Part shown: piece by piece, positions 1-64,000 of the stretch
Numbering within the stretch: position 1 is the first letter of the stretch
Layout of the letters: every line of letters begins with the position of its first letter
NCBI GenBank assembly: GCA_951406725.2
Contig: OX597819.1
Location: forward strand, 83,824,001-83,888,000
Direction of reading: 5' to 3'
DNA length: 64,000 nucleotides
Source of the DNA: Octopus vulgaris
Lineage: Eukaryota
The notes under the pieces: model-generated
Database searches by the model: none
The model's input: only the letters and a program-made list of their open reading frames with translations
What the model was told of the DNA's origin: nothing
Translations under genes and position numbers: made by a program

Positions 1-13
1 AATATATATATAT

Positions 14-177
14 ACGACGGGCTTCTCTCTGTTTCCCTCTACCAAATCCACTCACAGGACTTTGTTTGGCCCGAGACTATAGTAGAAGACAATTGTCCAA
101 GGTGCCAAGCTGTGGGACTGAACCTGGAAGCATGTGGTTGGTAAGCAAGCTACTTACCACATACCCACTCCTGCGCC
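14..177 (-). mobile_element. tRNA-derived SINE family A, 5' half
   Basis: Reverse complement matches the 5' half of the full copies at 6990-7397 and 44804-45200 (ggcgcaggagtgg...tggtaagtagcttgcttaccaaccac...gtggatttggtaga). Confidence 0.8.
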
Positions 178-186
178 TATTATATA

Positions 187-228
<42 letters not shown>

Positions 229-1163
229 TGCGTGTGTGTGTGTGAGTGAGTGTGTGTGCGCGCACACACACACAAAAGACAAGATGGCCATGTCTTTGAC
301 CATAGTTTCTAATTGATCAAGGCGTACCTGGAACTAAGCAACAGCAGTGACCCAGTTTTCCAAGTCAGTGTTCATCTTACAAAAATGATAGCCAAAAGTA
401 TCCTCTGAAGAGTGAAACTGAAATGTTTTAAATTCTCTTGTAAGCATGTAAAAGTTATTATATTTTAAACATTTAGCTTTAATAGCAAATATTTTTTTAA
501 ACAATATTTAGCATCATTCTTATCCCGCAGCAAGTTGTTATAAAAGAGGTATTGACGGTTTTCCTCAAAGATTAGCAGCTTCTGTTTTGTAAAATGAAAT
601 CAGAGAAAATTTGTTAATTCTGCAAGACAGCCACATATGAGATTATGTATGTAGAGGGAAGAGTAAATACTGTGTCTTTTCACTTTCCACAAATCGTGAG
701 TGATATTAGTCACTTGAGGTTGGGGAAGACTACGTTGAAATGAAATCATTAAAAAAAGAAAAAAGAAGAATGCCAATAAAACATAAGGTTGGAAAGCGAA
801 ATATTGAATGGTTAGCCAAAATAGAGTAGTAACTCGATTACAGAGAGGAGAGAAGAGATCTACAAGTCAAAGTGGTAGGGGAAAGAATTGAATATAAACT
901 GAGCAAAGAAGTGACGCTCGTGTGTCAGTGTGGAAGAGGTGCATTTATTGATCTTTTTTTTTTCGGGAACAAAGCTACAAAATTTATAGGGAAGTAGAAT
1001 GTGACTCTGAGATGTTCATGCTTTCGTAAAAAAAGATGTGAACTAGCTTCAACTGACCCTCTCTTCTCTCCTCTTTTTTTTCTTTTCTTTTTTTTTCCTA
1101 ATTTATTCTTAATAACACTTTGATACTATTGGTTTAAGTAGGCAGGAGTATGCTACTGGTGAA

Positions 1164-1376
1164 GGTGGCTAGTAGGCAGAATCGTTAGCACGCCGTATTT
1201 CGTCTGCCGCTACGTTCTGAGTTCAAATTCCGCCGAGGTCGACTTTGCCTTTCATCCTTTCGGGGTCGATTAAATAAGTACCAGTTACGCACTGGGGTCG
1301 ATATAATCGACTTAATCCGTTTGCCTATCCTTGTTTGTCCTCTCTGTGTTTAGCCCCTTGTGGGTAGTAAAGAAAT
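1164..1376 (+). mobile_element. SINE family B with 20-bp target-site duplication
   Basis: Matches 54014-54246. B-box-like gagttcaaattcc and central gcctttcatcctttcggggtcgat. Direct repeat aggagtatgctactggtgaa at 1144-1163 and 1377-1396. Confidence 0.85.
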
Positions 1377-2132
1377 AGGAGTATGCTACTGGTGAATTAA
1401 ATCTGCAACCCGGTTTCGATTATTAGCTGGACACATTTCGCTACATTTATATCTATAAATGTTCTTGAAAAAGCAAGAGCATTATCGACAGTCTGATTGC
1501 CTCTCAGTCAAATACTATAACTGAGGGACCACGAGATGGGAGGTAAACAATTGGTTACATCTATTTTCTTCAATGAATCTGCTTGTAGTGATAGCAGTAG
1601 TATTGATAGTAGGAGTAATAGCAGTAGCAACAGTAGTCGTAGCAGTAGTCTAAATAAGTAATCTGTATGCATTAAACCTGCTCTGTGCTACTGCTTTGAA
1701 TTCCGAAAGGAATTATATATGTGTATTTGTAGGCTAGCATATTGATTTTTTTTTTTTAAAAACATTGGCACAAGGCCACAAATTTGTCGTGGAGACGTAT
1801 AGCCCAATGAATCGATTGGTGCTTATTTTAACGAGTAGAGAGAGAATGAAGTAAACAAAAGGCCACGACTACTGTGGTTAGATTTGAACTCAAAGGAATA
1901 TAACCAAAAACTGAAAGGCATTTAATCTAGTACTTTACCGTTACTACTGCATCCCTGTAGCACGTGATTATCAACTTTATCAGGTGCGTTTGTACCTGTG
2001 CGTTTAAACGAAATCCTCGTATAATCTGCGAGAGAGAAGGTAACTTAGGTACAGCGATATGCATAATGCGAGTGGCAATCTGGGTGTTAAGCTTGTGTTG
2101 TTTGGTTGTTTTTTTCTTCTTTTTCTCAGTTA

Positions 2133-3161
2133 ATTACATCTAATGAAGCTAGTAACAATGTTGGGTTGTTTCTTGCTATGCATGTGAGAAACCCAGTCTT
2201 CACGTAATGATTCCTAGGTGTAGCTTTTCTACTGCTTTCAAATGAACCACAGGAAGATACGAATCAAACGTTGATAGTAAACGAAATTCCCGTCAATTAC
2301 AATGCTGTCGCTGTTTACAGTGGTGAACCCATATCCCGCTACGGCGCCTGCTTAGAGCTAGTTCAACCCAGCCGTTAAATACGAACTGCTTTAACCAGGA
2401 ATACAATGCAGGATACGAACCACTGATTATTCAACTGGTTGTCCATTATTCTACCGATTCCTTTTAAAAAGGGTATAAATTAATTTTCAACTTCACCATC
2501 GGGTCATCAATTTGTAAAGATTAATTGTGGTCAATTTTCAGAATATTACTGGCTCTTGTTTTGTCGTCAGACTCATATAAAATTGTATAACTTCAGAAAG
2601 ATCCATCTGCTACTCTATACAGAGGCGAGCGGCTGGACCTAGCTAAGAGACATCAGTTGTAAGTCTTCGATAATGTTGGCAATCAATCAATATTTGGAGA
2701 CTGTTATAAGAGAAGCGGGCTTCTATTTTGTTTTCAGAAGTAGGATGACTTCAACCAGCACTGAACTCTGTTCAAGTAAATTGCTATCTCTCAGCATCTT
2801 GCGCTCAAATAGATATGTATGCTCTCCTTGTCAGCTCTGTGCGTTTTAGCCTTCACCCTATGGAGCATGCTTACCTCAGACATGAACGTAGTGTATGTAC
2901 ATGCGGACATCACCATCATTGTAACGCCATCTCAGGAATCGGAGTGACCCGCTCCAAACTTTGAAAATAAGATACTATATATTACATCTAATGAAGCTAG
3001 TAACAATGTTGGGTGGTTTCTTGCGATGCATGTGAGAAACCCAGTCTTCATGTAATGATTCCTAGGTGTAGCTTTTCTATTGCTTTCAAACGAACCACAG
3101 GAAGATACGAATCAAACGTTGATAGTTAACGAAATTCCCGTCAATTACAATGCTGTCGCTG
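2133..3161. repeat. 181-bp direct repeat pair (2133-2313 and 2981-3161) flanking ~670 bp
   Basis: Both copies run attacatctaatgaagctag...caatgctgtcgctg with only a few substitutions. Confidence 0.85.
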
Positions 3162-3799
3162 CCTACATGAGCTCGAAATACATCAGTGGGTTGAGCTGAA
3201 AACACCCACTTCATAGGGTATCAACATGCCATAACTGATGATATATGGAGGCTGCGATGTTCACTAGATTTGTACATGATGAATACTGTAGTCGTTTTTA
3301 GTCGACCATGATTCTACAGCTCGTCTCTGGCCGAGCTTCTTTTCTGAATCAAGTGTAAACCGAGAATGGGCAATTGGTATTTACAGTGTTGTCACGTGCT
3401 CACAGACCGTTACTATATAAGGAGTGCAGTCGGTAGTGTCTAACATTGTCTTATATGGATGTTAGTCGGTGAGGATCAAGAGTGAGGACACCCTAGTTTG
3501 ATGCGCTGAACAACTTATTTCAGAAGAGCTTTGAAATATGAGATTACGGATAGTTTCTCAAAGTCCCTGAACTGCAGTCATCCTGAGGTTTAGCATTTTT
3601 TTGATACGATATTCTGATATGGTGATACAGTCAGATGAGCATCTGCAAGATCTGGAGAAACAGACAAATCCGTCCATCAGCCGGATTTGTTCAGTTTCTG
3701 TGGAACTTTTCTTTACGGATGTAGAACGGATCCTTGTATTAGATGTGTCCAGTGTCAAGATCACTTCATTCGATTTCCTTTGAAAATAATGTCAGACAT

Positions 3800-3802
3800 T
3801 TA

Positions 3803-3838
<36 letters not shown>

Positions 3839-4406
3839 TGTATGTATGTATGTATGTATGTATGTATGTATGATGTATGTATGTGTGTATGTATGTATAT
3901 GTATGTATGTATATATATGCATATATATAAACTTACTTAGAAATGGATACGTGGCGTTCAATTAAATAATAAATAATAAATAATATATATATATATATAT
4001 ATATAGACATATACATATATACATACATATATATATATACATACATACATACATACATATACATATATACATACATACATACATATACATACATATACAT
4101 ACATACATACATACATGCATACATACATACATATATATACATACATACGTACATACATACATACATACATACATACATACATACATACATACATACATAC
4201 ATACATACATACGGCACTAGTCGCCATGATAGATCGTTAGCCACTACACACATTTTTTTCTCTCCTTGTTTTTTCTGTGTCCCTTTCTGTAGAAGAGCGT
4301 AGGCTCGAAACGTAAAAGATTTTTTTCAATTCCTGAGCGTTATACTAATACATCTGTTTGTTTTGTACACCACCTGTCTTCGTCTTTTGTTTTTTTCGTA
4401 AACTCT

Positions 4407-4467
<61 letters not shown>
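3800..4467. repeat. Compound microsatellites (TATG)n/(TACA)n/(TA)n enclosing a ~195-bp insert at ~4215-4410
   Basis: Directly visible. Explains the MYVC/YI ORFs in the track. Confidence 0.95.
4283..4318 (+). ncRNA. Degenerate minimal (Penelope-type) hammerhead motif
   Basis: cttt-CTGTAGA-a-GAGC(gtag)GCTC-GAAA-cg-TA-aaag: stems I and II intact, A6 replaced by U. Second copy at 14861-14896. Confidence 0.5.
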
Positions 4468-4468
<1 letters not shown>

Positions 4469-5200
4469 TAGCTGGTGTACCCGGTATTTCCCGGGGCTAA
4501 AGATGTTCTATTGAAGCACCTTATTACTCTTATATAAGAAAGTAATTTCGTTATAATTGCCACAAAGGATGTATTTTCCATTACGAAAAAGCACAAAAAA
4601 CTGTCAGCTGGAGGAGGGAGAGATTGTTGGAGGTTGGCGAGAAAGGTTTTCGGAGTTTGGCAAGAAAGAGTGTCGGAGATTGGTGAGAGAAGTTGTATAA
4701 ATATATGAATGAAGTGTTTGAAGAAAGTACAATAATAACGTTCACACACACACACTGGTGGTCACTCTCGGTAACTGCCTTTAGCTTACGGAGTTATTGT
4801 TTTTATAACTATCGAAAAACAGCCAGAAAGATAGACATATTGTTGAGAACACATGATTTTGTTGAAGGTCTGTTGTCTCCATTCCAGCCGGTGGTGACCT
4901 AGAAGAGGTTAGAAGGGTGAAGCGGCAAAGACATTATTCTGCTTAGTGAAGGCATCTGGGAAATGTATAACTGCTATCATTTACAGAAAAACTATTGTTT
5001 TACCGTGAGAAAAGTGCTGTTGAAGTGTTAAGTGAAATTTGGCAATCGAGGATCGAATGCACGTTATGCCTGCATGAAGCCATTAAAAATATACGTTGTG
5101 GAATTAAAAAAAAATTATCTACTGTCATGGAAAAAGTGTAACTGTAAAAATTCAGAATTATCGGAGTAATGGGCATTCAAAAAAGTATGTATATATAGAA
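4467..5200 (+). mobile_element. Non-autonomous Helitron/Helentron-like element
   Basis: Begins actagctggtgtacccggtatttccccggg beside (TA)n and ends tatatatag. Internal 4760-5090 recurs inverted at ~47040-47340. Confidence 0.5.
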
Positions 5201-6989
5201 ATGATTAACAGTCTATCAACTTCATCGTCTTTGAATGTTTGCTTTTACTAAATACAACGGAGAATCCGCCTGCACCCAATTATCACTGGCATACATCTGC
5301 TTGCGAAGGCATGCATTCAAATGCGACCAACTGAATAATAGTCGGAGAATTCATTATTTTTGTTGTTGTTTTATGGGTATGTTAACCATCTGAAAACGTT
5401 ACTGTCTTAAGAGGCTCTATTGTTAACAAAAATTGCTTTAAATTACCTTTCAATTTAACTATTTACATACGCTCACTAATGCAACAGAGCTAATAGCTTG
5501 ATCTTCCGTGATTTGAGGTATTTTACATTAGATGAGCAGATCTGTCCCATCTCTCTCTTAGCGGGACATAAATGGTGCACGGGAAATGGCTTTGGATTAG
5601 TAGAAACGCAAGTGAATTTAAAATGATTCAAACTATGAATCGAAACAGGATTACGAGAGCAAATTAACGATAAAGTGAGTCAGTTAACTTATTTTCATTC
5701 TTAGCTAGAATCATTTTTTTTCTCGCCTTTGCAGCTAATGGCCTTCGGAAAGTCTACAATCTAAAGAATCTATGATCAACTATAATCTAAAGAAGCATAG
5801 TCATATTAAGGGCTTGAACAGTCTCTGAAAATCTATCTGGGATTGTGTTGGGGGCAGATGCTATCTAAATATCTAGGTTTTTACTCCTTGCCTATGCTAA
5901 ATAACATACACATACAACTCTTCAAAACATCTCGGGAAAATCTCATTTTTCTTCATATCAGTGAACACTTTTATGATCTCTAACCATATCTACTGTAATA
6001 TTGCTATCACAATCCTTCGTTACTCTTCTCTGCGCTAAGCAACGAGTGAGTTTCTAAGCGGTCCTTCGATCTACTAGAAATAGCAGCCAAGTCGACACAA
6101 TTACAACCTGCAGTTTTTAAAAAAATGACTTCTCGAATGATTTAGACTGGGATAGACAATACTTGAAAAAAAAAAAGATAGAGCTCTCATAGACAGCCCG
6201 AAAGCAACTGACTCAGAGCTAAACGATAATAATTCTTCAATGAGTTCAAAACTCAACATGATGAATGAGCGTTCGTTAGCCTATAATATTGGTTTCAAGT
6301 CCTCTCCTAGGCATAGAGATGGTAATTGGAACTCATGCCACGGTTCATTCTTTGGAACAATGCGAGACATACTTTCCTACAATTCGCCTCTTTCACAAAA
6401 CTGCAGTTTTGAACCTAACCCGATATTGATCCCATAATTGGAAATGGCATTCCTCTGCAAACTTAATTGATGAACAACTCAGTTCATCCGCTATGAACAA
6501 CGACCGACAACGCATTCTGCGGTAGATTTTCCCATAATCTAGTAAATTAAATTAATGGTGATGAGTCTCACAATTCATTGGCTTGTAGGAGCATTATTGA
6601 AGAAGAGTCAGCTTGCCAAGTTATATCTATTAAGGTGAATTGGGGTTGAATTCTGCACTGTAACTCAACGAAAATGTTAATTATAATGTTTGCTGCTGCT
6701 TACATATGTTCAAAATGCTTGAGTGTCTTTCTCACGAACACAAAGCAGCACCGATGACTTGCTACGAACTGTTGATCTCTCGGCGAGTTCGCTTTGCAAT
6801 CTGTCTGTTTATATTCTCCCATACGGAAACACAAATATCGTTCGACTCTGATTTTGCTTAACACTGTTTTGTTTCTACTCTTTAACAGTTTACAAACTAA
6901 GACATCACAATGGCTACACGTTACTTCTACTCATTTTTATAGTATTCATTCCTAGAAGTCATATTCTAAATAAAGCTACAGTAACAATA

Positions 6990-7397
6990 GGCGCAGGCGT
7001 AGCTGTGTGGTAAGTAGCTTGTTTACCAACCACATAGTTCTGGGTTCAGTCCCACTGCGTGGCACCTTGGGCAAGTGTCTTCTACTATAGCTTCGGGCCG
7101 ACCAAAGCCTTGTGAGTGGATTTGGCAGACGGAAACTGAAAGAAGCCTGTCGTATATATGTATATATACATATATGCGTGTGTGTGTTTGTGTGTCTGTG
7201 TTTGTCCCCCTAGCATTGCTTGACAACCGATGCTGGTGTGTTTACGTCCCCGTCACTTAGCGGTTCGGCAAAAGAGACTGATAGAATAAGTACTGGGCTT
7301 ACAATAGAATAAGTCCTGGGGTCGATTTGCTCGACTAAAGGCGGTGCTCCAGCATGGCCGCAGTCAAATGACTGAAACGAGTAAAGAGTAAAGAGTA
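6990..7397 (+). mobile_element. Full-length tRNA-derived SINE family A
   Basis: A-box-like tagctgtgtgg, B-box-like ggttcagtcc, internal (TA)/(TG) microsatellite, 3' ggcggtgctccagcatggccgcagtcaaatgactgaaac, then a short (gagtaaa)n tail. Confidence 0.9.
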
Positions 7398-7549
7398 ACT
7401 TTTTTGTGAGGTGAAGTCCTTTATCGAGTGAAATCAAAGCAAAATAATATGGAATATGGCCCGTATATTCACTGTTTAGAAAAGCACCTCTCACATATCT
7501 GCGTTGCAGTTTCTGTCGAAAAATAATTATTATTTGACGTAATTTTAGA

Positions 7550-8320
7550 TCCATAAGTGTAACTTATTCCCATATTAATACTTAAAAAGAATTAAAATTA
7601 AAAAATAATAAATATTTGGATTTGATAGCTTAGATATGTCAAGTTATGTTAATACCGAGATGAGTTGTCAAACCGATGAGAATTATAAAAATTATAACAG
7701 AATTATTAAGAATTGAAATCCACAAAGATTTTCCACATTGAAGAAAATACTTGATCATATAAAAATTATAAAGACTGTTTGCTAAAATAAAACACATTCC
7801 GAATGGATGTTACCTCATGGCTATTTATGTATACTTTAGATAGAAATCTGTAAATTCAAAACTGAATTTCCATCAAAAATATTCTCTACTTGTTTTCATT
7901 GTATGTATACTTATTTGCTAGCAAATCCGTTGAGTATGAAACTATCTAGATATAAAATTATAAAATGTCTATAAACTCAGAGATCAGGAGACGTGCTGTA
8001 TCAAAATTCCCACAACTATAGGAACGTTGATATTTCTTATTGGTGCCACAGGATATAATTTTCTCACAATATGTAATTGTGTCGATCCCTTGTGGTTAGA
8101 CTGTAATATATCATTTTCATGTACCTTTGCTAAATTCCTTTTCTTCGTATGCTTTGTACGTTTTTCTCATAGAAACACAACAGTTAATTTATCTTTTCTT
8201 GATACAAGAACCACCAATAAAACTGTACTACAACACTTCGATCTGAGGTTATTGATTTGGATTCCGATACAATGCAGGAAATTATCGATACATTACAAAA
8301 GTTGATTAATTAATAAAAAA
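7550..8320 (-). pseudogene. Possible highly decayed hAT transposase remnant
   Basis: Minus-strand fragment LHCIGIQINNL (~8235-8278) resembles the hAT HCxxH motif. No open frame. Confidence 0.3.
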
Positions 8321-11300
8321 AAAAGTCATCCCTACTTTACAATAAGTCTTAGGATCAAACAAATACCCAAGGAACTGGAACATTCTAGAATGCTGTTGAA
8401 ATTGCACTGCTTGACTTGGGGATATAATCAAATATTATTCTTGATCTACTCTTCTCATCAGCTATCGATATATTTTCAATACAGTAAAGCCTCAAAAAGT
8501 CCTGTTTCAGAGCTTTGTTTTTGGTTTGTTCTTTTTTTCTTTAGCCTTCAACTTTGAATAGCCTCTGTAATAGACAGAATAGCTGGGATCAAACAAACTG
8601 TTGTTTCACTAATCTACTCCAACAGTCAATTCCTAGCAAGTCTAGCAATCTATTCACAACTATAAATGCTTTTATTGTCAACAATAAGATGTCATTAACT
8701 GACTGCATCTGATTAAACTGCGAAAATGCGATTTATAACGAAGATGGAAGAAGTATGTTAAATTTATTCCTTACGTTAGCACAAGGACGGCAGTTTTTGA
8801 GGAGAGGTGGAAGTCCATTACATCGTTCTCAACACTTGATTGCTACTTCGCAACTCCGAAAGGATGAAAAAGCGACATTTAAACTGAGAACATAAAGAAC
8901 CAAAACAAATGCCGCTAAGCATTTTGTCCGGTGCGATAACGAATTTGCCAGCTTGCCGCCTTCAAGAAGTATATAATGTAAAGTAGAGGAGAATGAAAAT
9001 GAACCAGTGTTAGGGCGACATAATTTCAAGAGTCAAAGTTTTCAACCAAAACCCTGACAAATTTATTTCAGGTGTTTGGTGTTTTTTTTTTTTTTTTTAT
9101 TTTTCAATTCCTTGAAAATGGTTTATTAATTGTAATCATTAAAATCAACAAATCATTTTTCATCAGGACTGATTGGCTTCTAAAATGCTACACCATTTAT
9201 TGGGACTATTTTGTAAAAACAAGTACATTTTACTATAGGTCTGGGCAGACCAATACTTAGTGAATGAATTTGGTAGATGAAAACATTGTGGAAACCCCGT
9301 CGTGGGTGTTTGTTCTTACCGCCACCGCTTGACAACTAGTGTGGGTTTGTTTACACATCGTAACTTAGCAGCTGGGCAAAATAGATTGATAGAATAAATA
9401 CCAGATGTAAAACAGACTAGAACTGATTGTTAGCCTAAACCTTTCGAGGCGATGGCCCAGCATGGCCACAGTCAACTGACTGAGACAGTAAAAGATAAAA
9501 GACACACACTTAAGAGTTCAGTACATTTTCATTTGATCTAAGGAGTGAATTTGTTTCACAATGAAGGGCTGTTACATAACAAAAACAATATATTTTCTCC
9601 CCAACATGGTAATGAGTTCTAGTAAAAAAACAAACGAGTCTTAAATAAGAAAATATTTAAAATATAGAAATGAAATCAAAATAGTTTAGACCCATTAAAT
9701 GAAATGTATAACCTCAGTTGTTTTCTCGAAACAATGAAAATCTGCATTTGCTTTAAAGGATTAGTTAATTATTTAAACCTATTCTAACAGAAAATATTCA
9801 ATTAGTTAAAATATATTGTTCACTGAGTTCAAGGGATCATGATTTCTCATTATTCACAGAAAAAAAAAACGTTTTAAATTAGTGCAATATAATAATTAAC
9901 TTCACGAAAATGCTTCCAAATGAAGAAACTGTATATTATTTTTACTGTGTACCAAGTAGAGAGATCACGATCCTTTTATACCCTGCAGAAAAGCAACTGC
10001 AATTTATGAATAATAAATAACTTTAGCGTCCACTTTGGTAGGGGTAATAAATCTACAATGTTCCATACATATAAAAAAAATTAGTCTAACTAGCCGGACA
10101 TGAATGTAAAAGTTAGCAGGAGAAAATAGATATAAAATTTTGTCTTTTTGAGCATGTATGTGAGTGTGTGCGTTTGAAGCGAGAGTTATGTATAATCTGT
10201 TAATGGAACAAACTGATTATGGGAGTAATGATTATAATAGCGTGTGGCAAGGAAAACGGAGAGATAGAAGAAAGAAGAGAGGAAAAACGAAAAGGTAAAA
10301 AAAAAGTCAGTGAATGATAGAGCGAAGGGAGAAGTTGATAGGAGAAAATAAAATTTAAAAAAAAGTTAAGTAAAGGAAAAAGAAGAGTAGAATGTTAAAG
10401 CGAGAGTGAAGCAAACTACGGCGAATGTGAGGCTTGGAAGGTGGAGAAAGCAAGGCCGTAAGAACCTAAAGAGTGAAGGTGGAGCTACTAGCTAAATGAC
10501 AATAATGGTAAAGTAGGAGGAGACAAAATGGTGAAGTAAAGAGTGGGATATATCAGTATAAAATATCAATAACAAAGGAGGGAAGAAAGTAAGAGTCACA
10601 CTATGGAGTCTTTGAAAAGTGAGCTGGCAACGTCAATCAAAGCGAGTTAGCAAGAGGAAAAGGGAGGGACCAAGAGGGAAAGTAGCGGCAAATCAGTAAG
10701 ACAGAGGGTGAGATAGTAGTTAGTAGTAGTAGTAGTAGTAGTAGTAATAATAGTAGTAGTAGTAGTAGTGATGGTGGAGGTAGTGGTGGTGGAGGTGGTG
10801 GGGAAAGACATTCGGTGAAGCGACAGTGAGAAGTGACAGGGTAGTATTTTAGAGCAGTAAAAGAGAAAATGAATTTATAGCAAGAGATATAGGGTTTGGC
10901 GTGAAACTGATAGATATTACACACTGAAAAAGAGAGAGAGAGTAATAACAAATTAGAAAGACAGAAAGAAACACAGGGAGAAAGAGAGGGAAGTTGGGAA
11001 GAAATAGAGAGAGCGCGGTGGCGGATTGAAATGCACAACTACGTAGAAAGTCTAGTCGGTGAGATGTAGTGAGAGGTTGCTGACTGTGGAAGTAGCTATG
11101 GTGTCATTCACTGTAAGTAATGTGTGTGTATATAGAGAGGAAGAGGAAAACCTTTACTGCTATATACATACATTGCAATGCTGTCTATATATTTCGGATA
11201 TATACATGTATACAGTGTGTTTACCGTTCATTATACATACATGACTGTATACTTCTGTACGCGTTAGATAATCAATATACTCAAATCAAATTACTGTTCA

Positions 11301-12342
11301 GTAGTGCTTTTGTTGCTATGTGTATATAATATATAGGTGTATCTGAATGTGTGTTTAGTGTATATATACAATATACATCCATGTAATTAAATATTATTAA
11401 TCCTTTTATAATGCGAATATACGAGTGGAAAACTGGCAATGAATGAATATTATTTTGTACATCCTATCGGACAATGCGCATAATCTACGTGATTAATGTC
11501 TAAAAAAGTCCTTTTTAAAAAAAAATATTATTCAGTAATATAGAAGATAGCTTAGATTCTTTATCAATTCGGTTGAGTATACCCTTGTAGCGTAAATACA
11601 AATATACCCTAATCATCTATAAATAACTACACACAAGGAAACTGCCTTCGCATATGAAAGTATATGTAACTTATTCAGCTAAGATTTACTTAGGAAATAT
11701 CTCACTCGTAGTAGTGGATCTATGTAGAATATACATATTTAATGCCTAAATATTTAAAGTAGCAAACAATATACTATAGGTTCGTATCTCTAGTGCCTCA
11801 ATTTCATAAACCTAGTCAGATGATGAGCAACTCTAGATGGGTAATCGTCATATTCAGTAGTGAATCTTAGCTGGGACTGCAGAAATCTAGGTTTTATTTT
11901 AGTTTGATGGGTTAAATATTTAAGAAGCTAACACAAACATAACCATCACCTTCAACAAAATTTTAATAAATATTCATTTTTTTTATATATATATTAGGGT
12001 AGTGAATGGCAGAACTGTTGGGAGAGCAGGATAAAATGCCTTGTATTTAATTATGTCTCTTTGGAGCCAAATTCAACTGAGGTCGACTTTTACTTTTCGT
12101 CCTCCCGGGGGCAATGAAAGCCGTAACAAAGTATTGAGTTAGATTTGAACGGCTGTATGCCTACCCCCAAAATTTGTGACGTGCCTTATCTTAGAAATCC
12201 ATGTTAACGATTAGTGATAAGAATAAAGAGAGGCTTTCATCACATGGGCTTGGTGGTCAGTTAAGCTCCCGGATGTATGACGCAAATAAGGCATCAGTTT
12301 GTTCCGTATTTTCTCACGTTTTCCCTCATCCAAGTGGCATCA

Positions 12343-12408
<66 letters not shown>

Positions 12409-13091
12409 GCCTGCAGTTATTTTGAACTACTAAAGTACAATGAATTGAGCCTGTTTGGCTATATTTTTTTCTCTGCTACTCATCGTTGACATTAAGGGTA
12501 TATAAGGCGAGTGACAAAGAGCAAGTCGGTAGCTTCCATCAAGTGAGAGACTGCGTGCAGTTTTCATCCTTGGCTGAAGACATTTCCTTCGTTTACATTG
12601 TTAATAGTCTTCCCTGTGATATATGATACTGTACCTTCTTAGACATTAATATGAAGAATATACAAGTTTCTGATTTTTTTTTTTACTAGATTAACACGCT
12701 GAACAGTTAAACCAAATACTTAGTTTAAGCAAAGTCGTCTGAGAGTTGTAAACAAGAGTATTGTTATTGTTCAGCCTTTAGGTCAGCTCTGATTGAGTAG
12801 GTTTCATAGCCGAACACGTTCCAGCTACAACCTTCTCATCTTTTCCTAATGCATCGCACCTGCGACCCACAATTATCCAAACATTTTTTTTTTTTTGCTC
12901 GTGGCACACTTTAGAGCATATCAATATTTGGTGCACTTTGTAACTAAAGTCAAAAAAATCTTCAAACGGTATTTATCTAGAAAAATCCCTATTATAAATT
13001 ATATCTGCATATGTAACGGAAACACTGCCTCTCTACTCACCATCTATCGTACCTTCTGAAAGTAACTCGTACCTCACGTCGCCTTTTACAG

Positions 13092-13209
13092 GAACCTTCT
13101 CCCTGGAGGAATGAAACAGAAAACGTTGTGAGACAGGGGAAAAGAGGGGTTTTCAAGAGTATTGCTTGGTCTGCCTACTGTACTGCTGCCTACGAATATT
13201 TTACTCCAG
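13092..13209 (+). other. Candidate isolated exon (118 bp)
   Basis: Pyrimidine-rich acceptor gccttttacag and donor ccag|gtaaga. One open frame (EPSPWRNETENVVRQGKRGVFKSIAWSAYCTAAYEYFTP), no recognised homology. Confidence 0.3.
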
Positions 13210-14751
13210 GTAAGATGACAGTAATGCATGTCGGCTGGTCTTTGTATTCAACAAGAGAATTTCTACACGATCATTCGACCTGCCGGAAATAGTAAACAAA
13301 TCACCCTCAAATCACACCGTACCGCCTTATTTTGGACAATGTAGTTTCTGATGAACAAAAAGACAGGATGGCTATGACTGGAACGTCTTTCATTATTGGT
13401 TTATTCGACTAGAGCTGATCTAGGGCTAAAGAACAAAAACCAAGTTGACCTCGGGCTATCGATAGAACATCTCTGTCCTGTCATGCAACTTGCAAATTCC
13501 CTTCAAGTAATACGTACCGTCTCAATTTATGCAAAGATACATTGCTCAATGAAGTTCTGTGTTCACAAAAAGACGAAATAATACATATTACTATAAGAGA
13601 AAGCCACCGAGAGGGCGGTGTTTCTTCTATGAAAATTTAGAACTATGAAAACTTGAAAAATAATGTGCGGGTAAAAAGCTCGCTTTCCAACCATATAATT
13701 CAGTCACACTGGGGCACTTTAAGCAAGTGTCTTTTACTGTTCCTCTAGTCCCAGGCCAATCAAAGCCTTTGTGAGTGGATTTGGTAGAAGTAAACTGAAA
13801 GAAGCCTGTCCTGTGTGTGTAATGTTTGTCCCACTACCACCGCTTGAAAACCGGTGCTGGTTTGTTTACGTCCCCGTAACTTAACATTTCGATAAAGAAG
13901 CTGATAGAGTAAGTACCAGACTTTAAAAGAAAAAGTACTGGCGTCAGTTTGCTTGAGGCACTTCAAACCACTGCACCAGCATGTCCACAGTTCAATGATT
14001 GAAACTGGTAGAAGACAGATTAGATTCGTAGTTTTTACTGTATTTTCCACATTTTTAAATGTAATTTTATTTTCATGGAGTGCATAGCATCTCGCAGCAC
14101 ACCAGTGTGTTTTACGGAACCTCTCAGAAACCACTGCTGCAGCAGAGTGTGATTTCAGGGAAATTTGGTTCATATATGCAGCAAATCAAGCGATCGCTCA
14201 AAAGCTCCCTTAACGGAAATACGGTTAACCGTTAAAATCTGAAACTGAAGCGTAAGAGAAACGAAAAAAACCTCCACGTGGTCACTCGATCAATGAGAAA
14301 CAGCAGCCAAATCTCACTCAACCACACCCAACTGTCTTAAAAAAAAAAGGGGTGGTGGAAGAACACATTGGCTATTGAATTCCTAGGTAGGCTGTGCGAA
14401 GAAAGACGGGATGGTTATCGCTGGAATGCATTTCAGGATAAGTTTGTTAGATTAAGGCTGAAATGGAATCAAGCAAGTATGACTAATTGAAAATACATCT
14501 TTTTTTCAGGACGAAATTTAAAATATTACCTCTTTACTCTTTTCAGTCATTGGGCTGTGGCCATGCTGGGGCACCTCCTTGAATGGTTTAGTCGAACAAA
14601 TGGACCCCCGCACTTCCTTTTTAAAACCCTGGTACAACCCTTTTGCCGAACCACTAAGTTATGGGGATGTAAAAAAACTAGCACCGACTGTCAAGCAACG
14701 GGAGTGCACAAACACATACAGACACACACATAGCTGTGTATGTGTGTGTGC

Positions 14752-14793
<42 letters not shown>

Positions 14794-14860
14794 AATCGCC
14801 ATGATTGATCGCTAGCCACTAAACCTTTTTTATTTTCCATCCCTGTATATTTCTGTGTTC

Positions 14861-14896
14861 CTTTCTGTTGAAGAGCGAAGGCTCGAAACGTAAAAG
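14861..14896 (+). ncRNA. Degenerate minimal hammerhead motif, second copy of the 4215-4410 element
   Basis: cttt-CTGTTGA-a-GAGC(gaag)GCTC-GAAA-cg-TA-aaag. Element ~14791-14940 again lies between microsatellites. Confidence 0.5.
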
Positions 14897-14939
14897 ACTT
14901 TCTCACTTCCCGAGCGTTAAACTAATACATGTGTTTGTG

Positions 14940-15023
<84 letters not shown>

Positions 15024-15087
15024 CATGTGTTTGTGTTTACACACACACACACACACGCACATATATATATATATATATACATACATA

Positions 15088-15325
15088 GTGGAGGCGCGTG
15101 GCTTAGTGGTTAGGGTGTCAGCATCATGATCGTAAGATTGTGGTTTCGATTCCTGGACCAGTCGACGCATTGTGTTCTTGAGCAAAACACGTGCACTCAG
15201 CTGGCAAAAATGAGTAACGCTGCAATGGACTGGCGTCCCGTCCAGCTGGGGAACACATACGCCATTGAAACCGGGAAACCTGGCCCATGAGCCTGGCTAG
15301 GCTTTAAAAGGGCGCATTTATTATT
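15088..15325 (+). mobile_element. tRNA-derived SINE family C
   Basis: tRNA-like head tggcttagtggttagggtg...ggtttcgattcctgg. Near-identical inverted copy at 43011-43270. Confidence 0.85.
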
Positions 15326-16224
15326 TATATTTATATATAGTATATATATATATATATTATGTGTGTGTGTTGCTGGCTAGTCAATTGTGTCTTGTTCAAT
15401 TGCCATCCAGATATACTTTAGTTGACTAAATTTTAGTCAACACCCAAATAGAGAGATGTACCTATGTCGTATTCTTGGCCAACGAAAAGAAAAAAAAACA
15501 GAGATCAGCCGCATTAGTTTCAATTCTATGTTTAGACTTCATCAGCTACTAGGTACCATCTTTAACTGTCGGCGGAGACTCTGCATATAAACCTAATATT
15601 TCTAATCAGATAAGGTGGTGAGCTAGTTGAATCGTTAGCACGCCGGGCGGGTTTCATCCTTTCACAATCAGAGCACTAGGGTCGATGTAATCGACTTACC
15701 CTCTCCCCGAAATTACAAGCCTTGTGCCAAAATTTGACACCAAAATTTATAATCAGATATACCGATAAAGCGGTTTTGACAGCTAGTTAAAATGATATAT
15801 TATTGGTATGTTAAGTGTTTTGTTTTAATGCGACACCGTACATACAGGATATATCTATAGATTTTAGCCAACAACCGCCTTGTTTGATATTAAACAATGT
15901 CAGTCTATCGATTTAATTAAGCTATTGGTATAAAAATGGGTTTATAAGTCATATTCTGTGCGGGTAGTTAAAGGTGTTCGGAAGCTAACGAAATCCCGTC
16001 ACGAGAATAAGACTAGTTAGTCCAGCTAATCTCTCTTTTTCTGCTCACGAAGAATATTGTATATAAAATAGTGTTTACACCTACCTATTTACTTATAGTA
16101 CTCACTAAAATCTGTGGTTGTATTCCGTAGCACAGTATAACACGTGCGTTTGTGTTTATGTATGTATACACCCACACATTATACATACATACATACACAC
16201 ACATACATACACACATGTATGCAC

Positions 16225-16688
16225 ACATACATACATACATACATACATACATACATACATACATACATACATACATACATACATACATACATACATACAT
16301 ACATACATACATACATACATACATACATACATACATACATACATACATACATACATACATACATACATACATACATACATACATACATACATACATACAT
16401 ACATACATACATACATACATACATACATACATACATACATACATACATACATACATACATACATACATACATACATACATACATACATACATACATACAT
16501 ACATACATACATACATACATACATACATACATACATACATACATACATACATACATACATACATACATACATACATACATACATACATACATACATACAT
16601 ACATACATACATACATACATACATACATACATACATACATACATACATACATACATACATACATACATACATACATACATACATACAT
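16225..16688. repeat. Long uninterrupted (TACA)n microsatellite (~460 bp)
   Basis: Directly visible. Confidence 0.97.
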
Positions 16689-19654
16689 GTTCTTGTGTCA
16701 TCCAATGTTAGGTAATTGATATTCGATCTTTAAATCAAGCATTTTGAAACTTATAGTCGCAATGGATTGACAAGGTTTTTTTTAAATACAAAATGTACAT
16801 TTGCTTGTGTATGTGTGCCTGTGTTTGACACAGTACGGGTTATCGATATTCGTATTGTCAAATTATTCTAAGATAAAATTTGCAACCCAATTGAAATATT
16901 CAGGATGTGGTAAAAAAAAAAAACTCACGATTTCACCATCATTGATTAATGTTTTAATAGCAAACACAACGATGTACACCAGTCCTAAACCATAATGATA
17001 ACTGAACAAAAACAGTAAACCATTAGCTACATGTATATACTATTACCATCTGCCTAACTTCATTAGCATCACATTAAAGGATGTGTAAAATACGGGAGGT
17101 TTTTCTGCCGTTGTCTGTACTTTGACCGATATCGCTGATCAAATTCCACCCCACTTTCCTTTTGCAAGCAATGCTTTTGGCATGGCCACTGTCCAATAAC
17201 TGGAACCAGTAAAAGTATATGGTTGAAAAATCTGCATATTAGTCGATAGTTATTCCTGCCCTGATCACCAGCATTACGTTGATTCCACCCACTGTCAATA
17301 CACATAGCTTTCCATGGTCCAGCTCAGTCGGGGACTAACAACAGAGCATCTATACGGTCAGTGGACATGCTAGAACTAACAGCCAAATTTTTTTCCATAA
17401 ACACCATACTATCTTAAAATAGGAAGGCTAGACACATCATATAACGTAGTCCGCAATATACAAATAGACAGACTGGTCAAGGCCGGAATGCCGTTGATCA
17501 GGATTTGTTTAGTTCGAACTTATTACAAATCCAAGAGAAGGTATAACCAGAGAGATGTAAAGTCCCTTTCGTTTAATATAAATGCTATGCCCTTGTGTAC
17601 TAAACTATATCTACGAAATCCAATCCTCTAGCATGAAGAGGTTTCCTTGTTTGTTTTTTTCCCTGTTTTTAATTTATTTATTTTTTTATATATGACAAGC
17701 GCGTGACCAGTTCTGAGAGTCTGGATATTTTTTCATTAAGCAAGATTTTTTTCCCAGTACGATAGATGGGTGTGCATGTGTGCTCCAGTAACTTTTTAAA
17801 TATATGTATTTAACACAGTACAGCAGTCACTCGCTAAACAAGTAGAAAACGAAATCTGTGTGTGTTTGTGTGTGTGATATTATTTGTGTTTGTGATTATT
17901 TGTGTCCGTGTGTGCGAGCGAGTTGCTGGTTATTAAAGTTGGACGTCAGGAAGTAAAAGGCAACAGAACGAACGACAGAAGAGGAAAAGTGGAGAGAGAA
18001 AAATAGACAAAAAGCTAACAATTCTCGAAATGTTGTCGATCGTTAATTTCTGGACGAAAACATAGATTTAAGAATACAAAGATTCCTGTACACGTTTAAT
18101 GTTTTCAACGACAATACTCACTCCGTATAGCTTAACTGAGGAAAGAGACGAAACTTTTTCGCAGTTGTTGTTTCGCCCCCGGTCACCTCTGAGCAAGCAG
18201 ACCTATTGATCAAAAGCTTTTCAGCCATGGCCATATAGACTTGCTTTTCAGTCTTAGTGTATCCTGGATTACACTCTACATACGCTTCCCTGCGCTTGAT
18301 AGGAAATCGTTATTTTAACTTTTTGACGCGATGCCCTATTAGAGCGTAAATACTTTTAAATTTTTAAACTTTTAAATTTTAGAAATAATTAAACAGGATT
18401 TTTTTTTTCACATCAAACTTAGTAAAGACGCATTTTTTTCACTCCATAACGCAAAGAACTTGAACCATTTCAAAAGAAATTCTATGGAAACGTGTTCATC
18501 AGTCACATTTGTGTGACTGGTTTAGATAACTCAGTACTAAAACTAAACATGAATACTCATACAAATTTTATAACACTATAATTGCGATTAACTCAAGTTT
18601 CTACAGAATTAGGATCCTAGTATTAAGTATAATGAGAGAAAATATTTTACGCTTAACGTTAAAAAAATATTTTACTAGTCATTAAGAAATTGACCGTTAC
18701 CCAGTGTATACTTTTTATAATTCATTATTATTATTATTTAAGAGATTTAGCTCCTGTTTCTAGTAGGTCTAGCAACTGCGTAAAGGACTCGTTTGATTGC
18801 GCAGTGTTTTTCAACTGATGTACCAACGAAAATGTTTGGAAGAAGCGACAGATTTACTAGATTTAGAATTCGAACCCATAATACCTTTGGAACATTGATA
18901 AATTTCTCTACAATAGATATAAAGCCCCGAGGAACATAAATAAAATGAAAATAAACTTCTAAGAGAACTATTTAGGGATGTCACCGATAGAAAATATATA
19001 ACTTAGGATACATCGAAGTAGTTTTCGAAAACAGTTACGAAGAAAATATGTACAGCGCATCATTGGGGTTTTTTTAATCAAGATGATCAACAGACACTAG
19101 AATTAATGTTTATAAGTTCCTGTACGTATAAGAAGAAATATAAAATTTTACTTCAGTGAAACAGAACTATACGAAGAGTTGATAACAACTGTAGTTTATG
19201 AAATGACGTTTACAGTATTACAACATGGCTGAGAGAAAAACACCAGAGGGAAGTGTTTATATTTTAAATACAAATATTATGGGAATCGTGCATATGTCAT
19301 AGACTGAACGAAAAACTTTTGCCTGTGAAAAACATTTTTCATAAGTTTGTCATGAATGTCTGTGCTTGTTTTCAGATTTAATTAGACCTTGTGCCATAAC
19401 GTTCTTAGTAATATAATGCTTTCCTTACATAAGTCCCCAAATTACCCTGGTCGTTAAAAAGTAGGAATACGTATCATGATGCATGACCCCCAGGGAAATA
19501 TGTCCTGTGCATCATGTGATAAACAGGACAGGCAAAGGGTTAACTGAAACTAACAATTCAGTGACCGCGATGTACCTAGGCCAAAAATGTGTTCTGTCGT
19601 TTTGTGTATGCCTATGTCTATGTCTCTAGGTTACTGGAAATAAAATTTGACAAT

Positions 19655-19700
19655 TGCCGTGCTGATGACGCCTATTGAGGCAGAAAAACGTGTGTACGAC
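19655..19700 (+). ncRNA. Degenerate type I minimal hammerhead motif
   Basis: tgccgtg-CTGATGA-c-GCCT(attg)AGGC-a-GAAA-aacgtgtg-TA-cgac: canonical core and stem II; stems I and III eroded. Confidence 0.5.
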
Positions 19701-20420
19701 TGTCTCCTAATTCCCAAACAATAAGCCTGTCCTTTCCCTTAATCGCATGATTTTTTATTCTTTAGATTATCTCCCTTCCTCATATGGAGCTGCTCTCAAT
19801 TGCCATTTGGTAAATTATGACATCCTCTAGAAGAGGAAATAATTTTAATAAATCAAGAATTCATATCGTATGGTATCTGATATACCTGTTCATATACATA
19901 CTACTGGCCACTCTAAAATACTTTGCTTGGCTCATTTTTGTTTAACACATGTATGTATGGCTTGATGTAATCTGTTCGTGTGTATGTATATATTATTGAA
20001 ATGATAGATTCAGTCGATTATGTTCTCTACTTTTTTCGCCCTAGGCCAGATTTTAATAGACAAGCTGGCGATCGAAGGTTTTTCGTCCATAACTCCACCA
20101 CCACCACCACCACCACCACCTTTTTTTAAAGGCAGTAAAGACTGATTTGAGGAAGAATTCGTGGCTATGTCTAACACGTCACCTCTGAAGAACTGATGTT
20201 CATATAGTGGTGAATAGTCACTGGCACTTTCTAAGTGCCTTTAACCCTTTGCTTGTCCAAAGCATTTCCATAATTTTGTCCTAAACGTCCATGCATGTTT
20301 TCAGATTTAGTTAACTTTTTTTCCGTACGTTCGGAATAATATAAAGCTTTCCTTTTATAAGTTCCAAGTTACCCTGGTGTTTAAAAGATTGTAGAATGTG
20401 TATCATATATGATGCATGGA

Positions 20421-20467
<47 letters not shown>

Positions 20468-20471
<4 letters not shown>

Positions 20472-21379
20472 GACCTGCTTCCACACAGTTTCCGTCTACC
20501 AAATTCGCTCACATGGCGTGGTTGGCCCGGACTACAGTAGAAGACATATGCCCAAAGTGCGCACAGTGAGACTGAACTCGAAGCCACGTAACTGCAACGC
20601 GAGCTTCTTAACCACACAGCTATGCCTGCGCCTTACGTCAGAGAATAATAATAAAATTACCCTGATATCGTCCCCTATTGTCATACGAAAAACAAATAAA
20701 ATGGACATTTTTAAAAATATAATCTTGGATTGACTAGTCTAAAATATCCGGGCTAGGGAGCCCGATTATTTGCATCTTTCTCTCTCCCTCTCACTAGTTT
20801 CATATACCCTAAAAAAAAGTCACGAGCAGTATGTACCCTTCCTCCTCTGACTAAATCATTTTTAAAAAATGAGAGTGAAATACCACTAGAATGATTTAAA
20901 GCTCTTTTGATTCACATGGAGACTTCTTTCAGCTTCATGAAAGATTGTCTCCAATCTTTACAGCTTAAACGTGACAACCAGGCTATAAAAGAGTGTGGTT
21001 TAGTCACATCGACTGAAAAACAAACAAACAAACTACTTTTTAAAGTAATGGATCTGAAAAGCAATTTTGTTCCGCCTTACCAAATAGCTTTCGGACCCTA
21101 TGGTGACGAGCAAAATTAGTAGTGTCGAATGGAAACTCCTACGAGGCTATCTTTTATCCTTTTTATCTTCTATATTGGTTTCAGTCATTGGACTGCGACC
21201 AAGCAAGAGTATCGCCTTGAATAGTTTAATTGAACAAATTGGGTTAGAACTTGTATTTTTTCCTAATTGTGGTACTTATTCTGTCGGCCCTTTTGTGGAA
21301 CCGCTAAGTTACAAAGACGTAAACAAATCAACACCGGTTGTCGAGCGGTAATGGTGGTGGAGGTGACACATACACGCGT

Positions 21380-21413
<34 letters not shown>

Positions 21414-21695
21414 GCACAAGTGACGAACTTCCACACAGTTTCCGTCTACTATGTTCATTCACAAGGCGTTGATCGGCCTGGGCTACTGTAAAAGACACAT
21501 TCCCAGGGTGCACGCTGAGGGTGTGAACTGGAAACCAGGCAGTTGCAAAGCGAGCTTCTTATCCACACAGCTATGCCTGTGCTTTACGTCAGAGAATAAC
21601 AGCAAAATATCCCTGATATTACATCCTATTATCATTTTTAAAAAATTAATCAAATGGATTTTTTATGATATAATCTTGGATTGACTGGTCTAAAA
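20468..21695. repeat. Local direct duplication of a SINE-A 5' end plus flank (~20478-20745 vs ~21428-21695)
   Basis: Shared ttccacacagtttccgtctac...ccacacagctatgcctg...acgtcagagaataa...aatcttggattgact. Confidence 0.75.
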
Positions 21696-22748
21696 AAATA
21701 AAAAGACGGTATGACCACGGCTAGAACGCCTTTAAACAAAGGTATACTCGTTCACAGATGAGCTGGGACTAAAATAGCTACATACCAATAACCACAGTTC
21801 TTATTTAGAGCTAAATGAACCAGACCATAGATAAAAGAGGATCTGGATTAAAGACACAACGTAATGATTGTAAGTGGTTACGAATCACCGCCTTTCTCAT
21901 CTTGTCTCTTAACCTAACGATTTATCCAATCGCTCCCTCTCTCTCTCTCTCTTTCCAAAAGAAGTAATCAATATCATTTATAGTATCGGAATCAACATCT
22001 AGTTGCAGACTACAGGATTACCAAAGATTACTGAGTGGGTTCCCGTTACTTTCTTCACATAAAAATATAAAATGTATTTTCATTGTAAAATATCATGTAA
22101 TTTAGAAATATCATTTAACTTCATTTTAATTAATCAATATACCTGGAGTGCATCTTGCACAATGCGTTTGTGTGCTGGGGAAGTGAGAAAGGAAAGTGTT
22201 TTCATGCGTGTGTGTCTGTGTCGGTATGTATTTATGTATGTATGAATGAATAAATGAGTATACAGAATCTGGGAGATTTTTACCCCGGATGTGCACTATT
22301 ATTATTATATGTTTTATAATGAATAAATATTCACTGAGCTTTTTCCTTTTTATAAAAAATTTCATAGCTTAGAATTAACGAGTTATAACTGGGACAGGTT
22401 GTTGGTCATTACTCGAAATTTAAACTAAATAACAGGGAGTTGTAACTTGTCAGCCCGCAATATTAAAAGTAGAAGTTTGCTACTGACAGACATATCCCGC
22501 CAAAATATTACGGGTATTTTTAGTGCGTGCGTGTGTGTATGTTAAAGGAGAGGGAGAAAGAGTGCCTACGACGAGAATCTGCACAGCCGGTCTCACACCT
22601 TTTATTTGCTTGTTTCAGTCATTGGACTGAGGCCATGCTGGGGCACCACCTTGAAGAATTTTTAGTCGAACGAATCGACGTCAGTACTTATTTTATTTTT
22701 GAGCCTGGTATTTATTCTATCAATCTCATGCTAACCGCAAGGTCCCGA

Positions 22749-23288
22749 GCGCAATTTTTTTCCCACGAGATTTCCGGACCCCAGTAATGAACTCATTTGC
22801 ATATATAGCCAATCAGAGCTCACATTGACCTTTTCAAGTTAACAAACACACTCTACCAAGTAAACTCAAGACGAAGAACGGTTTTGTAAGTCGACCGATC
22901 GCCAAGTTATGCCTGATTTTAGAAGACAAGTAATTAGATAGATTTGATTCAATACCTATTATCGGATTTTGTTAGAGCCCCATATGGTAAGGATGTGGAT
23001 GGGGAAAATGTGGGTAGAGGGTGATGTGTTAGCAATCCTCTCCCCTTACTGTTTTACAAAGTAAACAACAACGCAAATAACTACGCAGAGGCAGCCATGG
23101 TTGAAACAAAAACAAGAACAAGCATTCTTAAAAGGGAAAAGAAGCATGGTTCATTCCTTACCCAACTGACCTTATCGCCCATCACCCGATATGCGCTCAT
23201 AAGTTAGTTTGATAACTGAGCTTTGATTGGTTGTATGCAAATGAGTTCATAACTGGGGTCCGGAACTCTCGTGGGAAAAAATTTCGCG
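22749..23288. mobile_element. MITE with ~74-bp terminal inverted repeats
   Basis: 22749-22822 (ttttcccacgaga...ccggaccccag...atgaactcatttgcata...ccaatca) is the reverse complement of 23217-23288. Confidence 0.8.
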
Positions 23289-23974
23289 TCCCAGGCACGT
23301 ACATACATGCGCACACACACATACATACATACATACAGACATACATACAGACATACATACATACATATGCATACATAGATGTGTGTGTGCATATAGATAG
23401 TCGTGTAGTCCCTTGATTACCTATATAAAGTAGTTTTAAATTATGTTAGAATATTAGTGGGGAGCCTAATTTGGATATTTGCTTGTGATGGCTCATCATT
23501 GATTAAGCAACAATTGTGCACAACACGGCGTAAATCAGAACTGAAATAAATTTAAATAAAAGAGAACCTCATTGTGGTTTAAATAAGAATGTAAACACGT
23601 TCTATTCTATGTATGTTCAGTAAAACTAGAAGGGATGTCTCTTGACGGACCATTTCGCTCTTCGACGATTCATGAGAGAAGACATGCTCTTCTACGTTAT
23701 GTATATGTATTTGTGTAAAGTACTGTTTTTGATATATTATTCCTGGGTTTCCATCTGTACTTCGCTGTAAGTGTCTTGTTGGTCTTGCATAATTTGGAGC
23801 CTTTTCACGCGGAGAAGCGTCATGTGAGACGGTCAGGATATCAAGGCTGCTCTAAAATTCTAGCCTTCCTGTACCGCTTTCTCTGTCATTTGCAATAGAA
23901 TAGGCATTTCTGTAACCTGTGGTCTACCATATGAGCTAAATTTTCTGCTGAGTGTAGCTAGGATTTTATCAGTA

Positions 23975-24225
23975 TGTTTGCTTAAAGGTGCTGTGAGCTA
24001 TATACACTGCTGAGAGATTACTCTTCAGCTTATCCCTTATATTTGAGCCATGATCGACCAAAATTCTTGTGGCCAATATCAAGCTGGCTGTTCCAAATGT
24101 ATTATGGGTTCGAATCTAGACTGTTTGGGCAACTTCCATAAAGTCTACTGTTCTATCTATATAACACAAGTGCAATTAACTCAAGTTTTTACAGAATCTC
24201 CTAATATTATAATGAGCGTAGTGTT

Positions 24226-24259
<34 letters not shown>

Positions 24260-25210
24260 TGTATTTATCCAGAATCACGCCGGACGCGGAGGAGGAGAGA
24301 AAATAGTAATTCCGTGAAGGAGAAGTAGTGAGAGTAATAGCCCTGACTGAGAGGCAGTGAGAGAAAGTAACAGCAATGAGAGAAAGGAAGAGATGATAGA
24401 TGAATATTGAAGGAAGGAGTGAAAAAATCAGCGTTTGAACTCTGTGTGAGTATGTGTGCATGTACAAGGGAAGTATGTGAATGTTTGTATGTGTGATTAT
24501 GTACCTTATTTATATATACTACAATTAGCTGTCATTACTGACGGCGCGTAATCAGCTAGTTAAGTATAACGAGAGAAAATATTCTACGTTTAACGTAAAA
24601 AAAATATATTTTGCTAGTCATCATTAATAAATTTACTATTTATAGCGCAGGCGTGGCTGTCTGATAAGAAGCTTGCTTCCTAACCACATGCCTTCTAATA
24701 TAGCTTCGTGCTTGTGTTTGTGTTTGTCCCCACCCCCACCATCGCTTGACAACCGATGTTGGTGTATTTACGTTCCTGTAACTTAGTGGTTCGGTGAAAG
24801 AAACCGTTAGAATAAGTACCAGTATAAGTCTAGGGAGCGATTTCTTCGACTAAAAGCCGGTGCTCCAGCATGGCCACAGTCAAAATTACTGAAACAAGTA
24901 AAAGAATACCCAATGTATACTTTTTAAAGCTATAATGAAGTAATTTAAGAGATTTGACTGCTGTTTCTAGTAGGTCGAGTAACTTTGTGCAGTGCTTTTC
25001 AACTGATGTCCCAACGAAAATATCTGGAAGAAGCGACATGTTTGTTAGATTCGAATCCACAATACATTTGGTACAGCCAGCTTGATAGTGGCCACAAGGA
25101 TCATGGCTCAAATATAAGGATATATAAGGTCGATCATGGCTCAGATATAAGGATAAACTGAAGAGTAATCTCTCAGCAGTGTATATAGCTCACACCACCT
25201 TTGAGCAAAC
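23975..25210. repeat. ~150-bp inverted repeat arms (~23975-24120 and ~25045-25210) around ~0.9 kb
   Basis: tgtgagctatatacactgctgagagattactcttcag pairs with ctgaagagtaatctctcagcagtgtatatagctcaca; further matching blocks continue to ttcgaatcta/tagattcgaa. Confidence 0.85.
24197..24560 (+). mobile_element. Small Helitron-like insertion
   Basis: a|TC...ctaatattataa start followed by (tatg)n; ends in CTAG|T. Absent from the paralogous segment at ~18575-18700. Confidence 0.45.
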
Positions 25211-26598
25211 AGCCTTGGAGCGAAAAAATATGGAGATCTTCATGTCAAAACGATATATGAGAGATTTTGTTTCAATCGGCATTAACAGACTAAGTGGTAC
25301 AAGCCAAAGGAGAAAACGGCTGCAAATATATTGCCTGCACTGACCCGTAATCTTCAAACTTGCAACATCTGCGGGCTTCTTTGCAAATCGTTACCGGAAC
25401 ACAAAATGTCACATCGACATAAGCATTATGACTGACAAAGAAAGTGTAGGCTGTCGCATCCTCATACGTTGAAACCGATAGGAGAGTCCATCATATATAT
25501 ATATATATATCCACACACACAAGTATGTGTGTTCTTTTTTTCTGTTACATGAACAAACCTGGATGCCCTTTGACACTCTTAAAAAGACAACATACAGTTG
25601 AACGGAGAGATGAAGACGAGGTCGCTATGCATACATACATATGTACACATACTCAAGATACAAATAGAGATACTAAAAGGAAAGAAAATAAATACCTGAC
25701 TTGTCTTAAGGCTCACTAATTTTAAAATAAGTACTATAGCTTTCAAAAATAAACTTGCAATTTTCAATATAGGAGACGATATTTAAGAAATCCTCATCTT
25801 CCTCACACCAAGAAACAATAATTACTTTAGCTGAAATTCACATATAAGAGTCAAGTATATTAAAATGATTAAAAAGAACACGGTGAAATTACCGAGGGTA
25901 AAGGAATATCCGACGTTTCGAACAATGTCATCTGAGTAAAGTTGATGAAAAGGAAATAAAAGACAGCTGAATTTTATATCCTGAAGAACGGAAGACACTG
26001 TGAGCTACAGGTGTAGGTAGGAAATACTAAGAAAGTGAAACTTAGCGAGGGGAAGAGAAATTAAAGGAGGAGGAAGGTGTGGTGAGATGAAGTTAAAAAA
26101 AAAACTGGGATGAGAAGAAGGAAACTGAAGGATAAAAATGTGATTACTGAACTAAAGAGACGAAGGAATAGAAATAAAAACGTTCAGTTAAACCTGTCGG
26201 TGACATAGGTTCCCTTCGGTTTCAACTATGAGTATTTAGGTGTTCGATCAACCGGCTTCCTTGCTCACTGGCCTCTCTACAAACACGCGTACCGTTAACG
26301 ACATTCGCAAGTGGAATCAGTGAGACACATTGTGACCAGGTTGAACCTTTAAATTGCTGGTACAGTCGTCCGATGTAACCAATTTTATGTAAACAATTTC
26401 ATTCACATTTGATAAAAATCGTGGCTAAGGTAAAAAGCATTTTTCTGAAGATGCCACGAAGAGGGAAATAAATCCAAGACTTCGAGATTTCGACGCGAAT
26501 TTCTTAACCATTCGATATGTAGCACACACATGTATAAACATACTATATACATATATATATATATACACACACACACACATATACACATACCTATATAT

Positions 26599-26657
<59 letters not shown>

Positions 26658-26679
26658 TATATACACACACACGCGCAGC

Positions 26680-27112
26680 GATTTCACTGTCAGCGTATCA
26701 TCCACACTTCTTTGAAATCAGATACCATCTTGGTTTTCAAAACAACGAGAAAGCTAATGCAATTGGAGTTAAGTATATCGTTGGAAGAGAGGCTGGAGAA
26801 GGCGCAAGGAGTTGGCATAGAACTAGGTGTTTTTTTAGTGGAGCTTGGCTGTCGAGGATTAGTAAGTCGCACCCTGAGTAAGGCCTATGAAACCCTGAGC
26901 TTTACAAAGAATGAGCAGAAGAAGAGACATCAAGGAGAACGTAGAGGCTGCTCAGAAAGAATTTAGAGAGTTCTGGTTGAAAAGAGATCGAAGAGGACAG
27001 TATAATACTGTGTAGACACAGGTCTATACTTGATCAACCAGTGTCGGGTTACCTGCATAAAAGTGTGTTCTAAAACCCGAGACTCTAAATGATTTCAGGA
27101 TACAACACTAGC
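26680..27112 (+). pseudogene. 3' fragment of a HERO-like non-LTR retrotransposon (restriction-like endonuclease plus 3' UTR)
   Basis: KSDTILV...QLELSISLEERLEKA...VELGCRGL resembles the RPD...LELTVPWEE...EVGCRG pattern of RLE domains. The 3' sequence aaacccgagac...caggatacaacacta resembles HERO-type ends (from recall). Confidence 0.65.
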
Positions 27113-27609
27113 GACATTGAGTAAATTCATCTGGTTGAAAACTGATGAAAAATTAGGGACTTTCTACTCCTGTCTTCCGTCTACTTCTGCACTCAGTATG
27201 CGTTATACATTTTTACTTCTTGTTTGTGTATTTATAATACATTTCATCCCAGCTTAATTTAATTCGTCCTTAGTCGAAAGACACCTGTTGTTAATGTCCT
27301 GTTATTTGTATTTGTGTACCATTTCTCCATTTTTTTTCTTCCCGTCCTTGTTTTCGTATATATTCGCTGCTTTCTTCCAAGGAATATAGTGCTCTTAGCT
27401 CAGTTTTTCCCTGGGGCTGGCCAGATTGAGGCAGTCTCTAGTATAGCCAGCCGAAATTGCAAAGATAATCTGGAACTCGACTGAGGAAAGAAAACTCCGA
27501 ATGGCCCGTCCTTATTTTCTTTGTATCGTCTGTCTGGATGTTTTGTTGTCCCTTTTTTGTATCACCTAACTGTCTGGATGTTTTGCGTTCTTGTCCCATT
27601 TTTGCATTT

Positions 27610-27640
<31 letters not shown>

Positions 27641-27658
27641 TATATATGTGTGTGTGTG

Positions 27659-27701
<43 letters not shown>

Positions 27702-28578
27702 CTATATATATATATACTATATATATGTATTGTGTATATATATATTTGTGTGTGTGTGTGTGTGCATATTCTACAGCAGATCCAAAAGTGATGCCCCTTT
27801 AGAAGTGCCGTCATAGGCGGATCGCCACTACCGCCCATCTACGCTAATGATTCAAGTATTGCATCTCTAGAAGTATGTTGGATTTGTATTTTTAACGAAC
27901 CTGTAAAGACACAAGGGAAAGTCAACGGCATCGTCAATTCAACTCCGAGACGTCACATGCATGGCTATCTAAATAGTATATAGAATTTTTATATAATACT
28001 GCTAATTATTTTTTCAATGACAATTGCTACATGTTTGATATACACATATATTCTTTGTGATAATAAGACCCATATTCATTCATAGCGGTTCCGGAGAAGA
28101 CATTTTCATTTAATGCTTTTAATTAAGACGGATAAGCTGCGTGATGCCTATGTAGTTTCAAATTTTTTATCTATCACCTGTTTCAGTCATTGGACTGCTG
28201 CTATGATGGAATAACGCCTTCAAGGGTTTTAGTCACACAAATACACGCTAGAATGTTTTTTTTTCTATCTAGTACGTATTCTATCCACTTTTTGCCGAAC
28301 CGCTTTATTGGTGATGAGGGCGTAAACATACCAACACCGGTTGACAAGCTGTGGTGGATGGACAAACACAAAGACACAGACAGATAACATACATACATAC
28401 ATACATACATACATACATACATACATACATGCATACATACATACATACATACATACATACATACATACATACATACATACATGTATATTACTCAGTTTCG
28501 CACCGTGCGACATTGAGTAATTTCATCTGGTTGAAAATTGATGAAGAATTAAATACTTTCTGTTTCTGTCTTCCGTCC

Positions 28579-28663
<85 letters not shown>

Positions 28664-28666
<3 letters not shown>

Positions 28667-31014
28667 GTCTCTGCTTCACGAATAATATGGACATCGCTCA
28701 TGATGTGAAAGTGATGCTGACGTTAGTCTCGGATCACAACATAATAGAGCTGTCTATGTTTGGACCGAAAGTAACCAGAGACATACAGCTTAAAGGAAGC
28801 ACCCGAAATCTCTCCAATCTGAGCTTCCACAAAGTATGCTGGAAATCGATGCAAAAAGAGATCCTCAGACAGAACTGGCCGAAATGTCTCTCCACACCAG
28901 ACATTGGCATGAAACTAGAATGTATCATGTATGTTGTGCAAGTTATATGCCAGAAATATGTTCCAGGGCACAAGTCCAAAACAAATACGAACAAGATTAC
29001 AAGGAAGAGGAAGATCCTCATGAGACGATGGGCGAAGGTTGCAAATCGACTCAACCAACATCCCAAAAGTAGCGAAATGTCTCGCCTAAAAGCAACACTG
29101 ATGGAGATTGAAAAAAGGCTGCAACCTAAAGGCCTTCTTTCATTACGAGAAAGAAACAGCCTCAGCACGCTGTAAGATAGGATCCCTCTTCTAAAAGGAT
29201 GGCTCCCTCACAGACAGTCCAACCAGGATCAGTGAAGTGCTGAATGACCAGTTCAAAAGTGTCTTTACCACCTCGTTGGAACACAGACAAGTGAACGAAC
29301 CAGTGGACTTCTTTGCCGCCTCACCTGTAACCAGCGAGGCAGTTACGATGGAATACATCGACATTAGAGAATATACTACTAGCCATAGATGAAGTGGACA
29401 CAAGCTCAACTGCTGGTCCTGATGGTTTCTCAGCAATCCTTCTCAAATCCTGTAAGCGTGCTCTGGCAAAACCCCTCCAGATTCTCTTCCAGAGCTTTCT
29501 TGCAAATGGCAGACAGCCAAGCAAGCTGAAGGAGGGAATCATATGCCCAATCCATAAAAGGGGAAGCAGAGCAGATACCAAAAACTATAGGCCTATCTCT
29601 CTGGCTTCACACATCAGCAAACGGATAGTCAGAGGGAAACTAATCGCATTCCTTGAAGAAAATAACTTGCTGAGTGATACCTAGCATGGTTTTCGACCAG
29701 GTGGGAGCTGCTTGACTCAGCTCCTACAACATTATGACTGAGTGTTGTGGCAGTTACTCAACTACTCAAATGTGGACATAATATACCTTGATTTTGCAAA
29801 AGCTTTTGACAAGGTGGATCATGGTATGATATGCCATAAACTGCGTGATCTTGGCATAGCTGGAAAACTTGGAGAGTGGTTACATGACATTCTGAAAGAT
29901 AGAAGTCAGGCAGTAGTGGCCAATGGAGCCAACTCAATGAAAACACAAATAGTAAGCGGTGTGCCACAGGGCACTGTCTTGGGCCTGCTTTTCATAGTGG
30001 CTCTTTCAGATATGCCCTCAACCGCCCGGATAGCCACCCTTGCAAGCTACGCAGACGATACGAAAGTCTCGCAGAAAATACAGAACCTCAGCGATGTTGC
30101 ACATTTGCAGCAGGAGTTGGACTCAATTTATAGATGGGCTGAGGATAATAATATACAGTTTAATGCTGAAAATTTCAAGCCCTCCGCTACCAGCGTCCAA
30201 AACTGAATATGAAACTTACAGAGTACACTGGTCCCCAGGGAATTACAATCCCAGAGCTTAAATCAGTCAGGGACCTGGTTATCGATATGAGTGATAATTC
30301 CTCTTTCCAAGTGCACATTACCAGGATGGCCACAAAGTGCAGAAGACTGGATGGATGGATCCTGAGAACATTCAGAACCAGAGATAAGGAAACCATGATG
30401 GTCCTCTGGAGGACATTCGTCTTCAGCTGCCTGGATTACTGCTCCTAGCTATAGTCACCCAACAGTGTAAAATTAACAGCAGACCTTGAAGCAATCCAGC
30501 GAGCTTCACAAAGAACATCGTTTCCTTGCAACACCTCAGCTCCTGAGAAAGGCTGAAACAGCTAAGGCTCTACTCCCTGGAGCGATGGCAGGAGAGGTGC
30601 GCAGTAATATACCTCTCGAAGATCCTGGAAGGAACTGTGCCAAATTTTGGCATTGAAAACTACACCAATGTCAGAACGGGTCGACACTGCACAGTGCCAA
30701 AGATCTCAGCAATGCCATCGCACTTCAGGACAAGTTACTGCAACAGCCTGGGTTTCAGGGACACCAGCTTTTTAATATTCCCCCAAAGCGTCTGAGGAAC
30801 TTGCACAAAGTAGATGTAGGCGCTTTTACATCAAGGCTGGACCTCTTCCTGTCGAGAGTTCCAGACGAACCTACCTCACGGCAAGAGGTGCAAATAAGAG
30901 TAACTACAACAAACTCCATTCTACACCAAGTGCTACATATTAAAGAAGGATCTCAGTAATAACAGTGTAGCAAAACGGCGGTGCTCCAGCATAGCCTCAG
31001 CTCGGAGCTGAAAC
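28664..31014 (+). pseudogene. 5'-truncated, decayed CR1-superfamily LINE ORF2 (end of AP endonuclease, reverse transcriptase, 3' tail)
   Basis: SDHNII, AGPDGFSAILLK, PIHKRGS...NYRPISL, YLDFAKAFDKVDHG, SGVPQGTVLG, YADDTK, WILRTFRTRD. In-frame stops at 29173, 29682 and 29739 plus frameshifts. Flanked by (TA)n and (CA)n. Confidence 0.93.
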
Positions 31015-31039
31015 TACAAAACGAACACACACTCACACA

Positions 31040-31099
<60 letters not shown>

Positions 31100-31104
<5 letters not shown>

Positions 31105-31260
31105 TATCTTCATACATAAAATCGTTCCGTCTGTCTGTCTGTGCGCTTATAACACGAGTATTGTTCATCCGATCGCACTGAAATTTTAGATATGGATACA
31201 TGAGAGACCTGGGCGTTCCGTAATCTAAAAAGATTTTCAAAACCGTTAGTTATATATAAA
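31100..31260 (+). mobile_element. Helentron/HINE-like end fragment
   Basis: atcttcatacataaaa...(tgtc)n...catccgatcgcactgaaatttt pattern. Confidence 0.4.
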
Positions 31261-32029
31261 TATACCAATAAGAGAATGGAGAGGATCAAGAGGTGAGATA
31301 TATATATATACTAAGTGCTTGCTAAGTCTCCAGCTATCAAATTCTTTAACAAGGCTAGGGGGCATAGTGGAAGGCACGTGGTCAATGTGCCGCACAGTGA
31401 GACTGAATCCAAAATCACTCACCCGTGCCTGTGCCTCACATGAACCCTCTTCTTTTTATTATTTTTTTTTTGTCGTTTCTTATTTTATTCACATTTAGGT
31501 ATATTTATAGGAATACAAATCCAGCTCACTATTTGACTGGTACTTTATTTTAACGACCTCGGAAGGATAAAATGCAAAGTTAACCTCAGCGGGATTTGAA
31601 CTCTGAACTAAATACCGCTAAGGCATTTTTCTCGACTACTACTACTACTACTACTACTACTGCTGCTGCTGCTGTCGCTGTTAGTGCTGCTATAATCCCT
31701 ATGGAACCTCTCAGCAGCTATTCAAACTAAGCCGTTGAGAATATTTATGTCTTGACGTCGGACATATCGCACTGCTGGTAACCGAATACCAACTCCTGTT
31801 CTTTCAGCTGGTTCGGACATATAGTAGTGCTTCCATCCATTCAGCTGGTTCGGACACATAGTAAACGCTGTCAGCTGGCATCCCAATCTGCACTCATATT
31901 CGTCTCGGTTTATCTGCAACGTGTATTTACTATGTTACCAAATATATAAAAAAAGGTTACACGCGCCCCGTCCCCTCCATATGCATACTCAGGCAGGCAC
32001 GTAGTCAACGTATCACACGTTGTGACTAT

Positions 32030-32270
<241 letters not shown>

Positions 32271-35200
32271 GGGTTTAAAATTGAGATCTAAATGGTTATA
32301 GATCGATGGAAAGATAGACTGACTGAGAAATAGAAACAGATAGAGAGATAGCTAGACTGAGAGAGACCTTAGATATCGAAAAGTTCTTATGTTCCTGCCT
32401 CTCGCTAAAACAAAAATAAAAACTGAACAAACGAGAGAGCTTGTATGCGTTCACTCGACTTGCTAGAAATAGTAGCCAAATTTCTCTCAGATCACACATT
32501 GTCTGAACTATGTATTCGCTGATATACAAACATACCAATAGTTACGGTTGGAATGGCTTTGTTCATAAGTCTGCTCTGGTCTATTTGATAGACAGAAACA
32601 ACAACATACGAAAAACAACGAAAAAGAGCTCGAGGGAAAGACGAATATATAACATAGAAACGTATATATTATTGTTGTTGACAATGTAGTTTCCCCCGAA
32701 AACCACGTTAACGTTCGTTTCTACCATATTCCTGGCAACAACATTTGCTAATTCCCCTGAGATCCTCCCTTGTTTGGCTATTTTCCCATTCATAAAAATA
32801 GTTCGATGCCTTCCACTTATGGGTAATGTTTTTTGTCATTTTTTTTTTTTTGCTTTCATTTTCGGGTCTTAATTTTTTTTATTAGAATATGTATAGAAAA
32901 GAGAAAGAGAAAAAAATAGAGACGGGTCAATGAACTCATCTGCTCGGACTTTGATAAACATAACAAAATGTGTAATGTCCTGCTTATAAACTTAGGCAAT
33001 AACGAAGATAAGGAATATGCTGCCCCAGATCTCATCATTCGGTACCGAATTCGTCCTTACTATCCCCTAAAGTCTGTAGATCCAGAATGGTTCCCAAAAT
33101 CTATCAGGTGACATGTCTTTGTAGGGGAAATCTCACTCTCTTTTGGACTTCACAAAAGAATACATCATCGTCATCATTACCATCTTCACATGACCACAAA
33201 ACTCATAGGGAAACGGGAGACTCGTAGTATTTTGAAATAGTAATAATGTCTTACGGAAAGTACATGTTGTCTTCAACCAAGAATCGAAACTCGGTCGCTG
33301 GGAATTTACCACTTACTCATTGGCACGTATCATAAACTGGTATCCATATAACCTTATACATTGAGTAGGAAAGAGACAAGATGCTGTGATGTTCATGCTC
33401 TTGTAAAAATCGTTTGCGAGTGAGGTGAAAGAAATGATGCCCATTGACGATCGTAATCAGTTACCCGGGTCTCTTACGAAACTATAAATGAGTATACATT
33501 TTTGCCAGTATATTTATTAGTTGTTGTATAGCCCCCGGTTCTATCGTGATCGGGCACACTTATGACGGAAAGCATAAGCATTCCAGTTGTGACCATCCTG
33601 TAATATCTAAGACTGCATTGTCCAATATAACCTTCCATTTTTAAGACCGTAGTGATTTGATGAAGATGTGGATGCTTTTGCTAACAGGTCGTGAGACCAG
33701 TACAGCACACCCCTACTCTACGAACTACAAGTGCATAAGAAGTTGGAAAGGAGTGCAGTTATGCTAGAAAAATTAATGAATCTTTAATTTAACATTAAAC
33801 AACTGTTCATACGGCTTAAACAGACAGACAGGCAGATATATAGAACTTTGCCTGCGATCAATTTCGAATTTAAATGCAGGCAAAGTTTTTCCCGCAGGTC
33901 TCCCTATATCTAACGTAGAGGCTTCTTTGTTGGGTCATCTATTAATTACTTATGTTTAATAGTTCATATGTGTACGTGTGTCTGTGGTGTTTTGTGAGAA
34001 GTATTTTTTTTTTATCAGCAATTGTAAGTGGTGAAAGCAAGCGAATGTTTACAAGACAAGAGAACTTAATTCGAAGCTTTTGTGAACAACCGAGCTAGTT
34101 AAATACAAATAGTGGTAACTTCAAATCAGCTAGTTAACATAACGTCTGGCATTAAACAAATATAATACATTATCAACACAATAGTCTGACATGGACACCG
34201 AGCGCGGAGTGAATGGATGGAGAGAAGAAAGAACGAATGAGGAGGGAAGGACAGAAATAATGTCCGAAAAATAAATTCTGAATAGCATTCGCTTATTCTA
34301 TCTGAAATTAAATGGTGAGCCATCCAACCATTTTCACAGAACATTGCTATTATATTCGTTGTTGAGCTATGATTAAAGTCATTCCAGGAGTGACCATCCC
34401 ATCTTTATTTCAGATGTTGTATATCAAAAACTACATAATCCTTTTCTTAAGACGCTAGCGTGTGATTTAAGGGAAATTTGGTTGCTGCTATTTCTAACAA
34501 GCTACGCAAGTGCATAGAGGCTCACTCCCTTGTTCATATAGCAGGTCAACCCTAATCAAAAGTACACCTATGATCATAAAAAAGCATTTCAACCATGACA
34601 TCGCATCTTTTATTTATGCAACGTGTATCCACTACTACGTTATCTAGTGTAATCTTGAATATCAGTTTTTTTAAAACAGTAAGGCAATTTAGCTGTTATT
34701 TCTAACAGACCGAGTAACCACGTAGAGGCTGCGTTGTCGGCTCGTTATTGTTGTGGTATAATGTTGCATTATTTATGCCCAGATAAGCCCTGATTGAGTA
34801 CTACTATGATTAAAGGTATTTTAACCGTAACGATTCTTTCTTTCTCTCTCTCTCACTCTCTATCTAGCTATCTATCTATCTTTCTCACTCTGTATCTCTC
34901 TCTCCTCTCTGTCTGTCTTTTTTTTCTACTACGATATAATGTATCTAAGTCTAAATTATTGCAACCTTCCGATTTGCAAACAAACAATAGGGTATGAAAT
35001 TTGGCTGCTATTTCTGTCAAATCAAGCGACCACAGCGAGGCTGTTGTTGCTATTGTAGTCATAGTGGTGACAGACTACGAAGCGAATGAACATTTGGTAA
35101 ATGAAGACCTGACCTGAACCTAAACACGGTACATGAGCATCAGAATTAATAAGAAATATTAAGTCAAGAGCAAATAGGAAGAGAAAAGTATGGTTTCTAA

Positions 35201-37842
35201 TATTTTTATAATAGTTTAAGGACGTATTGTCAAATTTCAATATGATAAGCGTATTTTCTTAAGCATTGAAATACAATCTTAGTTCGGATATGTTAGGTCT
35301 TTGCTCCCTTTAGTCTGTTTGGGTTCAGGGTCCGATACATAAGGACTAAATGATGATTATTAATTAAGCTGAAAAGTTTTAATAGACAATCTAATGCTCG
35401 TTATTAAGTGCACAGTGGATACATTTCAATTCAACAGACTCTTGTGAAAGCAGTGTAAGGTGTTAATGTTAAAAGTTTTATCATTTCTATCCGTTGTATT
35501 AGTATTGTAAACACTTTAATCTTGTCCAGAAACAGTACTTCACGGACTTATTGGAGCTAATATGGGTGAGGCAGACACTCACACACATACACACAGCTAT
35601 GACTCACTTATGCTGCTTAGTAGTATCAGTACTACTAACTACACCAGCCCACAACACAGAAGTAGCTTGCATATATATATATTTTTTTTTTCTTTAAAGA
35701 TTTAATATGAGCGAATATTTATAGAGAAAAAGTATTCATTCTCTGTCACTCTCATTTAATAATGGTTAAAATATTATAGAAGTAAAAACAATTCTAGTAC
35801 CAAGTTTCTTGTTTATTAAACTTATATAATTTTATTTTACACGAAAACTCGATGTTGTAACTTCTATATGGTCTAACATGGTGAACTTTGGGTCCACGGC
35901 CAAACGATTGTACGTGTATATCTGGTACGCACGCACACACACGCATATGCATTTCTAATTCACTACATAGCCCAGATATAAAATACACATGCACGTACAC
36001 ACATGTGAATGTATTTCACGCGTACCAACTGGATATAAGAATATAAAGGAAAAAAAATAACGTCGTAAAATTAATAGTCGCAACATTTCGTTCTTGACTT
36101 GGAACGTGTTACTTATTCCACAACGTATGTGCCGTGTGCATGTTTATGAACCAGTAGAGCATAGAAAGTGCATAATATGGTTATGTGTATGTATGGATGC
36201 GTGCGCGCGCTTGCATGCGTAGTGAATGATATAAAATATACTTGTGTATGTGTGTGTTTATAAGTAATGGAAATGTATCCCTGTACGAGAACTTTTCGTA
36301 ATGTTGATAAGCATTGGCATACAAATATCTGTCTAGTGAACAAGCATGCTTGTTCACAACAGATCGGCAATAATCGATCAGACCTATGATCAAAGGCATT
36401 TAAATTATAACCGTCCCATCTTATTTTCATGCATTCAACACCTCGAGTTTACATTATCTAAACGTGTTCCTGGGAATTTGGCAGCTATTTTTAGCAGTTC
36501 AAGCAACTGCGTACAAGTTCTTTCGTTGACTTGAAAGCAAAGGGATGCATTTTTAGAAAAGGGTTAGGAGAATATATTCAAGGGTCCCATACAAGGCTTT
36601 CATAGAAGTATTATAGGCCCGCGGGCAAAACAATGCACTGGAGCCAATAATATTTATTGACAGCAAACCACTGCATAGATTAGCGTTGGGTCGCTAGATT
36701 CGTGCGGTGTCCTGGTCAACCCCTCAATGTGCTTCTTACACCTTGAAACAAGACTGGTCCCACATAAACGTAAAATGAAGTAAAGCTTCAAGAAATACAT
36801 TTACTGTAATCATTAGTTGTTTATTATATACTACCTGTTTGCAATCTGTGTCATTTTATTTGGTAATGTTTATAAACACTTGACATATTTGTTAATTTAA
36901 TATTAAACCCATTTACTGTTTACTAAATTCACCAATGAATACTAAGGGAGAGGATACATGAAATTGGAGACGGGTGTGTGTCGAATGAGACAGAAAACCG
37001 AAATATTAACATCATATTCAGACTAGAGATATTTTTGCTTTAAATTGTTTCCTATTTTGTTTTCAACGAAATTGTTTTCCGTTTATTAATAACAGGAATC
37101 GTTCCAGAATATTCAGTACCTTAGGCTAGCTAACCTACAGTGTACTTCGACTTAGCTTTTTTTTTTCTTTTTATTCTTCTAAGTGATTTAAAAATTCACT
37201 TTGCAGCCACATGATTTCGGAGTCAGTGTCACTGCGCGGCACTTTGGGCAAGTGTCTTCTAGTACAGCTCCGGGCTGACGAATGCCTTGTGAGTGAAAAC
37301 GGTCGACGGAAACTGTGTGGAAGCCCGTCGTATATATGTGTTTGTGTCTGTGTGTGTATGTGTTTGCGTTTGTCCCTCGCTTGATAACCAGTGTTAGTTT
37401 GTTTACGTCACCTTTAGTTAGCGATTCGGAAAAAGAAACTAATTGAATAAGTTCGAGACTTTAAAAAGTAGTGGCTTGAGTTGTTCGACTTAACTATAAC
37501 AGAGATGCCCCAGCTTGAAAACAAGTAAAAGATAAGCGATAAAAGAACCAATGTCCCTTTTTGCATGAACTGAAAATTGTAGTAATACACGGGACATATT
37601 TTCCATCACTGCAATAACTATGAATCAAAAGTCTCCCTGTGCCATGAAGTTCGTCATCTTAGAATGGTATTTTACTATCTTCCATGAAAAAGTGTGTACA
37701 ACGTTCATCATCAGATATAAAATAAATCGTATAACAAAAGTAAAAGCATCTGATTCCTTTCGGTTGCGGGAGAAGTTTTGCTAAGATCATGGATGAAAAA
37801 AATCTGGTGAGTCCCAATACGGCTTCATAACTGCAACGCATC

Positions 37843-38026
37843 GTCTTTTACCTTTTACTTGATTCAGTCATTATATTGCGGCCATACTGGAGCACCACCT
37901 TCAAGAGTTTAGTCGATTTTATTATTTTAAAGCTTGATGCTTATTCCATCCGTCCCTTTTGCCGAAGAGTTAAATAGCAGGGGCATAAACAAACTAACAC
38001 CGGTGATGGAGGACAAACACAAAGAC

Positions 38027-38030
<4 letters not shown>
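37843..38030 (-). mobile_element. 3' half of a SINE-A copy; the matching 5' half is at 42609-42752
   Basis: Reverse complement of the SINE tail (ttcagtcatt...gcggccatactggagcacc), running into the internal (TA)n. Confidence 0.7.
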
Positions 38031-38071
<41 letters not shown>

Positions 38072-38087
38072 CACGCGCGCGCGCGCA

Positions 38088-38300
38088 CACTGGGTGTTCA
38101 AAAAGTTTCTCCGCAGTGAATTTTTTTTCATCCAAGATGCATGTCAAAACATGTGTAGAAGAGTAAACTTATGTATTGAAAATGAAAGACGAAACTTTCA
38201 ACACTTCTTTTAAAGTCTTGTAAAGTCTAATATATTCTTTTGTGGTCTTATACCATCTTATAAATATTTATTTTGCAATAAAATACTTACTACGGAGAGA
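38088..38300 (+). mobile_element. Tc1/mariner-like remnant
   Basis: gggtgttcaaaaagtttc TIR-like start. Fragment RRVNLCIENERRNFQH resembles mariner C-termini. Confidence 0.4.
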
Positions 38301-38317
38301 CATATATATATATATAT

Positions 38318-41300
38318 AACAGATTTTCGAAATCAGCAAATTTATTTTGCTTGAAAATCTATATAAGAAAATCCTGCAGAGAGAGAGTTCGTCGAGGAAG
38401 CGGAGGCCTACCACACGCCGATGATAGGCAATACACCTTGAAACCATGGTCCGTGTGTGGTTTCCGCTTCATCGGGGAATTACCTCCCTTTGCAGGTTTA
38501 GGGCACCGTGACGGTGTCGAGCCTTTCTGGTGACGTCGATGTTCGCCTGGGGCTAAATGCAACAGTAACACCCCCACCACCCTGCCCTGTCCCTAGCCAT
38601 ATTCAGATGGCTTTAGTCCCTTATGTTGTCGAGCAGTTACTGTCTATATTCCTTTTAGAGAATTATTATTGCTTTCGAACAGATTTTCGAAATCAGCAAA
38701 TTTATTTTGCTTGAAAATCTATATAAGAAAATCCTGCAGAGAGAGAGTTCGTCGAGGAAGCGGAGGCCTACCACACGCCGATGATAGGCAATACACCTTG
38801 AAACCATGGTCCGTGTGTGGTTTCCGCTTCATCGGGGAATTACCTCCCTTTGCAGGTTTAGGGCACCGTGACGGTGTCGAGCCTTTCTGGTGACGTCGAT
38901 GTTCGCCTGGGGCTAAATGCAACAGTAACACCCCCACCACCCTGCCCTGTCCCTAGCCATATTCAGATGGCTTTAGTCCCTTATGTTGTCGAGCAGTTAC
39001 TGTCTATATTCCTTTTAGAGAATTATTATTGCTTTCGAACAGATTTTCGAAATCAGCAAATTTATTTTGCTTGAAAATCTATATAAGAAAATCCTGCAGA
39101 GAGAGAGTTCGTCGAGGAAGCGGAGGCCTACCACACGCCGATGATAGGCAATACACCTTGAAACCATGGTCCGTGTGTGGTTTCCGCTTCATCGGGGAAT
39201 TACCTCCCTTTGCAGGTTTAGGGCACCGTGACGGTGTCGAGCCTTTCTGGTGACGTCGATGTTCGCCTGGGGCTAAATGCAACAGTAACACCCCCACCAC
39301 CCTGCCCTGTCCCTAGCCATATTCAGATGGCTTTAGTCCCTTATGTTGTCGAGCAGTTACTGTCTATATTCCTTTTAGAGAATTATTATTGCTTTCGAAC
39401 AGATTTTCGAAATCAGCAAATTTATTTTGCTTGAAAATCTATATAAGAAAATCCTGCAGAGAGAGAGTTCGTCGAGGAAGCGGAGGCCTACCACACGCCG
39501 ATGATAGGCAATACACCTTGAAACCATGGTCCGTGTGTGGTTTCCGCTTCATCGGGGAATTACCTCCTTTGCAGGTTTAGGGCACCGTGACGGTGTCGAG
39601 CCTTTCTGGTGACGTCGATGTTCGCCTGGGGCTAAATGCAACAGTAACACCCCCACCACCCTGCCCTGTCCCTAGCCATATTCAGATGGCTTTAGTCCCT
39701 TATGTTGTCGAGCAGTTACTGTCTATATTCCTTTTAGAGAATTATTATTGCTTTCGAACAGATTTTCGAAATCAGCAAATTTATTTTGCTTGAAAATCTA
39801 TATAAGAAAATCCTGCAGAGAGAGAGTTCGTCGAGGAAGCGGAGGCCTACCACACGCCGATGATAGGCAATACACCTTGAAACCATGGTCCGTGTGTGGT
39901 TTCCGCTTCATCGGGGAATTACCTCCCTTTGCAGGTTTAGGGCACCGTGACGGTGTCGAGCCTTTCTGGTGACGTCGATGTTCGCCTGGGGCTAAATGCA
40001 ACAGTAACACCCCCACCACCCTGCCCTGTCCCTAGCCATATTCAGATGGCTTTAGTCCCTTATGTTGTCGAGCAGTTACTGTCTATATTCCTTTTAGAGA
40101 ATTATTATTGCTTTCGAACAGATTTTCGAAATCAGCAAATTTATTTTGCTTGAAAATCTATATAAGAAAATCCTGCAGAGAGAGAGTTCGTCGAGGAAGC
40201 GGAGGCCTACCACACGCCGATGATAGGCAATACACCTTGAAACCATGGTCCGTGTGTGGTTTCCGCTTCATCGGGGAATTACCTCCCTTTGCAGGTTTAG
40301 GGCACCGTGACGGTGTCGAGCCTTTCTGGTGACGTCGATGTTCGCCTGGGGCTAAATGCAACAGTAACACCCCCACCACCCTGCCCTGTCCCTAGCCATA
40401 TTCAGATGGCTTTAGTCCCTTATGTTGTCGAGCAGTTACTGTCTATATTCCTTTTAGAGAATTATTATTGCTTTCGAACAGATTTTCGAAATCAGCAAAT
40501 TTATTTTGCTTGAAAATCTATATAAGAAAATCCTGCAGAGAGAGAGTTCGTCGAGGAAGCGGAGGCCTACCACACGCCGATGATAGGCAATACACCTTGA
40601 AACCATGGTCCGTGTGTGGTTTCCGCTTCATCGGGGAATTACCTCCCTTTGCAGGTTTAGGGCACCGTGACGGTGTCGAGCCTTTCTGGTGACGTCGATG
40701 TTCGCCTGGGGCTAAATGCAACAGTAACACCCCCACCACCCTGCCCTGTCCCTAGCCATATTCAGATGGCTTTAGTCCCTTATGTTGTCGAGCAGTTACT
40801 GTCTATATTCCTTTTAGAGAATTATTATTGCTTTCGAACAGATTTTCGAAATCAGCAAATTTATTTTGCTTGAAAATCTATATAAGAAAATCCTGCAGAG
40901 AGAGAGTTCGTCGAGGAAGCGGAGGCCTACCACACGCCGATGATAGGCAATACACCTTGAAACCATGGTCCGTGTGTGGTTTCCGCTTCATCGGGGAATT
41001 ACCTCCCTTTGCAGGTTTAGGGCACCGTGACGGTGTCGAGCCTTTCTGGTGACGTCGATGTTCGCCTGGGGCTAAATGCAACAGTAACACCCCCACCACC
41101 CTGCCCTGTCCCTAGCCATATTCAGATGGCTTTAGTCCCTTATGTTGTCGAGCAGTTACTGTCTATATTCCTTTTAGAGAATTATTATTGCTTTCGAACA
41201 GATTTTCGAAATCAGCAAATTTATTTTGCTTGAAAATCTATATAAGAAAATCCTGCAGAGAGAGAGTTCGTCGAGGAAGCGGAGGCCTACCACACGCCGA

Positions 41301-42588
41301 TGATAGGCAATACACCTTGAAACCATGGTCCGTGTGTGGTTTCCGCTTCATCGGGGAATTACCTCCCTTTGCAGGTTTAGGGCACCGTGACGGTGTCGAG
41401 CCTTTCTGGTGACGTCGATGTTCGCCTGGGGCTAAATGCAACAGTAACACCCCCACCACCCTGCCCTGTCCCTAGCCATATTCAGATGGCTTTAGTCCCT
41501 TATGTTGTCGAGCAGTTACTGTCTATATTCCTTTTAGAGAATTATTATTGCTTTCGAACAGATTTTCGAAATCAGCAAATTTATTTTGCTTGAAAATCTA
41601 TATAAGAAAATCCTGCAGAGAGAGAGTTCGTCGAGGAAGCGGAGGCCTACCACACGCCGATGATAGGCAATACACCTTGAAACCATGGTCCGTGTGTGGT
41701 TTCCGCTTCATCGGGGAATTACCTCCCTTTGCAGGTTTAGGGCACCGTGACGGTGTCGAGCCTTTCTGGTGACGTCGATGTTCGCCTGGGGCTAAATGCA
41801 ACAGTAACACCCCCACCACCCTGCCCTGTCCCTAGCCATATTCAGATGGCTTTAGTCCCTTATGTTGTCGAGCAGTTACTGTCTATATTCCTTTTAGAGA
41901 ATTATTATTGCTTTCGAACAGATTTTCGAAATCAGCAAATTTATTTTGCTTGAAAATCTATATAAGAAAATCCTGCAGAGAGAGAGTTCGTCGAGGAAGC
42001 GGAGGCCTACCACACGCCGATGATAGGCAATACACCTTGAAACCATGGTCCGTGTGTGGTTTCCGCTTCATCGGGGAATTACCTCCCTTTGCAGGTTTAG
42101 GGCACCGTGACGGTGTCGAGCCTTTCTGGTGACGTCGATGTTCGCCTGGGGCTAAATGCAACAGTAACACCCCCACCACCCTGCCCTGTCCCTAGCCATA
42201 TTCAGATGGCTTTAGTCCCTTATGTTGTCGAGCAGTTACTGTCTATATTCCTTTTAGAGAATTATTATTGCTTTCGAACAGATTTTCGAAATCAGCAAAT
42301 TTATTTTGCTTGAAAATCTATATAAGAAAATCCTGCAGAGAGAGAGTTCGTCGAGGAAGCGGAGGCCTACCACACGCCGATGATAGGCAATACACCTTGA
42401 AACCATGGTCCGTGTGTGGTTTCCGCTTCATCGGGGAATTACCTCCCTTTGCAGGTTTAGGGCACCGTGACGGTGTCGAGCCTTTCTGGTGACGTCGATG
42501 TTCGCCTGGGGCTAAATGCAACAGTAACACCCCCACCACCCTGCCCTGTCCCTAGCCATATTCAGATGGCTTTAGTCCCTTATGTTGT
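38318..42588 (+). repeat. Head-to-tail array of ~11.9 x 360-bp units (retrozyme-like multimer)
   Basis: Exact 360-bp period. The only difference I see is a 1-bp C deletion in unit 4 (~39567). The last unit is truncated by 48 bp. (TA)n on both sides. Confidence 0.98.
38397..38470 (+). ncRNA. Type I hammerhead ribozyme, first of 12 copies (others start at 38757, 39117, 39477, 39836, 40196, 40556, 40916, 41276, 41636, 41996, 42356)
   Basis: Stem I cacacg(38412-17)/cgtgtg(38452-57), extended by gaagcggaggcc/ggtttccgcttc. Core CCGATGA 38418-24. Stem II agg/cct with loop caataca. GAAA 38440-43. Stem III AC-catg-GT. Predicted cleavage after GUC at 38451. Confidence 0.85.
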
Positions 42589-42608
42589 TATATATATATA
42601 TATTTATA

Positions 42609-42752
42609 TACGACAGGATTCTTTCAGTTTCCGACTTCCAAATCCACTCACTCGAGGTTATAGTAGAAGTTGCTTGTCCAAGGCGCCACATAGAGAGACC
42701 AAACCCGGAACTATGTGATTGGGAAGCAAACTTCTTACCACACCGCCACGCC
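42609..42752 (-). mobile_element. 5' half of the SINE-A copy split by the array
   Basis: tacgacagg...tttcagtttccg...ccaaatccactcac...cttaccacaccgccacgcct. Confidence 0.75.
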
Positions 42753-43010
42753 TAGAAAAGACTTTTGTTGCAGGACAACAGAAGGGCAGCAAACTAAAAG
42801 AAGTACTATTTCGTTTGTCGACTTTATTGAAGGATTTTTCGTACAAGGCAATGCAATCTTGTGTAACTTCCCTAAAGAACTGTTGCTCCTAGAAAATAGT
42901 CAATATGCTGCTGTGATTTCCACACGGGCAATATATTGTTCGATACTCGTCGAGGCCGACTTTACCTTTCATCTTTTCGGTATCGATAAAATAAGTACCA
43001 ATTAAGTAAT

Positions 43011-43270
43011 AAAAATAAATGCGCCCTTTTAAAGCCTAGCCAGGCAGGCTCATGGGCCCGGTTTCCCGGTTTCTATGGCGTATGTGTTCCCCAGCTGGAC
43101 AGGACGCCAGTCCATCGCAGCGTTACTCATTTTTGCCAGCTAAGTGGACTGGAGCAACTTGAAATGAAGTGTTTTGCTCAAGAACACAACGCGTCGCCCG
43201 GTCCAGGAATCAAAACCACAATCTTATGATCATGATGCTGACACCCTAACCACTAAGCCACGCGCCTCCA
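43011..43270 (-). mobile_element. SINE family C nested in a SINE-B-like remnant
   Basis: Inverted copy of 15088-15325. Flanking repeat ccaattaagtaat (42998-43010) / ccaattaagcaat (43272-43284). Confidence 0.85.
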
Positions 43271-43908
43271 TCCAATTAAGCAATAGGGTTGATGTAATCG
43301 ACTTATCCACACCCTCGAAGTTGCTGAAACTAGTATATTGTGTTCGATGTAGCTTCAGTGTACAGTAAATGCGTTACTTGTACTTCTCTTTCTTTTTGTA
43401 ATTTCTTTCTCTTTTGTATAACAGCTCTATTACAGGAAGAAATATCAAAATTTTAGATTGAGTGGGATTATATCTAACATCAAAAAGGATTGTAAACAAT
43501 ATCAAGCCTTAATATCTAAAAGCGTGTTTGACTTTCTACATTGGTAGTTACTTTTTAACAAGCTCACTGGCTAATCGCCCCATCAGCGCCTGTTCTGGCA
43601 GTGTTTTTCTACATGTCGCTGGTGGAAAGACGAGTTACTGCTACCTCTAACGGTTGAGCGGCCATCAGTGACAAGACCAAGGAAGGTCGAAATCACGTGA
43701 CCTCGTGGTTTCGGCGCTGGGGGAGGTGGGTATTTATCTCCCCGCTAGCGATATAAACAATAGTAGTTTGCACCAAAAGCCGATATGAGGGTTTCTCTCA
43801 TGGCGTCTGCCACAGTATAGTTTGTTCTAACAGAACATCCGCTTTTAACTTCGTTTTTGTATCTGGTTTGCAAGATTCTTTATATGAATTCGTGGTGTGT
43901 TGAAACAA

Positions 43909-44071
43909 ATTTTGTTGTGTTTAGGAAGAGTCATTATGCCAATATAATTAACACACGCACTGGTTCACTAGTTGAATATTTAACTAATTGACTAATAATA
44001 AAGGAGTGGAACTGGACCAGTGCGTGTGTTAATTATATTGGTATAATAATTCTGCCTAAACACAACAAAAT
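43909..44071. repeat. 56-bp inverted repeat arms around a 51-bp spacer
   Basis: ccaatataattaacacacgcactggt / accagtgcgtgtgttaattatattgg is a perfect 26-bp core that extends imperfectly. Related sequence at ~46070-46260. Confidence 0.85.
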
Positions 44072-44803
44072 CCATGTTTAAGTAAGGATAAATATTGACG
44101 CTTATGTTCTTGTAGCACTCAATCAGACTTACTCGAAGCCCTACCTGCAAGTAAAACAAGTCAACAACTGTTAGTACCTGTATTTAGTGGGGAATGCGAT
44201 TGCACATAAAGACAACGGCAGTTCTTTACTTGTAAATCATCTAATCTTCCACATACGCGCCTCAGTACAATTACTTTGAGACGCATCGTTTTATACTGTC
44301 TGTTAATGTATATGGGAATCAGATGAAATGGATCTCTTTCTACGTTGTGCAGCTGAGATAAAGTTTTCAGCAATATCAGCAACCTTTGTCTACAAACACA
44401 AAAGAAGCGGTTTTGAATCCTTTTATATAAGCTGTTTATAGTGAGCTTCTAAAGTGACAAAGCAAGAAATATTTGCAGTGGATCAATTGACAGAACCATG
44501 GGGTGACTATTTCTGCTATATAAATTCCGATATCTCAACAAAATCGTTATGATGCTGGCTTACAAATTGACGCTAAAAAACAAAAATCACGCTAATCTAC
44601 ATATGTAAAACCGCATAGCAGGTGCACAAAAAATATAAGATTAAATCAGTGGTTCTCAACCGAGATCCATATGGCCCTTGGAAGGAGTCCATATAAGATT
44701 TTGTTGTTAAAAATTATATGCAATGAATTAGTTATACTTCTACGTTGACACAATAATTTTTTTAATACAATTCCTAATAATACTTAATTATAAAGATATA
44801 ATA

Positions 44804-45200
44804 GGCGCAGGAGTGGCTGTGTGGTAAGTAGCTTGCTTACCAACCACATGGTTATGGGTTCACTCCCACTGCGTGGCACCTCGGGCAAGTGTCTTCTACT
44901 ATAGCCTCGGGCCGACCAAAGCCTTGTGAGTGGATTTGGTAGGCAGAAACTGGAAGAAGCTCGTCGTATATATGTATATATATGTGTGTGTGTGTTTGCC
45001 CCCCCCCCTCTCAATATCGATTGACAACCGATGCTGGTGTGTTTACGTCCCCGTAACTTAGCGGTTCGGCAGAAGAGACCGATAGAATAAGTACTAGGCT
45101 TACAAAGAATAAGTCCTGGGGGTCGATTTGCTCGACTAAAGGCAGTGCTCCAGCATGGCCGCAGTCAAATGACTAAAAGAAGTAAAAAAGATAAAAGAAA
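44804..45200 (+). mobile_element. Full-length SINE family A
   Basis: Collinear with 6990-7397. More decayed copies at about 9240-9500(+), 13660-14010(+), 14530-14730(-), 21150-21580(-), 22600-22730(-), 24645-24905(+), 28178-28385(-), 37200-37540(+), 52825-53050(-), 56450-56690, 57350-57540(+), 57870-58090(-), 59205-59585(+). Confidence 0.9.
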
Positions 45201-45503
45201 AGCATTGCTAAACACCAAATGACTATGAAGGTCTATCTGAGTAACATGGGAATTAAAGGGATCCATGAATAATCAGCAAAGACATATTTCATTAAAGAAA
45301 TATAGCATGAGCAACAACTTTGTTATCGTTTACAGCAATTTTCTGCTTTAGATGACAAAGGACGTGTTATTAAAAAGTTCGACATGCAGAGGAGATTGAT
45401 TTCATGTACTTTGTCATTATACTCATGCCTAGATTGGAATTTAGAGTCTCCAGAGAACTCTTGCAAAGGCCATCACGAGGACACGGTGGACAAGCGAAAC
45501 AGC

Positions 45504-45539
<36 letters not shown>

Positions 45540-45654
45540 GTGAGTGTGTAAGAGTGGACACATACAATACATGCACGCGCACGCAAACATATTAGCATAT
45601 TAGCAACCATCATTTTACTAAATTAATGAGTGTGTGTGTACACTCACATATGGA

Positions 45655-46040
45655 TGGAAGCACTCTGTCGGTTACGACGACGAGGGTTCCGGTTGATCCG
45701 AATCAACGGAACAGCCTGCTCGTGAAATTAACGTGCAAGAGGCTGAGCACTCCACAGACACGTGCACCCTTAACGTAGTTCTCGGGGATATTCAGCGTGA
45801 CACAGAGAGTGACAAGGCCAGCCCTTTGAAATACAGGTACAACAGAAACAGGAAGTAAGAGTGAGAGAAAGTTGTGGTGAAAGAGTACAGCAGGGATCAC
45901 CACCATCCCTTGCCGGAGCCTCGTGGAGCTTTAGGTGTTTTTCGCTCAATAAACACTCACAACGCCCGGTCTGGGAATCGAAACCGCGATCCTATGACCG
46001 CGAGTCCGCTGCCCTAACCACTGGGCCATTGCGCTTCCAC
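45655..46040 (-). mobile_element. tRNA-derived SINE family D
   Basis: Minus-strand head gcgcaatggcccagtggttagggcagcggactcgcggtcataggatcgcggtttcgattccc has A and B boxes. Related decayed copy at ~49895-50190. Confidence 0.8.
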
Positions 46041-46257
46041 ACACATATACACATATAAGTGTGTGTGTGTATTTCGTTTTTATGTTTGGTTTGCAAGATT
46101 CTTTATGTGAATTCATGTATCGAAGCATGTTTTATTGTGCCTTGATTGCAAGAAGCAATGAGAATTTTAGAAAAAAATAATTAAATTAGTGGAAATCGAA
46201 CCGGTGAATGTGTTAATTAATAAGGCATTAACACAGAATGACTCTCCTCAGACACAA

Positions 46258-46313
<56 letters not shown>

Positions 46314-46605
46314 CTGACCATTCAAAATACTACTGTCATGGCACTCCCACATTCTTCTTCTTCTTCTTCCCTACCAAGAATTCACAACGACCTCGAACCC
46401 ACAAGAGTAAACAAGAGAGACGGAGACAGGCAGAAACAAGGAAAATGCCACTTGTATTTGAACTCTATGCAAATATTCTTTTAAATAAGCTTTTTTTAAA
46501 TTTTTTCTAAATTTAATTGTTTAATTGTTACAGTTGGAAAAGTCTCTATGACTGAAATGTTTTTTATAAAATTATTTTAGCATTTTCTATCTTGACCCTT
46601 TTTTT

Positions 46606-46672
<67 letters not shown>

Positions 46673-47479
46673 CAGACCTCCAACGAAATCTATTGTTCTT
46701 AACAATATACCTATCCTAGATTTGGACAGTTATAAAAACAAGAAATTCATAAACCAAAGTGAGTTAGCAAGTAATGTAACCAAAAGGACTGTAATTTATA
46801 GCAAGCAGAAGGATCGAAATAGCAACAATCGAGGCTATTGAGGAATATTTGAAAGAAAAAAGGTCGACCACGTTCATTACAAGAAGAAGACAGTATGGCA
46901 CAGTGGAGGTGCGTATCTGTCTCGTATACACTTCAATGATCCACTCTCCTGATAGCTAGCTTTTTCCTCGACCATGCATTTCTGTCTCTTCCTCGATCGT
47001 TCGTTAAATTTTCTCCGAACCTTTCTGGAGGGGAAGTGATGTAGTGGCTTCATGCATGCATAGCGTGGATTCGATCCTCGATCGCCAAATTTCACTTTTC
47101 TCACGGTAAAACAAAAGTTTTTCTGTGAGTGACAGCAGATGCCTTCGCTAAACCGGAATAAAGTCTTCGCCACTTGACCCATCGAACCTCTTCTAGATCA
47201 CCAAAAGCTAGAATAGAGATAACAGACCTCCAACGAAATCTATTGTTCCCAACAATATGCTTATCCTTCTGGCTGGGTTTGGATAGTTATAAAAACAAGA
47301 ACTCCGTAAGCCAAAGTCAGTTAGTGAGAACCGAGTCTGAAGGAAAAGGTACAAAGAGACAACTATGGTAACTCACCAACGAAGCAGTTGTTTCGACCCA
47401 CCACTCTCACTTTCACTTTCTTTTCTCTGTAACATTACCATATCTCTCTATATATACTACTATGAGAACCCCCCCCCCC

Positions 47480-47525
<46 letters not shown>

Positions 47526-48599
47526 AGCTTATAAATTTATCACATACCCGCCGAAATTAACTTCTTTTTTTTTTACCTGGCATGTTTTTCCATTTACTAA
47601 TTATATACAGCAACCCGTCATGGTTTTGGATATATACAAAGTAACGGTAAGTAAATATTTCTTTACAACTTCGATCACTGTTCTTCTTCCATCTTTCATA
47701 CTGGCAACCAACACCTAACAACAACCGTTACAATTGGTGACTCTCGACTGCAACGAAGAACTAACCGTTACATATATATACATATATATATATATATATA
47801 TGGTATGTCTAATTTCGCTAAATCCAAACACAAGGGATGTTGAAAAGTATTTCGAAAATACATAAGGTGGGGTGATAGTCAAAAAGACGTTTGAGAAGCA
47901 CTGGTAAATATGATTGCCTGGATACTGGACTGTCGTTGCTTTAACCACCTATTCGCTAACAAAAATGCTCACTGCCGATACGTAACCTGCCCTTAGAAGA
48001 TATAAAACTGAAAAATATCACTCTAGATAATAAGCCTAAACAAAGGGATCGAAGAAAATATAACCTACTCTGTGTACACAAAAATGCGCACAAATCTAAG
48101 CGTATACTCTAATTTGCGTTTTGGAAACATTCATGAACGTACTTGATCGAGTTTCATCGTTAGCGAGTATTTCCTCAATCGCATGTGTTTACATTTCTAA
48201 ACCTTCTTCAGCAAAGGTGCTTGTGTGCGTGTGTGTGTGTGTGTGTGTACTGATAGCAGCAAACCGAAAGTTTCTAAGACGATTTGGGCCAAATTATCAC
48301 ACTTCATTGATATAGTGCAACGGTGCATTTAATCATCTCCTAAGTAGTCAGCTACATTCTTTAGGATTACATATACTGCTTATCAATATTTTATAAGTGG
48401 AGAACTTAGAAAATTCTCATCATCATTACCTAATGAATTTTTCAGGTTTTCGTACAAAAGAGTTATTGGGTGGAACGATCACAAACTCTTCAGTGTGCCT
48501 TTCAATTGAAAACGTGTGATTAGGGTTTAATTTAAATGATTTACCTTCTCTGGCAAACCTTGTGCTACCGGTTCAATTTCATTATAATCAAAACTCGCC

Positions 48600-49309
48600 G
48601 TTATAAATTATTTTTTTCATTAGCAAATATAGACCAGATGACGATCGAGGTAATTTTCTGTTCTCTACTCATATTATATTGCTAAGCAGTGTATATTCCT
48701 AAACGACAAATGTCTGTTCGGCCCGAATCATCTGCATAAAAGCTAACTATAGTCGATACACAGACATCGTTTTTTTGTTTTTTTCCCCCTATACATTAAC
48801 TAACAACTATTCAAAATAACTTTTTAATGTGATAACTTGAAAGTCATGAAGTAAAACAGGGATTGGAGCAGTAAAGAAATTTTTGGAAAGCCCAAATAAG
48901 TCTACCAGACAGTTTTTATTAGTGATCTCTTCTACTAGAGAAAAACACTTATTTTCTTTCTACCAAAATGTAGAAACTCTCAACATCTAAAAGTACAAAA
49001 GTTCGTGCTATTTCTATTCCAGAGCTTCTACTACAGATCCATTGACCACAACTGGTAAGATAACTCAAATAATGTGTTTATTACTTTTATTGAACTTGCC
49101 TTGCAATACATAAATTCCAAACATTAAAAGCTATCAAAAGTACCAATATATTGCCTGTTTCGTTTTGGGCGTATAGTATCAATCAATGATCGATAGGCCT
49201 CCTTGTCAGTTAAATTAAATTGTGTGGCTTCTACATTTGGAAGTTGTTAGAAATTGCCAATTTTCTCGACTTCTGTTATAATCAACATCCCGATTCTACA
49301 TTTTGCTCA

Positions 49310-49345
<36 letters not shown>

Positions 49346-49850
49346 ATAGCTTATGAATTTATCATCCCGAACTAATATCTTAATTTCTATAAAACATCAG
49401 TGTCTTTTAATGAAAGTTCCTTTTAGGTATGTAAAACTAGTTACTCGGTTACTTTCTTCTTTTGCTCACAACTTATTTGGAATATAAGATAAACGCTATT
49501 GAGTCTATGTGGTGATAGGATCAAGTCTGAAGTAGAAATTACAGTTATTGATGTTGAAGTTGTAAATGTCGAAGACGCCAAACTAAGGGCTACTGCTCTC
49601 AGTGAGTTTCTAATTTACATGTGCTCGCAGTAGACGAACCCAACCCCCACTTCAGGAAGTGGGGGGAGAACAGGACCTGGAATTGATTTTGCAACAACTG
49701 AAGACAAAGCTTTCCGAAGTGTTATATACATGTGCATACCAGTAACTGCCTAGCGATAGTCTTTACTCAGAAACCTGTTTCCGAAGCGTTACACAGTGTT
49801 CAAACCCATAACTAATCTAGCAACAGCCTCCATGGAACTTTCCTACTGCT
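48600..49850 (+). pseudogene. Possible decayed hAT transposase
   Basis: Fragments MCIPVTA (~49730-49750) and NLATASME (~49815-49840) resemble the hAT C-terminal dimerisation domain. Many stops. Confidence 0.3.
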
Positions 49851-51286
49851 GCTCCATGACAATTAAAAACACTTCAAGGGTACTGGCAATTCATCTGTTA
49901 TGACGACGACGACGGTACCAGTTGATCCGTGAAATTAATGTGCAAGTGGCCGAGCACTCCACAGACACGAGTATCTCTTAAGGTAGTTCTTGGATTGATT
50001 CAAAGTGACAAAGAAGATGACAAAGCTGGCCCTTCGAATTACAGGTACTTCTCATTTTTGTCAGCTAAGTGGACTGGAGCAACGCGAAATAAAGCGTCTT
50101 GCTCAAGGACACGACGCGCCACCGGAAATGAAAATCACGACCTTACGCTCGTGAGCCGAAGATTCCCGACCATTAAGCCATTCGTCTTCGCCAAAGGTAG
50201 TACGCAGGTAGGAAACACTGTATTTTGAAAAGCTGCTTCTTCATCTTGCCTGAAACTTACAGCTGAATGATTTTCGTTAGAAGAAATCAAAAACAAGAAG
50301 ACAAGTTACGTGTTTTACGAATTCAATAACATTTTTTTTCTCTCTTTAAAATGTAATCTTGTTCAAAGCTATTAACGAAAAAACAAAAAATAACTCGTTT
50401 GATAGTTTTCTTTGACTTGACACTCAAAGCAGCAGAAAAGGTTAACTAGTGTTTAGAGTTCTAAAAATTTCCCAGTTTTACACAATTTTATTTATTCTTG
50501 ATTAAAGCTGTAAATCATTATTAACCTTAATTACTAAAATTGGTTGTTGGATGTGATCGGTTCCTTCTAATCATTCTATTCTGAGCTAAGAAAACTTTTC
50601 TTTTTCTTTAATTATTCCACGAGCGCTAAAATGAGTAAAAAGACATTGTAAGCTGAAAGCAAAAGGCAGTGCCAAGTTGGTGACATTACTATGATAATTT
50701 CACTGAATATTGAACTAGTAACAAAAGACGTTATTTATGGAAGGCGGAAGAATCGACCGAGTCGATTACAGTAGATTACTGATATGTATTTCTTTCAGAC
50801 ATCTTGAGATGAGAAGGTATGGAGGGCAAAGCGGACTAGCCGTGAACTGAAGTAATAATAATAAGAAGAAGAAGCAGAATACAAAAAAACTGGTACAAAT
50901 GTAAACATAGAACACCGCCAAAAATCAGCATTTCGCAGGGTTCTTGAAACATGACCAGTAAACAAGTGTCATCTTAATCTGCTGGTTGTGAACAGCTGAT
51001 ACTTTCTATCATACCCAGCAAAATAGGCTGAGAGTTTTCATCAAATCCCTCTAATAAAGGCACAAGGCCTAAATTTTTGTGGGAGTGGGCTAGTTAATTA
51101 CTTTGACTCTAGTACAAGACTGGTACTTAATTCATCGACCTCAAAAGTCGACTCGGCAGTATTTCAACACAGAATTTAAAAGCCGGGCGAGATGCTAATG
51201 ATTTTACCAACTCGCTGCCTTGATAATAAATAAATAAAATTAATTAATTAGTTAATTAAATAAATCGCCGTTCTATTGGGCTTTAC

Positions 51287-51625
51287 TATTCAAACTGATC
51301 GTGCAATTCAAGCCAATATGCCAGATATTGTGATAAAAAAAAAACGGACAAAACATTCCTGCTCATAGAAATGCCAATCTTAGTAGACTGCAAGACTTCT
51401 GTAAAAAAAAATTGAGAAGTTAAGTAAGTATAAGGACCTTGAAAAAGAGGTCTCAAAAAGTAGTATCCAGGAACAACGATTGTACCTATGATCACCGGAA
51501 CTTTGAGGACAATACCAAATGGTGCTCTTAAACACCGCGGCCAAATATCAGAAAACCCCAAGGTATCAGAACTACGTAAAATTGTTTTTATGGGTACTGC
51601 CCACTACCTAAGAAAAACATGGTCG
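51287..51625 (+). pseudogene. R4/Dong-like non-LTR retrotransposon RLE-domain fragment
   Basis: QTDRAIQANMPDIVI...EKLSKYKDLE...IVPMITGTL...KIVFMGTAHYLRK, read across frameshifts. Confidence 0.75.
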
Positions 51626-52435
51626 GCCAGAAAATACCTGATTCTCTTTCAAAACCAAAATGTTATAAATTTGACAGAATCTTAGTTCTCAGATTCTGGT
51701 CTCCTCTAACGATTCATCGTTGCTAATCATAAATAACACCCATAGTAAAACGTCCAGCTTGCTGTTAGTTGAGGTCTCTGAGCCAGACTTGGAAGAACTT
51801 GTCCATATCAAAGATTTTGGCCCAAGTTTTCGTTTGCCTCGGATAGATTTGTCGCGTTCACTAAAACCTATGCGTTCCCAGGCAGATCGACTCACAAGGA
51901 CCTCAGCCTTATACGAAACACCATAGCAAGGACGAGTATAGATTTTTGGCGGGTAGTAAGAGTCTTCGGTCAGCGTGGGTCAACTGAAACTGTTGATTAT
52001 CAGTATCTGGTGGCTATACAAAGTGCAGCCGGTTTCTGTTCGATGTTCAGGAACACCTGATCGATGGTGGAGATGAGTGACCATTTATCTGAACCGTTTG
52101 GAATCATTCATAGGATGTGGCTGTACCTTTGGCAGAGCCAGTCCTAGGGTTGCTAGCGCCCCAGGCAAGCTGAACTTCGGCGTGTACAAGCTGACGGTCG
52201 TGGAAATGTCCTTGTCTTTGTCACGCCCTCCTTGGCGCCCCCTAGCACACAGCGTCCCGAGCGACTGTCCGAGTTGCCGGTACCTTGGGCCGGCCTTGTC
52301 CTTTGGATTGTGTGTAACACGCACCATACTTCTTTCATCCTGCTGTCTACTATGATATCTTCCCAAAGATATAACTTCAAATATTGTTTATAGTTCACTG
52401 TGTACCAAAAATCCACAGCAATAATGACAAATATC

Positions 52436-52660
52436 TATTTCTTTATTGCCCACAAGGGGCTAAACACAGAGGGGACAAACAAGGACAGACAAACGGATTA
52501 AGTCGATTACATCGACTCCAGTGTGTAACTAGTATTTAATTTATCGACCCCGAAAGGATGAAAGGCAAAGTCGACCTCGGCGACTCAGAACGCAATGACA
52601 GACGAAATACTGCTAAGCATTTCGCCCGGCGTACTAACGTTTCCGCCAGCTCGCCGCCTT
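52436..52660 (-). mobile_element. SINE family B with 16-bp target-site duplication
   Basis: Inverted copy of 54014-54246. aataatgacaaatatc at 52420-52435 and 52661-52676. Confidence 0.9.
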
Positions 52661-53058
52661 AATAATGACAAATATCGTTACTGCTGTTATCTTCTCTGTG
52701 TTTGTATTTGTCTAATTTATCTGCACCATTCACGTCCATGGAATTACCAATGCTGATTTCACGGTGCCGCGTTAATCCCAATAAGATCTGTGACTTTTTT
52801 TTTTTAGAAATATTTTTTAAAGTTCATCTTTTATCTTTTATTTGTTTCAATCATTAGACTGCGGCCATGTTGGGGCACCGCCTTAAAGAACTCTTTAGTT
52901 GCATGTATCAATTCCAGTACTTATTTTTTTATTAAAGCCGGCACTTATTCCATCAGTCTCTTTTGCCGAACCGTTAAGTTACGAGGACGTGATCACACCT
53001 GCACCGGTTGCCAAGTGTGGTGGGGAGACAAACACAGACATAGCACACACACACACAC

Positions 53059-53112
<54 letters not shown>

Positions 53113-54013
53113 TAAAAATCATGTGGTTGGGAAACAAACTTCTTACCCCACATTTATTTTTTATTTATTTATTTTTTTTCTTTTAGTAGAGTAATATAAC
53201 TTGCTTCTTGATAGAAGACTGCTGCCGCCATTGCGAGTGTCATACTCTGACCACTTGTCTTATAAACGCTATGCTTTAAAAAATTATGAATGTTTCACAT
53301 CAAAATAAATGTTTTTAAATTGAAATATACAGTTTTTTTTTTCTATCTACGAAAGAGGAGGAAGCCAAAACATAACTCTAAAGATACAAAATGACGCTCG
53401 CTTCAAAATAGTTACTACCGTTCTGGCCCAGTTTTGTAGGAGCAGGATCAAAACACATCTGACTGTTTAGTGTTTTAAGAAGAATAACAATTTCAAAAAT
53501 AGGCACAAAGATAGACATTGTGTGCGTGTGAGTGGCGGGGGGGGGGGTTGTCTATTTAATTGTAAATTACTTAAATGGTACTCTGTTTTAGCAAACCCGA
53601 AAAGAGAAAAAGCAAAAATCAACATCAGCAGGGTTTAAACAGAAAATATCAAGGAACGTAAAGAAATACTTGGAAAGCATTATATGAATGAATTGTAGTG
53701 TTTCACTTTATGTTTGGAACTGTAGCTTTGGGAAATATGACTGTAATATCGATTAACAAAAAAAAACTACACTAAATTATGAGAAGTTTTCACGTATTGT
53801 GATGTAGTGTGTTGAAAAGTTACGATTAACCGAAATAATTATCCATGCAATTAGTAGACAAAAATTTGTAAAGTTGTTTACAATCTAAAAACATCAAGGG
53901 AGATAACCCTAATGATATTATCCATTTAAATTTTATATAAAAGACACAGTGGACCTATTTTAATGCAAACAGGTGATAGTAACGGACATTTTCTGATCTC
54001 ATATCTGAACAAA

Positions 54014-54246
54014 AAGGCGGCGAGCTGGCAGAAACGTTAGCACGCCGGGCGAAATGCGTAGCCGTATTTCGTCTGCCGTTACGTTCTGGGTTCAAATTCC
54101 ACCGAGGTCGACTTTACCTTTCATCCTTTCGGGGTCGATAAATTAAGTACCAGTTACGCACTGGGGTCGATGTAATCGACTTAATCCGTTTGTCTGTCCT
54201 TGTTTTCCCCCTCTGTGTTTAGCCCCTTGTGGGTAGTAAAGAAATA
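54014..54246 (+). mobile_element. Full-length SINE family B, followed by an older related copy to ~54430
   Basis: aaggcggcgagctggcagaaacgttagc...ggttcaaattcc...ctttcatcctttcggggtcgataaattaagtacc...gtgggtagtaaagaaata. Confidence 0.88.
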
Positions 54247-56689
54247 TATATTTCTTCCGTCACTTTTCGTTTTAAGTTCAAATGCCGCTGAGGCCAACTT
54301 TTGCCTTTCATCCTCTCGAGGTTGATGAAATAAGAACCAGTCGAACACTAGAGTTCAACTCTAGTGTAATCGACTAGCCACCCACCCCCCTTCAAAATTT
54401 CAGGCCCTATACCTATATTAGAAAGAATTATATCCGAGCAAAGCATGATGAGCTCCTTGAGTAAAACACAGGAATGGTCAGCACATTATTGCTTTTTTTT
54501 ATTAATACTGGATTAAAGGAAAGACAAAAACTAACCAAGTCATATTTGAATTCAAGGATGCAAGACTTCAAGCCGAACGAATATCACCAAATGTTTCTCT
54601 TTGCCTGTTCTATAGCCTCCTTTCAATTTCTGAATATACATTTTTTTCCCTTTGACAAGGAAGTACAAGATATTGCATGAAATATGTTCAAGAGTGAAAG
54701 GATAAGTTAGGAAGTAGACGGAAATCAGATTATCAGATTATCGTTCACCCCAGATGAATACTGATCAAGTCAGGATTCTACGCATTCTTGGCGTGACCAT
54801 TTCACCTCCCACCTTTATTTTTCTTTCTTTTCATTACTGGTGCTCTCTTTCTTTTTAAGATGATGGATTAATTTGCGGTGAGATTTGGTTGCTATCTCTT
54901 GATTGGATCCAGAAAAAAGGTCACAAAAAAAATCACAGAAAAAGAGTCACTGAAAAAAACATTTACTGGAAAAAAATCACTGTAAAAATATGTTTGTTGC
55001 CTCGGAAGAACCAGAAGACTATGGCAAAGTTTCTTCATGGCGTCGGCTGGAATATTCGTTTTAGTGATCAATTAACATTAAATATACTAAATATACATGT
55101 AATGTTACGATACTATGTAAAATGTTTTCAGGCCGTACATCTCATTTATTGTCAATAAATGACTGACTTAATTTTTGTTTTTTCATCATCTTATTTTGCT
55201 TATGAAAATGAATAATTTTTTTTTTCACATATGTGTAATACCATCATATGTAGTGTACAAGTCAAGTGTCGTCAGTTAATAACTGACTTAAAAGTACATT
55301 TTATTACTTTAATTGTTTATAGTATTTATATATAATAGGGCATTTTTTCCTCGCAAAAATTACGAGTATTTTTCCGGACACTGAGCGATTATGTAAAAGG
55401 ATCTTCCGTCATTTCGAAGAAATCGGATCAGCGTAATGATTTCATGGAAAATCTAAATAGTAGAAATAACAGCATACGGAAGCTAATAGTTGAGTCATAA
55501 CAAGCAATACTTACTTTTCTAACTTATGTCTGAAAAACTTTGGAGTTCCGCTTATAAAATATCCTGTAAGAGTTACACAGAATTTTACGTAAGATAAATG
55601 CACAGAGAAATTAAATAACATGGTGGGAACAATCTTAGTCCAAACTTCAAATTCATCTATATTTTTCATAGCAAAATAATTTGTTACACTTTATGAAGTT
55701 CTATAATTACCAATACAGACATATATCTAGTTTCATCGGATTCTATTTGATTTATACCTGTAATGATTTGCCTCAAGTTAATCGATGACACAGCCGTCGC
55801 CGCCACCGTCGTCTTTCAACACAGAGCCGACCTGTGATCAAAAGCGCTTCGACTGTAACCATTTCTTCATTTTAAGGTCATGTACAACTACATTATCCAC
55901 TGTGGCCTTTCCCAAGTTAAGTTGGTTGGGTGTGATTTCAGTGGAATTTGGTTGTTATTTCTAAAAAGTCGAGAAAGCCAGAAAAAGCAATCTCTATCTA
56001 ACGTGGTTATTCAAACTACCAAAAATATCAAACATATCTTCCCCCAAATTACATCCCTCATCGTCTTATAAAAAGACACGTTGGGTAATGTTGGCTCGGA
56101 TTCCCTGCTCACATGGAAAAATGAGATAGTCACAGCTGGATTATCCTTGATCAGCTGAACTGAAGATGATACTAACTTTCCTTTGTTGACTTGTTCGCGA
56201 CAATAGCAGATGCTTCTTGCTGTTGGTTTGTCCTGATTGAACAGACAATGACAATAACTGAACATCCGTCACTTATTCAAATGTAGTTTATCTGGGACAT
56301 TATCTTGTGTAGCCTTCCTTCTTATTTTTCATTTTATTTTATTTTTTAAATAGTAGGTTGTGGTTTGAAGGAAAATTGGTTGCTGTTTCTAGGCAAAGCG
56401 GTCGATAGATCGATCGACACCACAGAGAGCAGTGGTTCTTCACCTTTTTGTCTTTTACTTGTTTCAGTCATTGGACTGCAGCCATACTGGGATACCGCCT
56501 TGAAGGGCTTAGTCGAACAAATCGACAAAATTATTTTTCTTTTAAAGTCTGGTACTTATTCTGTCAATTATGTTAAGTGGTCAAGAAGCTTGCTCTGCGA
56601 CCACGTAGTTCCGAGTTCAGTCCCATTCCGTAGCACCTTGGACAAGTTTGTTTTTTAAATACCTTGTGAGTGAATTTGGTAGATGTATA

Positions 56690-56928
56690 TATGTCATTGT
56701 TCAGTTTTATTTCAAGATTTCTTGCCAATAGAGAAAGAGGCCGGTTTCTAACCTAGATTCAAGGCTCCTTCATTGGAATTTCAACATCAACAACAGAGTG
56801 AGTGAGTGAGTGAGTATGTATGTATGTATGTATGTATGTATGTATGTATGTATGTATGTATGTATGTATGTATGTATGTATGTATGTATGTATGTATGTA
56901 TGTATGTATGTATGTATGTATGTATGTA

Positions 56929-56991
<63 letters not shown>

Positions 56992-57268
56992 ATGTACAGA
57001 TTTGTATGTAGTCTCATGCATATAGTTACATATCTAAACATGCTCATATATATTTAAATGATAAACTTCTGGAAAGTTTTACAGATTTTTACAATTCCAG
57101 TGATGGATTAGATCTGTAGTCTTCGAATTAGCTTTCCCCTTTCTAGTTTTGAGAAGCTTAATTTCTCAAAATAGGTATTTAGGCAGTGTGTTACATATCC
57201 CAGGGCCCCAATAATTACAAGTATAAACCTGAACTTGTAATCTGGATAGAGTAACTGCATATTTCTCG
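56690..57268 (-). pseudogene. 3' end of an R4/Dong-like non-LTR element with a microsatellite-bearing 3' UTR
   Basis: Minus strand RNMQLLYPDYKFRFILVIIGALGYV...LIRRLQI; the IIGALG motif is typical of RLE C-termini. Confidence 0.6.
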
Positions 57269-58499
57269 ATGTATGTATGTATGTATGTATGTATGTATGT
57301 ATGTATGTAGGTAGGTAGGTAGGTAGGTAGGTAGGTAGGTAGGTAATTGTGTGTGTGTTTGTTGTCATTTGCTTGAAACCAGTATTGGCTTGTAACTTAG
57401 CAGTTCGGTAAAAAGAGGACAATACAATAAGCATAAGTCTTTTAAAAATAAGTACTCGGATCGATCTGTTTGGCTAAAACTCTTCAAGTCGATGTTCCAG
57501 TCTGGTTGCAGTCCAATGATGGAAACAAGTATAAAAAAAAAAGAAAAAGTAAATTGCTCACGGAATCGAAACCGGAAGCTCATTATTGCAATTTGAACTT
57601 CTTAACCATTTGACGATCGTGTGCCTGCGAGAATTAATTTGGGAAAATAAATGAGCAGCAATTATGTTTCTTGTGAGAACTTACTTTTATTTTCCTCTTT
57701 TTCCTTTCTTTTTTTGCATTCTTGGCCACAGTTTCATACCTACGAGTTTGTTGACAGTGAAGCTACATAAGTTCCAAGATTCCTTTTGGAGATCTGTTAA
57801 TTCTTCAAGTTGGTTTGGATAGATAAAATGTGTTTAAGGAAAAAAAACCGAATTTATAGCTCACTATTATCTTTTAGTTTTTCCTTGTTTCGGTCACTGG
57901 ATTGCGATCATACTGGAGCACTGCCTCGAAGTGTTTAGTCAAGCAAATCAATCCCGACTACTAATTTCTTTTAAGCCTGGTACTTATCCTATCGATGTCT
58001 TTTGCCGATCCGCTAGGTTTCGGAGACGTAAACAGACCAACACGACTTATCAAGCAGTGATGGGTGATTAAATACAAACACACACACGTTGAAGATATTA
58101 GAACGATGAATGTAGTCAATCCTTTCGTTTTCTTATTCATTACACATTTTCTTATCACACAATTTCAAATTCCAGAATAGTGTCATAGACAGATTCGCTT
58201 AGAAAACCATTTAACATCGGTTGTGTAGTAAATTCTCGTCAAAGTTTCAGATAAATACGAATACTCAGAGTTGAAGTTTTGATCTTATTCACTGCTTGAT
58301 ACGCCTACTAGATACAACATGCAAATCTCCCATAAACCGTTCCTTGTGTTTTGTGGATGCATACATGTATAAGTCACAAAGATAGACCGCTTTTTTGTAG
58401 CACAATCTTCAAGAAATATTAATCAAATCGTCCCCAAAATATATCAAACTATCGTATTTTATGTGTTTGCCTCTGTTTGACATTTCTACCAGGGAGAAT

Positions 58500-58900
58500 T
58501 ATTTTTATTTGCTGGATCAGGACGTATGAAAGTGAGGTCGTTTATGTTCCTCTTGGACGTTTTTGCAAGTCAGCACCTGCCGGCAAGACATGACCGAGGA
58601 ATAAATTTCAGAAGACTGACGATCTGGGAAACAAGGTCTCGAAGAGTGATTTATGCAAGGTATTGGACACATCAAACTTCATGAGAGAGGTAAAGATTAG
58701 TGGGACGGTAATGTGTGATCAGAGCCAATATGAGCCGAGTCAGCTCTAGGGAGTTGAGGCAATTATTGTATCGGCAGAAAAGGTAGAAAGGGCAAACAGT
58801 TCGTTAATGTCTGTAAGTGACTTATGTCAGTTGGTTAGCCCTTTTCTGGATGTGATCTAGAATATCTATGAGTTAAGCAACAGCACCGTTCTAAGTGTGA
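58500..58900 (-). pseudogene. Possible LINE AP-endonuclease remnant
   Basis: Minus-strand HIGSDH (~58715-58733). Otherwise decayed. Confidence 0.3.
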
Positions 58901-60339
58901 AAGTCATTCTCAATTGTGAGCCTATCTATGCTTTGTAGAATATCAATAATTGTTGTAGGTTGCTGAGGTATCATCTGGCTCTGAAAAAAAGGATCAGTTG
59001 TTGGAATGAGAACCTGACTATGTTAAGGATATGATTTCAGGGCCCCTCATATATTCACAAACCCTTTTTTGACTTTCCGGGCCCCAGACCAATATGCCAG
59101 CTGAACCTGTTCCTTATAGGTCCTGGCGATAACCACAATAACAATATTTACATAAAAACTTTTATCTTAATGAAGAGCTAACGGTTGAGAAAATCTTCTG
59201 CACCCAGGGTTGGCTGTGTGATGAGTTTGCTTTCCAACCATATATTTCTGGGTTCAGTCCCACTGCACGGTACTTTGGACGAGTGTCTTTACTATAGCCC
59301 CGGGGATGACGAATGCCTTGTGAGTGGATTTGGTAGACGGAAACTGAAAAAAGCCCGTTATATATATATGTGTATGTATGTGTGTGTGTGCACGCACGTC
59401 TTTGTGTTTATTCCTCACCACTACTTGACAACTGGTTTTCGGTTATGTCCCCCGTAACTTAACAGTTCAGCAAAAAGACGTCGACAAAATAAGTACCAGG
59501 CTTTACAAAATAAGTAATGGGGTCGATCTGTTCGACTAAATCCTTCAAGATGGTGCCCCAGCATGGCTGCAGTCCAGTGACTGACCGAATGCTGTCGGAA
59601 ATGAACCGAAAAATATTTCTTTTGTGCTGATTTAGTACAAAATAACTGATTGCATGGTGAAGAGACAGGCCTTAAGAATGGACATGTAGAAAATGAGCAT
59701 TTCAGAATAACTGGGAAAATTGATAAAAACAATTTCGTTATTCATTCTTTAATAATAATTACTTTATACTTTATTATGCAGAATAATTATATCTGTTATA
59801 GTGTTGCAGCTGAAAAGTTAAATCAATGCTTATACAGGCAAAAAAAAAAAAAAAAAAAAAGACGCGATAGCTTATAACTCTATCACAGTGGCTGACCAGG
59901 GCCAAACAATAGCACATCATTTTACTGTCTGCACTTATTATTTTAAAAGAAAATTCAGTGACATTATCGTGATTTATATTATTCATTATTAACATGAAAT
60001 TTGAAGACATTATTAAAAAAAAAAAATAGACATTTACGTTTATTAAACTACAATAAAGAACGGAGGTATTCGATAATGAAAACATTAACGAACGAAAGTA
60101 TTCAATTGTAAAACATCAGAGCCAATTCTTAACGTTTTCCCATTTATGCTATTAACTTTACAATAAATGTTTATATTAGCCATTATTTAAAAAAATACTA
60201 ATCCATTGGATGATGTAAAAATCATTCAGCAACTCTAAAATAAAAATTTCTTAATTGCATCACAAAATATCTCTGATGACAAACAAGCTGGTTGCAGCAT
60301 AACAACTTGAAACAAAATAAAATTAAATGAAAGTGGGTA

Positions 60340-60925
60340 AGACTTCCTTTTTGTACACCCACCCCCAAACATCCCTTTTTTTTTATTTAATTTTTTTTTT
60401 TCTACACAGACCCCCGTTTTCGGCTCCGGCGAATACGAATCTGCAAAAAAATTGGCAAAAATCGACATTTTGAAATTACCCCTTCCCCTAAATTCTTCAT
60501 TTTAAACTTTTTTTAGAATTTTTTTTTCTTCAAAATATGCGGAAAATATGGAGATTATGAGTCTGAAAAAAAATTTCCAAATTTTTTTTTTTTTGTCAAA
60601 ATATGCGGGGAAAATACAGAGATTATGATTCTGAAAAAAATTTCTAAAAATTTTTTTACTTAGGGTTAGGGTTTTAGGGTTACGGTTACGGTTAGGGTTT
60701 TAGGATTAGGGTTAGGGTTGGGGTTTTAGGGTTACGGTTACGGAAAAAGTGGAAAATGAAGAAATTAGGGCGGAAGGGGATAAGGGGGGGTCAACAAATT
60801 TCAAAATTCCGATTTTTGGCAATTTTCCGGAATCTCCTTATCCAAAAATGTGGGTTTTGGCAACAAAAAATTTTTTTAAACAATAATTTGTGAGAAAATG
60901 GGGGAGGACGGGAGGAAGTTTTTCT
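60340..60925. mobile_element. Inverted-repeat element carrying internal telomere-like repeats
   Basis: aaattggcaaaaatcg...ttttgaaatt pairs with aatttcaaaa...cgatttttggcaattt, and cctaaattcttcatttt with aaaatgaagaaattagg. TTAGGG/TTACGG array at 60660-60743. Confidence 0.65.
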
Positions 60926-61716
60926 TAAAAGCGATACCTGGTATAGTTGCTTTCAAATAGATTCAAGTGTCCACCTCACTGTCTATTATCGTTCACCGAT
61001 GACAAACAAGCTTTTTGCCTTCAAACAATAAAGAGATGTTCACAGCGCACCCCAGTAACAGTTTACCAACTTCACTGAGAAACATTGACATAGAGCAGAC
61101 ATAAGCAAACTTTTTAGAGAAACGGGCCGCATGAGACATCGATCATTATCAGATGGACTGCATTACTAAAAAAGATTCAAGGTAATTTTTCGTTAAGCAC
61201 GCCATTCAGAAAGCCCCGAGTGCCGCAGTTTTTCCATGGCTGACGTAGAGGTTCCCTAGTTGGATCTTAGACAACAAAAGATGCTACCGCCAATGTTCCC
61301 TCTAATTTTGTACCGCGCAGAAATTTGCATTGTGTGCTTACAACTCAAGTTTTGTCTTTTTCAAAGTATGTTCGCATGTCGTCCCTTCAATAACTGCTTC
61401 ATTAAAAAAATAATAATAAATTCGGTTTTATCTCGAAAACTTTGTGCGCGTGCATTTTTCTTTTCCTGATCGTAAAACGTGTGCGCGCACAGCTTAGATA
61501 GAATACTGGTTACCACTGTTCATAAACCATGAAGAATCAAGCCTATGAGCAAAAACCTTCAAGTCTAGAACATCGCGTTTTTTTTTTTTTGTTTTGTTTT
61601 TTTGGAGGGTTAAATTTCTTTCTGAGGCATAGTGTACTCTGAACAATATCCAACTGTCACTGTTTTTTTTTTTAACCAGTTGTGTGTACAGATCTATATT
61701 TAAGAGATGAGGAATT

Positions 61717-62073
61717 ATGTACATTATTTACATTCGACAAATATTTGTCCTCATCTTGTTTGTTGTCAACACAACGTTTCTGCTGATATACCCTCCAGCC
61801 TTCTTCATGTGTCTTGGGGAAATTTCAAACCTGGGTTCTCATTCCTAAAGTATTTTTCGATGTTATTATTATTATTATTATTGTTGTTGTTATTGTTGTT
61901 GTTGTTGTTGTTGTTAGTGTTCAGGTCACTGCTTGGAATCGAACTCGGAATCTTGGGGTTAGTAGCCCGCGCTCTTAGCCACTACGCCATATGCCCGTGG
62001 GCATATGGCATAGCAGTTAACAAACAAGATTAGGACAAATATCCGTCGAATGTACATAATGTAAATAATGTAC
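61717..62073. mobile_element. Penelope-like remnant with inverted ends and a minus-strand minimal hammerhead (61769-61812)
   Basis: 61719-61764 is inverted at 62019-62073. Minus strand reads acac-aTGAAGA-aggctg(gagggtatat)cagca-GAAA-cg-TT-gtgt. Confidence 0.6.
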
Positions 62074-62681
62074 AGCTGTGTGTAGTTGGAAGGAAATTTG
62101 GCTGCTAATTGAAGCAGATCGAACGGCCAGAAAGCTTAATACAGCAGGGAAAAGATTAGCTGCAGAAGTTCTATATTGCCCGTCATGTTTATAGTTATTT
62201 AGTACCGTATTTTCGGATATACAGGTCAAAGCGTAAACATGTAGTGTTAACATTCAAACATCCTTGCTATCTGACCAAATCCTATTGCATTTCACATGGA
62301 ATTTTGGGTCCTCCAAAGTAATCCTTGGGTATAAGTCGGCCTACCTCTTTTGGCTGTGAATTTTAGTTTGAAAATTTCGAATTGTATTCCGGAAAATACG
62401 ATAAAATCTGGAACACGAGGGTACAGGTTATGGGTCTGTGGCAGCAACAATCAATCCATAAAAAAGTTAGTTCATACAAGAGACGGGTAACACTGTTTTA
62501 GCAAGCTTTCAATAAAATATCTGCTTTAAGTATGATATATGTATTGCTATTTTGAACTAATACTGCTTCCGCCACCAATAACAAAAATTTTAATTCAGCC
62601 TGCCGGTTAAATACAACGTCATTGACTTTTCTATCACTGTTTAAGTACAACAGTTAGCGACCGATTTTCGCTTAGCATGGG

Positions 62682-62721
62682 TGCTTCTGACGAAGCTCGA
62701 AGCAGAAATACGTATTTAGCA
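62682..62721 (+). ncRNA. Minimal type I hammerhead motif with canonical core
   Basis: tgctt-CTGACGA-a-gct(cga)agc-a-GAAA-t(acgt)a-TT-tagca. Lies between ~55-bp direct repeats at ~62517-62573 and ~62852-62908. Confidence 0.6.
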
Positions 62722-64000
62722 ACACTTCTGGGTCATCTTTATCTGCTGCTGATATATTCGGGGTTTTTTTTTTTGTTCTTTATTGATACTATGTTTCTAT
62801 AAGAGATGCTTTCTCTAGACGAATACTGCAGTTCAGCTGGCTTTCAACAATATATCTGCTTTAAGTATGACATACAGATTGCTATTTTGAACTAATACTG
62901 CTACCGTCGTTAATAACGAATAAATAATTATTAAACTTATTGCTCCTTGATTTCATAACCGCTGCCTTTTCAGAATGGCAGGAAAATCACAATTCCCGTT
63001 TCTCTTTTAAAATAATTGAAGACAAACCAATATTGAACGTCCACTGAGTCTGATTCAATACAGTCACAGAGTAAACGTATTATGGTATCTATTTTCGTCT
63101 CCACTGATTTTGAATTCAAATCCCGTTCGGTCAAATTTACCTTTTATAACTACTTCAGTGAAATAATACCTGTATTATACTATTTCAATTCAGTTCCTAC
63201 CAAAATTGGCTCTCTACCAAAAAATAGTGAAGGCGCTTGGTTCTGTAGTTAGAATGTCCTGTGCATGAAAATAAGGTCGTGGGTTCAATGCCTGGACTGG
63301 ATGACCAGCTGTGTCCTTGCGCAAGGCACTTCGTTTCATGTTGCTAAGTCAGTTCAGCTGCAGGTGAATACCAACCAGATGCTGTTGCAACTCTTTCTCT
63401 CTCTTTCTTTCCTACCCTCTGTCCCTCTCACTCCCTTGTGCCTGATAAAGAATTAGCAGTGTCGAGACATCCGAGCCGGCATGATGACGGTTTCAACTCT
63501 CTTCAGTCTTATAGTGTCTTGGGTCGCGCTTCGAATTAAACTCTCTCTATAGCTGTTCTAACGGCTGCATATTCATTCGAGGATATTGAAGAAGAGGATT
63601 TGACACAACACCAGTATATTTGCTTAATATGTCAAAACCAGCCCAAGTGTTAAACTCTGAACAGACATCTTCCTTGCATGTCACATTATGCTATTTCCAT
63701 CTCACTTGTTCCATTAATTGTAATGCATGAACATCCTTTCATATTAATGCAAAGCTGTAAATTATGTTCAAATGCTTACGCAGTGTTGGGAAATTACTAC
63801 AAGAAATTTTCTGTTAACTTGGTTTAATATAGAAACAACACGTTAGCCTAAACAATATCTAAGCATCCATCAAACCCTGTTATAATACCATGGATTTCTT
63901 AACCACACCAAAATAGCTGCATATTCAATTTCGTCAACCTGCCCCCAAACTATGGTGAACAGCGAATCCATATTAACAAATCTCAATGGACCTAAACAAA

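What the first reader, a model, noticed from the sequence alone, without database searches (positions are those of the whole stretch)
38318..42588. Near-perfect 360-bp tandem array with a hammerhead ribozyme in every unit: candidate retrozyme-like circular-RNA element
Seen: ~11.9 units that look identical apart from one 1-bp deletion, each with the motif order stem I - CnGAUGA - stem II - GAAA - stem III - GUC - stem I. The track shows only short overlapping ORFs there. Established: tandem hammerhead repeats such as newt satellite 2, Schistosoma Sm-alpha and metazoan non-LTR retrozymes are transcribed as multimers that self-cleave to monomers; retrozyme monomers circularise. Inference: a + strand transcript would be cut after 38451, 38811 and so on, giving 360-nt monomers (38452-38811). 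The array would be a rolling-circle cDNA of such a circle. I do not recognise this family and cannot confirm that it is undescribed.
Basis: partly seen in the sequence, partly recalled or inferred. Interest (0 to 1): 0.93.

Follow-up and report, generated by a model that had tools for sequence, protein, structure and literature searches.

The report
Young hammerhead retrozyme, Penelope-type insertions
A 360-base non-coding repeat carrying a self-cutting RNA motif has recently been copied as ready-made arrays into TA microsatellites across this animal genome; it is a new member of a known class (animal retrozymes), and the way its copies end suggests that a Penelope-type enzyme copies one RNA circle from two fixed start points at once.

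Summary
Confirmed: 11.86 units of 360 bp, 12 type I hammerhead cores (U4C variant, palindromic stem III), flanked by (TA)n. It is one copy of a young, dispersed family. Older relatives show compensatory changes in the ribozyme, including C3-G8/U3-A8. In 63 loci, arms end at two fixed sites 46 nt apart. 41 of 43 simple two-armed inverted insertions end once at each site, none twice at one site. The genome's autonomous Neptune-type Penelope-like elements follow the same rule. Both arms share locus-private variants in nearly all units. Best reading: an animal non-LTR retrozyme (known class) inserted by Penelope-type target-primed reverse transcription from both DNA ends on one monomer circle. Cleavage, circles and transcription are not shown, no sequence-related autonomous partner was found, and an uncut linear multimer template is not excluded. 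This scan noted the same insertion pattern for ribozyme-free repeats in two other genomes.

The parts
38318..42588 (+). Single-arm insertion of 11.86 head-to-tail 360-bp units; 5' end at monomer position 227, 3' end at position 178 (start site A). Position 1 = base after the predicted cut.
38302..38317 (.). (AT)n target microsatellite, left flank
   Evidence: 102 of 113 arm 3' ends of the family are followed by (TA)n
42589..42603 (.). (TA)n target microsatellite, right flank
38397..38470 (+). First type I hammerhead: C3 at 38418, U4C at 38419, U.U at the base of stem II, palindromic stem III 38443-38450, predicted cut after C 38451; repeated in all 12 units
   Evidence: covariation with relatives
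38452..38811 (+). Predicted 360-nt monomer (cut site to cut site), the unit of the proposed RNA circle; 47% G+C, non-coding
38627..38673 (+). 'Tail': stretch between the two fixed arm ends, site A (positions 176-178, 38627-38629) and site B (position 222, 38673); predicted stem-loop with A at its 5' base and B at a bulge near its 3' base
   Evidence: independent runs hold contigs joining 38673 to (AT)n
38747..38747 (+). Position 296 G, present in 12 of 12 units of this array; A in nearly all other loci (G also fixed in L052)
39532..39890 (+). The one 359-bp unit (one C missing from a C run near position 35; the same loss occurs in single units of L036 and L046, so slippage or a sequencing error)

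Best explanation
A non-autonomous animal retrozyme that parasitises a Penelope-like (Neptune-type) reverse transcriptase/GIY-YIG endonuclease. (1) Inferred: tandem copies are transcribed on the + strand, and neighbouring hammerheads pair through the palindromic stem III and cut slowly after C17. A host ligase closes the 360-nt monomer. (2) Inferred from shown anatomy: the enzyme, probably a dimer bound to the tail stem-loop of one circle, nicks both strands of a (TA)n or AT-rich target about 11-15 bp apart. It primes from both DNA ends, one at site A and the other at site B. (3) Each cDNA runs round the circle up to about 15 times and stops at a near-random point. The two cDNAs are joined 5'-to-5', giving an inverted two-armed insertion. 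If one end is not extended, a single arm results, as in this window. Shown: array, motif, covariation, dispersal, target, two fixed ends, one-arm-each rule, shared haplotypes. Not shown: transcription, cleavage, circle, identity of the enzyme.
For: Fixed ends: 105 of 113 arm 3' ends lie at 174-178 or 218-223. One-arm-each rule: 17 of 18 simple two-armed loci in the first set and 24 of 25 in a second set fetched afterwards; 0 of 43 are A+A or B+B, the other 2 have one non-standard end; the 4 complex loci also have A and B outer ends. The same long+short rule holds in 7 of 7 classifiable insertions of older family B and in autonomous Neptune-type elements: 4 of 4 two-armed P2 loci and 2 of 2 P1 loci. 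Two internal start sites bounding a tail, two-strand nicking of AT-rich DNA and a predicted dimer are described for a Poseidon PLE in vitro (PMC11167929). One template: the two arms differ at 14 of 14,173 compared sites against 5,276 of 611,906 between loci. Variants private to one or two loci fill whole arrays: window 12/12, L043 9/9, L048 8/8, L050 6/6, L145 6/6, L143 13/14, L046 19/21. No excess of 5' ends within 10 nt of the cut site (6 of 99, p=0.47), so the template is continuous there. A-arms stop just short of site B more often than B-arms do (positions 219-240: 11 of 53 vs 2 of 46, Fisher p=0.018, scan p=0.033), and this window's array is such a case. Selection on RNA: 7 of 17 hammerhead pairs change on both sides among 17 related sequences, with C3-G8 (5) versus U3-A8 (10). 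The stem III palindrome is kept in different letters. Array-wide variants at paired sites keep the pair in 8 of 11 cases against 31 of 94 single-unit changes (p=0.018). The lowest-energy fold of two adjacent units contains the inter-unit stem III.
Against: U4C, a U.U closing pair and a 2-bp stem III predict weak cleavage; U4C 'considerably decreases activity in vitro' (PMC3088659). The active single-hammerhead fold is 7.4 kcal/mol above the local minimum. In the Anolis PLE the ribozyme was dispensable and uncut RNA was the main template in vitro, and 8 of 9 Xenopus retrozyme dimers did not cleave. In 3 of 13 two-armed loci with single-unit substitutions in both arms (L046, L156, L159) the same change occurs in both arms, and L133 repeats a pattern five units apart. 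A pure monomer template does not explain this without later conversion or multimer templates. No autonomous element with a related terminal sequence was found, unlike 24 of 57 Xenopus families. The loci are the top-scoring 63 of several hundred candidates, so they are biased to young copies with at least one full unit. The stop-near-B excess was seen after the fact and includes two junctions at a short palindrome.
Confidence: 0.68

Rival explanations
1. Same Penelope-type two-site priming, but the template is a long uncut linear multimer transcribed from an existing array. The attenuated ribozyme is largely idle and no circle is needed.
For: Weak core (U4C). Ribozyme dispensable for a PLE in vitro. 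Single-unit variants shared by both arms in L046, L156 and L159. In L046 the two 304A units lie 316 nt apart in distance from their start sites, which fits one variant unit in one long template (arithmetic).
Against: Needs parents at least as long as the daughters, with a new variant already in every unit, yet 8 sampled loci carry rare variants across 6-21 units. Most single-unit changes are not shared between arms (10 of 13 informative loci) and none recurs in the same register at another locus. Arrays would shorten each generation.
Confidence: 0.22
2. A satellite: short PLE-terminal-repeat-like seeds were inserted, then each locus expanded locally by unequal crossing over (the scenario discussed in bioRxiv 10.64898/2026.07.22.740005).
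For: Explains array-wide private variants and the five-unit repeat pattern in L133. Older family B copies have arms under 1.5 units, so array length does change with time or family.
Against: Requires independent expansion of both arms at dozens of loci (24 of 113 arms exceed 5 units) while loci still differ by under 1%. Does not predict the excess of A-arm stops next to site B.
Confidence: 0.08
3. Assembly or consensus artefact producing a near-perfect array.
For: Units are almost identical, and the exact copy number here was not checked with long reads.
Against: 63 loci with distinct junctions, flanks and private haplotypes. Four independent public runs hold the head-to-tail joint, and two hold the site-B/(AT)n junction.
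Confidence: 0.02

Closest known systems
Animal non-LTR retrozymes (coral, Mytilus 350-390 bp, axolotl 330/350 bp; Cervera and de la Pena 2020, PMC7229834)
   Same: Tandem 150-450 bp non-coding units, one type I hammerhead per unit, G+C under 50%, target duplications over 4 bp, self-paired predicted circle. U.U at the base of stem II as in axolotl HHR_Amex2; palindromic stem III loop as in HHR_Amex1.
   Different: U4C core. RNA circles were shown there and are not shown here. The parts of that paper read here (parts 2-4 of 6 plus passages; supplement not readable) report no fixed ends, inverted two-armed insertions or microsatellite targeting, and the main text names no cephalopod.
Penelope-like elements, Neptune and Poseidon clades (Craig 2021, PMC8557442; Frangieh 2024, PMC11167929)
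   Same: Inverted 5'-truncated partner arm, tail at one end, (TA)n bias, two internal start sites, hammerhead with palindromic stem III upstream of the tail. The genome's own P1 (781 aa) and P2 (775 aa) show the same end rule, and P2 also has U4C and U.U.
   Different: No RT or endonuclease ORF. Tail is 46 nt rather than 30-40. Up to 15 units per arm instead of partial tandems. No sequence match to any sampled autonomous terminal repeat. Frangieh saw no difference in start site between strands in bulk, whereas here each insertion uses one site per end.
Vertebrate retrozymes as PLE derivatives (Li, Clavereau, Pollet, bioRxiv 10.64898/2026.07.22.740005)
   Same: Proposes PLE enzymes mobilise retrozymes.
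   Different: Their evidence is co-occurrence and terminal-repeat homology, with local satellite-type amplification discussed. Here the evidence is insertion anatomy, and homology to an autonomous element was not found.
L1 twin priming (recalled, no call)
   Same: Both nicked DNA ends prime on one RNA, giving an inverted 5' arm.
   Different: L1 primes first at the poly(A) end and second at a variable internal site on a linear RNA. Here both sites are fixed and internal, and both arms can be multimers.

Membership tests
Animal non-LTR retrozyme | Tandem units of about 150-450 bp, dispersed in many loci | tested here: met
   360 bp; 342 and 262 unit matches in two searches that scored 40 of 681 and 40 of 582 candidates
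Animal non-LTR retrozyme | Type I hammerhead fold in every unit | tested here: met
   12 of 12 cores; stems covary among relatives
Animal non-LTR retrozyme | Canonical catalytic core (CUGANGA) | tested here: inconclusive
   U4C in this family; U4 in families B and C. U4C is a known natural, weaker variant. No Rfam hit, but canonical relatives are missed too
Animal non-LTR retrozyme | Non-coding, no LTR architecture | tested here: met
   Longest frame 98 aa; no tRNA gene in the window; array abuts (TA)n directly. PBS and PPT were not searched for.
Animal non-LTR retrozyme | G+C below 50% | tested here: met
   169 of 360 = 47%; above the '<45%' given in the same paper's introduction
Animal non-LTR retrozyme | Target-site duplication longer than 4 bp when visible | tested here: met
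   11-15 bp at L033, L054, L131, L132, L145, L153; hidden in pure (TA)n at most loci; none found at 5 loci
Animal non-LTR retrozyme | Highly self-paired monomer | tested here: met
   z -4.9 (circular, 60 shuffles); z -5.9 (linear, 0 of 100 shuffles as good)
Animal non-LTR retrozyme | Self-cleavage of multimer transcripts | not testable with these tools
   Needs in vitro assay
Animal non-LTR retrozyme | Expressed as linear and circular monomer RNA | tested here: inconclusive
   Closed 390-nt contigs (360 plus overlap) in two runs only guessed to be RNA; tandem DNA gives the same
Penelope-like element (autonomous) | ORF with RT and GIY-YIG endonuclease | tested here: not met
   No ORF; not filed as an autonomous PLE
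PLE-mobilised non-autonomous element | [quoted passage not shown] | tested here: met
   Sites 176-178 and 222; 41 of 43 simple two-armed loci use one each
PLE-mobilised non-autonomous element | Inverted 5'-truncated arm; microsatellite target bias | tested here: met
   47 of 63 loci two-armed; 102 of 113 3' ends followed by (TA)n
PLE-mobilised non-autonomous element | Sequence homology to the terminal repeat of an autonomous PLE | tested here: not met
   No match in 52 GIY-YIG loci taken from the 148 listed matches nor in 19 3' regions aligned locally (several cut short by microsatellites). The one hit, in L117, is a separate neighbouring insertion. Other PLE families were not sampled.

The most novel reading that the evidence does not exclude
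One asymmetric Penelope-type enzyme dimer sits on one ribozyme-made RNA circle and primes from both ends of a staggered DNA break, one active site at each of two fixed RNA positions, both running rolling-circle. This single mechanism would explain the PLE tail, the inverted partner arm and the tandems. In addition, A-to-I edits in that one circle would be written into every unit of the new array: 5 of 11 rare array-wide variants are A>G on the RNA strand, all in stems, against 13 of 139 single-unit changes (p=0.004), this window's 296G among them. The editing part is weak (A>G vs T>C 5:2, p=0.17; selection for pairing also favours A>G) and I put it at about 0.2 on its own; the probability given is for the single-circle two-site mechanism.
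Probability: 0.45. Interest if true: 0.8.

Novelty: new member of a known kind. Interest (0 to 1): 0.6.

Why it matters
The class is known, but how retrozymes get into DNA is still a proposal (PMC7229834, PMC7761336, PMC4209133), and the origin of PLE tandem/inverted insertions and tails is called undefined (PMC8557442). This family is so young, and its unit so short, that each insertion records many rounds of copying. It gives a near-absolute rule (one end per start site), a one-template signature and a stall next to the second site. With two intact, near-identical Neptune-type proteins in the same genome, the proposed cycle can be tested in a tube with a 360-nt circle and a (TA)n duplex. It may also be an active source of multi-kilobase inverted insertions in microsatellites of this animal.

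Tried and rejected
Rfam: no hammerhead hit for the window or for two relatives; uninformative. Expression: no RNA holder listed. Three runs guessed to be RNA cover the monomer, two as one closed contig, but they also hold genomic junction contigs, so neither transcription nor circles follow. Autonomous partner: not found by sequence among sampled GIY-YIG loci. A tail match in L117 looked like a partner but is a separate insertion about 800 bp downstream of the P2 element. Viroid-like or viral origin: a conserved 25-base pattern has 0 exact matches in metagenome and viral contigs; no second ribozyme was noticed on the minus strand, though no dedicated scan was run. Coding role: rejected. tRNA-derived SINE: no tRNA gene found. 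Linear monomer template with template jumping: disfavoured because 5' ends are not enriched at the cut site. Arm lengths do not differ between A and B (median 917 vs 885, p=0.56). No other copy lies in the window. Look-ups of this scan by place and by sequence were empty.
Full report
OBSERVATION. The array is real as described: 38318-42588, period 360, 11.9 copies, 12 hammerhead cores, 10 of 11 complete monomers identical and one 359 bp. Positions below count from the base after the predicted cut (position 1 = 38452). The array starts at position 227 and ends at 178, with (TA)n on both sides. The monomer folds far better than shuffles (z -4.9 circular; z -5.9 linear) and has no coding frame above 98 aa.

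THE RIBOZYME. Type I topology with three departures: C for U at core position 4, a U.U pair closing stem II, and a 2-bp stem III inside the palindrome ACCAUGGU. Rfam misses it and also misses two relatives with normal cores. Two older related families (B, C; about 75-85% alike) were found beside other copies. Across 17 distinct related hammerheads, 97.9% of cells pair and 7 of 17 pairs change on both sides (0 of 500 shuffles reach this; slid controls pair 22-47%). The core C3-G8 pair swaps to U3-A8 in 10 sequences. The sequences are related and the structure was drawn from them, so this is support, not a probability. The stem III palindrome is kept in different letters, and the lowest-energy fold of two adjacent units pairs the two palindromes, the double-hammerhead arrangement described for newt and PLE ribozymes (PMC4209133, passages; PMC6765202, passages). 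U4C lowers activity in vitro yet allows viroid infectivity (PMC3088659, passage). It also occurs in unrelated hammerheads of this genome, including the youngest autonomous element. Activity was not measured.

THE FAMILY. Two searches of the own genome gave 342 and 262 unit matches from 40 scored candidates each, out of 681 and 582. I examined the window plus 26 loci from the first list and 36 new loci from the second, 63 in all; they are biased to young copies. Result: 43 simple two-armed insertions (a minus arm and a plus arm joined 5' to 5'), 4 complex two-armed, 16 single-armed. 105 of 113 arm 3' ends fall at 174-178 (site A) or 218-223 (site B), and 102 of 113 are followed by (TA)n. In 41 of 43 simple two-armed loci one arm ends at A and the other at B (17 of 18, then 24 of 25 in the set fetched after the rule was noticed). 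None is A+A or B+B; two have one non-standard end. Independent choice would give about 0.5^41. The 4 complex loci also have A and B outer ends. 5' ends are spread round the unit, and junctions mostly show 0-10 nt overlap. Target duplications of 11-15 bp are visible at six loci with non-uniform targets, and none was found at five loci. Family B obeys the same rule in 7 of 7 classifiable insertions among 19 distinct loci.

THE ENZYME. These are Penelope-like signatures: an inverted truncated arm, a tail at one end and (TA)n bias (PMC8557442, passages). The tail equals the stretch between two internal reverse-transcription start sites, with both strands of AT-rich DNA nicked and a dimer predicted (PMC11167929, parts 1-2 of 4). 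The genome holds young autonomous elements: P1, a 781-aa ORF with RT, a CxxxxCxxC linker and GIY-YIG (Neptune-type by that order, per PMC8557442), and P2, with a 775-aa frame and 76 of 76 scored matches 100% identical. Both insert in (TA)n, carry a hammerhead before a tail, and show long+short ends in 4 of 4 (P2, of 12 loci) and 2 of 2 (P1, of 12 loci) two-armed cases. Neither, nor any other sampled family, resembles the 360-bp unit in sequence. The partner is therefore unidentified.

THE TEMPLATE. The two arms of an insertion differ at 14 of 14,173 sites (33 of 44 loci identical), against 5,276 of 611,906 between loci. Rare variants fill whole arrays and both arms, including position 296 G in 12 of 12 units here. 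This is what copying one monomer many times gives. 5' ends are not enriched at the cut site (6 of 99), so the template is continuous there. A-arms stop at 219-240, just short of site B, in 11 of 53 cases against 2 of 46 B-arms (p=0.018; scan-corrected 0.033; post hoc, two at palindromic junctions), as if the second enzyme on the same molecule were in the way; the window's array is one such case. Array-wide variants keep base pairs more often than single-unit changes (8 of 11 vs 31 of 94, p=0.018). Two mis-aligned arms (in L047 and L049) were left out. Against: 3 of 13 informative loci share a single-unit change between arms, and L133 repeats a five-unit pattern, which points to later conversion or occasional multimer templates. 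In the Anolis PLE, uncut RNA was the main template in vitro. Expression could not be shown. The A>G excess among rare array-wide variants (5 of 11 vs 13 of 139, p=0.004; strand test p=0.17) hints at RNA editing of the template, but selection for pairing could produce it.

COMPARISON AND NOVELTY. It works like, and passes the testable structural features of, animal non-LTR retrozymes (PMC7229834, parts 2-4 of 6 and passages; its supplement could not be read, and may list cephalopod repeats). PLE mobilisation and a circular template are already proposed (bioRxiv 10.64898/2026.07.22.740005, parts 1-3 of 5; its supplements were not seen). Eight literature searches showed no paper on a cephalopod retrozyme, or on a one-end-per-site rule or shared-haplotype evidence; most hits were seen as listings only. 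A 2026 octopus repeat annotation lists recently active Penelope families and has no 'hammerhead' or 'retrozyme' in its main text (PMC13282606, passages); its library was not seen and may hold this unit unnamed. 'Tail at one end' is known descriptively, so the rule is a sharpening, not a new phenomenon. Two earlier notes of this scan report the same insertion pattern for ribozyme-free, tRNA-bearing repeats in other genomes (unchecked). If right, they would mean a hammerhead is not required for such arrays.

VERDICT. New member of a known kind (class assignment about 0.9; full mechanism 0.68). Interest 0.6: not a new class, but an unusually clean record of the unresolved Penelope/retrozyme insertion cycle, with a short RNA and intact candidate enzymes that make it directly testable.

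Noticed in passing
L165-L173, L117-L119 (G000, e.g. C14:47995581-47997302): Very young Neptune-type Penelope-like family P2: 775-aa frame, 76 of 76 scored matches 100% identical in protein, U4C hammerhead, about 27-nt tail, (TA)n target.
   Followed up: partly
L097-L108: Neptune-type family P1 with intact 781-aa ORF; its hammerhead has the U3/A8 core variant and a palindromic stem III; the upstream terminal repeat runs through the tail into the 5' region, i.e. a circularly permuted layout.
   Followed up: partly
L057-L076; L044:9130-9691; L035:9380-9804: Older sister families B and C (2,607 and 3,159 first-look candidates) with U4 cores, the same two ends, and (family B) arms under 1.5 units; loose ends in public runs suggest further sisters sharing positions 70-165.
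   Followed up: partly
L081:200, L125:1693, L044:6923, L123:2081, L115:4424: Several other unrelated hammerhead-like motifs turned up by chance in flanks, so the genome holds many such families.
   Followed up: no
window 60660-60743: Short interstitial TTAGGG-like repeat.
   Followed up: no
window 38359-38366 (unit positions 268-275): TATA-like stretch about 50 nt upstream of the hammerhead core, kept as a TA-rich stretch in family B; could be the unit's promoter, untested.
   Followed up: no
L136 and L138 (C6:40.78 Mb and C6:1.83 Mb): Two single-arm insertions with identical 5' and 3' positions and length (58 to 176, 2.33 units); perhaps one event duplicated.
   Followed up: no
L159 (C2:57287800-57297200): A cluster of four linked substitutions (positions 48-56) recurs in single units of both arms; unexplained, possibly conversion or a multimer template.
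   Followed up: partly
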